A stretch of 14,040 nt of DNA, taken from IMG/VR virus record IMGVR_UViG_2681813230_000003; one strand, given 5' to 3'. Positions within the stretch are counted from its first letter, which is position 1. The number at the start of each line of letters is the position of its first letter. The position numbers were made by a program, and so were the translations under genes. This stretch comes from a virus. Taxonomy: Duplodnaviria; Heunggongvirae; Uroviricota; Caudoviricetes. This document shows positions 1-14,040 of this stretch, piece after piece. The notes under the pieces are model-generated. The model worked only from the letters and a program-made list of their open reading frames with translations. It was not told where the DNA came from and searched no databases.

Positions 1-399
1 ATGAAACACCCGCAGATACGCGCCGCCGTTCTGACGGCCCTGAAACGCAGTATTACAGAGCAAATAACCTGGTTCGACGGCCGTCCGGGATTTCTGGAAG
101 AAGAAGATCTGCCTGCTGTAGCCGTCTATCTGACAGACGCGAGAGCTTCAGAAGATAGCGTGGATGAAGATATGTGGACCGCACTGCTGCATATCGAGGT
201 CTTTTTGAAGGCAAAAGAGACCGATTCCGCTCTGGATGCCTGGATGGAAGAAAAAGTGTACCCCGCTCTGGCTGATATCCCAGAATTGCTGCCCCTAATC
301 GAACTGATGAATGCAAATGGCTATGACTATCAGCGAGATGAAGAAGTGATGATGTGGGGATCAGCCGATCTCAGTTATTCAATCAGCTATGTAATGTGA
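1..399 (+). CDS. U: Tail terminator protein (lambda gpU-like minor tail protein U)
   Basis: 132-aa ORF beginning [11 protein letters not shown]...; from memory it matches lambda gpU closely in length (~131 aa) and sequence ([40 protein letters not shown]). It sits immediately upstream of a gpV homologue. Confidence 0.9.
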
Positions 400-406
400 G
401 GATCCT

Positions 407-1144
407 ATGGCCACACCAAACCCGCTGGCGCCAACGAAAGGTGCCGGTACCACCCTATGGGTTTACACCGGAACCGGTGACCCCTATGCCAACCCGCTTT
501 CAGACGTTGACTGGCTGCGCCTGGCAAAGATTAAAGACCTGCAGCCCGGTGAACTGACGGCTGAATCTGAAGATGACACCTACATCGATGATGAAAATGC
601 TGACTGGACATCAACGATGCAGGGGCAGAAATCAGCCGGTGAAACCAATCTGACGCTCGCGTGGATGCCGGGAGATTCCGGTCAGCAGGACCTGGTGAAC
701 TGGTTCGATGAGGGCACCGTGAGGGGATATAAAATCAAATACCCAAATGGTGTTGTCGATGTGTTTAAGGGCTGGGTGAGCAGCCTCGGTAAAACCATTA
801 CTTCCAAAGAGGTCATGACCCGCACGGCCAAAATCACAAACAACGGCAAACCGTCGCTGGCAGAGGACGGCGGTACCGCGCCGATTGCTGTCACGGGGAT
901 CAGTCTGGATAAATCTACTGCAGCTGTCGCGGTCGCAGCCACAACGCAACTGGTGGTTTCTGTCCTGCCGGCCAGTGCGTCAGATAAATCCTTCCGCGTA
1001 GCCAGCTCTGATCCTTCAAAAGCAACGGTCACCGTTAACGGCAATACCCTGACTGTCACCGGCGTGGCGGCGGGCACCGTCGAAATCATCGTCATGAGCA
1101 ATGATGGTAACTTTGTGGCGATCTGCAAAGTCACTGTTTCCTGA
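407..1144 (+). CDS. V: Major tail tube protein (lambda gpV-like) with C-terminal Ig-like domain
   Basis: 245-aa ORF; the N-terminus ([39 protein letters not shown]) is near-identical to remembered lambda gpV. The C-terminal ~90 aa is rich in T/V/S/A with a DKSFR motif, as in the gpV Ig-like (Big_2) domain. SD GAGGA sits 5 nt upstream of the ATG. Confidence 0.9.
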
Positions 1145-1179
1145 TAACCGGGGCGCGAGCCCCGTTCCCCGGAGTAAAT

Positions 1180-1602
1180 ATGTTTCTAAAGAGCGAACTG
1201 CTTGAATGCAACGGCAGCAGCGTCACATTGTTCCAGCTTTCGGCGCTTCAGCGTATTGAATACCTCGAATACCTGAAGCAGCTGGAGGCAGTTGAAGCCG
1301 GCGATTTCCAGGCGGCCATCACCCTCACCGTAAAAAGTGGGGCGTTCCTCGTGGCGATGTCGCTCTGGCACGGCCACGAACTGAAAGGCTCCCAGGGAGA
1401 AAATGCGGCGGCGGAAGTGGCAAAGATTCAGGATGAGGTCATGCAGTCATGGCCGACCGAACTGGTTGCCGAAGCGGAATATAAGGTGAAGCTCCTGTCC
1501 GGGATGATTGCGCCGGTAAGTGATGACCAGGCAGCGTCCGGCGAAGAAGGTAATGAACCCGCTGAACCCGTTACTGCGGAAAAGTCCTCGCCAGTGAGCT
1601 GA
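1180..1602 (+). CDS. G: Tail assembly chaperone G (lambda gpG-like)
   Basis: 140-aa ORF starting MFLKSE..., with GAFLVAMSLWH and a C-terminal ...PAEPV.A.K.S.VS tail, resembling lambda gpG. It lies directly upstream of, and overlaps, a -1 frame ORF resembling gpT. Confidence 0.88.
   Translation: MFLKSELLECNGSSVTLFQLSALQRIEYLEYLKQLEAVEAGDFQAAITLTVKSGAFLVAMSLWHGHELKGSQGENAAAEVAKIQDEVMQSWPTELVAEAEYKVKLLSGMIAPVSDDQAASGEEGNEPAEPVTAEKSSPVS
1578..1584 (+). other. Candidate -1 programmed ribosomal frameshift site (GGAAAAG) for the G-T fusion
   Basis: The heptamer G GAA AAG lies in the G frame 6 codons before the G stop, at the position aligned with lambda's G GGA AAG slip site. The -1 frame is open from here and reads GKVLASELNFAMKLAREFGRPDW..., paralleling the lambda G-T junction. 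Confidence 0.5.
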
Positions 1603-1610
1603 ATTTTGCC

Positions 1611-1931
1611 ATGAAACTGGCGCGTGAGTTCGGTCGCCCGGACTGGCGTGCCATGCTTGCTGGCATGTCCTCAACGGAGTATGGCGACTGGAAAATCTTC
1701 TATCAGGACAATTACTTTCATGATGTGCAGCTGGACGCTCACTTCTCCGGCTTGCTCTACACCATCTCAACCCTGTTTTTTGCCGATCCGGAGTTAACCC
1801 CGGACAGTTTCAGCATTCTTGCTACTGCACCGGAACCCATCGACATTGATGAACCGGATGACAATACGCTGATGGCGAAGGCTGCAGGTATTTCAGGAGG
1901 CGTGCGCTATGGCCCAGACGGCAGTCGGTGA
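1611..1931 (+). CDS. T: Tail assembly protein T portion (lambda gpT-like), expected to be made only as a G-T fusion by -1 frameshifting
   Basis: -1 frame relative to G. The translation KLAREFGRPDWRAMLAGMSSTEYGDW...YFHDV.LD.HFSGL.YT...LFF.DP is highly similar to remembered lambda gpT. Coordinates are from the first in-frame ATG; the true fusion joins near 1582-1584. Confidence 0.8.
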   Translation: MKLAREFGRPDWRAMLAGMSSTEYGDWKIFYQDNYFHDVQLDAHFSGLLYTISTLFFADPELTPDSFSILATAPEPIDIDEPDDNTLMAKAAGISGGVRYGPDGSR

Positions 1932-4425
1932 TCTGGTCGTTAACCTTGACGTTAACTCGTCGAAATTCAGCGAGCAGCTTAACTACGTCAAAAAAGAATT
2001 AAAACAGACCGGCAATGCGGCAAACGACGAAGCGTTACGTATCCAGCAGTCCTTCAGCCGACAGGAGAACGCCGCGCGTAAGGCCGGTATTTCAGTGGGT
2101 CAGTATAACGCCGCAATGCGTATGCTCCCGGCGCAGTTTACCGATGTGGCCACGCAGCTGGCAGGTGGGCAGAACCCCTGGCTGATTCTGCTTCAGCAGG
2201 GTGGTCAGGTTAAGGACTCCTTTGGCGGGATCATCCCGACATTCCGGGCGCTGATTGGGACGGTTTCCCCGTTGATGGTCGGCATTGGTGCATTGTCCGT
2301 TGCAACGGGCGCGTTGTTCTATGCCTGGTACCAGGGCTCTTCCACCCTGTCTGATTTCAACAAAACGCTGGTACTGTCGGGGAACACAGCCGGACTGACC
2401 GCTGACCGCATGCTGGCACTGGCGCGTAACGGACAGACAGCGGGGCTGACCTTCAACCAGACCAGTGAAGCGCTGACCGAACTTATCAACGCGGGTGTGC
2501 GTGCTGGCTCGCGCTTTGATGACATGAGCCAGGCGGTGGCGCGGTTTACCGATGCCTCCGGCGTGCCGGTGGAAAAGGTCGCAGCAGCCTATGGCAAGCT
2601 CGCAACTGACCCGACATCGGGCCTGATCGCGATGGCCCAGCAGTTCCATAACGTTACTGCTGAACAGATTGCCCATGTGGCGCAGCTGCAGCGTGCCGGT
2701 GATGAGGCTGGCGCACTGCAGGCGGCTAACGAGGCTGCTACAGCCGGATTCAACGATCAGACCAAAGCCATCCGCGACAATATGGGGACGATTGAATCTT
2801 CAGCGGACTCCCTGAGGCGCGCCTTCAAGTCGATGTGGGATGCAGCCCTCGATATTGGCCGACCTGACACCGCGCAGGAGATGGTGGCAAAAGCCGAAGC
2901 CGCGTTCAAAAAAGCCGATGAAATCTGGAACCTGCGTAAAGGTGACCGATATGTCAATGATGAGGCCCGCGCCCGATTCTGGAATGATCGCGAAACGGCC
3001 AGGCTGGCGCTGGACATGGCTCAGCAGCAGGCGGGAATTGCCAGGGCGAATGAAGAGAATGCTTCGCGCGAAGCGGCTGCGGAATCGGATCGCCAGAAGT
3101 ATGCTGCGCAGGCTCAGGCAAACTATGCCAAAACGCAGACGGCACTGGAGAAATACACGGCCAGGCAGAGCGAGCTCAACAAGGCGCTGAAAGAGGGGCG
3201 AATCCTCCAGGCTGACTACAACATCAACCTGGCTGCCGCGAAAAAAGAGTACGAAGACACCCTTAAAAAGCCGAAGAAGACCCCGGCAATCAGAACCCCC
3301 GCAGGTGCCCGTGCAACCGATACGGCCAGCGCCCAGACGCTGGAGCTGCAGGCACAGTTGCGCACCCTGCAGGAGCATAAGGGGATAAATGACACCATCA
3401 GTCAGCAGCGTCAGGAGCTGTGGCGTCAACAGTCCCGGTTTACAGTTCTGGAAGAGGCCGCGAAGACCCGGACGCTTTCTGCTGAGGAAAAATCCCTGCT
3501 GGCCAGTAAAAGCGAGGTGCTTTCCCGTGCAGAGCTGAACGCGAAGCTTGGCGATCAGATAGTGGCGCAGGAGCGGCTTAACCGCCTGCAGGATACGTCC
3601 CAAAAATACGTCACGCAGATCGGCGAGAAAACCAGGGCCCTGGCGGAAAGTGCTGGTATGAGCAGTCGTGCAGCACAACGCCGCAACGAGGAGGCCCAGC
3701 TTCTTCAGGGGTGGAAAAATGGTGGCGGTTCGGAGAACGACGCTGGTTATCAGAATGAGTTGCAGGCGCTGCAGGCGTATTACGCCGAGCAGGATAAGCT
3801 GCGGGACGACTGGCAATCCGGGGCCAAATCCGCATGGGCAGATTATGTTGATTCTGCTTCAGATGCTTATGGCCAGATGAAGTCGGCTGCTACCAGTACG
3901 TTTGATGGAATCGGGCAAAATATGGCTGACATGCTGACGCGCGGTAAGGCTGACTGGGCTGACTTCACCCGCTCCACGCTCTCCATGCTGACACAGATCC
4001 TGCTGAAACAGGCGATGGTAGGCTTAGTGGATTCAGCATCAACCGCGCTGGGATTTGCAGGTGGCGGTTATACCGGTTCAGGCGGGAAATATGAGCCAGC
4101 AGGTGTCGTTCACCGTGGTGAGTTTGTTTTCACCAAAGAGGCTACCAGCCGGATCGGCGTCGGCAATCTTTACCGGATGATGAAAGGCTATGCAACGGGA
4201 GGGTATGTCGGGGGCGGTGGTACAGGCCCGGCTGCAGCACCTTTCGGTGTCAGTGTATATGCCCCGGTGACGGTCGAGAATGCTTCCGGTAACGCACAGC
4301 AGCAAAACGACGGAGACAGGCTGGGTAAGGCGTATCAGCAGGTGATTAACAAATCTGTCAACGAGGGTATCGCCAGGGCAATCCAGCCCGGTGGGCTTAT
4401 CTGGAATGCGACCAATCGCAGGTAA
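1909..4425 (+). CDS. H: Tail tape measure protein (lambda gpH-like)
   Basis: 838-aa ORF with long blocks near-identical to remembered lambda gpH (GISVGQY.AAMRMLPAQFTDVATQLAGGQ.PWLILLQQGGQVKDSFGG; GGKYEPAG.VHRGEFVFTKEATSRIGVGNLYR.M.GYATGGYVG). It overlaps the end of T; AGGAGG lies 9 nt upstream. Confidence 0.92.
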   Translation: MAQTAVGDLVVNLDVNSSKFSEQLNYVKKELKQTGNAANDEALRIQQSFSRQENAARKAGISVGQYNAAMRMLPAQFTDVATQLAGGQNPWLILLQQGGQVKDSFGGIIPTFRALIGTVSPLMVGIGALSVATGALFYAWYQGSSTLSDFNKTLVLSGNTAGLTADRMLALARNGQTAGLTFNQTSEALTELINAGVRAGSRFDDMSQAVARFTDASGVPVEKVAAAYGKLATDPTSGLIAMAQQFHNVTAEQIAHVAQLQRAGDEAGALQAANEAATAGFNDQTKAIRDNMGTIESSADSLRRAFKSMWDAALDIGRPDTAQEMVAKAEAAFKKADEIWNLRKGDRYVNDEARARFWNDRETARLALDMAQQQAGIARANEENASREAAAESDRQKYAAQAQANYAKTQTALEKYTARQSELNKALKEGRILQADYNINLAAAKKEYEDTLKKPKKTPAIRTPAGARATDTASAQTLELQAQLRTLQEHKGINDTISQQRQELWRQQSRFTVLEEAAKTRTLSAEEKSLLASKSEVLSRAELNAKLGDQIVAQERLNRLQDTSQKYVTQIGEKTRALAESAGMSSRAAQRRNEEAQLLQGWKNGGGSENDAGYQNELQALQAYYAEQDKLRDDWQSGAKSAWADYVDSASDAYGQMKSAATSTFDGIGQNMADMLTRGKADWADFTRSTLSMLTQILLKQAMVGLVDSASTALGFAGGGYTGSGGKYEPAGVVHRGEFVFTKEATSRIGVGNLYRMMKGYATGGYVGGGGTGPAAAPFGVSVYAPVTVENASGNAQQQNDGDRLGKAYQQVINKSVNEGIARAIQPGGLIWNATNRR

Positions 4426-4430
4426 CAGTT

Positions 4431-4778
4431 ATGACGATAGAAACATTCCCCTGGGGCATTAAGGTTTCCAGCCAGCCCACCGAGGGAAGCAAAGACACAG
4501 TCAGGAAGGTCCAGTTCGGCGACGGGTACGCACAGGTGAGCGGCTCCGGCCTGAATGATGAGATTCGCACCTATGAATATTCTTTTTCAGGGGATCCAAC
4601 TACAGCGAATGAAATTCACGCTTTCCTTCGGCGGCATAAAGTGAAGTCGTTTATTTTCACTCCGCCTTTCGGCGATACCGCGCTGTGGCGTGTCGAGGCT
4701 GACACGCTCAAAAAGGTGGTTAAAAACGTAAAAGTGATAACCGTAACCGCAACGTTTGAACAGGCATTTGCACCATGA
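4431..4778 (+). CDS. M: Minor tail protein M (lambda gpM-like)
   Basis: 115-aa ORF immediately after H with a VRKV.FGDGY motif, as in lambda gpM. Position is conserved between H and L. Confidence 0.82.
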   Translation: MTIETFPWGIKVSSQPTEGSKDTVRKVQFGDGYAQVSGSGLNDEIRTYEYSFSGDPTTANEIHAFLRRHKVKSFIFTPPFGDTALWRVEADTLKKVVKNVKVITVTATFEQAFAP

Positions 4779-5530
4779 GTCTTAATGCTGATTATCAAGA
4801 ACTCGAGCCGGGCAATGAAGTCCGGCTTTTTTCTGTCGATGGCACAGCGTTCGGTATGTCAGATGTACTCCGCTTCCACGCACACAATATCGCACACACC
4901 CCGGAAGAGATTGAGGCTGCAGGTGGGGATGAGAATAAACTTCCGGCGAAGTCCATCTGGTGGCAGGGGGAGGAGTATAAAGCTTGGCCGTGTCAGGTTG
5001 AGGGTATTGAAGCGACCACGGACGGTACCAGCCCACAGCCAAAACTGAGAGTGGCGAACCTGGACAGTTCGATCTCAGCGCTCTGTCTGGCGTATGACGA
5101 TCTGCTGCAGGCGAAAGTGAGTATCCACGACACGCTGGCACAGTATCTGGACGCCAGAAATTTTCCGCAGGGCAATCCCACTGCAGACCCGTCACAGGAA
5201 AAGCTGAAGGTCTTTTATATCGATGCCAGAAGCACCGAGACGGATGAAGTTGTCGAATTTACGCTTTCCAGTCCGATGGATTTACAGGGCCAGATGATAC
5301 CCACGCGGCAGCTGCATTCGTTATGCAGCTGGTGCATCCGGAACAAGTACCGGACCGGCGACGGCTGCGACTATGCCGGAACGCGCTATTTCGACAAAAA
5401 CAATAATCCGGTTGACGATCCCTCGCTGGATGTCTGCAACGGCACGCTGACGGCCTGCAAGCTCCGGCACGGAGACAGCAACGAGCTGCCGTTCGGTGGT
5501 TTCCCCGGTACATCTCTTATCAGGAGTTGA
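4775..5530 (+). CDS. L: Minor tail protein L (lambda gpL-like), with C-terminal Cys cluster
   Basis: 251-aa ORF with ATGA start/stop overlap with M. The C-terminal region has conserved cysteines (C..C...GDGCDY....C.GTL.ACK) and ends FGGFPG, similar to lambda gpL (FGGF...), which is known to bind an Fe-S cluster. Confidence 0.86.
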   Translation: MSLNADYQELEPGNEVRLFSVDGTAFGMSDVLRFHAHNIAHTPEEIEAAGGDENKLPAKSIWWQGEEYKAWPCQVEGIEATTDGTSPQPKLRVANLDSSISALCLAYDDLLQAKVSIHDTLAQYLDARNFPQGNPTADPSQEKLKVFYIDARSTETDEVVEFTLSSPMDLQGQMIPTRQLHSLCSWCIRNKYRTGDGCDYAGTRYFDKNNNPVDDPSLDVCNGTLTACKLRHGDSNELPFGGFPGTSLIRS

Positions 5531-5531
5531 T

Positions 5532-6263
5532 ATGCGCCAGAAAACCATTGATGCCATCATGGCACACGCTGCAGCGGAATATCCGCGCGAGTGCTGCGGC
5601 GTGGTGGCACAGAAAAGCCGGGTTGAGCGCTATTTTCCCTGTCGTAATCTCGCAGCAGAGCCGACTGAACATTTTCACCTGTCCCCCGAAGATTACGCAG
5701 CGGCAGAAGACTGGGGGACCGTGGTGGCCATTGTTCACAGCCATCCTGATGCGACGACGCAGGCCAGCGAGCTGGATAAGGCACAGTGTGATGCAACGCT
5801 GCTGCCCTGGCATATTGTGAGCTGGCCAGAGGGGGATTTACGTACCATTCAGCCACGCGGGGAGCTGCCATTGCTGGAGCGTCCGTTCGTGCTTGGCCAC
5901 TTCGATTGCTGGGGTCTGGTAATGAGCTATTTCCGGCAGACCCACGGTATCGAGCTCCACGATTACCGGGTGGATTATCCCTGGTGGGAAAACGACTACC
6001 CGGACAATTTCTATCAGGAGTGCTGGTACGAGTGCGGATTCAGGGAGTTTGATGGCCCGCCTCAGGAAGGGGACCTCGTCATCATGCAGGTGCAGGCCGA
6101 TAAGTGGAATCATGCCGGGATTTTACTGGAGGGTAACATGCTGCTGCACCATCTTTACGGGCATCTGAGTCAGCGTGTTCCTTATGGCGGATACTGGCAG
6201 GAGCGCACGATGAAAATCGTTCGTTATAAAGATGTAATGGCAGGTGAAACATGCAGGAAGTAA
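5532..6263 (+). CDS. K: Tail tip assembly protein K (lambda gpK-like; JAMM/MPN + NlpC/P60 domains)
   Basis: Start chosen at the ATG of MRQKTIDAIMAH, 2 nt after the L stop and 7 nt after the SD CAGGAG; the ORF-track start at 5496 lies inside L. A JAMM motif is present (E...HSHPDATTQASELD = HxHx7Sx2D). The C-terminal half has Cys/His/His spacing compatible with NlpC/P60. Confidence 0.85.
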   Translation: MRQKTIDAIMAHAAAEYPRECCGVVAQKSRVERYFPCRNLAAEPTEHFHLSPEDYAAAEDWGTVVAIVHSHPDATTQASELDKAQCDATLLPWHIVSWPEGDLRTIQPRGELPLLERPFVLGHFDCWGLVMSYFRQTHGIELHDYRVDYPWWENDYPDNFYQECWYECGFREFDGPPQEGDLVIMQVQADKWNHAGILLEGNMLLHHLYGHLSQRVPYGGYWQERTMKIVRYKDVMAGETCRK

Positions 6264-6838
6264 TGACCCGGATTGAGCTTGGCGGCGTGCTCGGGAAAAC
6301 ATTCGGTAAAATTCACCACCGCCTGATTTCCCGTGTAAGCGAGGCGGGAGTGGCGCTCGCAAAGACTATTCCGGGCTTTGAGCAGTTTATGATTTCCAGC
6401 CAGCGCCGTGGGCTCACATACTCCGTATTTAAGGGTAAAAAAAACATCGGTGTGGATGACCTCGGTTTCCCGGTTACCGGCGATGTTATCCGCATTGTCC
6501 CGGTAATCATCGGGAGTAAAAAAGCCGGTTTGATTCAAACTATCCTGGGCGCAGTATTAGTGATTGCATCGATCTGGATGCCAGGTCTGAGTATAGCTGC
6601 CAGCAATATGATGTTTGCTGCTGGTGCGTCCATAACGCTGGGGGGGGTAGTTCAGATGATATCCCCTCAGGCTACAGGGCTGGCCAGCAAACAGAGCTCA
6701 GATAACCGCGCCTCATACGCGTTCGGCGGAGTCACAAATACCGCCGCACAGGGTTACCCGGTTCCGCTCCTGTACGGCCGCCGGAGAATCGGCGGGGCAA
6801 TTATTTCTGCCGGAATTTATGTCGAAGATCAGCAGTAG
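6251..6838 (+). CDS. I: Tail tip assembly protein I (lambda gpI-like)
   Basis: 195-aa ORF overlapping the K stop. Conserved gpI-like segments are present (GGV.Q....P; PVPLLYG..R.G). The start is uncertain between ATG 6251 and ATG 6263 (TAATG overlap with the K stop). Confidence 0.8.
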   Translation: MQEVMTRIELGGVLGKTFGKIHHRLISRVSEAGVALAKTIPGFEQFMISSQRRGLTYSVFKGKKNIGVDDLGFPVTGDVIRIVPVIIGSKKAGLIQTILGAVLVIASIWMPGLSIAASNMMFAAGASITLGGVVQMISPQATGLASKQSSDNRASYAFGGVTNTAAQGYPVPLLYGRRRIGGAIISAGIYVEDQQ

Positions 6839-6857
6839 TTAACAAACCTTTTTACAA

Positions 6858-6880
6858 GCCACCTTCGGGTGGCTTTTTTT
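6858..6880 (+). terminator. Intrinsic-terminator-like hairpin between I and J
   Basis: GCCACC-TTCG-GGTGGC is a perfect 6-bp stem with a 4-nt loop, followed immediately by TTTTTTT, in the 53-nt I-J intergenic gap. Confidence 0.5.
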
Positions 6881-6891
6881 ATGGGCGCGAT

Positions 6892-9800
6892 ATGGCTAAA
6901 ACAATTACCGGACGAAAAGGCGGGAGCTCCAGTTCCCGAACTCCCACCGAACAGCCTGATGATCTGCAATCTGTAGCGAAGGCAAAGATCCTCGTTGCGC
7001 TTGGGGAAGGGGAGTTTGCTGGACAGCTCACCGGGAAGGATATCTACCTGGACGGAACGGCGCTGGAGAACGCCGACGGCTCCCAAAACTTCAGCGGCGT
7101 TACGTGGGAATTTCGTCCGGGGACTCAGGCACAAAAATATATTCAGGGTATCCCCGGCACCGAAAATGAAATCAGCGTGGGCACCGAAGTGTCAAGCACC
7201 ACCGGCTGGACACATACCTTTACCAACACGCAACTGTCAGCCGTTCGCCTGCGCCTCAAGTGGCCATCGCTTTTTAAACAGGAGGACGATGGCGATCTGG
7301 TTGGCTATTCAATTAACTACGCTATTGATCTGCAGACCGATGGCGGCACCTGGCAGACGGTACTTAATACCAGCGTAACCGGCAAGACAACTTCCGGCTA
7401 CGAACGCAGCCATCGCGTCGACCTACCGCAGGCAGGCAGCACATGGACGGTGCGCCTGCGTAAGCTAACAGCGGATGCCAACAGCGCGAAAATTGGCGAC
7501 ACGATGACGCTGCAGAGCTACACAGAGGTCATTGACGCCAAACTGCGTTATCCAAATACCGCGCTGCTGTACATCGAATTCGACTCAAGCCAGTTTAACG
7601 GCTCCATCCCGCAAATTTCCTGTGAACCGCGCGGACGCGTTATCCGCGTGCCGGATACTTACGATCCGGAAACCCGGACCTATAGCGGCACCTGGACGGG
7701 GGCGTTTAAGTGGGCATGGACGGACAATCCGGCGTGGATTTTTTACGATCTGGTGGTGAGCGACCGTTTCGGACTTGGCGACCGCCTGACGGCGGCAAAT
7801 ATTGATAAATGGACACTTTACCAGGTTGCGCAGTATTGCGATCAGCCAGTTCCCGACGGTAAAGGCGGTACCCGAACAGAACCCCGCTATACGTGCAACG
7901 TTTATGTGCAGGAGAGGAATGATGCGTATACCGTTTTGCGTGATTTTGCGGCCATATTCCGTGGCATGACGTACTGGGGCGGCGATCAAATCGTTGCGCT
8001 GGCAGATATGCCCCGTGATGTGGATTACAGCTACACCCGCGCTAACGTGGTTGACGGCCGCTTTACCTATTCTGGCAGCACCATTAAAAACCGCTATACC
8101 ACTGCGCTGGTTTCCTGGTCTGATCCGGGTAATGCCTACGCAGATGCGATGGAGCCGGTTTTTGAACAGGAGCTCGTCGCTCGGTTTGGCACAAACCAGC
8201 TCGAAATGACAGCCATTGGCTGTACCCGGCAGTCGGAGGCAAACCGTAAGGGACGCTGGGGGATTCTGACCAATAACAAGGATCGCATCGTATCGTTTGA
8301 TGTTGGCCTGGACGGCAACATTCCACAGCCTGGTTATATTATCGCGGTTGCCGATGATCTGTTATCCGGAAAGGTGATGGGAGGGCGTATCAGCGCGGTT
8401 AATGGTCGCGTTATCACGCTTGATCGTGATTCCGCAGCCGTTGCCGGAAGCCGTCTTATGGTTAACCTGCCGTCTGGCGCATCGCAGAGCAGGACGATAC
8501 AGAGCGTAAACGGTCGGGCTGTCACCGTGACCACGGCATACAGCGAAACACCGGCAGTCGAATCGGTATGGATTGTCGAATCCGACGAGCTTTATGCACA
8601 GCAATATCGTGTTATCAGCGTCGCTGATAATAACGACGGCACGTTTTCGATTACTGGTGCTTTTCACGATCCGGATAAGTATGCCCGTATCGATACCGGC
8701 GCCATCATCGACCAGCGGCCAATAAGTGTAATTCCGCCCGGTAATCAGTCCCCGCCAGCCAACATCACGATCAGTTCGTTTTCGGTTGTTCAGCAGAATA
8801 TCAGCGTCGAAACGATGCGCGTGAGCTGGGACCAGGCGCAGAACGCTATCGCCTATGAGGGGCAGTGGCGCCGCAACGACGGAAACTGGGTGAACATGCC
8901 TCGCAGCTCCACCACGTCATTTGACGTCCCGGGGATTTATGCCGGGCGCTACCTGGTGCGCGTGCGCGCAATTAATGCCGCTGAAATTTCCTCAGGATGG
9001 GGATATTCAGAAGAGAAGACACTGACCGGCAAAGTAGGTAATCCGCCTAAGCCAGTAGGATTCACAGCCACGGGCATTAACTGGGGGATTCGTCTTAACT
9101 GGGGTTTCCCGGCAAACACCGGCGATACGCTAAAAACGGAAATTCAGTACACTGCCAACAGTGACTTTTCAGATCCACTCTTGCTCTCAGACGTGCCTTA
9201 TCCATCTGCGGAATACACCCAGCTCGGCCTTAAAGCAGGGCAGGAATTCTGGTACCGCGCGCAGCTGGTCGACAGAACGGGTAACGAGTCCGGGTATACC
9301 GACTGGATCAGGGGGATGTCTAACGATAACGCCGATGATTATTTGGGCGATATCGCAGATGATTTCCTAACCTCTGCAGACGGAGAACGCCTGACTGGTG
9401 ACATCGATACCAACATTGAGGGAATACTGCAGAACGCCCTGGCGAACCATGGAACTGTTGAGCACCAGTGGGCACAATACGGAGAAGTGCGTGCCGATAT
9501 TCTGGTGGTTAAAACGACGATTGCTGAAGTTGATAATGCAATGGCCGAACTTTCGACGCAGGTGCAGGCGCAGATTGAGGATGTTACCGCTTCCCTGGAA
9601 GACAAGCTTACAGCTGTCGTAGATGCCTCCGGTGCTTCGGCAATCCACACCCTCAAAACGGGCGTGAGAATAAACGGGGTGATTTATAACGCCGGGATGT
9701 CTATTGCAGTGCTTGCAGAGGCAGGGAAGCCGGTAGTCACGCGGGTTGGTTTCAACGCTAACCAGTTCGTGCTGATGAGCGGCAGTGGTGATACCCAGTA

Positions 9801-10074
9801 TTCGCCGTTCGCGGTGGTAAACGGTCAGGTGTTTATCAGCTCAGCGTTTATTCAGGATGGCACGATCACCAATACCAAAATCGGTAACTTTATCCAGTCG
9901 AACAATTATGTTGCCGGCTCTGTTGGCTGGAAACTGGATAAGTCCGGGACGTTTGAGAACTACGGTTCGACAGCTGGGGAGGGAGCCATGAAGCAGACCA
10001 ACCAGACAATCAGCGTCAAGGATGGCAACAACGTTCTGAGAGTGCAGGTTGGCCGATTAACGGGGGTGTTCTGA
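6892..10074 (+). CDS. J: Tail tip / central tail fibre host-specificity protein (lambda gpJ-like)
   Basis: 1060-aa ORF. The N-terminal and central regions resemble lambda gpJ (YTEVID.K..YPNTAL; QVP..Y.P.TR.YSG.W.G.FK; YCDQ.VPDG.GGTEPR.TCN.Y). The C-terminal ~250 aa diverge from my recollection of lambda's LamB-binding region. Confidence 0.92.
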   Translation: MAKTITGRKGGSSSSRTPTEQPDDLQSVAKAKILVALGEGEFAGQLTGKDIYLDGTALENADGSQNFSGVTWEFRPGTQAQKYIQGIPGTENEISVGTEVSSTTGWTHTFTNTQLSAVRLRLKWPSLFKQEDDGDLVGYSINYAIDLQTDGGTWQTVLNTSVTGKTTSGYERSHRVDLPQAGSTWTVRLRKLTADANSAKIGDTMTLQSYTEVIDAKLRYPNTALLYIEFDSSQFNGSIPQISCEPRGRVIRVPDTYDPETRTYSGTWTGAFKWAWTDNPAWIFYDLVVSDRFGLGDRLTAANIDKWTLYQVAQYCDQPVPDGKGGTRTEPRYTCNVYVQERNDAYTVLRDFAAIFRGMTYWGGDQIVALADMPRDVDYSYTRANVVDGRFTYSGSTIKNRYTTALVSWSDPGNAYADAMEPVFEQELVARFGTNQLEMTAIGCTRQSEANRKGRWGILTNNKDRIVSFDVGLDGNIPQPGYIIAVADDLLSGKVMGGRISAVNGRVITLDRDSAAVAGSRLMVNLPSGASQSRTIQSVNGRAVTVTTAYSETPAVESVWIVESDELYAQQYRVISVADNNDGTFSITGAFHDPDKYARIDTGAIIDQRPISVIPPGNQSPPANITISSFSVVQQNISVETMRVSWDQAQNAIAYEGQWRRNDGNWVNMPRSSTTSFDVPGIYAGRYLVRVRAINAAEISSGWGYSEEKTLTGKVGNPPKPVGFTATGINWGIRLNWGFPANTGDTLKTEIQYTANSDFSDPLLLSDVPYPSAEYTQLGLKAGQEFWYRAQLVDRTGNESGYTDWIRGMSNDNADDYLGDIADDFLTSADGERLTGDIDTNIEGILQNALANHGTVEHQWAQYGEVRADILVVKTTIAEVDNAMAELSTQVQAQIEDVTASLEDKLTAVVDASGASAIHTLKTGVRINGVIYNAGMSIAVLAEAGKPVVTRVGFNANQFVLMSGSGDTQYSPFAVVNGQVFISSAFIQDGTITNTKIGNFIQSNNYVAGSVGWKLDKSGTFENYGSTAGEGAMKQTNQTISVKDGNNVLRVQVGRLTGVF

Positions 10075-10075
10075 T

Positions 10076-10378
10076 ATGGCTTATGGAATACAGACCTGGG
10101 ATGCTTCGGGAAACCCCAACAACTACGGAATCAAGCCCGTTTCCGTTGTTGGACGTATACAACTTGCCGCCGGACAAAACTCCGGCAGCTGGTCTTTCAC
10201 TGTACCCTCAGGAATGAAGGTCGGTTTTGCGCTCTCACTTGATGAAGGAGGTAACAGCGTAGGGAGGAGCATTGTCGCGTCAGGGAACACAATAACCGTA
10301 ACCGCAGCCTCTTCTGTGGGCCTGGGTAATTACCCGGCCTCTAAATGTGAGGTGGTCGTTTTCATGGAGAAAGCATAA
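10076..10378 (+). CDS. Hypothetical protein, J-distal; one copy of a WDASG-containing domain
   Basis: 100-aa ORF starting 2 nt after the J stop, with a G-rich SD-like stretch upstream. It shares a motif (G.xxxWDASG...SGSW) with the next ORF. No homologue recognised from memory. Confidence 0.55.
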   Translation: MAYGIQTWDASGNPNNYGIKPVSVVGRIQLAAGQNSGSWSFTVPSGMKVGFALSLDEGGNSVGRSIVASGNTITVTAASSVGLGNYPASKCEVVVFMEKA

Positions 10379-11052
10379 TGGCCGAATTTGGCGCGATGAT
10401 ATTAATGGATAACGGGAATCCCTTTGTAACGCCACAATCAACGCCTTTCTGTCTTTACGGGAAGTATACCTTCAATTCATCCGCGAATGGCAGTTCTCAG
10501 CAGGTTGCTCAAAATATCGCTTTAAACGCTGATTACCCAGTGATGGTTTTTATCAAAACCACCAATACAGCACAGCCCACTCCGGTTATGTCTTACAGGA
10601 ACGGCGGTAATGTGTATGTTGTTGGTGTTAATCCCTACAACCAAAGTTTCACTTTAACGGCGTACGTTTTTGCCATATTCCCGCAGATATTACCGAAATG
10701 GGGTTTGGCAATATGGGATGCGAGCGGAAAGCTTGTGTTAACTAATGAGTCCCGTGTGCTATCAGACCTGCAGACGGTTGGCACGCCTGGTGCAAACGGC
10801 GGGATAAATATTGACCAGACGCTGAGCGGGTCATGGGCCGTTGCACCTGCTCAGTTGGGTCAGACCATCATTGTGAATAATTCAACCCAGCCTCCGACTA
10901 TCTACACGATAAATGCTTATTCTTCATGCAGGTTTGACGGGGCCAATACGAGGATAAACGCAGGGGGGACCTCCACTGGGACAGGTTCACCTGTAGGGGG
11001 AACGAATACTGGCATTTCATTAACCGCCATAAATACAGCGGCCTATGATTGA
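10378..11052 (+). CDS. Hypothetical protein, J-distal; two copies of the same domain plus a Gly/Thr-rich C-terminus
   Basis: 224-aa ORF translationally coupled to the previous ORF (ATAATG overlap; GGAG 9 nt upstream). An internal GLAIWDASG...SGSW segment parallels the N-terminus of the upstream protein, and its own N-terminus has a GAMILMDNGNP variant. Lower GC than J. Confidence 0.55.
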   Translation: MAEFGAMILMDNGNPFVTPQSTPFCLYGKYTFNSSANGSSQQVAQNIALNADYPVMVFIKTTNTAQPTPVMSYRNGGNVYVVGVNPYNQSFTLTAYVFAIFPQILPKWGLAIWDASGKLVLTNESRVLSDLQTVGTPGANGGINIDQTLSGSWAVAPAQLGQTIIVNNSTQPPTIYTINAYSSCRFDGANTRINAGGTSTGTGSPVGGTNTGISLTAINTAAYD

Positions 11053-11089
11053 TTGATCGTTTTTAGCGATCAATAACATAATATTGATC
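11052..11089. repeat. AT-rich intergenic inverted/direct repeats carrying three GATC sites
   Basis: ATTGATCG (11052-11059) and CGATCAAT (11067-11074) form an 8-bp inverted repeat with a 7-nt spacer; a third ATTGATC lies at 11083-11089. GATC occurs at 11055, 11068 and 11086. Confidence 0.4.
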
Positions 11090-11163
11090 TATCCAATCAA
11101 TTATACCCACCAGAATTGTATTGGTATCGTCTAAGATACTGAATTCCTCTGGATACTATCAAA

Positions 11164-11397
11164 ATGAGAAAACTGATTATCTGCATGGCAGGCGCTGTCA
11201 TGCTTACAGGATGCGCTGGCGTAATTGAGAAACAGGAACCAGTTTGCAGCGGCACTGCAATCGTTGGCGGTCAGGAAACTACGGTTCAGATTTACGGTGT
11301 GCGTAAACAAAACAACCAGACGCAGTACCGGGCTGGATATCCTTTCAGCTGGCGCTGGGTAAGTGCGAATACATTTACCGAAACAACCTGCAAATAA
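11164..11397 (+). CDS. Small lipoprotein (moron); candidate superinfection-exclusion lipoprotein (Cor-like, speculative)
   Basis: 77-aa ORF with a lipoprotein signal peptide and lipobox (MRKLIICMAGAVMLTG|C). It is flanked by an AT-rich regulatory-looking region upstream and a hairpin plus T-run downstream, and sits between tail-tip and tail-fibre genes, where cor-type exclusion genes occur. The RBS is weak. Confidence 0.55.
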   Translation: MRKLIICMAGAVMLTGCAGVIEKQEPVCSGTAIVGGQETTVQIYGVRKQNNQTQYRAGYPFSWRWVSANTFTETTCK

Positions 11398-11418
11398 CCC
11401 ACTACGCTTAAACATAAA

Positions 11419-11440
11419 CCTCGCTCCGGCGGGGTTTTTT
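11419..11440 (+). terminator. Rho-independent terminator downstream of the lipoprotein gene
   Basis: CCTCGC-TCCG-GCGGGG stem-loop (6 bp including one G-U pair, 4-nt loop) followed by TTTTTT(A)TT, 22 nt after the stop codon. Confidence 0.6.
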
Positions 11441-11460
11441 ATTGCCCGAAAGGAGCGCAT

Positions 11461-12321
11461 ATGTCTGCAGGAACTATCACCCTGACAAACGGGTCCGCTG
11501 TTGTTGGCGGTGCCGGAACCTCATTCGCAACCGAACTCGCCGGAGGTGATTTCATTGTTTCGGCTGTGGGCGGTGTGCCCTACACGCTGCCGGTGAAAAC
11601 GGTCGACAGTAATACCCAGGTGACGCTGGTCAGCAACTTTACCGGGCCAACGCAATCCGGCGCTGCCTGGTCAGCCATCCCCCGCGTTGCTCTGAACATG
11701 GTCACTGCCGCGCTTGTGGCGCAAAGTGCTGAAGCCCTGCGTGGACTGAATTACGACAAACAGAACTGGCAGCAGGTTTACAGCGCCGCCGGAAACATCA
11801 CAGTGAAGTTGCCAGACGGCACCACCTTCACCGGCCCATCATGGAAATATCTGTCTGACAATATGGCAACCAAGAGCGGTGGGGCCGTACCTGTTAACCA
11901 GGGAGGGACCGGGGCGACAACCAGAGACGCCGCGCTGTCCAATCTGGGTATCACCTATGTCAGGTCAGGAACAAACTCCAGCGTGATAAAAATTGACGAT
12001 ATTTATCAAATGGATTTCCTCATAGGTGGCGGCATCGCAGTAGGAGCATACAACCCTCAGACAGTGGGAGGTATTACGTATTACACGCACTACTATAAAG
12101 TGCCGCTCCCCGTCGCATTACCTAACGGCATTATTATTGCCGTTGCGTCCATTTCAGGCGACAGATTTGGAAATCAAAACCCCGGATACAATGCAGACGT
12201 AAAAACATGCAGAGATAAAGATGATGGCACCGGGCTATCAACAACATATCTAACCGTCAGCGTTAAAACAGCTCAGACAGGCTGGGTCCCGTATTTTCAT
12301 GTAAGAGTGGTAGGGTATTGA
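11461..12321 (+). CDS. stf: Side tail fibre protein (Stf-like) with mosaic C-terminal receptor-binding region
   Basis: 286-aa ORF with AAGGAG 5 nt upstream. It contains a ...NQGGTGATTRDAALSNLGI motif of the kind I recall as conserved in phage tail fibres, and is followed directly by a Tfa-family chaperone gene. GC content drops sharply after about 12000. Confidence 0.65.
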   Translation: MSAGTITLTNGSAVVGGAGTSFATELAGGDFIVSAVGGVPYTLPVKTVDSNTQVTLVSNFTGPTQSGAAWSAIPRVALNMVTAALVAQSAEALRGLNYDKQNWQQVYSAAGNITVKLPDGTTFTGPSWKYLSDNMATKSGGAVPVNQGGTGATTRDAALSNLGITYVRSGTNSSVIKIDDIYQMDFLIGGGIAVGAYNPQTVGGITYYTHYYKVPLPVALPNGIIIAVASISGDRFGNQNPGYNADVKTCRDKDDGTGLSTTYLTVSVKTAQTGWVPYFHVRVVGY

Positions 12322-12322
12322 T

Positions 12323-12736
12323 ATGAAATATTTTTACAGCATCAGCACGCAGGGATTTTACCTCGATAACGGTATGCTGTCTGCGTATGAAGCGGCTGGC
12401 TCACTACCTGCGGACTTGCAAGAGATGAGCGAGGCTGACTATCTGGCGTTTTTTAATCCTCCCGATGGATTCGCGGGCATATTTGACGAGAAAGGACCGC
12501 GTATTGAACAACTGCCAGAACTGGACCCGCTGGCGATAGCAGAAAATCAACGGCGGCTGTTGCTGTCAGAAATCGCTCCGACTATTTCTGTATGGCAGAC
12601 AAAAATCCTGGTGGGCATGAAACTGAGTGATTCAGAAACCGCAGCCCTGCATGCCTGGTTGAGCTACAGTGATGCGCTGAACGCGCTGGATATCACCGTG
12701 CCAGATATTCAGTGGCCTGAAAAACCCGCAGCGTGA
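12323..12736 (+). CDS. tfa: Tail fibre assembly chaperone (Tfa family; lambda Tfa / Mu U-like)
   Basis: 137-aa ORF starting 2 nt after the stf stop. The C-terminus (LHAWLSYSDALNALDITVPDIQWPEKP) matches the conserved Tfa C-terminal signature (...W..Y...L..VD.S.APDIEWP..P in lambda Tfa). Confidence 0.8.
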   Translation: MKYFYSISTQGFYLDNGMLSAYEAAGSLPADLQEMSEADYLAFFNPPDGFAGIFDEKGPRIEQLPELDPLAIAENQRRLLLSEIAPTISVWQTKILVGMKLSDSETAALHAWLSYSDALNALDITVPDIQWPEKPAA

Positions 12737-12750
12737 TGTGATTTTCATTA

Positions 12751-12778
12751 ACCGGGCAGAAAAGGATGACTGCCCGGT
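12751..12778. terminator. Possible bidirectional terminator hairpin between convergent tfa and dinI-like genes
   Basis: ACCGGGCAG / CTGCCCGGT is a perfect 9-bp inverted repeat with a 10-nt loop, lying between the two convergent stop codons. No clean T-run follows on either strand. Confidence 0.3.
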
Positions 12779-12793
12779 GATGTGAATATGTAA

Positions 12794-13033
12794 TTAATCA
12801 GCAACCAGCCACATGTCAGATTCTTCAAACATCTCTTCAAGCATACGATTAAGCCGTTCTTTCTCTGTTTTCGTGCAGTTGCTGTTTAGCGCGTTCGCCT
12901 GCATCGGCTTTACCTTCACTTCGGCACCAGGGAAAATCTGGTGCACCCGCTTCGTCAGTTCGGCCAGAATGATCTCCCTGGCCCCTTCGAGCCCCTCAAC
13001 ATTTCGCTTGTCATAAACCAGTTCAACAAACAT
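12794..13033 (-). CDS. dinI: DinI-family protein (DNA-damage-inducible protein I-like)
   Basis: 79-aa product MFVELVYDKRNVEGLEGAREIILAELTKRVHQIFPG...EKERLNRMLEEMFEESDMWLVAD aligns over its full length with remembered E. coli DinI (81 aa; ...LSRRIQYAFPD...KEDKQRISEILQETWESADDWFVSE). SD AAGAGGA lies upstream. The longer ORF-track ORF (to 13420) is an antisense run-on. Confidence 0.85.
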   Translation of the reverse strand: MFVELVYDKRNVEGLEGAREIILAELTKRVHQIFPGAEVKVKPMQANALNSNCTKTEKERLNRMLEEMFEESDMWLVAD

Positions 13034-13082
13034 ACCGATCCTCTTATAAGTGAAAACTGCCTGTGCTTGATCTGTTTTCATA

Positions 13083-13111
13083 AAAATACTACTGTATATA
13101 CATACAGTCAA
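13083..13111 (-). promoter_or_regulatory. Sigma70-type promoter for the dinI-like gene (-35 TTGACT, 17-bp spacer, -10 TATTTT on the minus strand)
   Basis: The minus strand reads TTGACT (13111-13106), a 17-nt spacer, then TATTTT (13088-13083). The LexA box lies within the spacer and overlaps the -35, the classic SOS-promoter geometry. Confidence 0.55.
13092..13107. promoter_or_regulatory. LexA operator (SOS box)
   Basis: CTGTATATACATACAG differs at one position from the CTGT-(AT)4-ACAG consensus and has flanking TA...TCA. It sits in the 99-bp divergent region between the dinI-like gene and orf99. Confidence 0.8.
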
Positions 13112-13132
13112 TGAGCGAGTGAGGGTGCATTT

Positions 13133-13432
13133 ATGCCTCGTCAACCGGATATTCGTGCTGCTTTTATTGCGGCCATACAGCAAAACCCGAAGGGCTATCT
13201 CTGTCTGCATACAGACAAGTTCATCGCTGAACTGCAGGAGAGGAACTGGCATTTCAGTCAGGCGGATGCAAATACATGGATCGAGCGATACCAGCCGGAC
13301 TTCGCCGATAAGACGACAAACGAAAGCGAGAACCGGTACTGGATCCTGCGTAACATGGGGAGGGTTCTGAGGAGTTATCTTGCGATGCGCTATAGGTTTG
13401 CCCCATCCCTCCCAAACCAACCTTTTTTATAA
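13133..13432 (+). CDS. Hypothetical protein (99 aa), divergent from the dinI-like gene; possibly SOS-regulated
   Basis: ORF with SD GAGGG 8 nt upstream of the ATG and a start about 25 bp downstream of the LexA box. Composition looks protein-like; the C-terminus is basic/aromatic (YWILRNMGRVLRSYLAMRYRF). No homologue recognised from memory. Confidence 0.5.
   Translation: MPRQPDIRAAFIAAIQQNPKGYLCLHTDKFIAELQERNWHFSQADANTWIERYQPDFADKTTNESENRYWILRNMGRVLRSYLAMRYRFAPSLPNQPFL
13407..13432. other. Candidate hix/gix-like recombination (crossover) site upstream of the invertase gene
   Basis: CCCTCCCAAACCAACCTTTTTTATAA matches hixL (TTCTTGAAAACCAAGGTTTTTGATAA, from memory) at 16/26 positions, including the AAACC core, the central AA, the T-run and the terminal ATAA. 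It lies 60 bp upstream of the invertase start. The left half-site is poor and no partner was found in the window. Confidence 0.3.
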
Positions 13433-13460
13433 CCATCAAAAATCTGGTGATGCTTCGCCG

Positions 13461-13487
13461 TTTCTCCTGTTTTCATAACAGGAGAAA
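13461..13487 (+). promoter_or_regulatory. Perfect 11-bp inverted repeat (stem-loop) that includes the invertase Shine-Dalgarno
   Basis: TTTCTCCTGTT (13461-13471), loop TTCAT, AACAGGAGAAA (13477-13487). The right arm contains AGGAG (13480-13484), 7 nt upstream of the invertase ATG at 13492. Confidence 0.45.
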
Positions 13488-13491
13488 TCCC

Positions 13492-14040
13492 ATGATTTAC
13501 GGTTATGCCCGAGTATCAACAAACCACCAGGACACTGAATTGCAACTAACGGCGCTCAAGTCAGCGGGTTGTGAGAAAATTTTTGAAGAGCATGCCAGCG
13601 GGAGGAAATCGAATCGGCCGGTTCTAAAACGGCTGATCGCCACTATGCAGCCGGGGGATGAACTGGTGGTCTGGAAGCTGGACAGGATAGGCCGCAACGT
13701 TCTGCATGCGCTGTTGATGTTCCAGCAGTTACAGGAAAAGGGTATCAACTTCCGCAGTATTACCGATGGCGTGGATCTCAAAACAGCCAGCGGCCGCTAT
13801 AACTTTCGTAACATCCTTTCCGCAGCACAATATGAATCTGATCTTAATAGCGAACGTACCTTAGCAGGGCTGGCCGTAGCCAGGGCAAAAGGGCGAGTTG
13901 GTGGTCGCAGGCCTAAGTTCACGGATGAGCAATGGCGGGAAATGGGGGAGCGGATGGCAACCGGTGAATCACGACAAAGCGTATCAAAAACGTATGGAGT
14001 AGGGCTCTCAACTCTGTATAAAAAGTTTCCAGCTAGCTGA
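13492..14040 (+). CDS. Serine-recombinase DNA invertase (Hin/Gin/Pin/Cin family)
   Basis: 182-aa product MIYGYARVSTNHQDTELQ...GDELVVWKLDRIGRN...GINFRSITD...ERTLAGLAVARAKGRVGGRRPK...GVGLSTLYKKFPAS is highly similar across its whole length to remembered Gin/Hin, including the catalytic Ser in the RVST motif and the C-terminal HTH. Start chosen at the ATG with an AGGAG SD; the ORF-track start at 13447 lacks one. The stop is the last codon of the window. Confidence 0.92.
   Translation: MIYGYARVSTNHQDTELQLTALKSAGCEKIFEEHASGRKSNRPVLKRLIATMQPGDELVVWKLDRIGRNVLHALLMFQQLQEKGINFRSITDGVDLKTASGRYNFRNILSAAQYESDLNSERTLAGLAVARAKGRVGGRRPKFTDEQWREMGERMATGESRQSVSKTYGVGLSTLYKKFPAS

What the first reader, a model, noticed from the sequence alone, without database searches (positions are those of the whole stretch)
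10076..11052. Two translationally coupled J-distal proteins built from a repeated WDASG domain
Directly after the tail-tip gene J, where lambda carries lom and stf, sit two overlapping ORFs (ATAATG junction) with lower GC than the core tail genes. The 100-aa protein and the C-terminal half of the 224-aa protein share a clear paralogous segment (YGIQTWDASGNP...SGSW versus WGLAIWDASGKL...SGSW), and the N-terminus of the second carries a third, degenerate copy (GAMILMDNGNP). The second protein ends in a Gly/Thr-rich tail (GGTSTGTGSPVGGTNTG). I do not recognise the family. The position suggests tail-tip accessory or receptor-interaction proteins, but the function is open.
Basis: partly seen in the sequence, partly recalled or inferred. 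Interest (0 to 1): 0.6.

Follow-up and report, generated by a model that had tools for sequence, protein, structure and literature searches.

The report
Tail-tip receptor-binding pair after gene J
The two small overlapping genes after tail gene J most likely encode an adaptor and the receptor-binding protein that cap the phage tail tip and recognise the E. coli FhuA channel; this module is already described in recent phage papers, so the finding is real but mostly not new.

Summary
ORFs 10076-10378 (100 aa) and 10378-11052 (224 aa) overlap in TAATG, follow J by one base and have lower GC. They are 100% identical to phage HK225 gp22/gp23, the homologues of phi80, N15, HK022 and T1 genes. The repeat is real but is a ~30-residue N-terminal "arm" ([YWF]G-x4-D-x2-G...P), present three times; column-shuffle z-scores are 12-17. 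As a whole, the 100-aa protein is a paralogue of the N-terminal half of the 224-aa protein (96.6% probability), not its C-terminal half.

Every carrier with a determined receptor that I checked uses FhuA, and the FhuA-blocking lipoprotein Cor is the next gene.

The link to FhuA is already published. My additions are the triple arm, the homology between the FhuA and LptD types, and a three-arms-on-trimeric-J docking hypothesis. Nothing has been tested experimentally for this family.

The parts
9454..10074 (+). C-terminal ~200 residues of the central tail fibre J (whole gene 6892-10074). This is the trimeric tip on which the two downstream proteins are proposed to dock. The last ~45 residues (9937-10071) vary with the type of downstream receptor-binding cassette.
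   Evidence: Pfam finds FNIII-A_GpJ, Phage-tail_3 and Phage_Tail_Tip in J. J residues 855-1056 align with DEV gp56 206-427 up to the C-termini (29% identity, E 4e-10). The last ~45 aa are conserved among the FhuA-type phages HK225, phi80 and T1 but differ in the LptD-type phage JeanPiccard.
10076..10378 (+). gp22-like 100-aa protein, the proposed adaptor. It has an N-terminal arm (residues 1-30, nt 10076-10165) followed by a 7-strand beta sandwich (residues 23-99).
   Evidence: The target region 10076-11052, which includes this gene, is 100% identical to HK225 F845_gp22-gp23. phrog_557 matches at E 3e-36. The AF2 model has pLDDT 85, with residues 1-20 at low confidence. The family is highly conserved (mean column identity 82%). 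It is a full-length paralogue of the gp23 N-terminal module. DEV gp55 has the same size and position (99 aa).
10366..10380 (+). Coupling junction: GGAG (10366-10369), gp22 stop TAA (10376-10378) and gp23 ATG (10378-10380).
   Evidence: Read directly from the sequence. The same overlapping stop/start arrangement occurs in T1, DEV and the remote loci L008, L010 and L011. In L009 the genes abut without overlapping.
10378..11052 (+). gp23-like 224-aa protein, the proposed FhuA-binding receptor-binding protein. Layout: arm 1 (residues 1-30, nt 10378-10467); N sandwich (25-99); arm 2 (105-135, nt 10690-10782); C module (136-224, nt 10783-11049).
11053..11437 (+). Companion cor cassette: an AT-rich gap with a promoter-like site (11053-11082), the cor lipoprotein gene (11164-11397) and a terminator (11416-11437). 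Cor blocks FhuA in the lysogen or infected cell.
   Evidence: NCBIfam lamb_exclu_cor matches at E 9e-42 and phrog_1119 at E 7e-37. Promoter and terminator scan. The phi80 record annotates a cor promoter at the same place. The gap has GC 0.315.

Best explanation
The two genes encode the distal cap of the central tail fibre.

gp23 (224 aa) is the receptor-binding protein that recognises the outer-membrane ferrichrome transporter FhuA. gp22 (100 aa) is a structural adaptor that helps fasten gp23 to the C-terminal tip of the trimeric J fibre.

Both proteins are built from one ancestral module: a ~30-residue N-terminal arm followed by a small beta sandwich. gp22 has one module and gp23 has two.

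My inference is that one gp22 and one gp23 together offer three arms to the three J chains. This would turn a threefold fibre into a single asymmetric receptor-binding head. The variable faces of the two gp23 sandwiches (residues 31-90 and 161-210) would contact the FhuA loops.

The genes are made as part of the late tail operon. They are translated directly after J and are coupled to each other through the overlapping stop/start. The neighbouring Cor lipoprotein, separately transcribed, blocks the same receptor.

Shown here: the anatomy, the paralogy, the fold and the remote homology to receptor-binding proteins backed by experiment, the conserved gene order, and the association with FhuA.

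Inferred: presence in the virion, direct FhuA binding, the 3:1:1 stoichiometry, and arm-to-J docking.
For: (1) Fold and homology.
- The gp23 model is confident (pLDDT 90.8).
- The gp23 family profile aligns with the DUF6453 LptD-RBP family at 92% probability (E 6e-7, 101 columns).

(2) Same operon as phage DEV.
- DEV has gp56 (J-like), gp55 (99 aa) and gp54 (223 aa) with overlapping stops and starts.
- gp54 vs the gp23 family: 95.4% probability, E 1.7e-8.
- gp56 vs the J C-terminus: E 4e-10.
- gp55 starts with MSYGFRFYDANGN, against MAYGIQTWDASGN in gp22.
- In DEV, gp54 and gp55 are essential. gp54 suppressor mutations restore growth on an lptD mutant. gp54 is in virions by mass spectrometry. 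AlphaFold3 places one gp54 and one gp55 on a gp56 trimer (PMC12892993).

(3) Receptor association.
- Carriers include T1, phi80, N15 and HK022 (FhuA-dependent per PMC13164509), JLBYU37, JLBYU60 and Teewinot (PMC10373560), and BASEL Bas03, Bas05, Bas12 and Bas15 (all FhuA in the S5 table).
- The LptD phage JeanPiccard has no homologue.
- gp22 and gp23 occur in 346 and 349 phage records with the same genus breakdown.

(4) Conservation pattern.
- gp22 is much more conserved than gp23 (82% vs 62% mean column identity).
- Distant gp23 relatives match only profile positions 1-128.
- DEV suppressor positions 37 and 85 align by hhalign, and 181 and 186 fall by residue number alone (223 vs 224 aa), in the variable segments of gp23.

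(5) Arms as the docking element.
- The arms have low or lower pLDDT in the monomer models yet are the most conserved parts.
- In Oekolampad RBP the three segments missing from the cryo-EM density (1-25, 113-142, 206-234; PMC12685063 Methods) are where I find its three arm motifs.
- The last ~45 residues of J co-vary with the cassette type.

(6) Not membrane proteins.
- Neither protein has a signal peptide or hydrophobic segment.
- There is no promoter between J and gp22.
Against: - No experiment exists for this family. I found no virion proteomics, binding assay or knockout.
- The T1 cryo-EM study could not resolve the J C-terminus or anything beyond it.
- The adaptor homology between gp22 and DEV gp55 rests on 14 residues (E 0.002).
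- gp22 vs the first module of DUF6453 is not significant (E 0.02).
- The arm is a simple beta-hairpin pattern that J's own last hairpin also shows, so some resemblance could be convergent.
- Residue numbering of the Oekolampad RBP in the paper (309 residues mentioned) and in the GenBank CDS (321 aa) may differ slightly.
- One paper reports a Tempevirinae species that carries the large protein and Cor without the small protein. As I read its ambiguous sentence, that phage uses BtuB. If so, neither the FhuA link nor the need for gp22 is absolute.
Confidence: 0.75

Rival explanations
1. The two proteins are membrane-associated helpers of Cor. They would act in superinfection exclusion at FhuA and would not be virion parts. 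This is the reading of the KanT1 paper and is implied by the PHROG names.
For: They always sit next to cor in FhuA-dependent phages, and PMC13164509 proposes this role. [quoted passage not shown]
Against: - There is no signal peptide, lipobox or hydrophobic stretch: maximum Kyte-Doolittle (19-residue window) is 1.14 and 1.18, against 2.02 for Cor.
- The genes are fused to the late J operon, whereas cor has its own promoter-like site and terminator.
- Remote relatives keep J, the small protein and the large protein but lack cor.
- Homologues in DEV are essential, and the large one (gp54) is found in virions.
- The best structural match is a solved receptor-binding protein.
Confidence: 0.04
2. 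gp22 forms a homotrimeric Ig-like tip on J, resembling the lambda J receptor-binding domain. This tip would be an alternative to gp23, giving two virion sub-populations with different receptors (first hypothesis of Matusiak et al. 2025).
Against: - The same study found that the large protein was always preferred at the tip.
- gp22 is the more conserved partner, which is not expected of a receptor-binding surface.
- The two genes co-occur almost perfectly and are coupled.
- In DEV both are essential, and the model has one copy of each.
Confidence: 0.08
3. gp22 is an assembly chaperone for gp23 or for the J tip and is absent from the finished virion. gp23 alone is the cap.
For: Small genes next to fibre genes are often chaperones. 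In DEV the presence of gp55 in virions was uncertain by mass spectrometry. One Tempevirinae species reportedly lacks the small protein.
Against: - gp22 is a structural paralogue of the gp23 N module, arm included.
- LIT1 orthologues of both proteins were reported as structural.
- AlphaFold3 places DEV gp55 in the complex with ipTM 0.8.
Confidence: 0.1
4. J itself binds FhuA, as lambda J binds LamB. gp22 and gp23 would bind something else, such as LPS or a co-receptor, or would only trigger DNA release.
For: Older papers, including the FhuA-loop study, treat the J-like protein as the receptor-binding protein. The J tip co-varies with receptor type.
Against: - The J tip is conserved from E. coli FhuA phages to Pseudomonas phage DEV, which uses LptD.
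- That fits a docking role rather than receptor specificity.
- Modelling of the J tip on FhuA gave poor confidence.
- The variable partner is gp23.
Confidence: 0.05

Closest known systems
Receptor-binding fibre of Pseudomonas phage DEV: gp56 (J-like), gp55 and gp54 (PMC12892993, 2026)
   Same: - Same gene order, with overlapping stop/start codons.
- Almost identical sizes: 99 and 223 aa against 100 and 224 aa.
- The fibre C-terminus is homologous (E 4e-10).
- The large protein is homologous (95.4%).
- The small protein begins with the same arm.
- The experimentally supported roles, adaptor plus receptor-binding protein, are the ones proposed here.
   Different: - DEV is a podovirus, and its fibre sits beside a tail plug.
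- Its receptor is LptD, not FhuA.
- No cor follows the operon.
- Sequence identity of the large proteins is low (13% in the hhalign alignment), and the C modules do not align.
DUF6453 (PF20051) LptD-binding proteins of small siphophages: Oekolampad RBP (PDB 9RPT), Rtp44, Bas01/Bas02
   Same: - Encoded directly after the J homologue and paired with an exclusion lipoprotein.
- Profile homology of gp23 54-165 with residues 155-260.
- Same arm motif and a similar C-terminal strand.
   Different: - A single chain of 311-321 aa with three arms, against a split 100 + 224 aa.
- Encoded on the opposite strand to J in Bas02 and Bas18.
- The Pfam model does not detect gp23.
- It binds LptD.
Dhillonvirus JLBYU60 YP_010740311 / YP_010740312, the 'Ig-like' and 'hand-like' proteins of Matusiak et al. 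2025
   Same: Members of the same two families (68% and about 59% identity), in a FhuA-dependent phage. They are predicted in silico to cap the spike and bind FhuA.
   Different: That work is modelling only. It did not report the internal repeat, the paralogy of the two proteins, or the link to DUF6453.
Phage T5 pb5 with Llp
   Same: A monomeric receptor-binding protein at the end of a trimeric central fibre binds FhuA. A small lipoprotein then blocks FhuA from the periplasmic side, and Cor resembles Llp.
Lambda J C-terminal receptor-binding domain, and lom/stf at the same map position
   Same: The position is directly after J, and the job is recognition of an outer-membrane protein.
   Different: Lambda carries the binding domain as part of J and binds as a trimer. 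Lom is an Ail/Lom beta barrel, and neither protein here matches it.

Membership tests
J-distal receptor-binding fibre module (DEV gp56-gp55-gp54 type) | Gene order of J-like fibre, then a ~100-aa gene, then a ~225-aa gene, with touching or overlapping stop and start codons | tested here: met
   The J stop lies one base before the gp22 ATG, and gp22 and gp23 overlap in TAATG. In DEV the genes are 99 aa and 223 aa with 4-nt overlaps.
J-distal receptor-binding fibre module (DEV gp56-gp55-gp54 type) | Large protein homologous to DEV gp54 | tested here: met
   hhalign gives 95.4% probability, E 1.7e-8, over 124 columns. A one-sequence hmmsearch gives E 9e-10. Only the N module and arm 2 align.
J-distal receptor-binding fibre module (DEV gp56-gp55-gp54 type) | Small protein homologous to DEV gp55 | tested here: inconclusive
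   Only the first 14 residues align (50% identity, E 0.002). Size and position are the same. DEV gp55 fits into the diverse small-protein alignment, which matches gp23 N at 96.6%.
J-distal receptor-binding fibre module (DEV gp56-gp55-gp54 type) | Fibre C-terminus homologous to the gp56 C-terminus | tested here: met
   BLASTP aligns gp56 206-427 with J 855-1056 at 29% identity, E 4e-10, running to both C-termini.
J-distal receptor-binding fibre module (DEV gp56-gp55-gp54 type) | Both proteins essential, present in virions, and the large one contacts the receptor | not testable with these tools
   This needs genetics, proteomics and binding assays. I found no such data for this family.
DUF6453 / PF20051 LptD-binding RBPs | Match to the Pfam model | tested here: not met
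   No PF20051 hit for gp23 at E <= 1, whereas every LptD-type homologue carries it.
DUF6453 / PF20051 LptD-binding RBPs | Same fold and detectable remote homology | tested here: met
DUF6453 / PF20051 LptD-binding RBPs | Single chain with three arm-plus-sandwich modules | tested here: not met
   gp23 has two modules. A third is supplied, if at all, by the separate gp22. gp22 vs module 1 is not significant (E 0.02).
FhuA-associated RBP locus of small siphophages and lambdoid phages (Maffei 2021; Wietzorrek 2006 as cited) | Locus directly after J, followed by cor, in phages shown to need FhuA | tested here: met
   cor is the next gene. Carriers with known receptors use FhuA. An LptD phage lacks the pair. 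FhuA dependence of this particular phage was not tested.
Outer-membrane or membrane-associated proteins (PHROG 557 / 425 labels) | Signal peptide, lipobox, transmembrane helix or beta-barrel signature | tested here: not met
   The N-termini are MAYGIQTWDASG and MAEFGAMILMDN. Maximum hydropathy is 1.14 and 1.18, against 2.02 for Cor. There is no Ail/Lom or OMP Pfam hit. The models are soluble beta sandwiches.
H-type lectin fold (SLL-2, Helix pomatia agglutinin) | Six-stranded sandwich forming sugar-binding trimers | tested here: inconclusive

The most novel reading that the evidence does not exclude
The cassettes downstream of J that the literature calls unrelated would belong to one superfamily. 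This is supported here at least for the FhuA type and the LptD type, and for the DEV module in podoviruses. The superfamily would be built from a repeated 'arm plus sandwich' module.

The three arms would be the universal plug that docks an asymmetric receptor-binding head onto the threefold J tip. They come from one chain in DUF6453, and from a 1 + 2 split in gp22/gp23 and in DEV gp55/gp54. This would resolve the 3:1 symmetry mismatch.

If so, the last ~45 residues of J plus the cassette would form a portable unit for re-targeting phages between essential outer-membrane proteins.
Probability: 0.4. Interest if true: 0.6.

Novelty: new member of a known kind. Interest (0 to 1): 0.4.

Why it matters
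phi80, T1, N15 and HK022 are classic FhuA phages, yet the protein that actually touches FhuA has never been shown experimentally. Public annotation still calls these two proteins membrane proteins, and a 2026 paper found no structural match and guessed an exclusion role.

Tying gp23 to a solved LptD-binding protein and to the genetically validated DEV gp54 gives a concrete, testable assignment. It also corrects the annotation of several hundred phage and prophage genes.

If the three-arm docking idea holds, it explains how a single-copy receptor-binding head sits on a trimeric fibre. It would also define the boundaries of a swappable cassette for engineering receptor specificity.

Tried and rejected
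- Pfam, NCBIfam and PDB sequence searches of both proteins gave nothing usable.
- BLASTP of the two proteins, and hhalign with the first shallow alignments (Neff 1.8-3), saw only a 10-12 residue motif. Significance came only after the 50%-representative search supplied diverse relatives.
- Global profile alignment did not support homology of the N and C sandwiches of gp23, nor of gp22 with the C sandwich.
- gp22 against each DUF6453 module was not significant, so the 'gp22 is the detached first module' idea is unproven.
- No ~100-aa gp22-like proteins were evident in the gp23 profile search; the short hits were not inspected.
- Literature searches for virion proteomics or a FhuA-RBP structure of this family found none. 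Wietzorrek et al. 2006 is not held. The first literature search was mostly noise.
- I looked for inverted repeats that would tie the downstream invertase to the fibre genes and found none.
- Multimer prediction and coordinate-level superposition of the two models were not possible with the tools available.

Full report
**What is there**

The window is the tail-gene region of a lambdoid phage. It runs from the tube protein, chaperones and tape measure through the M, L, K, I and J homologues, then the two ORFs in question. After them come cor, a side tail fibre with its assembly protein, dinI and an invertase.

The stretch 10076-11052 is 100% identical to phage HK225 (NC_019717 18732-19708) and 85-86% identical to phi80. 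In phi80 the genes are called gp22 (100 aa) and gp23 (224 aa). The rest of the window is only 96.7% identical to HK225.

GC is 0.515 and 0.477, against 0.53-0.58 for most core tail genes (gene M is 0.506).

**Is the repeat real?**

Simple comparison is weak. BLASTP aligns only the WDASG decamer (E 0.028), and profile comparison with the first, shallow alignments gives 12 columns.

A profile search of 1.84 billion representative proteins then returned 122 clusters of the 224-aa family. Nearly all are 205-241 aa long.

In every member the pattern [YWF]G-x-x-hydrophobic-x-D/N-x-x-G ... P-hydrophobic occurs twice, at the N-terminus and again around residue 107.

With this diverse alignment, hhalign gives:
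- gp23 N-terminus vs gp23 107-139: 91% probability, E 1e-6.
- gp22 vs the C half of gp23: 88%, 29 columns.
- gp22 vs the N half of gp23: 91.5%, 93 columns.

Sixty column-shuffled controls never exceeded a score of 16, against observed scores of 33-35 (z 12-17).

I then added T1, DEV and four remote small proteins to the gp22 alignment. The match to the gp23 N half rose to 96.6%, E 7e-10, over 95 columns.

The repeated unit that can be demonstrated is a ~30-residue arm. The 100-aa protein as a whole is a paralogue of the N-terminal module of the 224-aa protein, not of its C half.

**Structure**

Both AlphaFold2 models are confident: gp23 has pLDDT 90.8 and pTM 0.86, and gp22 has pLDDT 85. Both are all-beta.

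gp22 and gp23 residues 1-100 have the same layout: about 20 low-confidence N-terminal residues followed by seven strands.

The top three matches of gp22 (3wmp_A, 9rpt_C, 2ccv_A) are also among the top seven of gp23.

A Foldseek search of predicted viral structures finds 19 clusters with the gp23 fold (E <= 1e-3). They come from phages of Xanthomonas, Acinetobacter, Pectobacterium, Proteus and Pseudomonas, including a Litunavirus.

**Homology to experimentally characterised proteins**

*The LptD type.* The LptD-type protein of phage JeanPiccard (311 aa) belongs to Pfam DUF6453. The Pfam model does not detect gp23.
- Profile against profile gives 92% probability, E 6e-7, over 101 columns (gp23 54-165 vs 155-260).
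- The gp23 C module matches module 3 at 90%.
- The LptD-type proteins carry the arm three times.
- In Oekolampad RBP the arms lie at about 1-25, 113-142 and 206-234. These are the three segments the authors had to model because they were missing from the cryo-EM density of the isolated RBP-LptDE complex (PMC12685063 Methods).

*Phage DEV.* Pseudomonas phage DEV has an operon of gp56 (J-like), gp55 (99 aa) and gp54 (223 aa) with overlapping stops and starts.
- gp54 matches the gp23 family at 95.4%, E 1.7e-8.
- gp56 206-427 matches J 855-1056 to the very end (E 4e-10).
- gp55 begins MSYGFRFYDANGN.
- In DEV both small genes are essential. gp54 carries the suppressor mutations that restore growth on an lptD mutant and is found in virions.
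- AlphaFold3 puts one gp54 and one gp55 on the gp56 trimer, with gp55 read as an adaptor (PMC12892993).

**Context and distribution**

- gp22 and gp23 homologues occur in 346 and 349 phage records with the same genus breakdown.
- T1 has the same trio, followed by a reverse-strand 75-aa gene at cor's position.
- Four remote relatives also have a small gene (92-138 aa, arm at its start) directly before the large one. In the two longer contigs (L009, L010) a J-like gene precedes the pair. Cor is absent or replaced by a Lom-like gene.
- Carriers with experimentally known receptors all use FhuA: T1, phi80, N15, HK022, JLBYU37/60 and Teewinot, and Bas03, Bas05, Bas12 and Bas15.
- The LptD phage JeanPiccard has no homologue.
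- The last ~45 residues of J are conserved among the FhuA-type phages from different families but differ in JeanPiccard, even though T1 and JeanPiccard are otherwise closer.
- Cor, the FhuA-blocking lipoprotein, is the next gene. It has its own promoter-like site and terminator.

**How it most likely works**

The large protein is the FhuA-binding head and the small one an adaptor. Both cap the J trimer.

- The arms are the most conserved parts of the proteins, yet they are poorly ordered when the proteins are alone.
- The sandwich faces 31-90 and 161-210 are the variable parts.
- Those faces include the positions equivalent to the DEV suppressor mutations 37, 85, 181 and 186. Positions 37 and 85 are placed by the hhalign alignment; 181 and 186 only by residue number, because the C modules do not align.

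From this I infer that three arms, one from gp22 and two from gp23, engage the three J chains. Black et al. reached a similar general conclusion for LptD binders, namely that the conserved surfaces serve tail assembly.

Direct FhuA binding, virion presence and stoichiometry remain inferences.

**Rivals**

- The membrane or exclusion reading (PHROG names; PMC13164509) is contradicted in three ways: there is no signal or hydrophobic segment, the genes belong to the J operon, and the homologues point the other way.
- A gp22 homotrimer as an alternative tip and a chaperone-only role for gp22 cannot be excluded, but both fit the conservation and paralogy data less well.

**Comparison with what is known, and novelty**

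The link between this locus and FhuA has been in the literature since 2006 and 2021. In-silico capping models were published in 2025. A 2026 preprint lists a FhuA-specific RBP family with accessory proteins at this locus but calls the four receptor-specific families unrelated.

The finding is therefore a member of a known kind. What this analysis adds:
- The statistically supported triple arm.
- The paralogy of the two proteins.
- Fold and profile homology joining the FhuA type, the LptD type (DUF6453, 9RPT) and DEV gp54.
- The coincidence of the arms with the unresolved segments of 9RPT.

All of these are computational results.

Noticed in passing
window 11053-11437: cor looks like a separate transcription unit. 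An AT-rich gap (GC 0.315) holds a promoter-like TTGATC-18-CATAAT at 11053-11082. The lipoprotein gene is at 11164-11397 and a strong terminator at 11416-11437. The phi80 record annotates a cor promoter at the same place.
   Followed up: partly
window 6820-6855 and the whole window: Only the 977-bp target region is 100% identical to HK225. The rest of 6346-14040 is about 96.7% identical. The window also lacks ~264 nt that HK225 carries between genes I and J (its gp20 plus a terminator). The window therefore comes from a close relative, and the RBP cassette may be a recently shared segment.
   Followed up: partly
window 10076-11052, and public annotation of homologues: [quoted passage not shown] They have nonetheless spread to hundreds of phage records and misled at least one 2026 paper.
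   Followed up: yes
phage records MG065636, MG065679, MG065641, MG065637 (Campylobacter phages A13a-A16a) and ON843697 (Pseudomonas phage Motto): These 22-50 kb records, labelled as Campylobacter or Pseudomonas phages, carry T1-like gp22/gp23 at 62-69% identity. They look like Drexlerviridae coliphages, so the host labels are doubtful.
   Followed up: no
window 10017-10071 (J residues 1042-1060); L007, L008, L009, L010: J's last hairpin (ISVKDGNNVLRVQVG) has the same pattern as the arm motif (hydrophobic-x-hydrophobic-x-D-x-x-G-x-hydrophobic). It is conserved in DEV gp56 and in remote J homologues. It may pair with the arms, or it may show that the pattern is a generic hairpin.
   Followed up: partly
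database proteins P0267 (337 aa) and P0101 (188 aa): These are chimeric proteins that join J-derived sequence directly to the C-terminal part of gp23 (from residue 52 or 128). They are probably internal deletions in decaying prophages.
   Followed up: no
window 13447-14040, 11000-14040: A Hin-like DNA invertase gene runs off the end of the window. No inverted repeat of 14 nt or more is found between the fibre genes and the invertase, so there is no sign here of an invertible fibre segment.
   Followed up: partly
window 1180-1602 and 1611-1931: Two adjacent ORFs sit between the tube and tape-measure genes, in the position of the lambda G/GT tail chaperones. These are normally joined by a programmed -1 frameshift. 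The slippery site was not examined.
   Followed up: no
L003 19730-20895 and L005 4655-5844: In the LptD-type phages JeanPiccard and Oekolampad, the RBP and its exclusion lipoprotein are encoded on the strand opposite to J. The homologous FhuA-type genes are co-directional with J and coupled to it. The same superfamily is therefore expressed in two different ways.
   Followed up: no

Follow-up and report, generated by a model that had tools for sequence, protein, structure and literature searches.

A 46-bp sequence just upstream of the cor promoter of Enterobacteria phage HK225 probably serves as a Dam-methylation-sensitive operator for OxyR, a LysR-type regulator of the host, and in that role would control cor. 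Because this sequence is conserved and resembles the operators of Mu mom, agn43 and P22 gtr, cor is probably under epigenetic control. A first-pass annotation of the same DNA had raised a Dam/OxyR or a Dam/Lrp switch as possibilities. The OxyR version is strongly supported by the sequence evidence given below, which includes a 16/20 consensus match, half-site arms identical to those of gtr and GATC offsets identical to those of mom, whereas the Lrp (pap-like) version finds no support, an Lrp consensus fitting the region no better than it fits shuffled DNA.

The window, meaning the whole 14,040-nucleotide stretch that was analyzed, is HK225 (JQ086371) at 100% identity by megablast. Its "lipoprotein moron" can be identified as cor, the gene by which phi80, N15 and HK022 block FhuA and exclude superinfecting phages. 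Specifically, the product belongs to phrog_1119 (E=7e-37 in a profile search) and is 100% identical to phi80 Cor, and the gene fits the pattern of Cor superinfection-exclusion lipoproteins in being a moron with its own promoter and terminator that follows J, gp22 and gp23. Beyond the terminator lie the side tail fibre gene and that of its assembly protein, dinI on the minus strand, and a DNA invertase gene. As a textbook lysogenic-conversion gene, cor has so far been assumed to be expressed constitutively from a simple moron promoter. The FhuA receptor is inactivated by Cor, which keeps out FhuA-dependent phages, gives protection against colicin M and lowers the uptake of ferrichrome (PMC3594210).

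The proposed mechanism is as follows. An OxyR tetramer would bind the distal and proximal half-sites, which lie one extra helical turn apart, as they do where reduced OxyR binds at gtr and agn43. Bound OxyR would shield the three GATC sites from Dam, and methylated sites would in turn exclude OxyR, such that the two states compete after each round of replication. Each state would tend to be inherited, giving rise to lysogen lineages that differ in cor expression. We infer OxyR binding, methylation sensitivity and heritability at cor from sequence comparison; methylation-sensitive binding in particular is suggested by half-site arms identical to those of gtr OxyR(A) (PMC2909390).

Bistable cor expression among lysogens is plausible, and we advance it tentatively. 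Bet-hedging would suit a gene that protects against FhuA-dependent phages and colicin M and at the same time reduces ferrichrome uptake. According to published descriptions (PMC3594210, PMC2885432), lysogens of phi80, N15 and HK022 exclude FhuA phages robustly, which argues against a large OFF subpopulation. A full-text literature search turned up no link between cor and OxyR, Dam or phase variation, which is not proof of novelty because most subscription journals are outside its coverage. The class of mechanism is already known from mom, agn43, gtr and opvAB, and cor appears to add a member to it.

The GATC cluster and its predicted OxyR half-sites

As the first-pass annotation had described, the AT-rich gap before the lipoprotein gene contains three GATC sites, starting at 11055, 11068 and 11086, together with three copies of ATTGATC (two direct and one inverted) and an 8-bp inverted repeat; a motif search places each of them at the expected coordinates. 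The accompanying estimate that about 0.15 GATC sites should occur by chance is right for the locality, where 0.13-0.15 are expected per 35-40 bp, but it ignores the fact that 14 kb was scanned. An equally tight triple appears in 432 of 2000 dinucleotide shuffles of the window (about 22%), and the window itself has a second triple at 359-401. Likewise, four occurrences of ATTGATC in the window are unremarkable (32 of 200 shuffles). Raw GATC density is thus insufficient evidence when taken alone. The cluster is nevertheless non-random because its members are the only GATC sites between 9864 and 12971 (3.1 kb), because they fall in an intergenic gap of a kind that is rare here, and because their 13/18 spacing is conserved across diverged relatives.

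Table 1. Features of the cor region of HK225 (positions in the window).
Feature	Position	Strand	Remarks
Central tail fibre J	6892-10074		HK225 record and profile searches
gp22 homologue	10076-10378		HK225 record and profile searches
gp23 homologue	10378-11052	+	Upstream late gene; phrog_425 'membrane associated protein'; TGA stop overlaps first ATTGATC copy
gp23-cor gap	11053-11163		111 bp; 31.5% G+C
ATTGATC copies	11052-11058, 11068-11074, 11083-11089	+, -, +	
Inverted repeat	11052-11074		ATTGATCG-N7-CGATCAAT; 8-bp arms
GATC1, GATC2, GATC3	11055-11058, 11068-11071, 11086-11089		
Whole predicted OxyR operator	11056-11101		46 bp; ATCGtTtttAgCGAT-N16-ATCTaTccaAtCAAT; GATC offsets -1, +12, +30
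Predicted distal half-site	11056-11070		Core ATCG-N7-CGAT; 8/10 to ATAGnTnnnAnCTAT; within the inverted repeat; carries GATC1 and GATC2
Predicted proximal half-site	11087-11101		ATCTaTccaAtCAAT; 7/10; first element overlaps GATC3
Alternative proximal half-site	11078-11092		ATAAtAttgAtCTAT; contiguous N7 frame; 8/10
Conserved CAATTATA block	11097-11105		Overlaps end of proximal half-site and -35 position; reads TATAAT on the minus strand (11105-11100)
cor -35	11100-11105		Transferred from phi80 record
Extended -10 of cor promoter	11122-11130	+	TGgTATCGT; TGnTAnnnT in 69 of 71 upstream sequences
cor transcription start	about 11138		Transferred from phi80 record
cor	11164-11397	+	77-aa lipoprotein; signal peptide with lipobox LTGC
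Rho-independent terminator	11416-11437	+	Closes the cor moron

When compared with the classical 37-bp OxyR consensus, ATAGnTnnnAnCTAT-N7-ATAGnTnnnAnCTAT, positions 11056-11092 match at 16 of 20 positions. This is the best such site in the window, where the next best scores 13, and it compares well with proven sites scored in the same manner (oxyS 16, grxA 17, katG 14, ahpC 13, agn43 14 and mom 13). No site in 31 kb of other phage DNA scores above 13, the probability of 16/20 is about 5e-6 per position, and none of 2000 shuffles of the gap reaches this score. Relatives score 13-15 in the contiguous frame, and the 16/20 value is partly specific to HK225 because the third element of this frame is poorly conserved.

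What relatives conserve is the extended frame. The first element of the alternative proximal half-site (11078-11081) varies among them; the half-site at 11087-11101 is conserved instead, with 7/10 matches in 40 of 61 relatives. A half-site score of at least 7 has a probability of 0.01 per position, and no pair of half-sites scoring at least 7/10 and arranged like that of cor occurs in 73,270 background positions. The region therefore offers two dimer half-sites resembling ATAGnTnnnAnCTAT, at a spacing compatible with a tetramer: the N16 spacer is conserved, and HK225 has the N7 frame as well. Going by the precedent of mom, OxyR would tolerate N16. The GATC sites lie over the predicted contact elements, overlapping elements 1 and 2 of the distal half-site and the first element of the proximal one. 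A search for a third half-site after N7 or N17 (11100-11114) gave only 4/10 in HK225; a score of 6/10 is confined to the HK022/mEp390 lineage.

Relation to known operators and to the cor promoter

Side-by-side comparison with proven Dam/OxyR operators says more than consensus scores do. The closest architectural match is the mom operator of phage Mu. Read as its reverse complement, it has the form [7/10]-N16-[7/10] with GATC offsets of -1, 12 and 30, compared with [8/10]-N16-[7/10] and identical offsets for cor, and it too precedes the promoter of an accessory phage gene. The two differ in that the orientation to the promoter is inverted, such that the two-GATC half-site of cor is distal and its operator abuts the -35 position. 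The mom operator is located further upstream, at about -100 to -60 of an activator-dependent late promoter. Furthermore, mom is a lytic-phase gene, whereas cor is expressed by the prophage. At mom, OxyR distinguishes methylated from unmethylated DNA (Bolker and Kahmann, 1989; Hattman and Sun, 1997; as cited in PMC3378877 and PMC2909390). Control by OxyR and Dam is known for this gene, but phase variation is not established (PMC2909390).

The agn43 (flu) operator of E. coli, again as the reverse complement, reads [8/10]-N17-[8/10] with GATC offsets of -1, 12 and 31, and thus is one base off from cor. Both have one OxyR tetramer site with three GATC sites, and agn43 also resides in a prophage (CP4-44). 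A 54-nt local alignment between the two regions scores 49 (shuffles 22±4) with all three GATC sites aligned, and the corresponding alignment with gtr scores 46 (shuffles 23±3.6); both are 6-7 standard deviations above shuffles. However, the agn43 operator overlaps the -10 element and start site and extends downstream, which makes OxyR a pure repressor there, whereas the cor operator lies upstream of its promoter.

Outright sequence identity links cor to the gtr operons of P22 and Salmonella, in which Dam and OxyR make O-antigen glucosylation phase-variable. The regulatory region of P22 gtr contains ATTGATCGgtaacaaCGATCAAT and ATTGATCGcttgtatCGATCAA. The arms of these repeats, ATTGATCG-N7-CGATCAA(T), are the same as those at 11052-11074, and the paired GATC sites are likewise 13 bp apart. 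The OxyR(A) and OxyR(C) half-sites of gtr are bound by OxyR only when unmethylated and drive phase variation (PMC2909390). The two systems also share the extended spacing of the type used by reduced OxyR, and in each case a prophage lysogenic-conversion gene alters a phage receptor (PMC2909390). At gtr, the arrangement is A-N17-B-N17-C; half-sites A and C each contain two GATC sites separated by 13 bp, and B contains none. These three half-sites and four GATC sites create two alternative positions for OxyR, one activating and one repressing. In contrast, the two half-sites and three GATC sites of cor imply a single position. With its conserved N16 spacer, cor falls one base short of the N17 seen at gtr and agn43.

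The opvAB operon of Salmonella similarly has GATC-containing OxyR sites upstream of its promoter and yields a surface-altering product (PMC4856963, PMC4652898). It is a bistable Dam/OxyR switch that provides phage resistance at a fitness cost, traded against virulence. Unlike cor, opvAB has four OxyR sites and four GATC sites with alternating occupancy, and its products are unrelated to Cor.

Two other classes of Dam-dependent switch fit poorly. The cor GATC sites span 35 bp, whereas the Lrp/GATC sets of pap lie about 102 bp apart. An Lrp-like consensus scores no better in the cor gap than in shuffles (906 of 2000), and neither the gene list of the window nor profile searches reveal a papI- or papB-like gene near cor. 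A combination of Fur and Dam, of the EAEC sci1 type, would call for a Fur box overlapping a GATC site, and relatives do not preserve the best-scoring Fur match.

For cor, a -35 element, an extended -10 element and a start are marked in the phi80 record (FN582354), and these annotations were transferred to HK225. The predicted operator spans -82 to -37 of this start and abuts the -35 position. Ending at -37 of an extended -10 promoter, it would bring OxyR into contact with the -35/alpha-CTD zone. Its placement resembles that of the oxyS site, which by our own measurement spans -74 to -38. OxyR at cor could be an activator, like the protein bound at oxyS and gtr OxyR(AB), or a repressor, like that at gtr OxyR(BC), mom and agn43.

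Natural variants bear on this choice. In the HK022 clade, GATC1 has become GATT and GATC3 has become TATC, with the OxyR elements kept; N15 retains only the distal half-site; and in ECP1 and one IMG/VR phage (L100), a deletion between ATCAAT repeats has removed the proximal half-site. All have an intact cor, which suggests that the full switch is dispensable and that the promoter can work without it. Because variants lacking the proximal half-site or two GATC sites keep cor, a weakly informative observation, we lean slightly towards an extended -10 promoter that is active in itself and would be modulated by OxyR, as at gtr, with a repressor role like that at mom or agn43 as the alternative. 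Another candidate promoter within the operator, TTGATC-18-CATAAT, was rejected: its -10 element is specific to HK225, and its -35 element is absent from Rahnella-type relatives.

Conservation among cor loci and competing explanations

A set of 108 cor loci, drawn from phage records, GTDB genomes and IMG/VR, yielded 71 distinct 150-nt upstream sequences. Of these, 59 have three GATC sites at intervals of exactly 13 and 18 bp, always equally far from the start of cor. The spacing is kept in Escherichia, Enterobacter, Pseudocitrobacter, Buttiauxella, Rahnella, Hafnia, Kluyvera and others, and in the six genera named after Escherichia it accompanies Cor proteins of only 54-77% identity and flanks that can no longer be aligned. 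Even the Rahnella, Hafnia and Kluyvera homologues, at 54-68% identity, retain it. The conserved pattern reads GATCG-N7-CGATCAAT-N10-A..GATCTAT-N3..CAATTAT, followed by the extended -10 element.

Among representatives less than 85-92% identical, GATC bases are conserved at 93-98%, compared with 70% for other N positions in the site, 61-66% for the remainder of the gap and 57-62% for the 3' end of gp23. Particularly informative are G11055, C11071, G11086 and T11088, which complete GATC sites although the OxyR consensus either does not extend to them or has N there. These bases are conserved at 93-95%, as highly as the OxyR-consensus positions, which points to selection on GATC itself beyond OxyR recognition and argues that Dam matters, not OxyR alone.

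This result weighs directly on the best of the competing explanations, in which OxyR acts as a conventional redox regulator, inducing or repressing cor in response to peroxide stress, with incidental GATC sites and no epigenetic heterogeneity. The contiguous N7 geometry is the one preferred by oxidized OxyR, and in that geometry the HK225 site is as good as oxyS; a block of FhuA under peroxide would also suit the role of OxyR in limiting iron-driven damage. Yet the third element of the N7 frame is unconserved while the extended frame is conserved, redox control does not account for the GATC-only bases, and the GATC offsets equal those at mom, an operator at which OxyR binding is under methylation control. 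We therefore regard purely redox-dependent control as improbable.

Conservation also redefines the repeat unit. The first-pass annotation had taken this to be the heptamer ATTGATC, a choice that does not hold because Rahnella, Hafnia and Kluyvera have AACGATCG and AACGATCT in its place and still keep the GATC sites and the OxyR elements. To judge by these relatives, the functional unit is an OxyR half-site plus GATC. In one further relative (L031), the canonical ATAG replaces ATCG at the first OxyR element, where GATC1 would lie.

Could the repeats instead bind another protein, such as a different LysR-type regulator, H-NS, IHF, Fur, FNR or a phage factor, with the OxyR resemblance a coincidence? 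The core ATCG-N7-CGAT has the generic T-N11-A geometry of LysR boxes, and a palindromic box of this type could in principle serve another family member. Moreover, TTGAT and ATCAA resemble FNR half-sites, the region is AT-rich, horizontally acquired DNA, and a link to Fur is attractive because Cor targets FhuA. Consensus scans offer little encouragement, in that the scores for Fur, FNR, CRP and Lrp are reached by 16-74% of shuffles and no factor beats them. The best Fur match is 11/19, equalled by 1479 of 2000 shuffles (74%); FNR gives 8/10 with the wrong spacing, reached by 16% of shuffles; CRP and Lrp do no better than shuffles; and the gap has no match to the IHF consensus. A phage-specific factor is unlikely because the module is common to phages with different immunity regions and to P2-like phages. 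Since an OxyR half-site proven at P22 gtr has exactly these distal arms, we give only a slim chance to a regulator other than OxyR.

The inverted repeat might alternatively act as RNA, ending the late message of gp23 as a stabiliser, processing site or weak terminator, with the GATC sites as by-products. Positions 11052-11074 do fold into a 10-bp stem (-10.2 kcal/mol) directly after the gp23 stop codon. However, no U-tract follows the stem and Rfam has no match to it. In Rahnella, Hafnia and Kluyvera, where the arms read AACGATCG...CGATCAAT, the outer pairs are lost with no compensating changes, and the GATC cores are retained. A hairpin also leaves unexplained GATC3, the fixed 18-bp spacing and the conserved proximal half-site, and in one P2-like locus (L235) the operator points away from the late genes. 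An RNA function is accordingly very unlikely. Finally, a functionless chance cluster in an AT-rich gap is scarcely credible, despite the frequency of equally tight triples in shuffled windows, given that different genera share the position, spacing and flanks of the cluster even as the sequence around it has diverged.

By its distribution, the operator belongs to the J-gp22-gp23-cor module of lambdoid and N15-type phages. This module is also present in 45 complete E. coli genomes, NZ_CP029242 among them. No GATC site occurs in the 200 nt upstream of the cor homologues of T1, jat, ES18, SSU5 and one Stx2a phage, whose products are 33-60% identical; T1 and jat are virulent, and the other three are temperate.

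The predicted operator in front of other prophage genes

If cor is switched in the manner proposed, then prophage receptor blocking would join O-antigen modification (gtr, opvAB) as a form of epigenetically hedged phage defence, with an explicit cost of hedging in the loss of FhuA-mediated iron uptake. The small OxyR/Dam regulon would gain a gene, and the phage susceptibility of lysogens would have to be read differently, for example in T1/T5/phi80 typing or in phage-therapy escape. More novel as a lead than the cor operator itself is its recurrence as a portable cassette. This recurrence before small prophage genes provides a sequence signature for finding morons that may be epigenetically switched.

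A scan of IMG/VR for TTGATCG-N7-CGATCAA returned at least 120 loci. Among the matches listed, a third GATC site lies exactly 18 nt further in at least 72 occurrences, and about half of the listed matches with the 13/18 spacing are not upstream of cor. In P2-like phages, the operator precedes genes for a 40-aa membrane peptide and a 47-aa protein in the gap between G (tail-fibre assembly) and FI (sheath), the Z/fun moron site; it is absent from the fun(Z)-FI gap of P2 itself. Elsewhere it precedes a gene for a secreted protein with a TonB_C domain (PF03544, E=3e-15), a gene for a 100-aa membrane protein and a gene for a D12-class adenine methylase (PF02086).

Because the operator precedes unrelated genes in these prophages, it appears to go with accessory-gene promoters rather than with the gp23 family, which also speaks against any gp23-linked function, an RNA hairpin for instance. 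We consider it possible, although speculative, that the operator is a portable epigenetic cassette that has repeatedly been attached to unrelated genes of temperate phages of Enterobacterales, and that Cor exclusion is bistable and serves as a hedge.

The hosts proposed for such a cassette are lambdoid, P2-like and other temperate phages, and the genes include cor and those for the TonB_C-domain protein, small membrane peptides at the Z/fun site of P2 and a Dam-type methylase. For cor, the proposed hedge would set resistance to FhuA-dependent phages and colicin M against iron uptake through ferrichrome.

In the non-cor cassettes, the proximal half-site of the extended frame scores 6-8/10, and the contiguous frame scores only 3-6. 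At several of these loci (L242, L195, L210 and L150), the sequence places the half-site directly against a good -35 hexamer. At the P2-like locus mentioned above, the operator is directed away from the late genes beside it and leads into the 40-aa gene on the opposite strand. The locus with the adenine methylase gene has four GATC sites, spaced by 13, 18 and 13.

Natural variants of the predicted operator at cor loci

The collected cor loci include natural variants of the predicted Dam-sensitive OxyR operator. In one entire clade, to which HK022 and HK75 (L008 and L009) and about 12 of their relatives belong, the first operator GATC site (GATC1) reads GATT and the third (GATC3) reads TATC. The clade retains GATC2 and the OxyR elements, and its operator may represent a naturally occurring 'locked' variant. 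At two other loci, phage ECP1 (L014) and L100, the proximal half-site has been lost through independent deletions between repeated ATCAAT motifs. Both deletions bring the distal palindrome beside the extended -10 element, and that in L100 also removes the -35 region. The cor gene is intact in both loci.

A divergent cor (53% identity) is present in Enterobacter sp. ENT03 (L031). In the sequence upstream of this gene (about -110 to -70), the GATCG of other loci gives way to ATAG, the canonical OxyR element, and GATC2 and GATC3 are retained 18 bp apart. Most distant among the cor loci having any GATC are those of Erwinia and Pantoea (L032 and L033), in which two such sites lie 9 bp apart, at -79 and -70 from cor, in a different arrangement (TTCGATCATTTCGATCGAT). 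This pair may constitute a degenerate or different operator.

The operator pattern upstream of other genes

Among the IMG/VR matches listed (L125-L244), the pattern GATCG-N7-CGATC-N14-GATC is also found 5′ of genes unrelated to cor. One of these genes encodes a D12 adenine methylase, which could be a self-regulating phage Dam.

Features discussed in the text, in window coordinates unless a locus is named
Feature	Position	Detail
HK022-clade GATT	11055-58	at GATC1
HK022-clade TATC	11086-89	at GATC3
Deletion in L014	about 11075-11101	as aligned to window
Deletion in L100	about 11075-11120	as aligned to window
Outer inverted repeat	11044-11055 / 11094-11105	TATGATTGATTG / CAATCAATTATA
Minus-strand TATAAT	11100-11105	reverse complement of conserved block CAATTATA
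GATC desert	9864-12971	3.1 kb
Second GATC triple	359-404	sites at 359, 367, 401
DNA invertase gene	13447-14040 (record start 13492)	Hin/Gin-type; Resolvase and HTH_7 domains
Non-cor operators (examples)	L235:3258, L242:4141, L228:2533, L137:6792, L132:12092	
40-aa and 47-aa proteins	G-FI (Z/fun) gap, P2-like phages	operator upstream
Secreted TonB_C-domain protein	IMG/VR locus	operator upstream
100-aa membrane protein	IMG/VR locus	operator upstream
D12 adenine methylase	IMG/VR locus	upstream operator with four GATCs, spacing 13, 18, 13

Additional elements in and around the operator

The minus strand carries a perfect -10 hexamer, TATAAT, that is oriented leftward, toward the operator, in a geometry similar to that of agn43. 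In Rahnella and Kluyvera, GATAAT occupies this position. No good -35 element accompanies the hexamer; an antisense transcript originating there may run leftward over gp23. An inverted repeat of 12 nt (92% complementary) encloses the operator, and the region holds five ATTGAT/ATCAAT hexamers in all, which exceeds the requirement of the OxyR model.

A DNA invertase gene follows the genes for the tail fibre and its assembly protein. No alternative inverted fibre segment was found, and the inverted repeats found were exclusively weak (72-78% complementarity).

Distribution of GATC sites

GATC is absent from a long stretch of the window except for the three operator sites. This desert surrounding the predicted switch takes in the final part of J together with gp22, gp23, cor and the genes of the side tail fibre. 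Another tight GATC triple lies close to the window start.

Follow-up and report, generated by a model that had tools for sequence, protein, structure and literature searches.

The DNA analysed here (the window, 14,040 nt) carries tail genes of a tailed phage in the order tape measure, minor tail genes, J, gp22, gp23, cor, side tail fibre and fibre assembly (Table 1). The order J-gp22-gp23-cor is also found in phi80, HK225, mEp390, Fostie and Midgardsormr38, and in phi80 and HK225 cor occupies the same position as here, between gp22/gp23 and the side tail fibre gene. A previous sequence-only reading of this DNA had located a small lipoprotein gene between the tail-tip and tail-fibre genes. This location was confirmed, with J, gp22 and gp23 before cor and the side tail fibre gene and the assembly gene after it. 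The intergenic region upstream of cor comprises 111 nt and is poor in G+C (31.5% compared with 53.4% for the whole window), and the gap downstream of cor is 63 nt long. Phage HK225 aligns with 97% of the window at 97.7% identity, and chromosomal prophages of E. coli ECCRA-119 and YZMc10-2 are 99.0% identical to it. Judged by these alignments, it is the tail region of a phi80/HK225-type lambdoid prophage. An ORF at 13447-14040 (+), which runs to the end of the window, matched serine recombinase / DNA invertase models below their cut-offs. Its counterpart in HK225, located 3' of the tail fibre genes, is annotated as a DNA invertase, and the ORF could belong to a tail-fibre inversion switch, either as a functional component or as a relic.

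Table 1 Features of the cor locus and the neighbouring tail genes in the window
Feature	Position	Strand	Basis
Tail tip protein J, 1060 aa	6892..10074	+	Pfam FNIII-A_GpJ, Phage_Tail_Tip, Phage-tail_3
gp22 homologue, 100 aa, first gene of the FhuA-linked gp22-gp23-cor cassette	10076..10378	+	PHROG 557; 94% to phi80 gp22
gp23 homologue, 224 aa, second gene of the cassette	10378..11052	+	PHROG 425; 93% to phi80 gp23
Nested palindromes of ATTGATC/GATCAAT words, three GATC sites	11044..11105	.	Palindrome search, fold, conservation
Putative cor promoter: -35 11100-11105 (ATTATA), extended -10 11122-11130 (TGGTATCGT), start ~11138	11100..11138	+	phi80 annotation mapped by alignment
cor CDS (phage exclusion lipoprotein Cor precursor)	11164..11397	+	ORF list and translation, phi80/HK225 identity, NF047972, PHROG 1119, pN/pS
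Lipoprotein signal peptide, residues 1-16, MRKLIICMAGAVMLTG	11164..11211	+	Sequence; same 48-nt feature in phi80 record
Lipobox L-T-G-C (L14-T15-G16-C17)	11203-11214	+	Read from sequence
Mature Cor, 61 aa from the lipidated Cys17 (predicted)	11212..11394	+	Predicted small beta-barrel-like domain
Rho-independent cor terminator, stem CCTCGC/GCGGGG, loop TCCG, T-run	11416..11443	+	Scan, fold, phi80/HK225 annotations
Side tail fibre	11461-12321	+	PHROG 28473 / PHROG 188 / Pfam Caudo_TAP matches in 11461..12736; HK225 annotation
Tail fibre assembly protein	12323-12736	+	PHROG 28473 / PHROG 188 / Pfam Caudo_TAP matches in 11461..12736; HK225 annotation

The cor ORF starts with ATG and encodes 77 amino acids followed by a stop codon (product MRKLIICMAGAVMLTGCAGVIEKQEPVCSGTAIVGGQETTVQIYGVRKQNNQTQYRAGYPFSWRWVSANTFTETTCK). 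The ORF of this length with the lipobox LTGC, processed before the cysteine, had already been recognized in the sequence-only reading and was borne out. The N-terminal part, MRKLIICMAGAVMLTG followed by Cys, consists of two basic residues, a hydrophobic core and the lipobox, and the phi80 record contains the same 16-aa signal peptide, annotated as cleaved by signal peptidase II. According to the Lol sorting rule, lipoproteins without Asp at position +2 are transferred to the outer membrane. The residue +2 of mature Cor is Ala, so that sorting to the outer membrane is predicted from this rule; similarly, lipidation and cleavage by signal peptidase II would be expected from the lipobox. Two details of the earlier description have to be corrected. 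Only two cysteines (Cys28 and Cys76), not three, follow the lipid-modified one, because of the four cysteines in the precursor (7, 17, 28 and 76) Cys7 sits in the signal peptide. The protein can also hardly be called Trp-rich, as there are only two tryptophans (63 and 65) among the 61 mature residues (3.3%). Cys28 and Cys76 are a conserved pair and are probably joined by a disulfide bond.

No obvious Shine-Dalgarno sequence precedes cor, the nearest GGA lying 11-13 nt 5' of the ATG. In three of the four lambdoid cor loci compared with the window, the 24 nt before the start codon (11140-11163; CTGAAT.CCTCTGGATACTATCAAA) are nearly the same as here; Fostie is more diverged in this stretch. A leader of such constancy which has no clear Shine-Dalgarno sequence hints at translational or RNA-level control.

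All 77 residues of the protein are identical to those of phi80 Cor, and the coding DNA is 100% identical to phi80 as well. HK225 Cor is also identical (77/77), and tblastn found 100% identity for mEp043 and mEp213. The signal peptide, lipobox and terminator of phi80 cor are likewise the same as in the window. The megablast search with the region retrieved lambdoid phages, in whose records the gene is called Cor. The comparison with Cor family models proposed in the sequence-only reading gave an unequivocal result. The score against the NCBIfam equivalog NF047972 (lamb_exclu_cor, "phage exclusion lipoprotein Cor") was 140.9 bits at a cut-off of 31 bits, with residues 1-76 aligned to the first 76 of the 78 model positions, and PHROG 1119 ("Cor superinfection exclusion protein") was matched with E=7.1e-37 over residues 1-77. 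The assignment to Cor, which had been made by position and type only, can now be replaced by confirmed homology, and by these matches the ORF is the cor gene, a real gene already known under that name in public records.

The family defined by NF047972 and PHROG 1119, to which phi80 Cor belongs, takes in the Cor proteins of N15, HK022, mEp167 and T1. More remote homologues were HK022 Cor (79% identity), proteins of Erwinia and Aeromonas phages (57-61%) and T1 Cor (37%). The top matches in BFVD were a superinfection exclusion protein of a T1-like phage and small proteins or lipoproteins of other coliphages. In the alignment of 41 homologues, Cys76, Pro26, Ile43, Tyr44, Gly58, Pro60 and Phe61 are invariant and Gly16, Cys17, Cys28, Trp63 and Trp65 are conserved in at least 90% of the sequences; the aromatic core motif of Cor, IYG...RAGYPF.W.W, is present together with the conserved Cys pair. 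The cor allele with its terminator was found at an identity of at least 99% in 43 of 5,426 complete E. coli genomes, always in the chromosome, and is annotated as "phage exclusion lipoprotein Cor" in the entries listed. Neither Pfam nor PADLOC has a family for Cor, gp22 or gp23, and the absence of matches in these two collections is therefore uninformative. The match of Cor to the NCBIfam TraV model (20.7 bits, cut-off 44.75) was rejected as similarity between lipoprotein signal peptides.

Two sources report that Cor of phi80, N15 and HK022 inactivates FhuA (PMC3594210, PMC11436027, citing Uc-Mass et al. 2004), and they report FhuA inactivation for mEp167 Cor as well. According to the first of these, lysogens with Cor of phi80, N15 or HK022 are protected against FhuA-requiring phages and against colicin M and take up less ferrichrome (PMC3594210). 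FhuA inactivation is carried over to the Cor of the window solely because its sequence is identical to that of phi80 Cor, and through this identity both the nature of the protein and its phenotype can be regarded as secure. The Cor-type, receptor-blocking exclusion lipoprotein suggested by the sequence-only reading is thus supported by the complete identity to phi80 Cor, by the two family models and by the literature on FhuA.

The pathway we propose begins with the export of the 77-aa precursor, which would receive its lipid on Cys17 and be processed by signal peptidase II. The Lol pathway would then deliver Cor, with Ala at +2, to the periplasmic leaflet of the outer membrane, where the 61-aa β-rich protein, probably held by the Cys28-Cys76 disulfide, would inactivate FhuA, the TonB-dependent transporter of ferrichrome. 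FhuA-dependent phages (phi80, T1, T5, N15, HK022 and the phage of the window itself) would no longer be adsorbed by lysogens or by cells late in infection, less ferrichrome uptake being the cost and colicin M resistance a side benefit. As a whole, the assignment of this gene as cor of a phi80/HK225-type lambdoid prophage, with the pathway leading from lipidation through the outer membrane to the inactivation of FhuA, is in our view highly probable. The present analysis shows what the gene is, how it is built, that it is conserved and that its predicted fold resembles Llp, and FhuA inactivation comes from published work on the identical protein; we infer the lipid processing, the sorting to the outer membrane, the disulfide, a direct contact with FhuA and the allosteric closure of its loops.

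The terminator downstream of cor (extended stem 11416-11437, T-run 11435-11440/43) was found by the terminator scan and folds as RNA with -15.2 kcal/mol (z = -2.15). A hairpin 3' of cor is present with changed stems in HK022, mEp390, Fostie and the Erwinia phage Midgardsormr38; a T.G pair is replaced by T-A in Fostie and the G+C stem is wholly different in Midgardsormr38, while TTTTTTATTGCC always follows. The maintenance of the hairpin despite the changes in its stem argues for a structurally conserved terminator. On the upstream side, the extended -10 element TGGTATCGT of the promoter annotated in phi80 is conserved in five lambdoid cor loci, and the scan with the σ70 consensus found seven sites, which is not above chance level (5.4 expected). 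A putative regulatory region of its own upstream of cor is plausible. The autonomous unit claimed in the sequence-only reading was thus upheld with respect to the terminator, whereas the computation did not bear out the separate regulatory region.

The comparison with phi80 also delimits the unit. Between 11146 and 11446 the only departure from phi80 is a T-run that differs by 1 nt in length, whereas the promoter-proximal region 11053-11145 is only 82% identical; gp22, gp23 and this spacer range from 82 to 89% identity and the last 274 nt of J reach 80%. Immediately after 11446 the similarity to phi80 stops abruptly and the following sequence is unrelated, a different tail fibre gene of the HK225/N15 type being located downstream of the terminator. 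From these alignments, cor and its terminator clearly appear as a mosaic cassette with sharp boundaries, as would be expected for a lambdoid moron.

It could be that cor serves chiefly in the lytic cycle and not in lysogenic conversion; it would then be transcribed by read-through within the late tail operon and the protein would spare the progeny from being captured by FhuA in the debris of lysed cells. Protection from debris was proposed for the exclusion proteins of lytic phages, T1-like KanT1 and T5 among them, and protection of progeny from the remnants of lysed cells is mentioned in PMC13164509. Consistent with this role, cor is co-oriented with the genes of the late tail block, there is no canonical terminator between gp23 and cor, and the strictly lytic phages T1 and T5 carry cor or llp. 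On the other hand, the phi80 record annotates a separate promoter and designates the product as a lysogenic conversion lipoprotein. In T1 (1501-2744), cor lies beside the gp23 and gp22 homologues but on the opposite strand, in a convergent arrangement with a terminator in between. As judged from this comparison of T1 with lambdoid phages, the linkage of cor to gp22/gp23 is kept and its orientation is not. The T1 gene therefore forms a separate transcription unit, which indicates that cor can be transcribed on its own. A mainly lytic function seems to us possible though somewhat unlikely, and the lytic and lysogenic-conversion roles of cor can coexist.

The region between gp23 and cor contains a further element of potential regulatory significance. 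The 62-bp palindromic element 11044-11105 extends from inside the stop codon of gp23 to the annotated -35 hexamer of cor, and its three GATC sites within 31 bp form the tightest cluster among the 52 such sites of the 14-kb window. Phi80, mEp390 and Fostie have conserved the palindrome sequence and HK022 has done so in part, and Midgardsormr38 carries another GATC palindrome at this position. Folded as a single RNA sequence, the element gave -18.5 kcal/mol (z = -4.92). Despite this strong fold, the RNA-structure reading was not supported, as no compensatory changes in the palindromes were found across five related sequences. Conservation without compensatory changes points to a site acting at the DNA level, or else the divergence is too small to tell. 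A Fur box upstream of cor, which would provide co-regulation with fhuA, was rejected since the best candidate matched 11 of 19 positions compared with 13 of 19 elsewhere in the window. The element overlaps the -35 region that is annotated for cor in phi80. That it constitutes an undescribed regulatory switch of cor, such as an operator of a host or phage regulator or a site sensitive to Dam methylation, is a speculative proposal, and we consider it distinctly unlikely.

How Cor acts on FhuA can be approached through Llp of phage T5. The best structural match of the predicted Cor model was Llp in its FhuA-bound form (PDB 8a60 chain B), with 13% identity in the structural alignment. In the Foldseek search of the PDB with the Cor model, Llp was absent from the top 50 matches; all that appeared there were small barrels of the Tudor, chromo and SH3-like types at E>=0.07. 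Neither phmmer with Cor nor hmmsearch with the 41-sequence Cor profile detected an Llp chain at E<=10 in the PDB, which includes both the FhuA-bound (8a60_B) and the free (7qjf_A) Llp, and the matches that these sequence and profile searches did produce were dismissed as chance, with E above 0.5. The likeness to Llp noticed in the sequence-only reading therefore holds at the level of the fold and not at that of sequence searches. Support for a fold shared by Cor and T5 Llp is moderate and comes from the predicted model.

In the published structure of the complex, Llp binds FhuA from the periplasmic side and the extracellular loops 7 and 8 fold inward; the same study found Llp to be ~20% identical to Cor, including the disulfide, and stated that Cor "likely functions in a similar way" (PMC9586334). 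FhuA binding has been solved structurally for Llp, whereas for Cor there are published predictions only. The two proteins also differ in their phages: T5, the source of Llp, is lytic and makes this protein early after infection, whereas the Cor described here comes from a temperate phage. By analogy with Llp, Cor located on the periplasmic face of FhuA would cause the extracellular loops to fold inward allosterically, including L8, on which phi80 depends (PMC10373560). We consider such an allosteric closure of FhuA of the Llp type to be the most likely molecular mechanism of Cor, and the Llp-like fold match adds modest support to the idea that Cor and Llp share one mechanism.

A different mechanism is suggested by a report on mEp167 Cor. 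[quoted passage not shown] Cor might accordingly need these proteins or act through them, and alter the function or accessibility of FhuA indirectly, with no direct plugging or allosteric closure. A 2026 preprint on Llp describes how Cor works as "not yet elucidated" (bioRxiv 10.64898/2026.03.26.714494), which leaves room for such an explanation. It is opposed by the structural match of the Cor model to Llp in the FhuA-bound form and by the AlphaFold3 model of T1-like KanT1 Cor, which docks to the periplasmic side of FhuA with an ipTM of 0.84 (PMC13164509). We judge a purely indirect action to be unlikely, and the indirect action through porins and the direct closure of FhuA are not mutually exclusive. 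In view of the report on mEp167 Cor and porins, an indirect or co-factor-dependent mechanism is conceivable, and the action of Cor on FhuA may not be a simple one-to-one binding.

The genes preceding cor are informative about the receptor. The gp22-gp23-cor cassette is common to T1, HK022, N15, ES18 and phi80, all of which are FhuA-dependent (PMC13164509). The BASEL study concluded that the genes downstream of gpJ are the likely receptor-binding locus and that they are encoded together with a cognate exclusion protein (PMC8594841). In view of published work which treats these genes as a probable FhuA-specific receptor-binding locus, the labels attached to the two genes look doubtful, and according to this published reading cor adjoins probable genes of receptor recognition. 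There is a parallel in T5, where llp adjoins pb5 (PMC9586334), as cor adjoins gp22/gp23 here. The N-termini of the gp22 and gp23 proteins (MAYGIQTWDASG..., MAEFGAMILMDNGNPF...) contain no signal peptide, and neither protein matches a Pfam, NCBIfam or PADLOC family; the gp23 homologue is a candidate receptor-binding component. The tail tip protein J of the window is 48% identical to phi80 J overall and ~92% identical over the last 73 residues, and it is without ~130 residues of a coiled region which is present in phi80 J. A mosaic J which has kept its C-terminal end fits the idea, drawn from the alignment, of a conserved docking end for a shared gp22/gp23 module.

The Cor of the window could in principle be directed at a TonB-dependent transporter other than FhuA, for instance BtuB, as suggested for some T1-like phages. 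Cor-like proteins are indeed encoded by BtuB-using phages (PMC13164509), and J is only 48% identical to its phi80 counterpart overall. However, Cor is fully identical to that of phi80, gp22 and gp23 are 94 and 93% identical and the last 73 residues of J ~92%, and phi80 is FhuA-dependent (PMC10373560). A target other than FhuA is very improbable on these grounds, and the phage of the window is almost certainly FhuA-dependent too.

The frame of cor is under purifying selection. In comparison with HK022, mEp390 and Fostie, there are 29-40 synonymous and 15-27 non-synonymous differences, which correspond to pN/pS of 0.14-0.20. The possibility that the real gene is an antisense ORF of 109 aa (11131-11460, -), longer than cor and fully overlapping it, and that the lipoprotein-like frame is coincidental, is scarcely credible, because an uninterrupted antisense frame occurs only in the window and the identical phi80 sequence and one to four stop codons break it up in HK022, mEp390, Fostie and Midgardsormr38, whereas selection acts on the plus-strand frame and this frame matches the curated Cor models (NF047972, PHROG 1119).

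The cor gene can be compared with other exclusion or outer-membrane morons in the tail region of lambdoid phages. The product of lambda lom is an outer-membrane β-barrel protein, not a lipoprotein. Like cor, lambda lom is a small accessory gene with its own terminator among the late genes and alters the surface or the entry properties of the lysogen. The same is true of HK97 gp15 (PMC3594210). HK97 gp15 is described as unrelated to Cor and blocks infection without affecting the host functions of the phages' outer-membrane transporters (PMC3594210).

The gene described here is a textbook lysogenic-conversion gene whose identical sequence is already public under the name Cor, and in annotation its presence assigns the window to the tail region of a lambdoid prophage of the phi80/HK225 type. 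If the palindromic element upstream of cor were indeed a switch, it would tune the level of Cor in the lysogen and thus determine how phage resistance is balanced against ferrichrome uptake. The host strain is predicted to be resistant to T1, T5, phi80-like phages and colicin M and to take up ferrichrome more poorly.

Follow-up and report, generated by a model that had tools for sequence, protein, structure and literature searches.

A LexA-controlled dinI-like/orf99 module in phage HK225, interpreted as a truncated variant of a phage UmuD' operon

The region between the dinI-like gene and the divergent orf99 of Enterobacteria phage HK225 carries a near-consensus LexA box, and the feature is real and, almost certainly, SOS-regulated. 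The module is probably a truncated LexA-controlled phage UmuD' operon accompanied by a DinI-like gene, in which orf99 is the accessory first gene and its partner has been lost. The stretch of DNA analyzed here (the window; 14,040 nt) matches HK225 (NC_019717/JQ086371) at 100% between positions 12700 and 13500, and prophages in two E. coli chromosomes are also 100% identical over this region. At least 80% of it is covered in 4 of 5426 complete E. coli genomes, so the arrangement is rare. In the GenBank record, the gene order is tail protein, Cor, tail fiber (gp25), tail-fiber assembly (gp26), DinI (gp27, minus strand), hypothetical gp28 (orf99), DNA invertase (gp29), attP, and integrase, which places the module between the tail-fiber genes and att of this lambdoid phage. 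Scans for Rfam families and tRNAs over positions 12000–14040 gave no match. The features discussed below are collected in Table 1.

Table 1. Positions of the features of the dinI-like/orf99 region in the window
Feature	Position	Strand	Remarks
Terminator-like hairpin CCGGGCAG/CTGCCCGG	12752–12777	minus	Directly after the dinI-like stop codon
dinI-like gene	12794–13033	minus	79 aa plus stop; Shine-Dalgarno AAGAGGA at 13039–13045
P(orf99), candidate	13067–13095	plus	−35 TTGATC (13067–13072), 17-nt spacer, −10 TACTGT (13090–13095)
P(dinI)	13083–13111	minus	−35 TTGACT (13111–13106), 17-nt spacer, −10 TATTTT (13088–13083)
Predicted LexA operator TACTGTATATACATACAGTC	13090–13109	no strand	Core CTGT-N8-ACAG at 13092–13107
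orf99	13133–13432	plus	Shine-Dalgarno GAGGG at 13121–13125, 7 nt before the ATG
orf99 codons 1–78	13133–13366	plus	Conserved core of the 79-aa family
Junction DNA, orf99 codons 79–91	13367–13406	plus	13367–13379 resembles a decayed orf-stop/umuD'-start overlap; the rest is the inner flank of the invertase site
DNA-invertase crossover site CCCTCCCAAACCAACCTTTTTTATAA	13407–13432	no strand	orf99 stop TAA (13430–13432) lies inside
12-bp hairpin	13460–13488	plus	3′ arm holds the invertase Shine-Dalgarno AGGAG (13480–13484)
Serine DNA invertase	13492–14040	plus	182 aa; occupies the position of the UmuD'-like gene of relatives

A near-consensus LexA box had been reported in a preliminary description of this DNA, and the box is indeed present, although one base away from the coordinates implied there. 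The 20-mer agrees with the consensus TACTGTATATATATACAGTA at 18 of 20 positions (two mismatches), with CTGTATATACATACAG as its core, and is the only match to that consensus within three mismatches in the 14 kb, while 200 shuffles produced none. The pattern CTGT-N8-ACAG occurs twice in the window against 0.14 occurrences expected; the second match, at 2374–2389, has a GC-rich spacer and lies within a large ORF. The distance from the box to the orf99 ATG, estimated earlier at about 25 bp, measured 25 nt, and the minus-strand promoter proposed for the dinI-like gene was recovered by a promoter scan (9/12), with the LexA box inside its spacer. The hexamers of this promoter are kept in dinI-linked loci. 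The candidate orf99 promoter was identified in the sequence itself and, at 7/12, is under the threshold of the promoter scan. Its −10 coincides with the left arm of the box, which covers the −10/+1 region, and the arrangement of TTGATC, about 17 nt, and TACTGT is repeated upstream of orf99 homologs with otherwise unrelated flanks. In phage 186, the annotated SOS promoter p95 also has TACTGT as its −10, formed by the left arm of its LexA site. As the two HK225 promoters interdigitate, with the −10 of each within the spacer of the other, one operator would cover both.

To compare the operator across related loci, we used 107 distinct loci with upstream data (105 with downstream data) and scored as a box any CTG-N10-CAG upstream of the orf ATG. 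It was found 29–42 bp before the ATG in 99 of the 107, relatives at 35–55% identity in other genera included. A divergent dinI is present in 73 loci, and 26 have the box without dinI nearby and in upstream DNA that is otherwise unrelated, so the operator would belong to the orf at least as much as to dinI. Among the exceptions are four viral contigs whose box is interrupted by an ISL3-like insertion sequence, which can point either way, and the metagenome contig L114, whose box is degenerate. The shared SOS control previously suggested for the dinI-like gene and orf99 is supported by these counts. The palindrome with its AT-rich spacer, the overlap with promoters, and the conservation were all found, and they support the identification of the box as a predicted LexA operator of Enterobacteria.

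The divergent gene had been described as dinI-like, and its product bears this out with a match to Pfam PF06183 (DinI; E 5e-22, 78.4 bits against a curated cut-off of 24.2) and to PHROG 189. It reaches 37.9 bits with the NCBIfam DinI equivalog NF007893, under the cut-off of 111, and we therefore regard it as a DinI-family paralog of the MsgA/prophage type and not as an ortholog of chromosomal DinI. The start annotated in GenBank, at 13081, is not conserved among relatives. The terminator-like hairpin sits in the gap common to this gene and the convergent tail-fiber-assembly gene, and folding of the minus-strand RNA over 12735–12800 gave −19.2 kcal/mol (z = −4.8); as the U tract is weak, we only infer that transcription ends there. 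Two other candidates in this region were discarded. A 208-aa minus-strand ORF (12794–13420), which extends dinI upstream in frame and runs antisense to orf99, was rejected as a gene because its start would fall beyond the dinI promoter and no homolog supports it, and a counterpart of the Klebsiella sRNA DinR (dinI 3′UTR) was dropped, as this RNA is tied to chromosomal dinI and to a Klebsiella-specific stretch.

Contrary to the earlier view that orf99 has no recognizable family, its product belongs to PHROG 3893, a family of unknown function: residues 1–79 align with positions 1–79 of the profile (E 2.4e-42), and the C-terminal 20 residues fall outside it. A search of 5.8 billion proteins returned 147 clusters from Enterobacter, Escherichia, Salmonella, Citrobacter, and their relatives, nearly all of exactly 79 aa and labeled either "hypothetical" or "DNA polymerase V", the latter apparently taken over from the adjacent gene. 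By tblastn, the family was found in 47 phage records, among them Klebsiella, Erwinia, Cronobacter, and Pantoea phages at 35–55% identity. Diversity among 90 distinct coding sequences of the family falls mostly at third positions and the median dN/dS is 0.087, which indicates a real protein-coding gene under strong purifying selection. Searches of Pfam, NCBIfam, and PADLOC with orf99 gave nothing above cut-off (WVELL, NOT2, and DUF7669 appeared as weak, sub-threshold matches), and a profile search of 1.8 billion representatives yielded 161 small proteins, more distant members, and linked no named family. A profile search of the PDB sequences found no meaningful match, comparison of the orf profile with E. 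coli LexA by hhalign detected no similarity, and the literature searched contained no publication on the family.

Downstream of the orf there is, with few exceptions, a UmuD'-like gene or a remnant of one. In at least 91 of the 105 loci with downstream data, the stop codon of the orf overlaps this second gene such that the last base of the stop is the A of the ATG, and the product of the second gene starts with MGFPSPAxDYVEQR. This partner comes in two forms. The commonest has 105–107 aa and belongs to PHROG 3469 ("UmuD-like"), with no Pfam match, while the other has 123–129 aa and matches Pfam Peptidase_S24 and PHROG 811. The profile of the short form matches UmuD of the RecA-UmuD complex (8gmt_B, 4e-9) and UmuD' (1umu_A, 1e-8); the alignment begins exactly at Gly25, and the GDSM catalytic stretch is deleted. 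Gly25 is where UmuD' begins once RecA-mediated cleavage has taken place. Both partner types pair with nearly identical orf proteins, and the N-terminal arm is the only part that the two types have in common. The module always lies between tail-fiber genes and the integrase/attachment site, in siphovirus- and myovirus-type prophages. UmuD'-like genes without the orf are found in HK639 (alone), CobraSix (followed by a UmuC-like polymerase), BUCT554, and Kp4871-1, and in every case a LexA box of their own lies at −26 to −39. Since UmuD'-like genes occur without the orf and the reverse is seldom seen, it is simplest to see the orf as an accessory cistron that was added in front of a phage UmuD' gene under LexA control. 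A Rosetta-stone test of 189 partner clusters found no genuine orf+UmuD' fusions, and the few long matches look like frameshifts. Decay of the module was observed in other relatives, in the form of truncated UmuD' remnants, orfs of 50–67 aa, and IS insertions in the operator. Judged by these sequence comparisons, the orf and its partner form a widespread variant of the phage UmuD' operon, of which the HK225 module is a truncated member. As far as the literature searched shows, it had not been described before that phage UmuD' homologs have a conserved partner gene so tightly coupled to them.

The AlphaFold model of orf99 predicts a small winged-helix-like domain with the topology H1-b1-H2-H3-b2-wing-b3. 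Its best structural neighbors (PefI, Sso10a, PadR, and Fur) bind DNA, and an unexplained motif, ATTGATAGG, is present about 20 bp upstream of the −35 in loci without dinI; both points would suit a winged-helix DNA-binding regulator that is made during SOS and then switches other promoters of the phage or the host, or acts back on its own operon. We consider such a role quite unlikely. The structural scores are low and generic, and a Foldseek search of the PDB and BFVD with the model returned its own entry and generic winged-helix matches only (E > 0.01). By sequence count, the protein has 10 K/R and 10 D/E, that is, a net charge of about 0, and the helix that might recognize DNA, QADANTWIERY, is acidic. 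Moreover, ATTGATAGG is missing from HK225, and DNA binding would not account for a translational coupling to a UmuD'-like protein as strict as this one. Protein-protein contact is the likelier mode of action, and the linkage of the genes suggests UmuD'-type proteins as the partners of the 79-aa protein, perhaps contacted at their conserved N-terminal arm, which we propose as the contact because it is the part shared by both partner types. That orf99 is an accessory or partner of phage UmuD'-type proteins, modulating the chemistry of RecA*/Pol V at a late stage of SOS, has in our judgment about an even chance of being right. We give a slim chance to the proposal that the 79-aa protein and the pre-cleaved, catalytically dead UmuD'-like protein form a two-piece analog of LexA/UmuDAb, split exactly at the cleavage site and acting as an SOS-timed regulator or Pol V switch. 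The 79-aa protein would then supply the winged-helix N-terminal part and dock on the arm GFPSPAxDYVEQR of an S24-fold dimer, and in HK225, the target of the orphan orf99 would be host UmuD/UmuD' or LexA, much as LexA is the target of GIL01 gp7.

The preliminary description had also linked orf99 to the antirepressors that trigger induction of Gifsy prophages, a role that we found unsupported. In this scenario, orf99 would be an antirepressor under LexA control and would trigger induction by inactivating the prophage repressor, like GfoA/GftA, Tum, or N15 AntC. In favor of this, orf99 is a small gene, is preceded by a LexA box, and has a dinI homolog as its neighbor; Tum and the Gifsy antirepressors are likewise dinI-linked (PMC3121763), and orf99 has a p95-like promoter design in common with 186 tum. 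However, Gifsy prophages have dinI, the antirepressor, and irsA in this order behind a LexA box, all on the same strand of the early region, and the Gifsy repressors are not cleaved (PMC3121763), whereas the HK225 module is divergent and not operonic and stands at the end of the late region. The HK225 repressor, gp46, combines an HTH with a Peptidase_S24 domain (1e-15), as in lambda CI, and a repressor with domains of this self-cleaving type would need no antirepressor. Nor is there sequence similarity to GftA or Tum, as hhalign gave the orf99 profile a probability of 0.1% against Gifsy-2 GftA and 0.06% against 186 Tum, both under 1%, and tblastn found no member of the family in Gifsy-2 or 186. 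Finally, the constant neighbor of the family, at the tail-fiber/att junction, is a UmuD'-like gene and not an immunity gene. All this makes the antirepressor role very improbable; what HK225 carries appears to be a cut-down DNA-damage module, and its reading as a Gifsy-type prophage induction switch is not supported.

No UmuD'-like gene starting at the post-cleavage Gly was found in the HK225 window, where perhaps about 13 nt of its start are left. Homology to HK140, Flotzy, SZQ1, and other relatives stops at 13366–13379; in the alignment of this junction, HK225 reads GTT--CTGA-GGAGTTA against GTTTTCTGATGGGGTTA in relatives, and the ancestral TGA (13368–13370) is now out of frame. E. coli SZQ1 and Citrobacter phage Omnitron carry the same invertase, and the DNA directly before it there is 97–100% identical to HK225 from 13397 onward. 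The invertase itself matches Pfam Resolvase (3.6e-39) with HTH_7 and PHROG 125 DNA invertase (6.5e-75), and the hairpin before it folds as RNA at −23.1 kcal/mol (z = −5.9). In SZQ1, the invertase precedes dinI-orf-umuD', and in HK225, it stands in place of umuD'. Positions 13367–13425 are common to the Klebsiella P2-like phage Kp4865-2 and to L114, both of which have a different invertase. A five-way alignment showed that CTCCCAAACCAAC is common to all and that the left and right flanks assort independently around it, which marks it as a site-specific crossover site, directly upstream of the invertase gene and at the breakpoint of flank reassortment. Since the frame reads through after codon 78 into this site, the extra 21 residues of orf99 come from junction DNA. 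Kp4865-2 and Omnitron have an inverted partner half-site within a tail-fiber gene 1.6–1.9 kb upstream, at an LGLG motif in Kp4865-2; for HK225, none was found in the 36.7 kb examined (the window, L001, and L115), a stretch that leaves the first 8.6 kb outside. The invertible segments of Mu (Gin/gix), P1 (Cin/cix), and e14 (Pin) are alike in having a 26-bp crossover site before the invertase gene, and those of HK225 relatives resemble them further in the partner site within the tail-fiber gene at the LGLG motif. HK225 differs from them in its single orphan site, with an unrelated SOS gene joined to the inner flank.

From the junction, it is apparent that HK225 lost the UmuD'-like partner gene and that its orf99 copy is a degraded example of the family. 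We propose that, besides this loss, a small frameshift did away with the original stop, and that the ORF now continues for 21 codons through junction DNA into the crossover site of an orphan DNA invertase. It could be argued that orf99 of HK225 is a non-functional leftover of this rearranged operon, a promoter-proximal gene that remained by chance. The lost partner, the frameshifted stop, and the added tail, which is modeled at a pLDDT of 47–65, are in line with that, as are the rarity of the arrangement in E. coli genomes and the decay seen in other relatives. Nevertheless, the promoter, operator, Shine-Dalgarno sequence, and 78 core codons are all intact, and host UmuD/UmuD' could stand in for the lost partner. 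In another lineage, the orf version of Kp4865-2 and L114 (P0119, 97 aa) has the identical tail on a still-intact body that is only about 62% identical (protein; L114 ORF), from which it follows that the fused form persists. We hold the leftover explanation to be unlikely, though far from negligible.

Returning to the truncated-operon reading, we picture a compact SOS-regulated accessory module (a "moron") at the tail-fiber/att end of HK225. Such a position, beside Cor and the tail-fiber genes, and the unknown function of orf99 would also suit an effector of anti-defence or lysogenic conversion that is timed by SOS and has no relation to UmuD', but no PADLOC, Pfam, or NCBIfam match points to one, and the near-obligate coupling to UmuD'-like genes indicates SOS/translesion biology and renders an effector of this kind barely plausible. 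In a lysogen, a single LexA dimer on the shared operator would block both promoters, independently of CI. From what is understood of SOS biology, a box this close to the consensus would be bound tightly by LexA, so that induction may come late or only after heavy damage. DNA damage would then lead to LexA cleavage, upon which the leftward promoter would make the DinI-like modulator of RecA filaments and the rightward promoter would make orf99. In nearly all relatives, the orf stands first of two translationally coupled cistrons, the second encoding a pre-cleaved UmuD' homolog without the catalytic serine stretch; in HK225, without a phage-encoded partner, orf99 would either act on host UmuD/UmuD' or be a relic.

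Temperate phages with LexA-controlled DinI and UmuD' homologs are already known, and the present module can be compared with several of them. It resembles umuDC-type operons and humD of phage P1 in its LexA box over the promoter and its carriage by temperate phages. As it is cited in PMC11541004, humD encodes a pre-processed UmuD' homolog (McLenigan et al., 1999), and in HK225 relatives there is likewise a UmuD'-type product that begins at the post-cleavage glycine. Unlike umuDC and humD, however, the loci described here have a 79-aa winged-helix-like gene as the first cistron and, mostly, no umuC after it, the commonest partner (105–107 aa) is without the catalytic Ser stretch, and HK225 is without a UmuD'-like gene altogether. 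With the Gifsy dinI operon and 186 tum, the likeness is confined to a prophage dinI homolog under a LexA box and to the TACTGT −10 that matches 186 p95. Small proteins that bind UmuD-family proteins or LexA offer another parallel: DdrR of Acinetobacter binds UmuDAb, and gp7 of phage GIL01 binds LexA (PMC11332147). Like these, the 79-aa protein would be a small protein encoded beside a UmuD-family gene, co-induced by DNA damage and proposed to bind protein rather than DNA; DdrR differs in being divergently transcribed and genus-specific, and the likeness of orf99 to DdrR and gp7 is one of analogy, not homology. What our analysis adds is a previously unnoticed 79-aa protein whose gene, in Enterobacteriaceae, nearly always opens a phage UmuD' operon of this kind. 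The annotation of HK225 also gains, as the odd 99-aa ORF can be understood as a junction product, the DinI start is corrected, and an orphan invertase site is identified. For work on SOS mutagenesis, the orf99 family provides a concrete candidate modulator of UmuD'/Pol V or RecA*, and HK225, as a natural "partner-less" variant, may serve as a control.

GenBank places the start of DinI (gp27) at an upstream minus-strand ATG (13079-13081), which adjoins the −10 element of the predicted promoter of dinI itself and where many relatives carry a CAT to TAT change. The conserved start, which is accompanied by a Shine-Dalgarno sequence, is at 13033 (13031-13033, minus strand) and gives a product of 79 aa, not 95. 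We rejected the 208-aa minus-strand ORF as a gene, as neither a homologue nor a promoter supports it, and treated it as an artefact of an open antisense frame. The second CTGT-N8-ACAG match most likely arose by chance, given its GC-rich spacer and its position within a gene.

Coordinates of the features in HK225 and compared loci (L-numbers)
Feature	Window	Other loci	Remarks
208-aa ORF	12794-13420, minus strand		Upstream extension of the dinI frame, antisense to orf99
Perfect hairpin, 12 bp	13460-13488		Contains the invertase Shine-Dalgarno; predicted fold dG −23 kcal/mol, z −5.9
DNA-invertase crossover site, orphan	13407-13432	L111 1011-1023; L112 634-646	Alignment of five phages
CTGT-N8-ACAG match no. 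2, CTGTCGGGGAACACAG	2374-2389		Inside the 838-aa ORF 1909-4425

Four viral contigs (L042, L074, L083, and L090) carry an ISL3-like insertion sequence with a 406-aa transposase within the LexA box, which places an insertion of about 1.4 kb between dinI and the orf99 homologue (the orf). Both orientations occur. These cases suggest that the AT-rich palindrome of the box is an insertion hot spot, and they also suggest an occasional uncoupling of the module from LexA. Loci that lack dinI (L011, L018, L023, L114, L116, L123, L125, and L126) share the motif ATTGATAGG upstream of the orf, about 20 bp upstream of a TTGATC −35 element, resulting in a direct repeat of TTGAT. This motif, which is absent from HK225, might serve as an additional promoter or as the site of a regulator.

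Downstream of orf99, the hairpin is retained together with the invertase cassette in E. coli SZQ1 and the Citrobacter phage Omnitron, and its predicted fold over the Shine-Dalgarno may hold translation of the invertase at a low level. Between the predicted LexA-controlled orf99 promoter and this hairpin there is no strong terminator, so invertase transcription could be influenced by the SOS response. The crossover sequence CTCCCAAACCAAC is common to the five phages, while the flanks on either side assort independently. An inverted partner site within a tail-fibre gene is kept in Omnitron and the Klebsiella P2-like phage Kp4865-2; none was found in the 36.7 kb of HK225 examined. Read on the minus strand, 13367-13420 (VGLGGMGQTYSASQDNSS) looks like the start of an alternative tail-fibre C-terminal segment, since lost.

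In Kp4865-2 (L111, 2094-2605), an IS1 InsB-like fragment inside the invertible segment cuts the orf homologue short, leaving only the last ~43 codons and the shared tail. In the rare proteins P0136 (178 aa) and P0227 (148 aa), the orf product and the UmuD'-like protein make up a single chain. We disfavour true fusions, and regard these as probably sequencing errors or pseudogenes, because the linker resembles the orf C-terminus after a frameshift. Finally, the Enterobacter phage CobraSix (L128, 1201-2703) has a UmuC-like polymerase gene directly after a short-family UmuD'-like gene, and HK639 (L130, 1192-1590) has a UmuD'-like gene of the same family alone. Each module has a separate LexA box, and from these arrangements the SOS module is seen to take at least three layouts in phages.

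Follow-up and report, generated by a model that had tools for sequence, protein, structure and literature searches.

An intact DNA invertase beside a single crossover site: a probable orphan remnant of a tail-fibre switch in a phi80/HK225-type lambdoid prophage

The stretch of viral DNA analysed here (hereafter the window; 14,040 nt, IMG/VR record IMGVR_UViG_2681813230_000003) forms the right-hand arm of a lambdoid prophage of the phi80/HK225 type, with yciI as its integration site. The final 1.3 kb of the window share 99.9% identity with phage HK225 and 100% identity with the prophages of E. coli ECCRA-119 and YZMc10-2, and the ECCRA-119 prophage is 98.7% identical over the window. From the tail-fibre genes rightwards, the window contains stf, tfa, a dinI-family gene, orf99, a crossover site and a DNA invertase gene (Table 1). 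Both stf and tfa are present in single copy, as the first-pass annotation, which had been made from the sequence alone, reported for the tfa-stf cassette. The Stf protein is a fibre resembling N15 gp25 in which the LGLGE junction motif is missing, and it gave no Pfam match. Its counterpart in ECCRA-119 (L006 13722-14105) is flagged by PGAP as a pseudogene without its C-terminus. No meaningful inverted repeat was found in the window; one 13-nt pair with an 85% match (I19, 11901-11913 and 13401-13413) was taken as chance.

Table 1. Features of the right end of the window (positions count from the first letter of the window)
Feature	Position	Strand	Size	Basis
stf	11461-12321		286 aa	
tfa	12323-12736			
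dinI-family gene	12794-13033	-		translation; annotated DinI in HK225 and E. coli
LexA box CTGTATATACATACAG, perfect, between the divergent dinI and orf99	13092-13107	.		read directly
orf99, member of a 79-aa family with an aberrant tail	13133-13432	+		homologues, PGAP
Stretch travelling with the left half-site, most of the aberrant tail of orf99	13367-13408	+	42 nt	end of homology, identity with Kp4865-2 and IMG/VR contigs
gix/cix/pix-class crossover site, invertase-proximal	13407-13432	+	26 bp	relatives, register, shuffles, matrix
Stem-loop burying the invertase Shine-Dalgarno sequence	13460-13488	+	12-bp stem	RNA fold, two-sided change, phi80 annotation
Pin/Gin/Cin-family serine DNA invertase, intact	13492-14040	+	182 aa	Pfam, Gin structures, relatives

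The invertase reading frame runs from an ATG at 13492 to a stop codon at 14038-14040, the final base of the window. Its description in the first-pass annotation as full length, with the catalytic serine and the helix-turn-helix intact, was borne out. The protein carries the Pfam domains Resolvase (E 3.6e-39) and HTH_7 (E 1.5e-09), its residues 1-181 align end to end with the Mu Gin structures 3uj3 and 4m6f (E 1e-56), and the YxRVST catalytic serine motif is present within the Gin alignment. With its catalytic domain (Ser9/10) at the N-terminus and its helix-turn-helix domain at the C-terminus, the protein is a small serine recombinase; it shares an amino acid identity of 55% with e14 PinE, 52% with P7 Cin and 51% with Mu Gin. 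The gene is the same as phi80 pinL. The mEp237 copy differs from that of the window by one synonymous codon and the HK225 copy by T157I, while phi80 pinL (L002 7084-7602) differs by 18 synonymous codons, no missense codon and one nonsense codon, S173*. The nonsense codon cuts off the recognition helix (STLYKKFPAS), and the invertase of the laboratory phage is therefore probably inactive; the interrupted reading frame suggests that a phage can do without the gene. The orphan copies were considered as evidence of purifying selection, and this was rejected. The upstream and site variants also occur in the intact switches of SKA5 and AR_0119, so the codon counts show no selection after segment loss, and the divergence may predate that loss.

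The Fis enhancer comparison gave 46 of 68 positions identical to the annotated P7 cin enhancer, no better than the adjacent coding sequence (22/34). By a crude rule, one Fis-like 15-mer lies at nt 22-36 of the invertase gene, where Mu and e14 also have one, and the same rule gave no second Fis site in any gene compared. Mosaic invertases were observed in SZQ1 (L008 4084-4638) and Omnitron (L018 4501-), in which the first 148 residues are those of the window's enzyme and the C-terminal DNA-binding domains differ, a pattern that suggests domain swapping within the gene. Several E. coli genomes retain only the final ~270-310 bp of the invertase gene (window ~13735-14040, 99-100% identity); these fragments, annotated as helix-turn-helix proteins, are presumably prophage remnants.

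The 26-bp sequence upstream of the invertase reads CCCTCCCAAACCAACCTTTTTTATAA, that is, two 12-bp half-sites around a 2-bp core, CCCTCCCAAACC AA CCTTTTTTATAA (left half 13407-13418, central AA 13419-13420, right half 13421-13432). A hix/gix-like site overlapping the end of orf99 had been noted here before, and the present analysis confirms it: the sequence spans the last codons and the stop of orf99 and lies 59 nt before the ATG of the adjoining invertase gene, a spacing found in every relative compared. The site centre is 72 bp away from the ATG in the window, compared with 67 bp in Mu and e14. The sequence is 24/26 identical to TTCTCCCAAACCAACCTTTTTTATAA, the proximal site of the intact switches in AR_0119 and WEM25 (L003, L004), and it is in register with Mu gix (TTCCTGTAAACC GA GGTTTTGGATAA), with the P7 cix sites and with e14 pix (TTCTCCCAAACC AA CGTTTATGAAAA). 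The proximal site of the relatives matches the window with 2 mismatches, and none of 200 dinucleotide shuffles is matched at <=3 mismatches. In an independent position matrix, trained only on Mu, P7, e14 and P2-like sites, the window site scored 20.1 bits and the next best window position 7.0, while 100 shuffles gave a maximum of 16.5 bits and a median of 9.5. By these sequence measures, 13407-13432 is a genuine gix/cix/pix-class site.

On its left, the site is overlapped by an unusual form of orf99. The last codon of the 79-aa form is replaced by a 21-residue tail, LRSYLAMRYRFAPSLPNQPFL (residues 79-99), which runs through the 42-nt stretch and then across the whole site to a TAA at 13430-13432. 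Homology to ordinary 79-aa members stops at 13366, and nearly all of the 120 orf99 homologues among the matches listed are 79 aa long and cover ~80% of the query. Two diverged orf99 alleles (61-62% identical) carry an identical tail, and PGAP marks the E. coli copy of orf99 as incomplete at the C-terminus. The junction between orf99 and the site is rare, being present in three of 5,426 complete E. coli genomes. Searches for the source of the 42-nt tail returned only the three genomes with the same junction in E. coli and only HK225 and Kp4865-2 in the phage collection, and an exact scan of the GTDB representative genomes gave 0 matches. The dinI gene and orf99 together occupy the place that the invertible fibre segment holds in intact relatives. 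Between them, a minus-strand promoter-like site (13111-13083) overlaps the LexA box, and the phi80 record shows annotated LexA sites at the corresponding position. In Flotzy and in the SZQ1 prophage, a umuD-like gene follows the orf99-family gene.

Between the crossover site and the invertase, positions 13460-13471 pair with 13477-13488 to form a stem-loop that contains the Shine-Dalgarno sequence AGGAG (13480-13484). The predicted fold has -24.9 kcal/mol and a z of -4.5, and none of 200 shuffles folds as well. The second-outermost pair of the stem is changed from T-A to C-G on both sides in phi80, mEp237 and SKA5, and the phi80 record annotates the stem-loop as IR3. As a hairpin over the ribosome-binding site, it would act as a translational brake, and translation of the invertase is probably kept low. 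A consensus scan passed no plus-strand promoter for the invertase or for orf99, and Rfam gave no match in 12700-14040. Given the LexA box by orf99 and the lack of a strong terminator before the invertase, SOS-driven read-through is conceivable, and expression of the invertase could rise with the SOS response.

What lies beyond the window can be read from its near-identical relatives. In HK225, the attP core starts 120 nt past the invertase stop and is followed by int and xis. In the ECCRA-119 lysogen, the host gene yciI starts 118 nt past the stop and is followed by tonB, yciABC, ompW and the trp operon. The same invertase gene recurs in some 130 other E. coli genomes, which become homologous to the window at 13409, the left edge of the site; the ORF overlapping the site is a tail-fibre gene in the majority of these. 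Two of them examined in detail, AR_0119 and WEM25, contain myovirus prophages at yciI whose invertase gene is 0 nt different from that of the window. Their gene order is the constant part of the fibre gene, the distal site, Sv, tfa, tfa', Sv', the proximal site, the invertase and attR, with the distal site inverted and inside the fibre gene. The lambdoid phages phi80, mEp237, HK225 and mEpX1 all use the phi80 attP and each carry an invertase directly before it. Among these, the siphovirus mEpX1 (L016) seems to keep a complete switch, with inverted GA-core sites at ~2911 on the minus strand in stf (TTTGTCTAAACC GA GGTTTGTGCGAG) and at ~4410 on the plus strand before the invertase (ACTTCCCAAACC GA CATTTTATAGAT), and with a fibre-like ORF (VGLGSSAIRDVG...) on the minus strand. 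Its invertase is chimeric with a Gin-like N-terminus, and both mEpX1 records show the same orientation.

The presence of a partner site was judged in relatives with 96.7-98.8% identity over the parts shared with the window, and four sequences were scanned: the window, HK225 in its entirety (45 kb), the full ECCRA-119 prophage and 15 kb of flanking host DNA. The first-pass annotation had found no second site upstream, the stf junction included, and this was confirmed: the best other match in the window has 9/26 mismatches, equal to that of shuffles, and the stf position equivalent to the Mu/P1 junction (SNLGI, ~11932) has 13-14 mismatches to a site. Across the four scanned sequences, the best other match has 8-9/26 mismatches, as in shuffles, and with position matrices the best other score is 5-12 bits, where shuffles reach 9-17 bits. 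As a control, the matrix recovered two inverted sites of at least 28 bits each in seven of seven intact systems, namely AR_0119, WEM25, the P2-like prophage of ECCRA-119, SKA5, e14, and Kp4865-2 and the IMG/VR contig L024, the last two being the two orientations of one type. Only a single site was found in the window, HK225, the ECCRA-119 prophage with its 15 kb flank, 20KM2222, phi80 and SZQ1. A second, inverted site bounding an invertible segment on the same replicon was thus not found, nor were sites on both sides of the invertase as in a Hin-type layout. No pair of E. coli genomes with a PinL-type segment in both orientations was found among those searched; the best partial matches in that search came from P2-like prophages that combine the same cassettes with other invertases.

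The sequences on the two sides of the site have different relatives. The 42-nt stretch and the left half-site are 100% identical in Klebsiella phage Kp4865-2 and in the IMG/VR contigs L022, L024 and L025. In L022, L025 and Kp4865-2, the last a P2-like phage, what follows them is a right half of the e14 type, CGTTTATGAAAA (in L022, CGTTTATGAGAA), together with a PinE-like invertase. Identity between the window and Kp4865-2 is 100% up to and including ...CCCAAACCAAC, after which the two are unrelated, and the break falls exactly at the central AA. Conversely, AR_0119 and the P2-like prophage of ECCRA-119 carry the same Sv' cassette left of the site with different right halves and invertases. L024 (IMGVR_UViG_2877544404_000004) is of the Kp4865-2 type with its 1.6-kb site-to-site segment inverted at 99.5% identity (blastn blocks against Kp4865-2: 3-1989 plus, 1978-3574 minus at 99.5%, 3551-4709 plus), which indicates that the CC variant of the left half-site, the variant of the window, takes part in inversion there. 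The simplest reading is that the DNA rightwards from the site centre forms an invertase-attP-int module and the DNA leftwards an orf99 tail unit, and that crossover at the site centre has reshuffled left cassettes and right invertase modules, the window site probably being one such hybrid.

Two further observations were made on these fibre cassettes. The same cassettes (98-99.7%) occur in the yciI myovirus prophages (L003, L004) and in P2-like prophages (L011, L012, L013) that have different invertases, and the ends of homology between the two groups fall within crossover sites. In Kp4865-2 (L021) and L024, the segment contains the Sv end of the fibre gene H, an IS1 transposase remnant and a 3' orf99 fragment and has no alternative fibre end. 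Both orientations of it exist among sequenced genomes, and one of them would fuse the constant part of H to nonsense sequence, making an on/off switch of the fibre.

Taken together, the locus is very probably an orphan invertase with the one proximal site of a Mu/P1/e14-type fibre switch whose segment and distal site have been lost, the site itself being a recombinant joint. Since a second inverted site is lacking, it is regarded as an orphan remnant and not as a member of the Gin/Cin/Pin systems. The layout would be a decapitated form of the Mu/P1/e14 layout, as in phi80 pinL; in the window, dinI and a truncated orf79-family gene have come to abut the site where intact relatives have the fibre segment. 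A single site in cis leaves nothing to be inverted; the locus is therefore not a switch, and no inversion would be expected at it. The earlier suggestion that the site might be a relic is essentially right, given the loss of the segment and the distal site, with the qualification that the site itself is not decayed and is a hybrid whose left half is recombination-proficient elsewhere.

Several other explanations were weighed against this one. That the 26-bp match is a chance resemblance and no recombination site at all can practically be dismissed; the shortness of the sequence is all that speaks for it, while the match is not reproduced in any of the 200 shuffles, the independent matrix score exceeds all 100 of its shuffles, intact systems have their proximal sites at the homologous position, and the left half-site participates in the inversion observed in L024. 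Hardly more credible is a Hin-style switch, in which the invertase would lie inside the invertible segment and the partner downstream of 14040. It had been put forward in the first-pass annotation together with the proposal to look further downstream for an inverted copy, and the window without an upstream partner is the sole point in its favour. The attP core in HK225 and yciI in the lysogen begin only 120 and 118 nt downstream, respectively, no copy above chance was found in the 15 kb host flank or in the int-xis-early region, and the invertase is outside the segment in every intact relative examined. The close downstream attP and yciI and the lack of any site above chance refute the Hin-style layout for the sequenced relatives, just as the absence of a site at the equivalent position of stf and of any match above chance in the scans refutes a Mu-style partner in stf.

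A cryptic, highly degenerate quasi-site elsewhere in the prophage, permitting rare inversion or deletion in cis, is quite improbable but not as remote as the Hin-style layout. Cin uses quasi-sites at low frequency, and the stf of mEp237 (L009 ~2000, minus strand) contains a site-like sequence of 16 bits. However, scores other than that of the site itself reach 5-12 bits at best in the window, HK225 and the ECCRA-119 prophage, which is within the shuffle range. The candidate in mEp237 has GA at its core where the proximal site has AA, a mismatch with which the pair should not recombine productively, and the stf of the window has no counterpart of the candidate. It is more conceivable, albeit still unlikely, that the site is retained as an operator, with no role in recombination, at which bound invertase keeps its own weak promoter repressed or stops read-through coming from orf99. 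The constant 59-nt spacing from site to ATG in every relative and the conservation of the intervening region along with the invertase are in line with this explanation, which is compatible with the orphan-remnant reading and does not exclude it. On the other hand, the consensus scan passed no plus-strand promoter between the site and the ATG, and inheritance from a Mu-type layout simply explains the position of the site.

As an orphan remnant, the locus retains an intact invertase without a segment of its own, like PinQ, and its ORF is identical to copies in intact switches. The invertases Gin, Cin, Pin and Hin are interchangeable. The invertase of the window, if expressed, would act only in trans, and the invertible fibre segments of co-resident P2-like or e14-like prophages are its possible targets. 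ECCRA-119, for example, also harbours a P2-like prophage that has a fibre segment with AA-core sites and its own invertase; in this genome, ~460 kb separate the sites of the two prophages. In addition, PinQ of the cryptic prophage Qin inverts the e14 P segment, which is bounded by the repeats CCTTCTCCCAAACCAA (PMC12529663), and these repeats share their core with the window site. The proposed action in trans is drawn from the interchangeability of the family, the PinQ precedent and the P2-like prophage of ECCRA-119. More rarely, the invertase might join its lone site to such foreign sites. In that case the lone site would be a live port, at which the invertase occasionally recombines with co-resident P2- or e14-like sites and moves flanking DNA between unrelated phages. 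This idea is tentative and rather unlikely to be correct, although somewhat less so than an operator role; its footprint would be the orf99 tail and left half-site inside the actively inverting segment of a Klebsiella P2-like phage, with the homology break at the central AA.

The locus is accordingly best viewed as a textbook system in degenerate form, with no hidden switch beyond the window. It offers a clean example of crossover sites serving as joints for reassorting fibre cassettes, invertase modules and even unrelated genes between sipho-, myo- and P2-like phages. Following the report on PinQ (PMC12529663), orphan prophage invertases of this kind are candidates for control in trans of the fibre segments of other prophages.

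In comparison with known systems, the arrangement is already known, being the same as that of phi80 pinL and present in the annotated GenBank records of HK225 and phi80. The invertases of phi80, mEp237 and HK225 are the same gene with 0-1 amino-acid differences, except for the phi80 nonsense codon, and in all three phages, as in the window, the invertase lies right before attP-int with one proximal site and no invertible segment. The HK225 junction is identical to that of the window, and both have the orf99 tail left of the site, whereas phi80 and mEp237 have an Sv' fibre fragment there and the right half-site CCTTTCAAATAT.

The locus functions like, and descends from, the Gin/Cin/Pin systems. 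The invertase is 51-55% identical over its full length to Mu Gin, P1/P7 Cin and e14 Pin, and Mu gix, P1/P7 cix and e14 pix are 26-bp sites in the same register with the AAACC core of the window site; the central dinucleotide is AA in the window, cix and pix and GA in Mu gix. In Mu, P1/P7 and e14, as in the window, the site centre lies 67-72 bp before the invertase start and the invertase is outside the segment. Unlike these systems, the window has no distal site and no Sv/Sv' or tfa/tfa' pairs, and therefore no inversion, and the phage that hosts it is a siphovirus with an N15 gp25-like fibre, unlike the Mu, P1 and e14 comparators. Salmonella Hin belongs to the same recombinase family and shares the site architecture, in line with the sequence comparison to Gin. 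In the Hin system, two hix sites flank a promoter-bearing segment that includes hin itself; in contrast, the window has no site downstream of its invertase and no room for one. Closer in setting are PinQ of Qin and PinR of Rac, which are lambdoid-prophage invertases like that of the window. The trans action of PinQ on the e14 P segment is experimental (PMC12529663), whereas that of the window's enzyme is one that we infer.

Follow-up and report, generated by a model that had tools for sequence, protein, structure and literature searches.

Invertases of the Din family, such as Hin, Gin, Cin and the Pin protein of e14, act on crossover sites (hix and gix for Hin and Gin, cix for Cin) and are controlled through their dependence on Fis and an enhancer; control is also exerted by overlap of the promoter with the crossover site. 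Because a serine invertase acts on any compatible site in the cell, including those of other prophages, its dosage determines both how often switching occurs and how likely recombination at unintended sites becomes. Occlusion of the Shine-Dalgarno sequence (SD) is, to our knowledge, not a described feature of Din-family invertases; a search of the literature on invertase promoters or ribosome-binding site (RBS) structure returned nothing relevant and no account of SD occlusion in the family. The breadth of cross-action is illustrated by PinE, PinQ and PinR, all of which invert the P segment of e14 and so affect resistance to phage T2 (PMC12529663). In phage phi80 (JX871397) an inverted repeat directly before pinL is annotated as the repeat_region "IR3" with no function given; its arms, CTTCTCCTGTT and AACAGGAGAAG, enclose a 5-nt loop and end 5 nt before the pinL ATG.

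Outside this family RBS occlusion is textbook. In the MS2 coat-gene hairpins of de Smit and van Duin and in RBS-calculator systems a local stem contains the SD, and the more stable that stem, the lower the expected expression. RNA thermometers such as ROSE and fourU likewise pair the SD in a leader hairpin; these are weak, mismatched stems that melt at 37-42 C. The closest parallel in terms of the enzyme is the fold-back of IS10/Tn10, where the RBS for a rare DNA-rearranging enzyme is paired with an upstream complementary leader segment; this inhibition of transposase synthesis is said to have been described by Davis, Simons and Kleckner in 1985, and RBS sequestration is similar in the read-through transcripts of IS50 and IS2. 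The complementary segment of IS10 is found upstream of the element's own start site, and only transcripts from outside are silenced.

The stretch of DNA analysed here (14,040 nucleotides, hereafter the window) shares 99.9% identity with Enterobacteria phage HK225 (NC_019717) and runs from the tail genes to the invertase gene gp29. Its invertase belongs to the same family as Hin, Gin, Cin and e14 Pin and has a hix-like site upstream; the locus differs from those described in that the SD is occluded and there is no invertible segment. The occluding element is the counterpart of phi80 IR3, and it probably acts in RNA, as a cis translational attenuator of the invertase, a reading based on structure and conservation. 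The repeat of phi80 is already on record without a function and the class of mechanism is textbook, so that no new principle is involved. Prophages of the phi80 type are present in 88 of 5,426 complete E. coli genomes.

The invertase locus and its inverted repeat

The gp29 protein is an intact Din-family serine recombinase with Pfam matches to Resolvase and HTH_7, and its catalytic-serine N-terminus MIYGYARVST can be aligned to the N-termini of Pin, Gin and Cin; this alignment and the Pfam matches establish the ATG at 13492-13494 as the true start. A GTG at 13447 and an ATG at 13450 stand in the invertase frame with no stop between; a start at either would lengthen the protein by 14-15 residues, encoded across the hairpin. 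An N-terminally extended invertase beginning at either codon was rejected, as relatives do not have that start (GATACT or GATATT where HK225 has GATGCT). A near-consensus LexA (SOS) box, TACTGTATATACATACAGT, lies at 13090-13108 between the divergent dinI and gp28 genes; transcription of gp28, if SOS-induced, would continue directly into the invertase leader. The positions of these and the other features are collected in the table.

Features of the invertase locus, with positions numbered from the first letter of the window
Feature	Position	Strand	Remarks
dinI	12794-13081	-	divergent from gp28
gp28, 99-aa ORF	13133-13432	+	no Pfam match
Din-type (hix-like) crossover site, CCCTCCCAAACC-AA-CCTTTTTTATAA	13407-13432	+	left half degenerate, right half -35-like
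Candidate weak promoter	13426-13454	+	-35 TTTATA 13426-13431, 17-bp spacer, -10 GATGCT 13449-13454; read from alignments
Small upstream hairpin, GGTGA-TGCT-TCGCC	13446-13459	+	abuts and stacks on main hairpin; overlaps candidate -10
Complete RNA hairpin of 12 bp, closed by the G13460.U13488 wobble	13460-13488	+	predicted -15.4 kcal/mol at 37 C
Left arm (anti-SD), TTTCTCCTGTT	13461-13471	+	direct reading and repeat search
Loop TTCAT, 5 nt	13472-13476	+	direct reading
Right arm, AACAGGAGAAA, with Shine-Dalgarno AGGAG 13480-13484	13477-13487	+	direct reading and repeat search
HK225 gp29, gene for a DNA invertase of 182 aa (Pin/Din-family serine recombinase)	13492-14040	+	closes the window

Both direct reading and a repeat search give two arms of 11 nt with 100% complementarity around a 5-nt loop, in agreement with an earlier reading of the sequence alone, which had described a perfect 11-bp repeat with the AGGAG of the invertase in its right arm; the span assigned there, 13461-13494, contains the stem but extends beyond it, its end at 13494 taking in the start codon. 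The AGGAG is followed by the invertase ATG (13492) at a distance of 7 nt, and 4 nt separate the stem from the AUG; four of the 11 stem pairs are G-C. Perfect hairpins with a stem of at least 11 bp and a loop of 3-10 nt occur exactly once in the window and once in the whole 45,366-bp HK225 genome, while dinucleotide shuffles of the window contain a mean of 0.03 such hairpins per shuffled window and have any at all in 3% of shuffles. Beyond the stem the sequence reads ATCCCATG on the + strand and CGGCGAAG on the - strand; a Rho-independent terminator was rejected because no T-run, and hence no U-tract, follows the 11-bp stem on either strand. Among the curated Rfam families there was no match near the gathering score, the sole hit (13 bits, E = 4.6) being attributable to chance.

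Stability and conservation of the hairpin

The RNA from 13440 to 13510 folds at -24.9 kcal/mol (z = -4.7), and none of 200 shuffles folds as well; short contexts of 61-81 nt give z = -4.7 to -5.1, again with no shuffle as good. The stem is retained in both the MFE and the centroid structures of a 241-nt context and persists in every context tested. Forcing open the SD region (positions -15 to -5) carries a computed cost of 14.9 kcal/mol, which places the invertase first among 67 HK225 genes (median 5.0, sd 2.8) and corresponds to z = 4.6 against shuffled upstream sequence. At about -15 kcal/mol the stem is much stabler than natural RBS structures typically are, and the predicted MFE at 42 C is still -13.9 kcal/mol. 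An RNA thermometer of the ROSE or fourU type was rejected because the HK225 stem, although it pairs the SD as they do, is far too stable, being folded in silico at 70-80 C.

Of the 80 nearest loci in IMG/VR, with proteins 79-100% identical, 75 retain the stem, and the five exceptions are mEpX1-type loci with another N-terminus and another leader. Among the 80 loci the spacer from stem to ATG and the upstream leader are variable, and the loop reads TTCAT, TTCAC, TTTAC or TTTAT in relatives, with a 6-nt TTCACT in one divergent locus, L390. The arms, in contrast to the other non-coding positions, are nearly invariant (3 of 22 columns variable versus 18 of 27; Fisher p = 4e-4); the same holds for the left arm by itself, which neither codes nor carries an SD (2 of 11 columns versus 18 of 27; p = 0.011). 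A scan of IMG/VR for the core palindrome with any loop sequence allowed gave 90 occurrences, every one of them upstream of a pin-type ATG and within 9 nt of it, so that the element goes with the invertase start and with nothing else.

By count of pairs, 98.5% of cells are paired and nine of the 12 pairs are invariant, with shuffle controls that are only marginal. The outermost stem pair, which is U-A, C-G or U.G, is the sole covarying one, and at this position phi80 differs from HK225 in having C-G. Because nine of the 12 pairs never vary and the controls are marginal, the support for the stem consists of conservation together with one covarying position. L390 (IMGVR_UViG_2571042512_000008, ~3609-4200) is a singleton lineage in IMG/VR whose invertase is 67% identical and whose leader is otherwise unrecognisable; its stem keeps 10 of 11 pairs, with U.G at the base and the 6-nt loop. 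The crossover site of this locus also differs, reading TTCCTAAACC-GA-CCTTTCCAAGAA. A metagenome scan yielded seven relevant loci with identical stems, and a scan of genome contigs for more stem variants returned only relatives of at most 52% identity. Taken across the alignments, the pattern clearly points to purifying selection on the stem wherever the HK225/phi80 invertase lineage occurs. The sequence-only reading is thus upheld as to a stem that forms in the RNA of 13440-13510 with the SD enclosed, and its arms are conserved; its further suggestion, that occlusion would keep invertase translation low, fits a stem that is real, very stable and conserved.

Leaders of other invertase lineages are non-homologous to that of HK225 and likewise pair a pyrimidine tract with the SD, through stems that contain G.U pairs and loops of about 4-17 nt. 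In the e14 Pin/P2-like leaders CAUCUCC pairs with GGGGGAUG (one G.U) and GGCAU with the start codon, and in an e14 sub-lineage AUC.UUCCUG pairs with CAGGGA.GAU; the corresponding pairings are UUCACCU with GGGUGAA in mEpX1, GUCACCU with AGGUGAC in Eeyore and GCUUGCUAU with AUAGUGAGC in P1 cin. Against shuffled leaders, occlusion is significant in Eeyore (z = 3.1) and P1 cin (z = 2.0), reaches z = 1.6-3.2 in the e14-Pin types with one of four representatives falling short of the 5% level, and is not significant in the mEpX1-type (z = 0.4) or in Fels-2 (z = 1.1); by the same test it is absent from Gin/D108, Shae_phiSM, YenM and a P88-like phage. The register of the pairing differs from one e14 sub-lineage to the next, and RNAalifold accordingly recovered no consistent anti-SD helix for that lineage. 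Occlusion as a universal trait of the Din family was rejected, since it is missing in the Gin-type, YenM and P88-like leaders and not significant in Fels-2; with results so mixed, it is recurrent in the family and not universal. Of the invertase lineages compared, the HK225/phi80 type shows much the strongest occlusion. Across the e14-Pin, Fels-2 and Gin/D108 leaders the motif TGGCATCAT/TGGCATGAT (L349 3651-3659 in the E. coli K-12 pinE leader) does not vary; there the conserved TGGCATSAT is extended-(-10)-like and overlaps the anti-SD, and leaders of the HK225/phi80 type do not have the motif.

A probable translational attenuator and its alternatives

In the mechanism proposed here, a transcript that includes 13460-13488 would fold into the 12-bp hairpin, in which the anti-SD arm UUUCUCCUGUU, rich in pyrimidines, is base-paired to the purine-rich AACAGGAGAAA; the 30S subunit would reach the SD only in a rare open state, and translation of the invertase would be low and buffered whatever the amount of transcript. 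The expected drop in translation is estimated at ~50-fold, from an extra opening cost of ~8.7 kcal/mol and the empirical scaling of Salis, reportedly ~0.45 per kcal/mol; the strict thermodynamic model of de Smit and van Duin is said to give a far larger reduction than this. The hairpin most likely keeps the invertase scarce. Such a translational brake, if true, would explain the low output of a gene that ends a strongly transcribed, antitermination-prone tail operon, and mutations in the left arm would then be a simple handle with which to tune inversion rates in phi80-type prophages.

Transcription of the left arm would come either from a weak promoter with its -35 in the crossover site or from read-through originating in gp28 or in the late tail operon. 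A promoter scan of the + strand returned nothing at or above threshold; the candidate -10 is conserved as GAYRYT (GATGCT in HK225, GATACT or GATATT in relatives), and from its position we infer that mRNA would start at ~13460-13461, flush with the base of the stem. In relatives the small upstream hairpin conforms to GGYGA-N4-TCGCC and varies from C-G to U.G; it is all that a terminator scan flags (13445-13460), the T-rich left arm of the main stem being taken for the tail. No convincing terminator was found between tfa or gp28 and pin in HK225, the best being this same small hairpin; because there is no better separator from gp28 and the late tail operon, read-through transcripts are plausible, and all of them would carry the stem. 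On the - strand a promoter-like TTGATA-16-AATCAT is present at 13492-13519, its -10 being the complement of the pin start codon; it would yield antisense RNA across the hairpin, and such sites are not above chance in the scan.

Silencing might instead be confined to transcripts that arrive from upstream. As in IS10, the invertase's own promoter would then start within or after the left arm, and only the Q-antiterminated late tail transcripts or those of LexA-controlled gp28 would be shut off, protecting the phage from invertase overproduction. We regard this as unlikely for HK225, while the lack of a convincing terminator between tfa or gp28 and pin would suit it and several leaders of other lineages lean in its direction. 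The TGGCATSAT of e14-Pin, Fels-2 and Gin overlaps the anti-SD, and a start ~7 nt downstream would omit that segment, so that native transcripts of the e14 type may lack the anti-SD and only read-through RNA would be silenced; the long pinE leader of K-12 folds over the SD and AUG and the short leader does not; and the left arm of P1 cin overlaps a TATAAA hexamer. In the HK225/phi80 type, however, the hexamer lies ~9 bp further from the arm and a start at 13460-13461 would include the whole stem, so that the predicted transcript departs from the IS10 arrangement in carrying the arm itself; the stem also contains no promoter-like hexamers of adequate quality, and every promoter assignment on which the comparison draws is inferential. 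A broader version of the idea, advanced tentatively and as somewhat unlikely, is that several Din-invertase lineages (phi80/HK225, e14 Pin, mEpX1/Eeyore and P1 cin) acquired, independently of one another, an anti-SD arm that lies at or over the promoter of the invertase itself, which would uncouple invertase synthesis from terminator-resistant late-operon or SOS read-through and amount to an unnoticed fold-back insulation of the transposase style; the arm of the HK225 type would have moved into the native transcript, making repression constitutive.

The sequence-only reading had held that the repeat could equally be an operator in DNA. A dimeric protein, perhaps the invertase itself, would bind the 27-bp palindrome at about +1 to +27 and repress transcription by autoregulation, and a perfect palindrome is what such a protein would select; the dyad is kept, the symmetric T-A to C-G change at the outermost pair preserves it, the position fits a roadblock, and the outer hexamers TTCTCC/GGAGAA resemble the crossover half-site TTCTCCCAAACC over a span of 25 bp as against 26 bp. 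The resemblance is nonetheless expected of any anti-SD (CUCC), the inner half TGTTTT mismatches the CAAACC of the crossover site and the spacing is off by 1 bp. The palindrome moreover occurs only once in the genome, and no other site there is related to it; in L390 the dyad is broken by a T facing a G and the spacer is lengthened to 6, both still compatible with RNA pairing; and the stems of other lineages share no sequence with their crossover sites and contain G.U pairs and loops of ~4-17 nt. Equal weighting was on these grounds too generous, and the operator is retained as an improbable alternative. Most improbable is that the hairpin serves to stabilise the mRNA, with SD occlusion as a side effect: the candidate -10 puts +1 at the stem base, a start at 13460-13461 would set the hairpin at the 5' end of the mRNA, where it could block 5'-end-dependent decay by RNase E/RppH, and 5' hairpin protection is established for ompA-type leaders. 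A stabilising hairpin has no need to contain the SD, however, and the recurrence of SD pairing in unrelated leaders argues that occlusion is the selected feature; the start at the stem base is likewise a prediction only.

Crossover site and mosaic structure

A Din-type crossover site was defined as 26 bp in length, with a 2-bp core between half-sites of 12 bp that conform to TTCTCCCAAACC or TTATCAAAAACC. The HK225 site lies upstream of the stem at a distance of 28 bp, and its left half matches the P-segment site of e14, CCTTCTCCCAAACCAA (PMC12529663). No inverted partner site was found in the whole 45-kb HK225 genome; with one half-degenerate site and no inverted partner, the intact and highly conserved Pin of HK225 is an orphan with nothing to invert in cis. 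The suggestion that scarce invertase matches low-frequency switching is for this reason inapplicable in cis, and it is conceivable that HK225 Pin acts in trans on host prophages. The palindrome as a second crossover site or pseudo-hix was rejected, as only the outer TTCTCC is common to the two, the AAACC inner part is missing and the spacing differs. A mosaic joint lies at the core of the crossover site: from 13409 onwards there is homology to mEp237, phi80 and Omnitron, and in Klebsiella phage Kp4865-2 an HK225-like gp28 end with the left half-site is joined exactly at the core to a pin leader of the e14 type.
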